Assembly: GCA_027451365.1 (NCBI GenBank)
Contig: DAIDJN010000022.1
Location: 1-29,964, forward strand
Direction: 5' to 3'
DNA from: Phycisphaerales bacterium
GTDB taxonomy: Bacteria; Planctomycetota; Phycisphaerae; WQYP01
Length of the DNA: 29,964 nucleotides
Shown: piece after piece, positions 1 through 29,964 of the stretch
Layout of the letters: each line of letters starts with the position of its first letter
Position numbering within the stretch: the first letter of the stretch is position 1
The notes under the pieces: generated by a model
What the model saw: only the letters and a program-made list of their open reading frames with translations
Database searches by the model: none
What the model was told of the DNA's origin: nothing
Position numbers and translations under genes: made by a program

Positions 1-123
1 CCAGGGGTCGAGGCCATCCTCGCCTTAAGAGCAGCCTGGAAAAGTCAGGATGCCCGCTGGGAACGGCTGTGGGCCAACCGACCCGCCTACGTTATGACAA
101 AGACAATAAAAAACGCAGCATAA
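1..123 (+). CDS. Transposase C-terminal fragment (ISKra4-like), partial at window edge; not in the ORF track
   Basis: Frame 1 reads PGVEAILALRAAWKSQDARWERLWANRPAYVMTKTIKNAA*. This matches the G-x-E-A-I-L-x-L-R...S-x-D-x-R-W-E-R-x-W tail pattern of this family. Confidence 0.65.
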   Translation, partial: PGVEAILALRAAWKSQDARWERLWANRPAYVMTKTIKNAA

Positions 124-137
124 ACTGTCACAGGCCC
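1..137 (+). mobile_element. Right end of an insertion sequence, probably ISKra4 (Mutator-like) family; partial
   Basis: A transposase-like C-terminus ends at TAA 121-123. It is followed by a terminus reading GGGCCTGTGACAGTTT on the minus strand (137-122). Portal-like sequence on the opposite strand stops at this point. Confidence 0.65.
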
Positions 138-1026
138 GTGGATAGCGCGTGGGAATAAAGGTGCCGGATTGTTCCGCGACCAGCACACGGCCATTGCCCT
201 GGCGGGCGAATTTCTGATTCCACAGCATTTCGGCGCGCTCGGCTTCCTTGCGGCCGATCTGTTCCTTGGGAATAAATGTTCCATCTATGCGGGCGCGGTT
301 GTCCATCAGGCTGTTTTCGTACAGCGCATATTTGGCCGCCAGTTCGGCCTGCATAAATGCGGAACGAAGCGGCGCGTGGCGGCCGCCATACGGATCTTCC
401 ACGGCGGGAAAGCGGAAATCCAGAACATCCTGGCGCGGCAGGTCCACAGAAGCCCCGGTAAGGGCCGGCAAATACCGGTAGGCGACAACCGCAAGGTCTC
501 CATTACGCAGGGGAATGACACGCTGCGTCGGCAGGACCTTGATTTTCTCAACCGGGTCAAATGCGCCATTTTCCAGCAGCCAGTAAGCGCCGCCGAACAC
601 CTCCATATAAATGGCCGTGACATAGCGAAGTTGAAAACCATTAAGGCCGTCATTGTCCTGTTCCAGCAGGTCCAGAAGCGGATGATCGGTGAGTTCATGA
701 ATGGTGGAAACGCCCGAGAGACGACGCGCCAGATTGGGATTATGCTTCAACCGCCGCACTTCAGTATCGCCGAGCATGCGCGTGGGAAAGCAGGCGACCG
801 GCGCATCACCCGGCCGCGTGCGGACATACAGCCGCATGGGCACGCGGGCCACGGCACCGGCATTCCAATTAACACATGTATAGACCAGATCATTGGTCAG
901 ATATTCCAGCAGAAGCTGGGCATCGGTTGGAATGGGCCGGCCGCCGGTCTGGGTCAGGAACGGACTGCCCATGGTAAGCCAGAAATCGTCAGCGGATTTT
1001 TGAACCGGTGCGGATAAAGATGCCAT
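138..1026 (-). pseudogene. HK97-family phage portal protein, 3'-truncated by IS insertion
   Basis: Motifs VYTCVNWNAGAVARVPMRLY, HPLLDLLE-x-NDGLNGFQL, GGAYWL, PTQRV, DVLDFR and NGRVLVAEQSGTF follow the HK97 portal order. After FIPTRYP the frame runs into IS sequence and stops at 25. ATG start at 1026 (TTG at 1032). Confidence 0.8.
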
Positions 1027-1122
1027 AATCAAGCTATAGCATATTCACCATGCGGATAATCGATCCTGCTGCCCAGGCCCAAGAGAACACGACGTTAACA
1101 AAAGCGTTCGGCACACCCGGAA

Positions 1123-3243
1123 TCAGGCATGGATCAGAAGTGGAATATCCTGTGGCAACTGATCGGCGACAGCCGTCAGCGTATCGCCGTGCATGGCGCG
1201 CATCAGCGAACCACGGCGCGAAACACCCATCAGCAGCGCATTGACACTGTAGGTGGCGGCAAAATCCAGAATGCTCCAGGCCACGTCCGGCGATACCACA
1301 TAAATCGGCACCATCGGCACATCCAGTTTCCGGCACTGTTCCTGTGCGGCGCGCAACGCCGCGATGGCTTCCGGATCTTCACTTAAATTAGGCCCCTGGT
1401 CTTCGGCCAGAAACGTTAAATTCAAGGGTCGCACGAAAATAACGAACAGAATCGAACCGGTCTGCTGGGCATATTTGGCCGCGAATTCCAGCAGCCGCGG
1501 GGAGCCGCGCGTTGCCACCATCACTTTGGGCATGCCCATATCCAGTTCGCGGCCCGGAGTGCCAAGGGCCAGGCCCGCGGCCGGGGCCTCCGGCTCGGCG
1601 GCGGCCTCGGGTGCGGCGCGCAGTTGATTTACCAAACCGCGGCAATAGTACCCCGCGGTAATTCCCATGGCCGCAAAAATCGCACCGCCGGCAAAGCTCC
1701 ATCCGGCATACACCGGCTGGTGCACAAGAAATACCATTCCAAGTCTGCCCAAACCGTAGGCCAGCAGCAAACCCGCCGCGCTGCTGGCACCAAGTGCCCA
1801 GGTTCGTCCGCGCACAGACAAAGCTGGAAACTGCTTGGTGTAAAACCGGGCCAGCAGACCCGCGGCCAGCACACTGACGGCGAAAATAAGCGCTTCGTGC
1901 TTCTGCACAGCAAGGGTGATTTCAATAGCCCCCATAAGTACGGCAATGGCCGCCACCATGGTGCGTTCCCAAACCTTAATTGGCAAATCGCGGTTGACCG
2001 CGGCGCTGCCCAGATTAATCGTGATGGCCCCCACCACACCGATGGCATACAAGTCACCAAGTGTGGCAAGACTCTGGAAAATGCTCAGGATCAGCACCGG
2101 CACCAGAACCGCGGGAATAAGGGCCAGCCAGGGCACGCCGAAATAATTCAGTCGACTTAAAAATTTGGGCAGTTCATTGTCCCGCGACATGGTGTACTGC
2201 ACGCTCATCATCGCGCCGATGGCGGTGTTTACCGCGGATATCAGCAGCAGGCCGAACACAATGCCGCATATCCATCCAAAAATTTTGCCGACGTAATCGG
2301 TGGCCATGACGCGCATAACCGAATTTTGGATTTCGTCTTCGCGCTTATAATTTTTGTCCAACTGCTGAACCTTGGCCGCCAGCGCAGGATGCGATTTCCA
2401 ATCCGGATGGGATTGTTTAAACGCGTCGGTTTTGGCCTGCAATTGTACCGCTGGCGTGGTGAATTTTTCGCCAGGATGTTTTGGATTTGGTGACAGGGCG
2501 CACATTGCCACGGCCAGCAGTATGTTCAGCGCCACCACTTCCACCAGAACCGGATAAATGGTTTTCTTGGCTGTACGCAGAACCGGCTGCACCATGACAC
2601 CGGTCATGTTGGCCACCGCCTCAACTCCGGAAAGTGCCAGCACGACATTGACAAAGCTGAACCAGCGGGAACTGAAATTTCCGGAAAGATTTCTCAAGGC
2701 CGTTATGCGATGCCAGCCGGTGGCCAAATGCGGAATACAGAATATCGCAATTATCAACGTCAGAATCAGGGTTGCTTTGGCCACAATAAGCGCCGCAACG
2801 CCCACGCGGCGCAGGCCAAAATAATTCAACAACCCGATGACCACAATTGCCCCAATAGCGCAAATCGGAATCAGCGGGCCATCATTGGGCACACCCAGGT
2901 AATGGATGCCATCAAACGCGGACATGGCGGCGGTCACAATGTAATCCGCACAGAGCAACAACGCCCCGATGACCGCCAACTGTCGGCTGAATTGTTTTGC
3001 CGAAGAATAGACGCCGCCGCCATCGGGAAAACAGCGGCAAATAATGGTATAAGCCCAACCGACCAGGGCCACCAGAATACCGACGGCCACCACGTACCAA
3101 AAACTTTCGTACAGGGAATAGAAAAACGCCAGACCCAGCACGTAAAAGCGGCTGGTGCCCCAATCGCCATAAAGGATCGCGCCGGCGTGATACCACTTAA
3201 GTTCGCGTGGCCGCTCTTTTCGCGTGACCGAATTATCCAGCAT
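1123..3243 (-). CDS. APC-superfamily permease (KimA/KUP-like) with C-terminal universal stress protein domain
   Basis: More than 12 hydrophobic segments. Motifs YGDWGTSRFY, ADYIVTAAMS, ALSGVEAVAN and LGDLYAIGVVG. The C-terminal KVMVATRG...LLMGVSRRG...IPLLIHA is USP-like. Start may be 3243 (ATG) or 3282. Confidence 0.85.
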   Translation of the reverse strand: MLDNSVTRKERPRELKWYHAGAILYGDWGTSRFYVLGLAFFYSLYESFWYVVAVGILVALVGWAYTIICRCFPDGGGVYSSAKQFSRQLAVIGALLLCADYIVTAAMSAFDGIHYLGVPNDGPLIPICAIGAIVVIGLLNYFGLRRVGVAALIVAKATLILTLIIAIFCIPHLATGWHRITALRNLSGNFSSRWFSFVNVVLALSGVEAVANMTGVMVQPVLRTAKKTIYPVLVEVVALNILLAVAMCALSPNPKHPGEKFTTPAVQLQAKTDAFKQSHPDWKSHPALAAKVQQLDKNYKREDEIQNSVMRVMATDYVGKIFGWICGIVFGLLLISAVNTAIGAMMSVQYTMSRDNELPKFLSRLNYFGVPWLALIPAVLVPVLILSIFQSLATLGDLYAIGVVGAITINLGSAAVNRDLPIKVWERTMVAAIAVLMGAIEITLAVQKHEALIFAVSVLAAGLLARFYTKQFPALSVRGRTWALGASSAAGLLLAYGLGRLGMVFLVHQPVYAGWSFAGGAIFAAMGITAGYYCRGLVNQLRAAPEAAAEPEAPAAGLALGTPGRELDMGMPKVMVATRGSPRLLEFAAKYAQQTGSILFVIFVRPLNLTFLAEDQGPNLSEDPEAIAALRAAQEQCRKLDVPMVPIYVVSPDVAWSILDFAATYSVNALLMGVSRRGSLMRAMHGDTLTAVADQLPQDIPLLIHA

Positions 3244-3698
3244 TTGCAAGTCCGCCTTCGGCCGGTCACGGGTGAACCGCAACCGGCAACGACCGGCCTT
3301 TCAATGTTTGCCTGCGAGGTTAGCTGTCGGGCTGGGTTCCGCCGTTTGACCCTTCACCGGCCATCCGATGAATTAGCCCCGTATGAGCAACTCAACTTCT
3401 GTACTTCGGCGGGATTAAACCCTTCCACGCACAAAATTGAAGCCGGCCCGCAGCATTGGGCCTTTTGGTTCCCCCGCTGTGGCCTTGTTTACAGCGGCCA
3501 CATTCGGCGATTGCTCAGCGAATCAGCCGCTATCGTATCCCTAATGAACGTGGAGTCAAGAAAATCAGGACTAAGTTGTCGTGTTTATATAATTAAGTTT
3601 TATTAAAGCGCATTTTAATTGGCATGCCGATCTTGGAATTTTCCTGCGAAAATTCCGATTTTCACTCTCATAATTACCCTTGCCACTACGATTGAATG

Positions 3699-3720
3699 GG
3701 TGTATGTTAGGTATATGTTA
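3699..3720 (+). promoter_or_regulatory. 11-bp tandem direct repeat GGT(G/A)TATGTTA x2, candidate regulator site
   Basis: GGTGTATGTTA (3699-3709) and GGTATATGTTA (3710-3720), ending 8 bp before ATG 3729. Confidence 0.4.
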
Positions 3721-3728
3721 GGATACAA

Positions 3729-4565
3729 ATGATGCGTTTTGAATTGATGAAAAAATCTGCCCATTCCGCTGATATTCTGGCGACTGCAGGCCCGTCGCAC
3801 TTCCCAGGCGGCCAACCAGAGGCTGGCTTGCTGGGCCGATTCATCGGCTGGATACGCCAGCGTGCCACGCTGGCATGCGTGACCGACCGAATGCCAAAAG
3901 TTCCCCAACGGATTCCACCGGTGCCCCGCCCAACCCCGATTCCTGCGCCGGTACAATTATCGCAGCACCCTTATGCCGGAATGGGCAGTGGCTACCCTGA
4001 TTTGGAACCCGAACTTTCCAACCTGTGCCGACTTTGGCGAAACGGACAGACGCCCGCTGTTCGCCTTGGCGCGCAGCAGCGCATCATGGAATTGCTGATT
4101 CCGACGGCTGGCCGCCTGGCCATCAAATACCGTCATGCCGCCATCGGCCTGTCGCGCGAAGACCTTCAACAAGAGGCTTTGCTGAGCTTGTGTGGCGCAC
4201 TGGAAACGTACAATCCGCGGCACCAGGTTCCATTCAGTGCATTCGCCCGTCGGCGGATGCATGGCGCGATTCTGGATGCCTTGCGCCGCTGGAGCCGCCG
4301 CTCGGCCACCGCGACCGCCATATGCGCCGACCGGAATGATGCCAGCGCGGTTGCCGCGGTTGAAACGGCTGATCTTGTAAAGCAACTGCTGGCGGCCCTT
4401 CCGGCTCCGCAGCGCCGCGTGGTGGAACTTCATTTCGTGGCCCAAATGCCGCGCAGCGGAATCGCGGGCCTTCTGGGCGTGCATGTATCACGGGTCGGAC
4501 AACTGCTTCGCGAAGCCATGGCGGCCTTGCGTACCCAACCGCACACCGATTCATTGTGTTGCTGA
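3729..4565 (+). CDS. Sigma-70 family RNA polymerase sigma factor (FliA/WhiG-like regions 2 and 4) with Pro-rich N-terminal extension
   Basis: Region 2: SREDLQQEALLSLCGALETYNPRHQVPFSAFARRRMHGAILDALRR. Region 4: LPAPQRRVVELHF...IAGLLGVHVSRVGQLLREAMAALR. Start codon uncertain. Confidence 0.85.
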   Translation: MMRFELMKKSAHSADILATAGPSHFPGGQPEAGLLGRFIGWIRQRATLACVTDRMPKVPQRIPPVPRPTPIPAPVQLSQHPYAGMGSGYPDLEPELSNLCRLWRNGQTPAVRLGAQQRIMELLIPTAGRLAIKYRHAAIGLSREDLQQEALLSLCGALETYNPRHQVPFSAFARRRMHGAILDALRRWSRRSATATAICADRNDASAVAAVETADLVKQLLAALPAPQRRVVELHFVAQMPRSGIAGLLGVHVSRVGQLLREAMAALRTQPHTDSLCC

Positions 4566-4669
4566 CCGCCGCCCTTTGGCTGAATCCCCGATACACAGGT
4601 TAACGCCCGCGAGAAATGGGATAAGGCGCATTTTATAGTCATTCCTTTTTATTTTTAAGGAGTTTTATT

Positions 4670-5290
4670 ATGGCAAAATATGCTGGACTGCACCGGAAAC
4701 TCAACACCCTTCTGGCCGCGCCGGAGGGAAAATGGCACGACATTTTTCTGGGCATGCACGAGCTGGCAATATGTGTGTCATCCCGCATTAAATTCAAATC
4801 CACACAGGACTGTGAGGATGCGATAAGTGCCGCAGTGGTGCATGCCATGGAACAATTGACAAGCTACGATGCCAACCGCCGGTGCGCAATCGCCTATTTC
4901 GGCCGGGTAATGGCCCGCCACATGCTGACCGGATTGCAGGAGGCCCGCCAGACGCCGCTTCTGCAGGATGCATTTCCCAACCAGGATGCGGAATGGTCCA
5001 TTCTGGACCGGGCGATTTCTCATCGCACGCCCGGCCGGGCGGCCCCTGCCGAGGCCCTGTATCGGCTGACCCACGCCGATGATATACGCAAGGTTCGCAA
5101 TCTCCTGGATGTGTCGCTGGAACGCAGTCTTGAAGCACTGGAAAATTCGGCAATCGCGGCGGAACAGGATCAGGCCAGAATCTGCCTGATGGTGCTTCAG
5201 CAGATACGCAAGCTGCTGCTGGGCCGGTTTAATCGGATCGTGGCCGATCATCTGCGTATCAGCACCGGCGCACAGGGTGCCACGGAGTAA
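4670..5290 (+). CDS. Hypothetical protein with sigma region-2-like segment resembling T4 gp55-type phage late sigma factors
   Basis: AAGGAG Shine-Dalgarno at 4657-4662. Segment LAICVSSRIKF...EDAISAAVVHAMEQLTSYDANRRCAIAYFGRVMARHML. No recognisable region-4 HTH. Confidence 0.6.
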   Translation: MAKYAGLHRKLNTLLAAPEGKWHDIFLGMHELAICVSSRIKFKSTQDCEDAISAAVVHAMEQLTSYDANRRCAIAYFGRVMARHMLTGLQEARQTPLLQDAFPNQDAEWSILDRAISHRTPGRAAPAEALYRLTHADDIRKVRNLLDVSLERSLEALENSAIAAEQDQARICLMVLQQIRKLLLGRFNRIVADHLRISTGAQGATE

Positions 5291-5323
5291 AAAAAATGCC
5301 CCCACCCGAACGGGTGAGGGCAT
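5289..5323 (-). terminator. Rho-independent terminator for the DUF4159 gene (possibly bidirectional)
   Basis: Stem ATGCCCCCACCCG-AA-CGGGTGAGGGCAT (5296-5323, one mismatch) with an A8 tract at 5289-5296, which is a U-tract on the minus strand. It lies between convergent genes. Confidence 0.75.
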
Positions 5324-5356
5324 CATTCAAGCGACGTTCATGGCAGGCATTCAGCT

Positions 5357-6865
5357 TTAATGCGTCAGGGCGTATACCAGAATATTGGTGCCCAGTTTCA
5401 GCGAATCCGTTGTGGAATAGGCCTTCGCATATGGGTTGGGCAGGTCTTCCCAGCCGTTTGAAAGCGAAAACCGTGAATAAATGACAACCGGATTGCCATC
5501 AATTGTGGCGGCTTCCAGGACGGGGTTATTCAATCCCGGAGCGGCGGTGGCCACCACCGGCGAATAGGTGACATGCCGCACATTAAACACATCGTTGTAC
5601 ACCGGCGAGGTCATAGGCAGCAGGGCCAGCTTGTGGTGTGGAAGCACCAGGCGGATTTCCTTGCGGAATGCGGTATCAAACGCACTGGCCCCCATGGCGT
5701 CATCCACCAGAATCACACCGCCGGCATGGAGGTAATTATGCAGATTTTTGATTTCCGTGGCGGTCCAGGCGAAATTGCGCAGTCCTGTCATATAAATAAA
5801 TGGATATTTACCGACTTGCAGGCTGTCCAGCGAAACTTTCGCACGCTTGAACTGAACGCTGACGGTTGTTTTCTGGTCGATGAATTTCAAAAGGTTGGGC
5901 AGGCCGTGCGGCGTCGGATTCCAGTCGCCATTGTTCACCACCTGGGCAATCACCACCTGATCGCGCGTGGCGATGCGTGACTGCTGATAAATTTTCTGAA
6001 TTTCAAAGGCCCGGCCATACTGGAAATTGGCCAGTACATAGGTCAGGATATTGGCCCCCAGCCGCAGCGCGTCCTGCTGGGCATACAGCGTACCGCCCTT
6101 AATAGGATGCGTCGCGGCGTCCCAACCCCAGCTCATATCCACCGGCGAGAAAATAATCCCCGCCCGGCAGCCCATGTACATCACGCGAAGATAGGCGGGA
6201 ATCTGTTTCCACGATCCGGTACCCACACGCACACGCATGGTCTTTATGCGGTTTAAGTCATGGAACATCGGGTCATCCAGCGGCAGCGCTCCGAACGGAT
6301 GGTGCGGGAAAAGTTCATGTTCAAAGGCCATTGCGCTCTGGTTGAATTTCGGTCGGCCGCAGCTGGAATTAATAAGAATGGTTCCGCCGGCCACCACATA
6401 ACCACGCATGCGGGCCAGAATCGCCGGGCTGAAATTCGGCAGCGGAGTCCAGCCGGTGATATACAGTACGGGCAATTGCGTCGGGCTGTAGCTGAAGCGG
6501 GTGGGATCCACCTGAACGTAGCGATAATGCAGGCCGAGCTGGGAATTGGTCCAGTTCATCAGGGTTTCAAGATCCAGCGTTTCGGTCGGATAGTTGACGA
6601 CACGGTGGTCCTTAATGACATTCAGATTCAACATGCCGATAAGGGCCGGTGGTGCGGGCTTGCGGTGGTGTTCTGACCGGCGAACGGGCGTGGCCGGCAG
6701 AGGCAGCGGAGCGGTGGCTTCGCCGCCGGCAAGGCGGGTGCGGTGCGCACGCGGCGGAACCCAGGCTTTGGGATTCACAAATGACCCATGAACGGCTCCG
6801 CCGACGGCAATAAGGGCCGCGGCAAAAAGCGTTGAAGCAAAAGTTCCAGCTTTTACGAACGTCAT
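5357..6865 (-). CDS. Secreted protein with two tandem DUF4159 domains
   Basis: Signal peptide plus two repeats: PVLYITG...YVVAGGTILI...ALRLGANILTYVL and YPFIYMTG...YLHAGGVILVD...SLKLGTNILVYALTH. GAGGTG SD upstream of ATG 6865. Confidence 0.8.
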   Translation of the reverse strand: MTFVKAGTFASTLFAAALIAVGGAVHGSFVNPKAWVPPRAHRTRLAGGEATAPLPLPATPVRRSEHHRKPAPPALIGMLNLNVIKDHRVVNYPTETLDLETLMNWTNSQLGLHYRYVQVDPTRFSYSPTQLPVLYITGWTPLPNFSPAILARMRGYVVAGGTILINSSCGRPKFNQSAMAFEHELFPHHPFGALPLDDPMFHDLNRIKTMRVRVGTGSWKQIPAYLRVMYMGCRAGIIFSPVDMSWGWDAATHPIKGGTLYAQQDALRLGANILTYVLANFQYGRAFEIQKIYQQSRIATRDQVVIAQVVNNGDWNPTPHGLPNLLKFIDQKTTVSVQFKRAKVSLDSLQVGKYPFIYMTGLRNFAWTATEIKNLHNYLHAGGVILVDDAMGASAFDTAFRKEIRLVLPHHKLALLPMTSPVYNDVFNVRHVTYSPVVATAAPGLNNPVLEAATIDGNPVVIYSRFSLSNGWEDLPNPYAKAYSTTDSLKLGTNILVYALTH

Positions 6866-7488
6866 GTGGCACCTCACAATTTTGGCTTGGCAGGCCGCAG
6901 ATGCGCAAAGGGCGCACCCACCCTGCTAAGATAATACCATCAGTATAACGATCTGTTAAGCGAAATGATTGCGGAATTTTATTAATTTTATAGAATTTTA
7001 CGCGTTTCGCAAAGTCATATAATAGCGGCATTGCAAGACCATCCGCCCTACAATTCTTGGCCAGTGAGGCATCATAATCTTCGGAAAATGCCACATCCAG
7101 CACAGACCGCATAATCAGAACCTGTCGACGCCAACAGATGAACCCACAGTTGTTCCTGACCAATGCTGGCGAACCTGCCGCCAAAACGATGCATTTGCTT
7201 GGCTCCAAGTGTGTTGTAAAGCTGCCGAGCAGCTGGAAAGCATAGGCGACTGGCGGAAAATAATAATATCATGCTGACGCGGCGAAAATAGCAGATTGAT
7301 TGTCATGCATGCTTATAATCCGAATCGAAGCGGGTCCAAGTGCGGTAGCCAGCGTATGCGCCGGTCGCGCCGGGCCGGTTGCATTCTGGCAATAAAATAT
7401 CTATCATAACGTTATATATTTTAATCAGTGGTTCGCCCTGGCGTGCCGCGATTCAAAAATCAACGACCGGCCTTTGGAGACGATTATC

Positions 7489-8850
7489 ATGGCAGCAAAG
7501 CGGATATCCCGCACCGGTTTGTCGATTGCACTTCTGGTGGCCATATTCCTTAACCCCGCAGCACTCACACGTGCCGCGAGCCGCCACCATACGGCGGATA
7601 TGGCCTGGTGGGCCAGGGCGCGCTTTGGCATGTTTATTCACTGGGGGCTTTACGCCCAGGCGGCTGGATACTGGCATGGCCGGCGCATTGGCGGAATTGG
7701 TGAATGGATCATGAACAACGCACACATCACCCGGAAAGCTTACGGAAAGCTGGCCGCCAGATTTGACCCGGTGGGATTTAATGCCGACCAATGGGTGAAA
7801 ATGGCCCACGACGCGGGCGTGAAATACATTGTGATCACCACCAAGCATCATGATGGCTTCTGCATGTTTAATACCAAAGCAACCACATACAACATTGTGC
7901 GGGATACGCCATGGCACAAAGATCCGATGGCCATGCTGGCCAAAGCCTGTAAGAAATATGGTGTGCGCTTCTGCACCTATTATTCAGTTCAAGACTGGCA
8001 CAGCCGGTACACACTGCCCAATCGCGTTGTCAATGGCAAGCCGTACTGGCAGGCGATACGGTTCACGGCCGATGGCGGCGGAGAAAAATATGTTCACTAC
8101 ATGGAAACGCAATTGGGGGAGCTGATTCATCAATATCATCCCGGTTTGATATGGTTTGATAATCCGGCGGCGATGGCATGGACAACTTCCACCGGGCAAC
8201 ATGTCGCGGGCTGGAACCGGCAATATGCTTCACAAGTATTTAATTATGTACGTAAGATTGATCCGACGGTGATTTTAAACAATCGGCTGTGGTACGGATA
8301 CGGCGATTATGGCACACCGGAACAGCACATTCCGCCGCAAGGCATGCGTGGCCATTGGGAAACCTGCATGACCATCAACAACACGTGGGGTTATAAGAGC
8401 TATGACAAGGCCTTTAAACCGGCCAGTATGCTGATTACCAATTTAATTAAATGCGCCAGCGGCGGAGGCAACTATCTGCTGAATGTCGGGCCGACCGGCA
8501 AAGGCATTATTCCGCGGCCGGAGGTAAGGCGGATGCTGGCGATCGGAAATTGGCTGCGGGTAAACGGCGTCGCCATTTATGGTTCGCATCGGACACCTTT
8601 TCACAAGGCAATGCCCTTTGGCTATGTGACACGCAAACCGGGGCGGTTGTACCTGGAGGTAACACACTGGCCGGCAAGCCGCACGCTGGTGGTGCCGATG
8701 GCGCGAAAAATTGTCAGCGCGAAGTTTCTGGCAAATCCGTATGTGGCGGTTCAGACAGCGGCCAGCGGGCAGAATCAACTGATCTATCTGCCTGCCAAAC
8801 CACTGGATGCCGTGGCCACGGTAATTCAATTGAATCTGGCGGCAAAGTGA
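7489..8850 (+). CDS. Alpha-L-fucosidase, glycoside hydrolase family 29, secreted
   Basis: Motifs WWARARFGMFIHWGLY, ITTKHHDGF, IWFD (nucleophile), WETCMTINNTWGY and GGNYLLNVGP. Signal peptide; GGAG SD at 7476-7479. Confidence 0.92.
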   Translation: MAAKRISRTGLSIALLVAIFLNPAALTRAASRHHTADMAWWARARFGMFIHWGLYAQAAGYWHGRRIGGIGEWIMNNAHITRKAYGKLAARFDPVGFNADQWVKMAHDAGVKYIVITTKHHDGFCMFNTKATTYNIVRDTPWHKDPMAMLAKACKKYGVRFCTYYSVQDWHSRYTLPNRVVNGKPYWQAIRFTADGGGEKYVHYMETQLGELIHQYHPGLIWFDNPAAMAWTTSTGQHVAGWNRQYASQVFNYVRKIDPTVILNNRLWYGYGDYGTPEQHIPPQGMRGHWETCMTINNTWGYKSYDKAFKPASMLITNLIKCASGGGNYLLNVGPTGKGIIPRPEVRRMLAIGNWLRVNGVAIYGSHRTPFHKAMPFGYVTRKPGRLYLEVTHWPASRTLVVPMARKIVSAKFLANPYVAVQTAASGQNQLIYLPAKPLDAVATVIQLNLAAK

Positions 8851-8948
8851 CCTGTGTATCCGCCACGACTGGAACCGCGGACCCGCGGAAGGTTGGACGA
8901 ATTCAGGATGGTTTTTTTGTTTTCCGCTGCCTGGTGCCAGGATTGCAC

Positions 8949-10379
8949 TTAGACAGGCTCATCATATGTTTCTGCGGGCACAGCGGCCGGAGTTGCGTTC
9001 AAGTGGTCCACCAGTTTGCGTCCCATGAACAGAATGGGCAAAAGGAATAAGGCGCCACAGCCGAAGAAAATGCTATAGCGATTCCATCGGATCAATCCGG
9101 TTTTCACTGTGTGATTGCCGATAAGTTCCAGTATAAAACCCCACAGCAGCGGCGAGATTCCAGCGGCCACATTCAGCGCCACCAGAAGAACCGCAAAATG
9201 ATGATTGCGGCCGGTTTTTGGAATATTCAAACTCTGTAAACGGTTGTTGGCCGCGGCGAAATTTAAGCCAGCCACACCCGAAAGCAGATACACGACGCCC
9301 AGCAGAAGAGGAGAAAGCGGCGCGATTCCGGCGGCTACAGCCCACCAGGCGGTGAAGACGAGAATCAGGGCTAACAGGCTGGCACGAATAATGGGTCGCG
9401 AACCGATGCGGTCGATCACCGCGCCGCACCAGAACAGAGATATAATTCCACCGAGCACCGACATACCGGAAAGCAGAACGATGGCGCTTTGCGAAAAGCC
9501 TTCCACCCCGCGGAGAAAATCGACGGTAAAAACCGCCAATGCTCCCAATACCAGCATATACGCGATATTAAACAGACAAAGCTGGCGAAATTGCCGCTGC
9601 GCCAGCATCACCAGCAGCGGCACACGCGACCCGGCTTCGGCATGGTGTTCCGGAGTGGAAATATCGGGCAACGGCAAAAGGCAAAGCACGCTGGCCAGGC
9701 CACCTAAACCGGCGAATATAAACGCCAGGCTGAATTGCCAACGCTGCGGATGACCCAGCAGAATAATGGTGGCTGCGAAAATGGCCAGCAGATTGCCCGA
9801 TTGGCCAAACAGTTGATCGCGCAGAAAGAACTTGCCACGCACATCAGGTGGAATAAGTGAGGTCACCCAAGGCATCCAGGCTCCGCCCGCCAAGCCGCGC
9901 AGCGTGCTGAAGGTCATAATGCAGACGAACACACCCACAAGACGGGAATGATCTGATGGCAGCGCGAATGGAACCAGCGCCAGAAGAAAAATAACCGCGG
10001 TTCGCGAACCCCAGCCAAAAATAAGCATCCTGCGATACCCTAAACGGGGAATCAGATGATTGCCCGGGATATGCAACACCGCCAGCAATGGCGGCAACGC
10101 GGCAAGGAAACCGAGGGCGGCATCATCTGCACCCAGATTCTTGGCATACAGGAACAGGGGTGTTCCCAGCACAATGGACCAGCTAAGGGCATTAAGCAGA
10201 GCGAACCGATTTGCCCACGGAATGCCATCAGGCAGTCCCACGGCGGAAAGTGTGGCAAAGGGCATCAGAGGCGAACCCGCCATCCGCAAAAGCAGCGCGG
10301 ACCGGGCGATTTGGCCGGACGTTTTGGCGGGCGGTATATAGGATTCTGCTTCGGTGTGGCCGTCGGTTGGGGTAGTCAT
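8949..10379 (-). CDS. Major facilitator superfamily transporter
   Basis: About 12 TM helices in two halves; motif-A-like GNHLIPRLGYRR and GAVIDRIGSRP. Confidence 0.85.
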   Translation of the reverse strand: MTTPTDGHTEAESYIPPAKTSGQIARSALLLRMAGSPLMPFATLSAVGLPDGIPWANRFALLNALSWSIVLGTPLFLYAKNLGADDAALGFLAALPPLLAVLHIPGNHLIPRLGYRRMLIFGWGSRTAVIFLLALVPFALPSDHSRLVGVFVCIMTFSTLRGLAGGAWMPWVTSLIPPDVRGKFFLRDQLFGQSGNLLAIFAATIILLGHPQRWQFSLAFIFAGLGGLASVLCLLPLPDISTPEHHAEAGSRVPLLVMLAQRQFRQLCLFNIAYMLVLGALAVFTVDFLRGVEGFSQSAIVLLSGMSVLGGIISLFWCGAVIDRIGSRPIIRASLLALILVFTAWWAVAAGIAPLSPLLLGVVYLLSGVAGLNFAAANNRLQSLNIPKTGRNHHFAVLLVALNVAAGISPLLWGFILELIGNHTVKTGLIRWNRYSIFFGCGALFLLPILFMGRKLVDHLNATPAAVPAETYDEPV

Positions 10380-10719
10380 AACGAATGAAATTGTAGCGTA
10401 AAAAATTCTACCCGTCTTTCAGGTGGCTTTACGCATTTATTGGGGAGTCCGCCAATATTTGCGGCCGGCCAATTGTTTTCGCCGCTCGAACGGCTTTTTG
10501 GCAGACCCGCTTATGGCGCACACCGGATGCAGGCGAAACGCCAATCGAAACATCAATTTTTTCGGCCGATTACAAATTGTCTGGAACCTCCAGCCGACAT
10601 CAACACCTTAAGGGCAGACTCTGGAAATCTTTTCTTTTAATACACTTAAATCAATGGGGATTTTATTTGGGAGGTCGGCAAGGGCTAAGGGAATGCGGGC
10701 CGCAAGGAGTCCGCGGGCA

Positions 10720-11085
10720 TAGACCTGTCATAAATCATGTGAACAACCTGTGGATAAATTATCCGTTGAGCGATGAACGACAAAATGTCGTGGCAGGCGG
10801 CTAACATAAAAGACGCCATTTACTGTATAAACGCTCACAAAACACCAACATGTCATTTACAAAGCCAACAGGTCAGTGTCAGGTTACGCACCTGTCACGC
10901 GAACAACCTTTTCGATTATAAAATCAGTAAAATAAATTACTTATGATTATTTTAAGATCATTTATCCACATTCCAACAGCCCTTACTACTACTACTACTT
11001 ATTTTTAAAAAGATATAAGGGGCCGCGATTGTTGCCTTTCACGCAAGATGGAATAAATGACCAAACAGATATTGTGGATAAGTTG
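10720..11085. other. Chromosomal replication origin oriC (DnaA boxes plus basal unwinding system)
   Basis: Perfect DnaA boxes at 10749-10757 (TGTGGATAA), 10962-10970 (TTATCCACA) and 11073-11081 (TGTGGATAA); a degenerate box at 10738-10746. AT-rich intergenic region of about 800 bp next to dciA-dnaN-dnaA. Confidence 0.85.
10962..11018 (+). repeat. DnaA box + degenerate box + GC spacer + DnaA-trios (TAC x5, 10984-10998) + AT-rich tract
   Basis: TTATCCACA TTCCAACA GCCCT TACTACTACTACTAC TTATTTTTAAAAAGATATAA has the same layout as the Bacillus subtilis incC unwinding region. Confidence 0.88.
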
Positions 11086-11178
11086 TTGAGAAATCTGTTT
11101 GATTTGGCGCGAAAACACGGTATTTACTGATTATTTCACATTCGCTTTTCCCTATTCAACCGGGCTTTTTTCCAGGGT

Positions 11179-11754
11179 TCAGCCATCGGCTTTCATCCTG
11201 TTTACGACCGTCTTCACGCGGCGAACGGTTCCACGGGTACGAAGTTGAATTTTTGCAAGCAATTGCGAACGTAATTGGGAATCAATTTCAGACTTAGCGG
11301 CCGCGCTTTGTATATACACCAGCAGACTGCCACGGTGAATGCCAGCTAAAGCGCTTGCGCGGACGAGTCGGTCGGGCAATTCCGCCTTCCAGATTTCCAC
11401 CAGATCAGTCAGAAGAATTTCTGGCTTTGCAATATTTTTTTCAAACCAGTCAGGAAGAAATTCACCAAGTTTGACCGGTGGATGGCGATCCAGGGCGGGG
11501 CGGCTTCGAATAATGCGCGAGAGCGTATCGAATTTATTTTTCTGGCGGGAATCCGCGAGCAGAGAGGAAATTTCAGACGATTTTTCCGGGTTGTCCGGCG
11601 AAGCAGATTTTTTGCTGCTCGGCAAAGGTGTTGTTTTTTCCGCTTTGGCAAGGCGCGTGCGGCGTCTGTTTTCACCTGATGGCGAACCGGATTTGGAAAA
11701 GTTGACGGTCACGGGCACCTCCATGCAATGAGGATTGATGAACCGGCCTGCCAT
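11179..11754 (-). CDS. dciA: DciA (DUF721) family helicase-loading protein
   Basis: LVEIWKAELPDRLVRASALAGIHRGSLLVYIQSAAAKSEI matches the DUF721 core. Canonical position after dnaN. Start uncertain (11754, 11724 or later). Confidence 0.75.
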   Translation of the reverse strand: MAGRFINPHCMEVPVTVNFSKSGSPSGENRRRTRLAKAEKTTPLPSSKKSASPDNPEKSSEISSLLADSRQKNKFDTLSRIIRSRPALDRHPPVKLGEFLPDWFEKNIAKPEILLTDLVEIWKAELPDRLVRASALAGIHRGSLLVYIQSAAAKSEIDSQLRSQLLAKIQLRTRGTVRRVKTVVNRMKADG

Positions 11755-11895
11755 TTTTTATATTGACGGAACATGTGCTGGACCGGTCCATCAGCCGATT
11801 GCGGGTGCGAATGCCCGCCGTCTCAATCCGGTTACCCGATCAGATGAATGGCGTTGCCCGGTGCCGATTGCCATTGGGCGTCGGTGTTGGGTGGA

Positions 11896-13041
11896 TCAGG
11901 TCAGGCTTACCGGCATAATAACATATAGAAAGCCGGGTCCGGATTTAATCAGGCCGGGCTTATTCGGCGCACGCAATTCAAAGGTAATGTCTTCAGTCGG
12001 GGCAACTTTCAGGGCATCCTGAAGATAGATCGGGTTAAAGCCGACATCCATCGGTTCGGCCGAGTAATCCATGGTCATTTCCACTTTAGCTTCGCCCATT
12101 TCCGGCGCGCGTCCGGTGATGGTAAGGCTTTTATTGGCGAAACTTAAGCGGATGGATTTGGATTCTTCATTGGTTAAAAGCGCTGCGCGCTGCACGGCAC
12201 TGCGCAGTTTGTCGCGGTTCATGGTGGCTTTATGATCGCAATCTTTGGGGATGACATCTTTATATGGCGGGAAATTTCCTTCCACCAGCGATGCGGAGAG
12301 CGATGCGGTTACCAGACCTTCACCCTTCTCGCCGGCGGTTTTGGAAACGACCTGGGCGAAAAGCTTGCCTTCACGGAATTGAAGCTGCACAGTCTGCTGG
12401 CCGTCGGTAAGCAGACGTTCAAGCATGTTGATGGCTTTGATTGGAATAATGCTTTCGCTTTCTTTGGCATCGGCGGATTCCAAATCGTCGCGGGTCTGGG
12501 CCAGACGATGGCCATCGGTGGCGACCATACTTACTTTTTTGCCTTTACGTTCAAAAAGAACGCCATTCATGGCATAGCGTGTCATTTCCTTGGCGGCGGC
12601 AAAACGCGTGCGGTCGAGCATGGTTTTCAGCAGAGCGGAGGAAAGGGAGCAATCTGGTTCGCCTTCAAAACCACTGACAGGCGGGAAGTCTTCAGTGTTG
12701 TACCCCAGAAGGGTGAAGGTACTGTCCTGGCCGATGATGGTGGCCTTTTCGCCGGTGACTTCAATAGCCAGTGTCTCATCGGGTGAATTGTTGACGATTT
12801 CCATCAGCTTCTGGGCGGGCAGAAGGGCCACACCATCCTGTTTTATATCCACCTGAGAAAGGGAGGTTTCAATGGTCATTTCCAGGTCTGTGGCGACAAT
12901 GCGCAAAACCCGCGCACTGCCCGCGGTGGCGGTGCATATACGCACGCATGCAAGAACCGGCTTGGGCGACCGCGTGGGTACCACACTGCAAGCAAGACCA
13001 AGTACTTCAACCAGAGCCTGACGATGAACAATTGCTTTCAT
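11896..13041 (-). CDS. dnaN: DNA polymerase III subunit beta (sliding clamp)
   Basis: Motifs ATDLE, RYAMNGV, VATDGHRLA, EGNFPPY, GFNPIYL and YVIMP; follows dnaA. Confidence 0.97.
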   Translation of the reverse strand: MKAIVHRQALVEVLGLACSVVPTRSPKPVLACVRICTATAGSARVLRIVATDLEMTIETSLSQVDIKQDGVALLPAQKLMEIVNNSPDETLAIEVTGEKATIIGQDSTFTLLGYNTEDFPPVSGFEGEPDCSLSSALLKTMLDRTRFAAAKEMTRYAMNGVLFERKGKKVSMVATDGHRLAQTRDDLESADAKESESIIPIKAINMLERLLTDGQQTVQLQFREGKLFAQVVSKTAGEKGEGLVTASLSASLVEGNFPPYKDVIPKDCDHKATMNRDKLRSAVQRAALLTNEESKSIRLSFANKSLTITGRAPEMGEAKVEMTMDYSAEPMDVGFNPIYLQDALKVAPTEDITFELRAPNKPGLIKSGPGFLYVIMPVSLT

Positions 13042-13210
13042 GGAATTCGCATCCTGTTGTATGAATCCCTGTATTTCCTACGCTGACACCGGTGCGGGAA
13101 ATCAGACCGACTTTACGCATGGCAGATAATACCAATGGCGGAGCGCTTCAACAACAAAAGAGCTTCTGTTACCGATTTTATTCGCATACGTTTGCTGTTT
13201 GGCGGAATGG

Positions 13211-14572
13211 TTAAGATGCCATCTGACTGGCGGCCAAGGCGGGCCGGCTTATTTCCCGTTCGAGGCTGTTTTCGATCTGTTCAATCTGGCGGGCGAAGGC
13301 GGCATCGGTTTGGCGCAGGTGTTCGATAGTTTTAACGGAATGCATGACGGTGGTGTGGTCGCGGCCGCCGAAGAAACCGCCGGTTTCTTCAAGTGAATAC
13401 TGGGTATATTTGCGCACCAGATACATGCAGACCTGGCGCGGGAGGGTAATGGATTTATGGCGTTTTTTACCCTGAAGGTCAGGCACACGAACATTAAAGA
13501 AACGGGTGACGTGCCCGACAACCTGCAAAATAGAAACCATGCGGTTGGCCTGGGGCAGAAGATCACCAAGGGCGGCCTGAGCGAGCGTCAAGTTGTACAC
13601 CCCGCCGTTGAGCATGGCCTGGCCCATGAGTTTGGTGATAGCGCCCTCAATTTCCCGGACATTGTTTTCACAGCGTTTGGCGACAAATTCAGCGACATCT
13701 TCGGGCAGGGCGACGCCGCGAAGGTCGGCCTTGCGCCTGACGATAATCAGCCGGGTTTCAAAACAGGGCGGTTCAACTTCCGCCAGCAGGCCATTAGCGA
13801 ACCGCGAAACCAGGCGTTCTTCCATGGAGGGAATATCCCGCGGCGGGCTGTCCGAGCTTAAGATAATCTGTTTGCCCTGGGGCAGCAGGGCATTAAAGGT
13901 ATGAAAAAATTCTTCCTGTGAGCGATCGCGACCGGCCAGAAAGTGAATATCATCCACCACTAAGACATCGCAATTGTTACGAAAGAGTTGGCGGAACTGG
14001 CCCTGGTTTCCGCTGGAGATAGATTCCATAAAGTGATTGACGAACTGTTCGCAGGTAATGTAAAGGATTCGGACGTCCGGCTGGCGGCTAAGCAGGTCCT
14101 GGCAGGTCGCCTGCAGCAGATGGGTTTTGCCGAGTCCCGGCGCGCCATGAATAAAAAGCGGGTTGTAGACCCGGCCTGGCTGCATGGCCACGGCCTGGCA
14201 GGCGCGATGGGCGAGATCATTGGCTGGGCCGACGACAAAATTCTCAAAAATAAAATCCGGGGATAGCGGGACTTCATTGCACAGATTCATGACCGGATTG
14301 AGTCCTGCGGAACCCGGACAGATGAAATTGACGCCCAAGAGGCGGCCTGTGACGGATTGCACCGCCTCCACAAAGACAGGGCGGCACTTCATGGACAGAT
14401 GCTGCTGTTGAACCAGGGTCTGGCAGCGGACAGTAATTGTGCCGCTGGAAATCTCGATCGGTTCAAGTTCGGAGAACCATTGGCGCACAACAGGGGAATG
14501 GAACTGGCGCAGGTAGACCAGCATGTCATTCCAGGTATTGCGGGCCTGACTCGCGGCATCAAGCGGCACCAT
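13211..14572 (-). CDS. dnaA: Chromosomal replication initiator DnaA
   Basis: [27 protein letters not shown] (Walker A), [33 protein letters not shown] and [19 protein letters not shown] upstream of ATG 14572. Confidence 0.97.
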
Positions 14573-15154
14573 ACAAGATTTCCTTCCAATGGGTCCATCA
14601 GGCGGCGTGAGCGCAAAGACTCCGGAATTGGCACGGGCCGTCAGGGGCCGGTCCGATTCAAACCGCATGCGGGAAACTCAATTATTTCAAAATTAGCTGC
14701 ATCCTGCGCGGCGGACTATGACGAAATGCTCCCAAGTCGTCAGGCGTGATTGCACGGTTTGTACGCGGATGTTTAACCGCATCGCATTTCCATGCCGCGC
14801 GCCAGGTGTCGCCGCAGTTTTTATTCCGCCGATAATCCGGGGAAACCGGAGTATCGGACGGATTGATTTACCAGCAAAAAGCGGACCGCGGAAATTGATG
14901 CGTGAATCGGAACGCGGATACAGGAGGTGGAACCAACTGTACCCTGACCGGACCGCTGGCGGGAATTCCGCCACGTCGGGCCATCGGAGAAAATCCATCC
15001 TTGCCGGCCGCACCGGCTGCCGCATCCAAACCCGCAACCGGCCATTTGGCCGGCCCGCTGACTCTCTTCTCCCGGTCTATCTTCCGTCCTTTTGGCGCCG
15101 CGCCGGACCGTTTACCGCAGGTTTTTACACCTTTGCGCCAATGAACCCGGCGGC

Positions 15155-15214
15155 TTATCCACAAGATACGCAGCCTTTGATGATGTGTCAAACAGTCAGG
15201 AAAAATTTGTATAA
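15155..15214. promoter_or_regulatory. DnaA boxes upstream of dnaA (autoregulation or second origin part)
   Basis: Perfect TTATCCACA at 15155-15163 and a 1-mismatch inverted box TTTGTATAA at 15206-15214. Confidence 0.6.
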
Positions 15215-15404
15215 TTACCTGTAAAACAAGGGGTTTGCCGACCATGGGGCCTGCGGGGTCCGGTGCTGGCCGACCCGGCGGATGGCCCGGTAAGTTTGCA
15301 CAACGGCGCGCCGGGTGAAAAGAATTATTATAATTTTAACATATTAAGATATCTACGTATAAATACGTTCCACCCGGTCCGCAGGCCGGCGCTCAGTCAA
15401 TCGG

Positions 15405-16331
15405 CTAAAACAGGATTTCCGCATGTGCAGGCGATGGTTTTTGTCCGACGGCTTTCACCCGCTTTCCATTCACTCGCCGTATGCCGTTGGCGGTTGCCGG
15501 TACGGAGTTCAGCGGCGCATCGGAACCTAAAAGTACATCGCCCACTTTTGTTTCCGCCAGGCGGCTTTCGATGCGTGCGGCATATTCCGGTGAAAGTTCA
15601 AAACCCAGAAATTGCCGGCCCAGTTTTTTAGCTGTGACCAGCGTGGATCCGCTGCCGCCGAACGGGTCGAGAACCGTCTGGCCTTCATTGGAACAGGCCT
15701 TGATAATGCGGCCGAGCAATTGCTCCGGCATCTGACAGCCGTGCCAGCCGGCACGTTCCTTGAATGTGCCGCAGACGCGGGGAACGTACCAGACATCTTC
15801 ATTGGGCTGAAACTGATCCGGGATATCCTGTGGACGCAATATCCAAGTGTCATCGGGCAGGCGGCCATCCGGATTGCCCCGGCTATCGCCATAGACCAGC
15901 GTTCGAGCCGACGGCACGCGAATGGGGGGAATATTGAAGGTAAATGCTTTTGGATTTTTGACAAAATGAAACAGGTGTGTGTGGCTGCGTGCGAATTTAA
16001 ATTTGCATTGCACGCCAAAAGTGTAATACCACAACACCCAGCTGCGGCAGGTCAGGCCGAGTTCACGTTGGAAAATCAGCTTAAGTTCCGCAGCGAAATC
16101 ATCGCCAATAGCCAGCCAGAAAGTGCCATCCGGCTTTAGTGCTTTTACTACGCCGGCACCCCAGCGGCGGGTCCAGTCCAGGTAATCATCAGCGGCGCGC
16201 TTGTCTTCATACACATCGTATTTGTAGCCGATGTTAAAGGGTGGATCGGCGAAAATAAGGTCAATGGATCCGGGCGGAACTTCCGCCAGCCCCTCGACAC
16301 AATCACGCTGATAAATCTGATTCAGTTCCAT
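15405..16331 (-). CDS. Orphan site-specific DNA methyltransferase (N6-A/N4-C, beta class)
   Basis: Catalytic motif [12 protein letters not shown] precedes SAM motif [12 protein letters not shown]; also HGCQMPEQL and GRQFLGFE. No neighbouring restriction endonuclease. ATG 16331. Confidence 0.9.
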
Positions 16332-16471
16332 TGCCGCGGCCCTTTTTTCTGTCCGATGCTGCTGATTGCATTCATTACAAGATGCTGTCCGAACAAATGA
16401 CAAACAACACAATATATCGTACCATGCGCCATGGTTTGCTGTCCAATGCAGGGGTATGAAACGTGACACAA

Positions 16472-19400
16472 TTACGGGCTTTGTGTGCTGTGCTGACGCC
16501 CGACAATGGCCCGGATAAATGTTTCATGAATTGCATCGTTAAGTTGCTTGAATGCCACGGGCGTTGCGGTTGGATTTTGCCATGTGCCACCGACCTGAAT
16601 GGTGCTGACATTCGATTCCAGCGCGTCTAAAATGGCTTTGGTTTGTGGCACAAATGGTATGTGAATGGTCCCGAACGGCTGGACGGTTCCGACTACATAG
16701 CCGGCAATCGCACTTTTAGGCATGTTCCATATATTGGTAATGGTACCTGTGGCCAAAGTGCTGGCACCACGGTCTGTGTAATGCAGTGACGTGATATGAG
16801 CATCCCCATTTTCCAGCCGCCAGGTGGCATGACCATGGCCGGTGGGCGCTATGCTGCCGGTTCCCACATGCAGCAGATTATAAAGCGCCGCGATGATGGT
16901 TGTGTTGATCAGATCGGATTTCCTGATGCGCAAACTGCCCTGGCCGAATGCGGCATTCCAGCGGCCGGGCGTGGCGATAACTGTCATGCGGCCTGAAAGC
17001 AGGCCGGGCACGGGCAATGCGTGCGGTTTTACGGCTCGGGTGATTTGCCCCAGATTGATATCTGAAAAATGCAGGTTCAGTTGCGCCGAATATGCGCCGC
17101 CGGAATGTCGTGCCAGCCGTGCCCAGGGTCGCAACAGGCCGCCCGCCAGACTGATTGATGAATGGTTGATCACCACGGAATGAGCGGAAACAAAGGCGTG
17201 CAGCACAATTGGCCCCAGATTCATGGCGCCAAGGCGGGCGTTATCCGGTGTGAGGTTCAACAGGGCTTCCATAGGTGCCAGCGGGTGGGCGCTGCGGCTT
17301 GGGCCAGCGGAAAGCGTACCATGGAAGCCGCCCCGCAGGGCATGAAGCGCCCGCACGGATGGCAGCAGAATGGGAATATTCGACAGATTGCAGGTAAGCG
17401 ATGCGGAAGAATTCAGTGGCTTGTCCATAATGTAAACCGCATGGCCGGCAAGTGTATTACCCATTACCAGCACCCGCAGATGGGAAATGCCGAGCGTGCG
17501 GCCCAGGCCATGAAGCTGCAATTTCAGGGACCCGATGGGAAAAATGAGTTTGCGGATGCCCGCCGTGAGCGTTGCATCACCGCGAAAGCTGTGGGTAAAC
17601 GGATTCCAGCTTCCGGCAGTTGAGCCATTGAGCGTGAAAGTAAGTGCCTGGCTTTGAACGGTCAGTGGCCAGCGGGCAAGAGCAAGCGCGACTGCCACGT
17701 GCTGCGGATCGGAGCGTTTCCATTGAACAGTTCCCTTGATGCTCCCGCCATTGGCGCTTTGCACGGCAATGGGTGCCAGTGAAAGCATGCCATGCTGGTA
17801 AACAATTCGAGTTCCCGCCGAAGTAATGTTCAGGGGAAGTGTACCGGGCCAAAGCGCCGGCCACAGCAGGTGCGTGACATTCAGCGAGCCGGCGACATTT
17901 GCACCGGCCAGATTACGGTCAGTCAGATGGATGGCCAACTTCAGGCCGACGCGTCCGGCGATGGTTCCTTTCATGGGCGGCAGCAGCAGGACGGCGAGTT
18001 GTTTTGCCTGAATATTCTGTGCCGTGATGGCCATGGATGCCAATTGGCCGTTCAGCCGCGCGTGACCGGCCACGGTTACATTTCCGCCCAGAAGCTTGAC
18101 CTGCCGCGTGGCAATACGAATGGCGGAATTGGAAATTGCGCCGTCCACCACCACCGGCGGCATGGCCAACGGATGGCTGTTGATTCGCAATTGAGCGCCG
18201 GCGAGCCGGCCGTTTAATTGAAGTTTCAGCGGCAGCAAGTCTCCGTGGGCCAGCAGATGCCCGTTCATGACACCGCCGATGGCCCATGGCGCGGCCCGGC
18301 CGCTGCTATGGCTGACCACCGGAAGTCCGGTGACGGTTAGCAGGAGATGGGCCGGATATTGCCGGATAAAAATGCAATTTCCGCTGGCCGCCAGGCTCCA
18401 GGTTTTGTTGGCCACCAGAAGATTCTGAATCTGCATTCCACCAGCGTTTCCATAGGCATGCAGATTTACCTTTGAATCGGCGGGCAGGTCGGCCAGCGGA
18501 ATGGAATTGCCGTGGCACGCCAGCCGCAGATGCCAGACACCGGGAATAAAGGCATAGCGGCCAGTGAGTTTCAGGTATGGATCGGTCGGGAGCGTGCAGG
18601 CCGTGATGACAATATGGCTTTGGTTGGCAGTTCCGCGGGCGGTCAGGCCGTCCAGATGAACGACTGAACCATGATTCCACTCAAATTTCGGTGTGGTAAG
18701 TTGCCAGGAAAATCCGTGATGCAAGCTCCCCTGCGCCCCGATGGCCAGTTGCGAATTCCAGTATCCGTGTGCGCTTTGGCCAGAGCTTGTCAGTCGAGCG
18801 GTAATCACGCGTTGCCCCGGCCAGGGTGAAAGAAGTGATGCGGAAATGGTTCCACTTTGTGCGTCGCCCCCCAGCAGACTGACGTTTCGCCAGGCGGCCT
18901 GAATTTCCGCATGACCAGCGGCCGGATTAAAAAGACCGCTAAGATGCAGATCTCCGCCGGCGGCTTGCGCTCGGATTCCCGATCCGTGCACGCCGCGGCT
19001 GTCTGCCCAAAGGGTACCGCGAAAAACGCGGATCGGGCGGGGCCACTCCGCCAGCAGGAAATTCAGGCTGCGCGGATTGACCTGCCAGCGCTGACCGGAA
19101 TATTCAATATTGGTACGGCCGCTTACGGTTAACCCCCCAATTGAAAGGTGAATATGCGATGCATGTTCCGTAAGCGTTGACCCGGTGACGTGTCCCACCA
19201 GATTCGCCTGAAGTCCGGCCGGCCCGCGCCATTGCGGCCAGAACAATCGCAGCCATTGTTGGAGTCGGGTGCCACGGACCCGCAGCGTGTGCATCCATTG
19301 CTGCTGCGGCACCAGGGTTCCGCGGATATTTACACTGGGCTTTCCGGTGCGGACCGGCGTGCTCAAATGGAAATGCCACGCCAGTGATCCGTGCGGGCGG

Positions 19401-20005
19401 GCCATGAGCCTCAGGTGGCTGATTTTCAGAATTTTGCCGCCAAAGGCGGGGGCTATGAGCTGGCCGTCGACCAGCTTAAGTCTTGGAAGGCTTATCGCGG
19501 AAAGTGGTCGGGCGTTTGGATGCGTCAGTTTCCATTGCACCCAGGCCTGCTGCACCGCCGCGAACGCCAGTGCCGGTGTCCATCCGCCCTGTCTGGCGCG
19601 GCGAATAGTGAATCGCGGGGCAGTCAGGCTGATGGCGGACAGCCCAAGATGACCCGTCACGGAAAACCAAAGCACATTGTTGTGTCGCAGTGAAAGCCTG
19701 CGGACGCGCAGAATTGGCCGATGGCCCAGCGGCAGCGATGCGGAAACATTTTGCAGTGTGGTTTTGCCCAGCCAATTGATGTGGATTGACCCGGCCGAGA
19801 TTCTCAGGCCGGTCCGCGTTTCGATGGCTGCGATAACCCAATGATGCGCATACGATGAATGCAGCAGTCGGCGGCCGCTGATCGCCGCGACAGTCAGGGC
19901 CAGCGATATAATCAACAGAAGAATAAACAGGCGGAGAATTCCGCGGCGAAAACGGCGCCACCGGGGCGGTGCGGAAGGCTGATGAATGGGGTCAGTCTGA
20001 GTCAT
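16472..20005 (-). CDS. Large AsmA/TamB-like envelope protein (inner-membrane anchor, beta-rich periplasmic body)
   Basis: Basic N-terminus with one TM helix, then about 1100 aa of alternating amphipathic beta-strand sequence, and an AsmA-like C-terminus [10 protein letters not shown]. Confidence 0.65.
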
Positions 20006-20063
20006 TGGGATGACAATCCTTTAGGCTTTGAGCCTGTTGAAACCTGGCTGAATCATACCGCCA

Positions 20064-20690
20064 TTAAGGCTGCTGGGCAGGCGGAATATTCCCGGAGGTT
20101 TGCGGACCAAAACCGAAGATCCACCAGTCGCTGCGATACGTCCGGCCGACAAACGGCCCGGAGCTGGCCACAATGTCGCCGGTTTTTCGCCAGTAGGCAA
20201 CATAGGCGACGCTGGCATATCCCTTTTGATGAATATTTTTGAACAAGGCAATTTCCGGGATAAGCACCGGAATATAGCCGAGGCCCGATGTGGGCGTACT
20301 GGTGGCGTAAACGGGTGGAATGCCGACCAACAGGCTTTGGTTATTAATTCCCAGTGCGGCGCAGCGGACTTCCAGAACAATTTGCGCTTTGGCACGGGTG
20401 TTGACCAGCCGCACACCACCGGCCAGAAGATGGGCACGCAGGTCTGCAACCAGAAATTTTTGCTGGTCAATGGATTTATCCAGAAACTCGGCATCCACAA
20501 ATACCCGCCGGTCACGCAGATTTGAAACCGTAAGGCGGGCGATGGATTTGGATGCCGCATCGGAGAGTAAATATTGTTCATCCGCGGTTTCCGGAGGGCT
20601 GGTGACGCGCAGCGTGGTACACGCGGCCGAAAGCAACGCCAGGGCGCAGCAGAACAGCATGGCAACGCGGCTTATAAGGCGCTTCGGCAT
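20064..20690 (-). CDS. DUF6655-like lipoprotein
   Basis: Lipobox-like LALLSAA-C, followed by T-x-PPETADEQYLLSDA...RRVFVD...LRAHLLAGGVRLV...IVLEVRCAALG. Start 20690 or 20729. Confidence 0.65.
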   Translation of the reverse strand: MPKRLISRVAMLFCCALALLSAACTTLRVTSPPETADEQYLLSDAASKSIARLTVSNLRDRRVFVDAEFLDKSIDQQKFLVADLRAHLLAGGVRLVNTRAKAQIVLEVRCAALGINNQSLLVGIPPVYATSTPTSGLGYIPVLIPEIALFKNIHQKGYASVAYVAYWRKTGDIVASSGPFVGRTYRSDWWIFGFGPQTSGNIPPAQQP

Positions 20691-20910
20691 AAAGGAATAA
20701 TGAAACGTGTGTATGGGTATCTTTGGCATGGAATAAACGGTATCTCCAAAGGCTGAGCACAAAAAGCCTTTCAATGTTATTAATTCACGACCGGCGGGCC
20801 GTTGCAGGCGATTCATATAACGTTGTCGGCGGAATGTTATTCCAGCAAATCAGTATTGGGGCGATTAAATGGACGACGTTCGACGGACTTTTTCCCGCCC
20901 GGAGGAGGTT

Positions 20911-21399
20911 TTATCGGCGATAGGCGTTGGGAAAGGCAATATGGGCCGCAAATTCCCGGTCTTCCAGAAGCTTAACCCCCCTTGTCCTGATTTCACCTGC
21001 GGTAATTGTCAACACATCTGCGCCCTGCGGAAGGATGTTGCCGGCAATTTGAACCGAAAGCTCGGCGGTGATGCCATAAATGTTCCGATGGCGCTCTTTC
21101 AGATACGGGTGCTGATCAGGTGAGAATTCGTGCTTTATATCCAGTTGAAGATTTTGGAAATGATCGCGCCGGATTCGCAAAAAGTGAACGGTCTCCGGCT
21201 TGCGGGTCAGCACGACGGGAAGTGTCGCAGTCAGTTTTTCTTCTGCGCTGTCCGGGATTTGGTAAACAGAAAGACCACCGTTGTCGATGGGGCGAGGAAT
21301 CAGGTCCGCTGAAGCGGTTTGTGTGAATTCCCGCGAAACCGGCGCGGTCCCATCGGGTGTCCAGCGGCTTCGCCTGACCGATCGAATCAGCCAACACAT
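20911..21399 (-). CDS. Hypothetical protein, putative divergent ADP-ribosyltransferase-fold toxin
   Basis: N-terminal strand Arg (WLIRSV), GLSVY strand and a late HRNI strand. GGAG SD; 6 bp after the upstream stop. Confidence 0.5.
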   Translation of the reverse strand: MCWLIRSVRRSRWTPDGTAPVSREFTQTASADLIPRPIDNGGLSVYQIPDSAEEKLTATLPVVLTRKPETVHFLRIRRDHFQNLQLDIKHEFSPDQHPYLKERHRNIYGITAELSVQIAGNILPQGADVLTITAGEIRTRGVKLLEDREFAAHIAFPNAYRR

Positions 21400-21405
21400 G
21401 TCGTA

Positions 21406-22077
21406 TCAGCACTCCGCGCCAAGGGAGCGAAAAGTCTGGGTTGTGAGCGCTTTTAATGTCGGGTCGCGTTCGACATCTAAATGTTCGCGAAGCAAGGTCG
21501 CGGCATTTTGGTATGGTAGTGCGCCCGCGGCGGCAATCGCCTTTTCCCGGACATCCTTGGAGTCGGAGCCTAAGCCAACGTCTATGGCGGCGGCGATGGC
21601 GTCAATTGACTCGGCGGTTTGCGTCCGGTCCATCCAGGCAAGGGCCTGGAATAAAGCGCACAAATGTTCCGATCCGGCGCTGCAATCAACCCAGCGCAGA
21701 ATTGGATCGATCGCCGGCTGTCCAATTTCACTTAGCGTGAGGGCCACGCGGTCTAATAATTCAATGTCCGTTTCTTCTGAACTGCGCGCGATCAGCCATG
21801 CGGCGCCTTCAGCGCCAGTCAGCCGCCAGGCCGCGGTCTGTTGGCGCAGGCAATTACCTCCGGCGTAGGGGCCGTCCCATTTGGCCAGGAGTTCAAAAAG
21901 CTCGCTGGGATCCGGCGTGTTGGGTGGCAGGCTGCCGGGGGATAAATTAAACGGCGGCCTGATCGGCAGTTGCAAGGCGGATTCCCGGGTGCCGGCGACA
22001 GCGTTAAAAGATAAGGCTCCCGCCCGCACCCGATTGGAGGGTTCTGCGGGAATTTCGATTGCATGTGCTAGCGCCAT
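21406..22077 (-). CDS. HEAT-repeat-like helical protein with Pro-rich N-terminus
   Basis: ALTLSEIGQPAIDPIL, GLGSDSKDVREKAIAAAGAL and HLDVERDPTLKAL are HEAT/PBS-type repeats. CAGGAG SD; 4 bp after the upstream stop. Confidence 0.6.
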   Translation of the reverse strand: MALAHAIEIPAEPSNRVRAGALSFNAVAGTRESALQLPIRPPFNLSPGSLPPNTPDPSELFELLAKWDGPYAGGNCLRQQTAAWRLTGAEGAAWLIARSSEETDIELLDRVALTLSEIGQPAIDPILRWVDCSAGSEHLCALFQALAWMDRTQTAESIDAIAAAIDVGLGSDSKDVREKAIAAAGALPYQNAATLLREHLDVERDPTLKALTTQTFRSLGAEC

Positions 22078-22081
22078 GATC

Positions 22082-22783
22082 TTACTCCTGCAAGCATTTT
22101 ATAGCGTCAAGCGTGCGCTGCAACTGCTGCCGCGCGGCGCTTTGTGTGGCTGTCGCGTGATTGGCCAGAAGGGGTCCGATATTAAACTGGTCGAATTTCA
22201 CCCTTCCGGCGTGGTCGGTTCCGGGCTGAATCGTAAAGGTGGTCTTAAAATTTAGAAATATTCTCTGTCGGTCCCGATTTGACGGTTCAATGAGCACGGA
22301 CGTTTCCTGAGCTTCATTACCGAAGTTATGGCTGAAATGGGCCGTTCCATCCGGTGGCCCGGCAAGCCCAATGTTGGCATTACTTATCGCAGTAAGCAAG
22401 CCGCGTCGCGGGTCAATACCGGTTTGGACCCCGGCATGGAAGAAGAAGCCGATGCTGTAGGCCTGTATTGGGGTATGGGGAAGCAGATCGTCAAATAGTT
22501 TCGCAGCCATGGTTACAATCGGCGACAAATCTTCCAATTGCGCAGTGGAGACGGTCCATGCCTGGGGTTGACATTGAATCTCGCCGGCGCGAAAAAGAAA
22601 TGAGGAAGAGATCGGTCCACTTGCCGGCCTCCCGTTGATGGCGGACTCATATTCATGTTCGGAAATAAGTCCCACCAGGCGATACCAGGCCGGGTGGTGA
22701 ATCGCGGCGTTCATGGAACCGGCGATCTGAATTTGACATCCCTCCATGCTGGTTAGAACCGGGTTTATTCCTGGCGGGTTCAA
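22082..22783 (-). CDS. Hypothetical protein, TIGR04255-like family
   Basis: IQIAGSMNAAIHHPAW and LLPHTPIQAYSIGFFFH motifs. TTG start with AAAGGAG SD (alternative ATG 22747). Confidence 0.55.
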   Translation of the reverse strand: MNPPGINPVLTSMEGCQIQIAGSMNAAIHHPAWYRLVGLISEHEYESAINGRPASGPISSSFLFRAGEIQCQPQAWTVSTAQLEDLSPIVTMAAKLFDDLLPHTPIQAYSIGFFFHAGVQTGIDPRRGLLTAISNANIGLAGPPDGTAHFSHNFGNEAQETSVLIEPSNRDRQRIFLNFKTTFTIQPGTDHAGRVKFDQFNIGPLLANHATATQSAARQQLQRTLDAIKCLQE

Positions 22784-22806
22784 GCACTGGTCTCCTTTGG
22801 TCTTCA

Positions 22807-22844
22807 GGTAAAGGGTTTACCACCGCTGGAAAGTATAACGTCAA
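22807..22844 (-). promoter_or_regulatory. Candidate promoter/operator of the three-gene cassette
   Basis: Perfect inverted repeat GGTAAA-GGG-TTTACC (22807-22821). Minus-strand TTGACG (22844-22839) and TATACT (22837-22832) are present but not canonically spaced. Confidence 0.35.
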
Positions 22845-22893
22845 TTCCGATTTTAAGAGAAATCACAGGACCCTTTCGTCGCCGGCCCGGCGG

Positions 22894-23703
22894 TCAGTTT
22901 TTGGTTCTTTCAATTTGGGCGTAGGCGTTGTGATTATGAATGGATTCAAAATTCTCGCTTTCAATCCGATACCAGGTGATGCGGGAATCGCGTTCCATTC
23001 CAGTCGCCAGGTCGCGAATAATGTCTTCCACAAACTTCGGATTATCAAAGGCCTGCTCGGTGACAAATTTTTCATCCGGCCGCTTTAGCACGGCATACAC
23101 CGGCGCGCTGGCGGCTTTTTCCATTATGGCCACGAGGTCTTCAATCCAGAGTTTGCCCGTGAATCGCACGCGGGCGGAAATTTCACACCGCTGATTGTGC
23201 GCGCCGTAGGCTGATATTTCCTTGCTGCACGGGCAAAGGCTGGTGGCCGGTGCCCGCACGCCCAGAATAAAATCATCCGAGCCATTGCTGGTACCTTCAA
23301 ATGAACAGACGTAATCCATCAGACCCCGTGCGCCGGTAACCGGCGCGGATTTTTCAATGAAATACGGAAACGTCATTTCAATGCGTGCGTCGTCGGCATG
23401 AAGCTTTTCACGCATTTCATGCAAAATAGGTGTGATAAGTTCCGGCGTAATGCTGCGGTGATGATGGTTTAGAATTTCCAGAAAACGGCTCATGTGCGTC
23501 CCTTTTTTATGTTTGGGAAGCGACACATACAGGTTGATCTGCGCTACGGTGTGCTGCTGGCCACCATTGGGACGCAAAAGTGTAATCGGGTAACGAACGC
23601 CCTTGACCCCCACCTGATCTATCGCGATTTCCCGTGAATCATCGGCGGACTGAACATCCGGCATGGGAGGTGATTTAACGGTGGGGTGGCTGTTTCGGGC
23701 CAT
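22894..23703 (-). CDS. folE2: GTP cyclohydrolase I type IB
   Basis: MPDVQ, IDQVGVKG, KGTHMSRF, TSLCPCSKEIS, GAHNQR, LKRPDEKFVTE, NPKFVED and ESIHNHNAYA. GAGG SD before ATG 23703. Confidence 0.95.
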   Translation of the reverse strand: MARNSHPTVKSPPMPDVQSADDSREIAIDQVGVKGVRYPITLLRPNGGQQHTVAQINLYVSLPKHKKGTHMSRFLEILNHHHRSITPELITPILHEMREKLHADDARIEMTFPYFIEKSAPVTGARGLMDYVCSFEGTSNGSDDFILGVRAPATSLCPCSKEISAYGAHNQRCEISARVRFTGKLWIEDLVAIMEKAASAPVYAVLKRPDEKFVTEQAFDNPKFVEDIIRDLATGMERDSRITWYRIESENFESIHNHNAYAQIERTKN

Positions 23704-23906
23704 CAGGGGTACCTCTAACATTGGAATTTCTCCGGCTGCTTATGCCTTTCGCCAAAGGCCGCGGAATACTGCGGATCCGTCCGTGCCGTTTTGACGCTTA
23801 TATGCTAGGACTGTTGTGTTGCCAAGGCAACCGGCAAACCGAATCGCCGCAGAGGTGGTCACATGAAGGAATCGCCCTGTATGAAGGCGTTTACAGGCTC
23901 TTTTGT

Positions 23907-26030
23907 TCAATTTTTCGGAACGCGAAATATTTGAATGCCGGCAGCGGTTTTTACAGGGACCGGTTCGAGGCCGGCGCGGATCAGGGCATTTACATTGCCG
24001 GGCGTGACGGCCGGGTCAAAACCGTAGGTATGGCGCAGACGATAAATTTCGGGCCAGTCCAGAATCACATAATTAATCTTGTGGCTTTGCAGCCAGCGCA
24101 GCGCGCCGCCGGCTCCATGGGCGGCCAACGCCCGGGCCAGTCGATTACGGTTGAACACGGTGTTGTAAATATAGTGGCCACGCATATAAAGCGCAGCCGA
24201 ATCACCTTCCAGATACCAGGTGGCGTGCGGGGGGAACTGCATGCCGTTGGCGTCGGATATCCAGTCTGCCGGCAGTGTAAAAATGCCGCCGATAAATGGC
24301 TTCATCCGGGCGTTTAACGGCCCGAAAAACAGCCCGGATTCCGGTCGCAGCAGCAACAGGCAAAACAGGCTCTGGGCCACCAGAAGGCCGCGCACCGCCG
24401 AGCCTAACCGTGGTCGAAATTCCGCGGCCAGTCCAAATAGAATCGCCAGCGGCAGGACAAATGGCAGCGAAAACCGTGCCTGCAATTGCGTGCAGGTCAG
24501 CCACGCGATCAGCTGTACCAGCAGACACAACGCCATCAGCCATGCAGCGGGGCCGGTGAAAAGGGCAAAGACCACCACCGGAACCACCAGCAGCCACAGC
24601 AGGCCGACCCGCAGTGGCCAAGGCGTGCGAGTGGTTGGAATTCGCGGTACGGGCCGCAGGGCATCGCCATATGCCGCCAGCCCGGGCGACCATTGCCGGT
24701 CCAGAATGGTTTGAGAGACCAGCGCGTGTAAATGGCCGGAAAAGGATGCCTCGCGCGGTGGCGGTGTGTGCCCGCGGTCAAAGCGGTTGGCCAGCGATGC
24801 GGACCAGTTCCCGCGCCCCAGCGTGCCGGAAAAAATTGGGAAAATGGGATTTCCCATGGCGGTTTGCGTGTGCGTATACACCATGCTGCGCGCCATCCAG
24901 GGGGAATAAAGCGCCAGCGCCACCAGCGTGACGATTGCCAGCCCCCCTGCGCGGCGGCGGGCCAGCAGCATCGCCGCCGCGGGCACGGCAATTAAAACGC
25001 CACTGGTCATTTTGCAGCCTACCGCCAGACCCAGCAAAATTCCCATAACCAGCAGGCTGCGCCATTCAAGTTCCGCGCAGGCCAGCCCCAGGGCCAATGC
25101 GCCATACAAAAGGACCCCCCCATCGTTATAGGCCAGCGAACCGATGACCAGAGTCCATGGCGTTGCCAGAAAAAAAAGCAGCGCCACCACCCGTCCGCGA
25201 ACGCTCATGCGGATGGGTGAAAGTGCCACAGCCAGTCCCGCCAGCAGTACGATTGCCGCGTGCAGCATTTGTGCGCCATACACCAGTACATAAATAATCC
25301 GGTCATGCAGCACCGACCGCGCCACCGCCCCCAGCAGCAGATACAGCATTTCAACATTCAGTGGCAGAAAAGAATAAATATTGCCGCGCACCGGTGCGGT
25401 GGAATTCGCCCGCAGAAACTGATGTGGCAATTGCAGGTGGTATTCCAGCACATCGTAGCCGTTGCCTTCAGTATGCCACAGCGAACCGGCCGGAAACGTG
25501 ACCGCGATCAGCAGAACCGCTGCGGGCAGACAGGCGGGCAGAAGCCAAAGAAATTTGGCGTCCAAAGGAGCCTTTAGCTTCGCGTAATCGGCCTGCAAAA
25601 AAAAGTCTCGGGTGGCCGTATAGCCGATGCCAGCGGATAAAATCAGCAGTCCGCCAGGGTAAAAGCCACTGAGCAGATGAAGCGTTCCCAGCAGCAGTGT
25701 GCCCAATGATAAAACGCCCAGCCCCAGCGCCGCCGAAAGCACCAGCCGATAGAAGTCCGGCCAGATGGACGTCTGAATGGCCAACATCCCGCGCAGCGGT
25801 CGGGTAAGGGCGAATCCGAGCATGGTTGCCGGCAACAGAATGACTAAAACCCATGACAGATTAAAAAGGGTGGATAGCACATCCGGCAGCATGGAGCCGG
25901 CGATAACCGTGATTCCGATAAACGTTCCAACAGCAAGAAAAACCGCCATGAGCCAGCGCGGAATACTGCGCGTGGCACCTGATTTCCTGAGTGGCTGGTT
26001 ATCCAGGCGATAGTTCTTGTGTGGGGCCAT
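23907..26030 (-). CDS. Polytopic membrane protein, putative GT-C (PMT/ArnT-like) glycosyltransferase
   Basis: Many TM helices; loop motif YDVLEYHLQLP, plus YSFLPLNVEML, YNDGG, GLAVGCK, GNPIFP and QARF. Confidence 0.65.
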   Translation of the reverse strand: MAPHKNYRLDNQPLRKSGATRSIPRWLMAVFLAVGTFIGITVIAGSMLPDVLSTLFNLSWVLVILLPATMLGFALTRPLRGMLAIQTSIWPDFYRLVLSAALGLGVLSLGTLLLGTLHLLSGFYPGGLLILSAGIGYTATRDFFLQADYAKLKAPLDAKFLWLLPACLPAAVLLIAVTFPAGSLWHTEGNGYDVLEYHLQLPHQFLRANSTAPVRGNIYSFLPLNVEMLYLLLGAVARSVLHDRIIYVLVYGAQMLHAAIVLLAGLAVALSPIRMSVRGRVVALLFFLATPWTLVIGSLAYNDGGVLLYGALALGLACAELEWRSLLVMGILLGLAVGCKMTSGVLIAVPAAAMLLARRRAGGLAIVTLVALALYSPWMARSMVYTHTQTAMGNPIFPIFSGTLGRGNWSASLANRFDRGHTPPPREASFSGHLHALVSQTILDRQWSPGLAAYGDALRPVPRIPTTRTPWPLRVGLLWLLVVPVVVFALFTGPAAWLMALCLLVQLIAWLTCTQLQARFSLPFVLPLAILFGLAAEFRPRLGSAVRGLLVAQSLFCLLLLRPESGLFFGPLNARMKPFIGGIFTLPADWISDANGMQFPPHATWYLEGDSAALYMRGHYIYNTVFNRNRLARALAAHGAGGALRWLQSHKINYVILDWPEIYRLRHTYGFDPAVTPGNVNALIRAGLEPVPVKTAAGIQIFRVPKN

Positions 26031-26239
26031 TTCCGGAAATACTCCGAAATCCGCAAAAAATGGCGGCGCTTTTCCGCCTGCCGGTTGACGGGACCCGCCA
26101 GTTCTGAAATAACAGATCGCCCGGCCCAGGCAATTCTACCTGATAACCTGCCATTGGTGCGGGATTTGGATATAATTGCGTGACTTGAAACCGGTAAGGG
26201 CGTGCTCGCCGGTATGTGAAGCTGGAAACGAGCGGTGTG

Positions 26240-26965
26240 ATGGTAAAACTGGGCGTGAATATTGACCATGTCGCGACTCTGCGGCAGGCGCGAAAGGCGA
26301 CCGAGCCGGATCCGGTCTGGGCCGCGGTTGAAGCGCAGCTTGGCGGAGCGGACATTCTGACGGTTCATTTGCGCGAAGATAGACGTCATATTCAGGACCG
26401 GGATGTGTTCCTGCTTTCCAAAACCGTTCGGGTTCCGTTGAATCTGGAAATGGCCGCCGTAGCGGAAATTGTGTCCATCGCGCTAAAAATTGTTCCGCAA
26501 ATGGTGACGCTGGTTCCCGAAAAGCGCACGGAAGTAACCACAGAAGGCGGTCTGAATGTGGCCGGGCAGCTTCGCGTCATTTCCGGTGCGGTGCGACGCT
26601 TGCGCCGCAAGGGAATTCGCACCAGCGCGTTTATTGATCCTGACCCGCGCCAGGTGGATGCCGCCGCCAGGGCCGGTTTTGAAATTTGCGAATTGCACAC
26701 GGGACCCTATGCCATCGCGGCGGACCCCGTAAAAAAGGCCGCCGCGCTGGAGCGTTTGCGCAGTGCCGGCGAGGAGATTTTGAACCACGGAATGCAGTTT
26801 AATGCGGGTCATGGCTTGAATCTGACCAACGTGGCCGCGGTGGCGCAATTGCCCTATATCAGCGAGCTGCACATTGGCCATGCCATTGTCTGTCAGGCGA
26901 TTTTTGTGGGCCTGGCAAACGCGGTTCGGGAAATGAAGCAGGCCATTGCCGTGGCGGAAAAATAA
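26240..26965 (+). CDS. pdxJ: Pyridoxine 5'-phosphate synthase
   Basis: LGVNIDHVATLRQAR, TVHLREDRRHI, TTEGGL, ELHTG, NAGHGL and ELHIGHAIV. Confidence 0.97.
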   Translation: MVKLGVNIDHVATLRQARKATEPDPVWAAVEAQLGGADILTVHLREDRRHIQDRDVFLLSKTVRVPLNLEMAAVAEIVSIALKIVPQMVTLVPEKRTEVTTEGGLNVAGQLRVISGAVRRLRRKGIRTSAFIDPDPRQVDAAARAGFEICELHTGPYAIAADPVKKAAALERLRSAGEEILNHGMQFNAGHGLNLTNVAAVAQLPYISELHIGHAIVCQAIFVGLANAVREMKQAIAVAEK

Positions 26966-27018
26966 TGAACGTGTCGGCGTCGTGATAATCACGGCAAAAC
27001 GCCGGTTTTGGAGATGTT

Positions 27019-27909
27019 ATGATACTTCGAGGCGCATTTACCGCACTGGTGACACCATTTCGTGGCGGCCATTTTGACGACGCGCAGTTTGCAAAACAAA
27101 TTGCCCACCAGGCAAAAAATAAAATAGATGGAATTATCCCCGTCGGAACCACTGGCGAATCGCCCACTTTGTCCCATGCGGAACACCACCGCGTGGTAGA
27201 GGCAGCCATTCATGCGGCGCGCGGCACGGGCATGATGGTGATTGCGGGCACCGGTTCCAACGCCACGGATGAAGCCATAGACCTGACGCGCCATGCCAGA
27301 CAAGCCGGGGCGGATGCGGCACTTCTGGTGAATCCTTATTACAATAAACCTTCCCAGGAAGGCCTGTACCGGCATTTCAAGGAAATTTCCCGCGCCGTTG
27401 ATATTCCCATTGTGCTGTACAACATTCCCGGTCGCACGGGCATTTCCATGACGGTGGCCACCATGGTACGTCTGGCCGCTGAATGTCCCAATATTGTGGC
27501 GGTAAAAGATGCCGCGGGGAATCTGGACCTTACCTCGGAGGCCGTCTGCGCCGGAATGCAGGTCCTTTCGGGTGACGATTCGCTGACGCTGCCGATGATT
27601 TCCGTCGGTGCTCAGGGGGTGATCAGCGTTGTGTCCAATATCGTTCCCGACCGCGTGCGCGGGCTGGTGCATGCGGCACTGGCCGGAGACATTGCCAAAG
27701 CCCGTGCGGACCACCTGGCGCTTTTTCCGCTGATAAAGGCGCTGTTCGTGGAAACCAACCCGATACCTGTAAAAGCCGCGATGGCCCTGCTGGGCATGGA
27801 TACCGGCGACGTGCGCCTTCCGCTTTGCGAACCGACGCCGGCAAGCCTGCAGGTCATTTCAGATGCGCTGAAAAAAGCCGGTTTGGCGACAAGCGGTGCC
27901 CTGCGGTAA
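27019..27909 (+). CDS. dapA: 4-hydroxy-tetrahydrodipicolinate synthase
   Basis: TALVTPF, GTTGESPTL, PYYNKPSQEG, LYNIPGRTG, AVKDA (Schiff-base Lys), LSGDD and ETNPIPVK. Confidence 0.96.
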   Translation: MILRGAFTALVTPFRGGHFDDAQFAKQIAHQAKNKIDGIIPVGTTGESPTLSHAEHHRVVEAAIHAARGTGMMVIAGTGSNATDEAIDLTRHARQAGADAALLVNPYYNKPSQEGLYRHFKEISRAVDIPIVLYNIPGRTGISMTVATMVRLAAECPNIVAVKDAAGNLDLTSEAVCAGMQVLSGDDSLTLPMISVGAQGVISVVSNIVPDRVRGLVHAALAGDIAKARADHLALFPLIKALFVETNPIPVKAAMALLGMDTGDVRLPLCEPTPASLQVISDALKKAGLATSGALR

Positions 27910-28020
27910 CATGGTTTGATTGGTTTGAACGGATTTTATAATTCAGGCCGATGGAGCGGCGGAGAACTTGACAGGTCCGCGCGGTGAAAGTGCATTCCAA
28001 GCGGATCGAAAGGAAACGCC

Positions 28021-28674
28021 ATGGCCTGCCAGCTTTTGAAAGCCAGAGAATTTGCTCATCTTGCCACGGTGGCCGGCCTTAGCCGGCCGACGCTGGATGA
28101 GCATTACCAGCTTTATCTTGGCTTTGTTCACAAGGCCAACAGTCTGACGGAAAAAATATGTGAGCGCCAGCGCACACGCGGTGCGTTGGATATGTCGGAC
28201 ATTGCCAATTTAAAGGGCGATCTTCAGTTTGCGCTGGCAGCCGTGCGCAACCATGAAATTTATTTTGACCTGCTCGGTCATCAGACCGTTCCCCTGCATC
28301 AGGAACTTGCCGACTGCATTGACGAAGCCTTCGACAGCACGGAAGGCTTCTTATTGGATTTACGGATGACCGCGGTTTCCAGTCGCGGCTGGGTCTGGAC
28401 GGTTTATGACCTGACCACGGGTCGGATATGGAATTTATCGGGCAGTCAGAATGGGCAATTTCCACTCTTTAACGCCGTTCCCATTCTGGCGCTGGACTTA
28501 AGCGACCACGCCTATTTTTATGATTTTGGTCTGCGTCGCGGCGCGTATGTGGATGTTGTTCTGGCGCACCTGCGGTGGGACCGTGTCTGGCGGAACCTTC
28601 AATCCGCTCAAGCCTTGCGCAACGCTGTCGGAAATTCGCCAGATGCGGCTGCTCCGCTGGCTCTGGCACGGTAA
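28021..28674 (+). CDS. Fe/Mn superoxide dismutase family protein with degenerate signature
   Basis: EHYQLY, NHEIYF, GWVW and PILALDLSDHAYFYDFG (canonical DVWEHAYY). AAGGA SD. Confidence 0.8.
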   Translation: MACQLLKAREFAHLATVAGLSRPTLDEHYQLYLGFVHKANSLTEKICERQRTRGALDMSDIANLKGDLQFALAAVRNHEIYFDLLGHQTVPLHQELADCIDEAFDSTEGFLLDLRMTAVSSRGWVWTVYDLTTGRIWNLSGSQNGQFPLFNAVPILALDLSDHAYFYDFGLRRGAYVDVVLAHLRWDRVWRNLQSAQALRNAVGNSPDAAAPLALAR

Positions 28675-28822
28675 AGCGGTGCGGGGTGAAGGGCCGGTGA
28701 GGATGTTAAATCTGCATTTAATTCGCCAGAAGGATTCGAGATTTAACGGCCAAGTGCGGTGACGTAATTGAATCGCTGGTCTGATGCACAAGAAGACGGC
28801 GGGGTTAGGCGGGCAGTTGTTA

Positions 28823-29164
28823 TTATCGTTGCGAACGGCCAAATCCATAGCCACCGATCGCGCCAATGATCAGCGATAATACCTGGGTAAGATATTGCTT
28901 CGCGAAGAAAAGTACCAACACGACATCCGTCAGAGAGCACACGAAAGTGACGGTGAAATAATACTTTTTATCTGATGATTCTCGTATTTTATCCTTATGC
29001 ATAAGGTCTATAACTTTGCCGCGCTGCGATAATATCTCATCGACCTGCTTTTCCGTAGGCTGGTATGAAGGCTTGCCAATTGCGAGTTGAAAAAGCGAAT
29101 TTATCCGCTCTTCCTTTTCGGTTGCGGGCAAAATGGGAGGTTTTACAATATCTTCCTCAGGCAC
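28823..29164 (-). CDS. Small membrane protein, two C-terminal TM helices ending in GAIGGYGFG
   Basis: Probable GTG start at 29164 overlapping the upstream stop (GTGCCTGA). Charged N-terminal half, then two hydrophobic helices. The DNA is more AT-rich than its neighbours. Confidence 0.55.
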   Translation of the reverse strand: MPEEDIVKPPILPATEKEERINSLFQLAIGKPSYQPTEKQVDEILSQRGKVIDLMHKDKIRESSDKKYYFTVTFVCSLTDVVLVLFFAKQYLTQVLSLIIGAIGGYGFGRSQR

Positions 29165-29459
29165 CCTGGTTTTCCGTTGACAGCACGCCAACATATGAAG
29201 CATTTTCGCCGCGGGTGGTCGCGGTGGTGATCGTTTCGTCAATCAAATGGCTGATATGTTCACGAATTGCCCGGGCAATGGCTATTTGCAATAACAAATG
29301 GGCCTCATCTTCGGAAATTTGCCGTCGCTGTCGATTAGTCTCGATTTCATCAATTACGTCCGCGATCTCATCACCATAAACTGTCCTGCGCCGGGTAATA
29401 GGCGCATAGTTCTGGCCTAAGGGAAATTGTTGTCGCAATATTGGATTGACATCTAGCAT
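29157..29459 (-). CDS. Hypothetical helical protein (100 aa)
   Basis: ATG with an AAGGTGA SD upstream, protein-like amphipathic composition, and overlap with the downstream gene. Confidence 0.5.
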   Translation of the reverse strand: MLDVNPILRQQFPLGQNYAPITRRRTVYGDEIADVIDEIETNRQRRQISEDEAHLLLQIAIARAIREHISHLIDETITTATTRGENASYVGVLSTENQGA

Positions 29460-29775
29460 AGGTCACCTTGTCATATTGTCCCCTATTAATGCACCAATTT
29501 CAAGTTCGGGTTTCTGTCGGCAGGGCATTCTGTCCGGGTAAATCGTGGGGCGTAGCGAATATATCGGGACAACAGTGTTTGGGTTGGCAACGAAACCTGC
29601 AAGTGAACTCAGACAGCGGCCCTGCGGCCAAATATCCGATTCCCGATAAAAATGACCACACACTTGCCCCGAGCTGCGTCACAATTTGCATTGCGTGGCA
29701 GTCCTTTTTGGCGGGAGGGTTTGTTATGAACCGCGGATCACGCCGATTCCGCGGATAAAATGGTTCGACCGCCAG

Positions 29776-29964
29776 TGTAATACTCCCCAAAAACTGGGCG
29801 CGCTGCTAAGGTAGTTTTTTCCCAGTTTTCGGAGTCTATTTTATGTCGGTAAAACGTCGTCAGTTTACGTCGCAGTTCAAAGCCAAGGTGGCCATGGAGG
29901 CGATGAAGGGCCAGCGGACGATTGGTGAGTTGGCGGGTTTGTATCAGGTTCATCCCTCGCGTAT
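29776..29964 (+). mobile_element. IS3-family insertion sequence, left end (partial)
   Basis: TG-starting IRL TGTAATACTCCCCAAAAACTGG at 29776, followed by a GGAG SD (29831-29834) and orfA. Confidence 0.85.
29843..29964 (+). CDS. IS3-family transposase OrfA, N-terminal part (not in the ORF track)
   Basis: MSVKRRQFTSQFKAKVAMEAMKGQRTIGELAGLYQVHPSR is a typical HTH_Tnp_1 start. Confidence 0.9.
   Translation, partial: MSVKRRQFTSQFKAKVAMEAMKGQRTIGELAGLYQVHPSR

Follow-up and report, generated by a model that had tools for sequence, protein, structure and literature searches.

Three tightly packed genes in the window, the 29,964-nt stretch of a Phycisphaerales contig analysed here, raise the question of whether they encode a toxin–antitoxin (TA) module under the control of a third protein and, if so, whether such a module has been described before. 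An earlier note on this DNA had read them as a TIGR04255-like first protein, a HEAT-repeat antitoxin with a disordered N-terminus and a toxin of the ADP-ribosyltransferase (ART) fold, analogous to but built differently from CmdTAC.

A compact accessory cassette

All three genes lie on the minus strand. Gene A (22082–22783) starts with TTG and encodes 233 residues of a family without a name, which recurs as the constant leading gene of many three-gene operons. Gene B (21406–22077), the predicted antitoxin, encodes 223 residues, with a P/S/T/G-rich N-terminal tail of about 58 residues ahead of an acidic HEAT-repeat core of about 165 residues. Gene C (20911–21399) encodes 162 residues and is the predicted ART-fold toxin. 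By ORF reading, the gaps measure 4 nt between A and B and 6 nt between B and C. A Shine–Dalgarno-like AAAGGAG precedes gene A, an AGGAG serving B overlies the last codons of A, and a GGAG lies within the final part of B, 12 nt ahead of C. The genes on either side are unrelated to the cassette; we take them, by their sequences rather than by a domain scan, to be a folE2-like gene on one side and a lipoprotein/AsmA-like pair on the other. This anatomy agrees with the earlier description, with two exceptions, both in the 110 nt that separate gene A from the folE2-like gene (22784–22893, minus strand), a leader that had been credited with a promoter and a palindrome. A sigma-70 scan returned 0 sites (1.6 expected), and the −10-like hexamer of the leader, TATACT (22837–22832), comes without a good −35 element. 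The palindrome is a 6-bp inverted repeat, and 26 of 300 shuffled leaders contained a similar one, which is chance level.

The cassette is an accessory unit, since it is absent from the only same-genus genome (G001, 93% complete), patchy among relatives and found at another site in genome G027. In G001 the folE2-like gene directly adjoins the lipoprotein gene, and 76 nt stand in place of the 2040 nt of segment 20846–22887. Gene C occurs in 1 of 60 relatives and gene A, by profile search, in 4 of 60; against 400 genomes of the phylum, a profile of C gave three matches, one strong, one distant and one dubious. The dubious one, in G452 (E 9.8e-4), is partial and lies within a long ORF, and was dropped. 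G027 carries the same three genes at 40–53% identity at a different chromosomal site. The genes thus recur together elsewhere, in other phyla too, and do not form part of a conserved core, in keeping with the earlier note on both counts.

The GC content of the cassette (0.558) is close to that of the genome (0.553). A scan of the window revealed no integrase or meaningful repeats at the cassette ends and no defence island, the neighbours being housekeeping genes; housekeeping neighbours also surround the G027 and L017 loci, and a search for tRNA genes at loci L003, L014 and L015 found none. A public DNA run contains a contig that covers positions 20200–23074 and bridges both junctions, differing from the window 18 times over 2875 nt. 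This makes a misassembly less probable, though the contig may be source data of the assembly.

A predicted ART-fold toxin and its HEAT-repeat partner

A homologue search over 1.84 billion representatives yielded 27 homologues of C, and an alignment of 31 rows showed conservation of R6, W13, D32, R36, L43-S44, P68, P98, L100 and H104. The R...GLSV...H-x-x-I pattern proposed earlier is indeed present, as R6, S44, H104 and I107, but its serine is residue 44 rather than 43. Among the aligned homologues, the first motif position is R/K in all 27 rows without a gap there, the second is S/T in 31 of 31 and the third is H in 29 of 30. The AlphaFold2 model of C (pLDDT 94) comprises six strands in ART order (residues 2–5, 43–48, 71–77, 87–89, 104–108 and 128–132), with R6 at the end of β1, S44 in β2 and H104-x-N106 in β5.

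An exhaustive aligner run against 48,161 chains gave as best match Tse2, a toxin with an Arg-Ser-His triad (Z 5.0, rmsd 3.3 Å, 101 residues). Among the best 50 matches, 45, including ranks 1–40, are presumably ART-fold proteins, judging by their titles (among them Tpt1, RES toxins, DarT and TreX), and a second fold search placed Tpt1 on top (Z 5.1), followed by DarT and RES. Overall, the best matches span 86–101 residues at rmsd 2.9–3.3 Å, 8–16% identity and Z of at most 5.1; the ART assignment is therefore drawn from the consistency of the match list and not from single scores, which are modest. Foldseek against the PDB returned no match at E ≤ 0.001, scans of C with Pfam, NCBIfam and PADLOC found no match, and Pfam returned nothing for its 30 homologues either. 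A profile search of PDB sequences with C returned S18 matches only, judged to be chance. By its model, C has the six-stranded split β-sheet core of the ART superfamily, as the earlier note had anticipated for the last gene, and we predict it to be an NAD+-using ART-fold toxin.

C may use NAD+ either to ADP-ribosylate nucleic acid or by destroying it. Two signs of the R-S-E clade of the superfamily, as defined in 10.1101/2020.07.21.169896, are present, namely the β1 Arg and the β2 Ser/Thr. The β5 Glu is missing (H104-R-N106), position 106 being E in 16 and N in 7 of the 31 rows. Moreover, Pro61, which lies inside a predicted helix, is His in four close relatives and in a near-identical strain. 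Absence of the glutamate in the clade of the window and the helix proline would both fit a C that destroys NAD+ in the manner of RES toxins instead of transferring ADP-ribose, or a copy that is attenuated in the window, as would the presence of VPA0770, Xre-RES, ParT and MbcT among the fold matches. The nucleic-acid transferases Tpt1, DarT and TreX match equally well, however, Z gaps below 1 counting as ties, and two conserved basic residues, R36 and R103, lie on either side of the putative active site, both of which tell against this alternative. We regard destruction or attenuation as a minority possibility to be kept in view; it bears on the chemistry alone and leaves our main reading of the cassette intact.

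The only Pfam match of B is HEAT_2 (E = 3.2e-5, residues 145–214), which falls below the curated cut-off. Six homologues of B share the acidic core of about 165 residues, with net charges of −7 to −16, and have N-termini that do not align; the conserved HEAT core thus forms the C-terminal end of the protein and the variable extension its N-terminus. In eight of eight proteins, P, S, T and G make up a larger share of the N-terminal tail than of the core. The claim of a HEAT antitoxin with a disordered N-terminus therefore stands as far as the HEAT repeats, the predicted binding of C (below) and the variable, P/S/T/G-rich tail are concerned, whereas greater disorder, by a composition scale, applies to only four of the eight.

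Predicted as a complex, B and C reached an ipSAE of 0.86 (0.86, 0.86 and 0.85 in the individual runs), compared with 0.01 for the best of three controls. By rough counts, with own alignments used, 116 of 157 solved complexes attain the ipSAE mark, as against 2 of 215 mismatched pairs. Contact agreement among the runs was at least 68%, and partner pLDDT at least 87. The predicted interface extends over residues 65–218 of B, with the tail not involved, and over residues 7–11, 14, 31–38, 64–70, 93–96, 131–135 and 153–159 of C, including the segment after R6 as well as D32 and R36. Neither S44 nor H104 belongs to the confidently predicted interface, so that occlusion of the active site by B is at most a possibility. 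A HEAT-like gene lies upstream of the C-family gene in 11 of 11 scored C-family loci, whether or not A is present. The 6-nt gap and the predicted complex together give B and C the hallmark of type II systems, neighbouring genes in one orientation with directly interacting products, the interaction here being a predicted one. Given the modelled ART fold of C, its conserved R6, S44 and H104 and its predicted binding by the acidic HEAT protein B, we hold with considerable confidence that B and C form an antitoxin–toxin pair, most likely of type II.

A constant first gene ahead of exchangeable pairs

The identification of the first gene as TIGR04255 was not sustained. The TIGR04255 HMM, for which at least 30 bits are required, had no match to A at E ≤ 10 or in G000 at E ≤ 1, and none among about 18 aligned and 11 further A-family members, with a control (L045) at 121.7 bits; hhalign gave 0.2%. 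Scans with Pfam, NCBIfam and PADLOC assigned A to no family, nor did Pfam and NCBIfam assign its homologues. The two families are nevertheless alike in length and in language-model features: an atlas placed A near unnamed clusters and one named cluster, TIGR04255 (0.95, 222/256 shared), at a recognition value below the reliable range of the tool. In addition, two true TIGR04255 genes lead a short middle ORF in a similar layout. We see in A no more than an analogue of TIGR04255 proteins in structure or position, with common ancestry possible.

The model of A (pLDDT 87) comprises a long sheet backed by helices, which we describe as a predicted pseudo-symmetric TBP-like or helix-grip saddle; 'TBP-like' serves here as a description, the fold scores being middling (Z 7–8). 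The matches include the McsB kinase domain (Z 7.7), TBP (Z 7.4, rmsd 4.9 Å, 162 residues) and AdoMetDC, with a Foldseek E of 4e-4 against TBP; a viral model, A0A515MGR4, matched better than these (E 1e-9, TM 0.52). On whether the first protein is SecB-like or of another fold, the two fold lists speak only for their best 50 matches: SecB is absent from both, which does not rule out families outside the listed matches.

A profile of A identified the gene in 18 of 400 genomes of the phylum, 11 of which had seeded the profile, and A also occurs in a Trueperaceae genome, one metagenome contig and two plasmids. We read 30 A-family loci, the window included, two of which stop at a contig edge. Wherever the third gene could be read (28 of 28 loci), A comes first, followed at close spacing by a middle and a third ORF in the same orientation. 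The third genes are ART-like (9), MBL (6), members of an unknown QGD..SCD family (5), HEPN (4), PIN (2), PemK (1) and aspartyl protease (1), the labels of L043, L044, L049 and L034 resting on motifs or weak scores. Five of the nine ART-like genes belong to the close C family; three were assigned by hhalign (L039 87%, L033 73% and L034 a weak 11%), and L043, which has no profile match to C, by motif. The aspartyl protease gene sits behind a DUF5678 middle gene; the middle gene of L080 encodes 224 residues, with DUF5678, a 49-position domain, at 164–200. Eleven of the loci were fetched once the idea of exchangeable pairs had formed, and the 10 with a readable third gene comprise six with a toxin- or defence-type Pfam domain and four of the QGD..SCD family, which also provides the third gene of the TIGR04255 locus L045. 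Judged by gene order and sequence, A is a constant module ahead of exchangeable pairs and is not specific to the C-type toxin.

The temperate phage Ab105-1phi carries a related HEAT+ART cassette behind an endolysin-like gene. By hhalign, its first gene scores 0.8% against A, and the locus lies outside the 30 A loci.

The length of the HEAT protein varies with the presence of A. At seven loci, HEAT middle genes behind A encode 223, 223, 242, 258, 273, 292 and 298 residues, whereas C-family pairs without A (L017, L015 and L091) have HEAT genes of 168, 173 and 184 residues, without overlap between the sets; the surplus is the N-terminal tail. With the 215-residue Ab105-1phi protein, behind its unrelated-looking first gene, counted as an eighth row 'with first gene', a rank test of eight against three gave p = 0.006, for a small sample of non-independent loci with mechanically called start codons. 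L034, in which A is followed by a 65-aa ORF and then a 164-aa HEAT ORF, was excluded from the test as ambiguous.

We assign a probability of about 0.5 to the reading that the cassette is a helper-controlled type II module, a mirror image of toxin–antitoxin–chaperone (TAC) systems, in which A stabilises a tailed antitoxin and acts as the trigger. In this mechanism, A would bind the N-terminal tail of B while B is made from the next cistron, and would hold and stabilise B through it; the HEAT core of B would in turn hold and neutralise C. A trigger, most likely phage infection through a competing phage protein, would displace A from B, and unprotected B would be proteolysed, freeing C for abortive defence. 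We infer the toxicity of C, the binding of A to B, the proteolysis of unprotected B, the competition by a phage protein and the abortive outcome. That A acts on the tail of B is suggested by gene context and by the contrast of seven long with three short antitoxins, and we give it an even chance.

In an alternative scenario, B and C form an ordinary pair, and the saddle of A binds nucleic acid and not B, either as a repressor of the operon or as an RNA- or DNA-binding partner of the toxin. Regulators are the first genes of some three-gene TA operons, and by Pfam the HEAT antitoxin B contains no DNA-binding domain. The TBP-like model of A, with the TBP scores given above, is consistent with such a role, but because the McsB kinase domain and AdoMetDC score level with TBP, the likeness may reflect a common arrangement. 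Furthermore, 16 of 18 A-family sequences carry a net negative charge, and the conserved residues of the family are N, W, L, T, P and G, not basic ones. The leader repeat is at chance level, and the longer antitoxins behind A would be left unexplained. The anti-phage toxin RnlA does provide a precedent for TBP-like domains on a nucleic-acid substrate (PMC8266594). On balance, we consider nucleic-acid binding by A unlikely, though it is the main rival of our reading.

A further alternative is a selfish addiction or general-stress TA cassette without a phage role, with A as a folding aid or passenger. The housekeeping surroundings in the window, G027 and L017 fit this scenario, as do the three loci at which B and C occur without A and the fact that PADLOC names no A, B or C protein as part of a system. 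A passenger would not be expected strictly first in 28 of 28 loci, however, and several loci lie near mobile or defence genes: integrases on a plasmid, an IS3-like transposase, a type I restriction methylase-like gene at L085 and prohead-protease-like genes at L080 and L081, besides the HEAT+ART cassette of the temperate phage. We judge a module devoid of any phage role to be improbable. Three A-family queries of GenBank phages gave no match, and searches for the close C family came up empty among viral contigs (0 of 26 matches to a pattern) and plasmids, with a narrow pattern that gave 1 of 26 matches in genomes and 2 of 69 in metagenomes. Returning to the helper-controlled module, we lean slightly towards an anti-phage role for it, the links to defence being circumstantial.

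Relation to known systems

We found no named system to which the architecture corresponds, as the earlier note had suspected: PADLOC and literature searches returned no match, and the accessible full texts (including PMC11980606, PMC9846239 and PMC12872787) contain no description of it and no mention of TIGR04255, an earlier description being possible in subscription papers or survey supplements. A three-gene system of ART protein, disordered antitoxin and SecB is cited in PMC7159879 to Aravind 2015.

The minimal ART core of C is shared, by fold search, with Tse2–Tsi2 of the type VI secretion system, RES–Xre, DarTG and Tpt1/DUF952. Tse2 is an NAD-dependent ART-like toxin that is occluded by an acidic immunity protein, according to a review (PMC6099711). 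C differs from Tse2, RES and DarTG toxins in its 8–16% identity to them, in having no secretion genes nearby and in its HEAT partner, which is not Tsi2, Xre/DUF2384 or a macrodomain. Membership in RES–Xre or DarTG was rejected, the only Pfam domain of B being HEAT and C, like its 30 homologues, having no Pfam match. RnlAB and LsoAB likewise place TBP-like domains in an anti-phage TA system (PMC8266594 and PMC3710099); there, however, the domains bind substrate and are fused to a HEPN toxin, whereas A is encoded by a separate gene common to unrelated toxins.

The closest parallel is with the TAC systems (CmdTAC/PD-T4-9, HigBAC and MqsRAC), which share with the cassette a three-gene operon, one constant component with exchangeable pairs and an extra low-complexity antitoxin tail. 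CmdT, moreover, is likewise a toxin of the ART fold (PMC11618068 and 10.1101/2024.02.24.581848). As the same sources describe, the disordered C-terminal tail of TAC antitoxins is modular and imposes dependence on a SecB-like chaperone, ordinary antitoxins become chaperone-dependent when the tail is grafted onto them, and phage proteins compete for the chaperone. The chaperone-dependent TA systems in the cited literature all use SecB-like proteins that double as phage sensors.

The differences are equally clear. TAC operons run toxin–antitoxin–chaperone, while in the window, as in 28 of 28 A loci that could be read to the third gene, A comes first, the antitoxin-like gene second and the toxin-like gene last. 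The third component is a protein of 205–230 residues modelled as a TBP-like saddle, and instead of a C-terminal ChAD with an Ala-Ala (aliphatic) degron, the tail is N-terminal on a folded HEAT antitoxin. The catalytic triad of CmdT is HY-[EDQ] (PMC11618068), the conserved pattern of C is R-S-H (R6, S44 and H104), and the partners of A, in contrast to those of TAC chaperones, include HEPN, PIN, PemK, MBL and aspartyl protease genes. The cassette as CmdTAC itself was rejected, since gene order, tail position and catalytic triad all fail. The analogy to a differently built CmdTAC holds in part: the predicted ART toxin, the predicted HEAT antitoxin and the co-occurrence of the genes support it, while the first gene is not TIGR04255 and the triad is not HY-[EDQ].

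More tentatively, and at somewhat less than even odds, A may represent a second, independently evolved class of TA helpers: a TBP-fold protein that would grip N-terminal tails on unrelated antitoxins, sense phage proteins and serve at least six toxin folds (ART, HEPN, PIN, PemK, MBL and aspartyl protease) as well as a toxin family without a name, with TIGR04255 perhaps a distant branch. If true, another fold doing the same job in mirrored gene order would mean that this design evolved twice, and a scattered family of hypothetical proteins would acquire a function. A would then be a marker gene for new toxins, the 30 loci having already yielded two unnamed candidates, one being the C family, paired with a HEAT antitoxin, and the other the QGD..SCD family. 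The naturally occurring short-antitoxin pairs without A make the claim of tail dependence directly testable.

The cassette likely belongs to a class of helper-controlled toxin switches for which we found no earlier description, and may act in phage defence. By analogy, our best reading is that it would work as TAC systems do yet fall outside TAC and CmdTAC.

Third genes of the A operons

The third position of the operons that open with a gene A homologue is occupied by an exchangeable gene. At six loci (L035, L036, L037, L083, L048 and L049), the A gene is followed by a middle gene of 180-270 aa, whose C-terminus looks β-barrel-like by eye, and then by a hydrolase of the MBL fold, which PADLOC matches weakly to LmuA and RT-associated MBL. 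This arrangement was found on plasmids of Adhaeribacter and Pantoea. The third genes of L038, L077, L079, L082, L085 and L045, the last with a true TIGR04255 first gene, form a single unnamed family of 190-310 aa with the motifs QGD(I/L) and (T/S)xSCD, for which a Pfam scan returned no match. They occupy the toxin position behind low-complexity middle genes of 73-153 aa and are a candidate new toxin family.

Phage and prophage settings

The structure that matched the gene A model best was that of BFVD entry A0A515MGR4 (E 1e-9, TM 0.52/0.59), an unnamed viral protein of 202 aa, which could be a prophage-borne member of the A family or a decoy. At L080 and L081, A-antitoxin-toxin operons lie directly upstream of genes that we liken, by motif, to phage prohead proteases, an adjacency that suggests a prophage location. 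Acinetobacter phage Ab105-1phi (KT588074.1; L090 2659-4597) carries three hypothetical genes behind an endolysin-like gene, encoding a 226 aa unknown protein, a 215 aa HEAT-like protein and a 197 aa C-related ART; two further Acinetobacter phages also carry a match to this ART.

Other genes of the window

At the left contig edge, the gene at 25-1032, which we take to be phage-portal-like, has an atypical tail that closes the reading frame and is possibly a prophage remnant. Genes resembling dnaA and dnaN (10400-14668) lie beside an AT-rich stretch; GC content is 0.447 at 10501-11500, where GC skew becomes steadily positive, and the region is probably near the replication origin. An orphan DNA methyltransferase-like gene with a DPPF motif (15405-16469) lies 4.4 kb downstream of the cassette. 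The ORF at 28021-28674 is presumably superoxide-dismutase-like, and its set of metal ligands appears incomplete.

Variation in genes C and B

Codon 61 of gene C (21217-21219), within a predicted helix, encodes proline; four close homologues and a contig of a near-identical strain have histidine. Pro61 may reflect either attenuation of this allele or an error in the sequence. Another C homologue (L014 7190-7858, from G140) bears a 50-residue C-terminal extension with a hydrophobic, membrane-helix-like end.

All five B proteins encoded behind an A gene (those of the window's genome G000 and of G027, G140, L016 and L018) start with Met-Ala-hydrophobic; the short B of L017, a HEAT and C-family pair, lacks this start. 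The N-termini behind A resemble, in our reading, N-terminal ClpX degrons.
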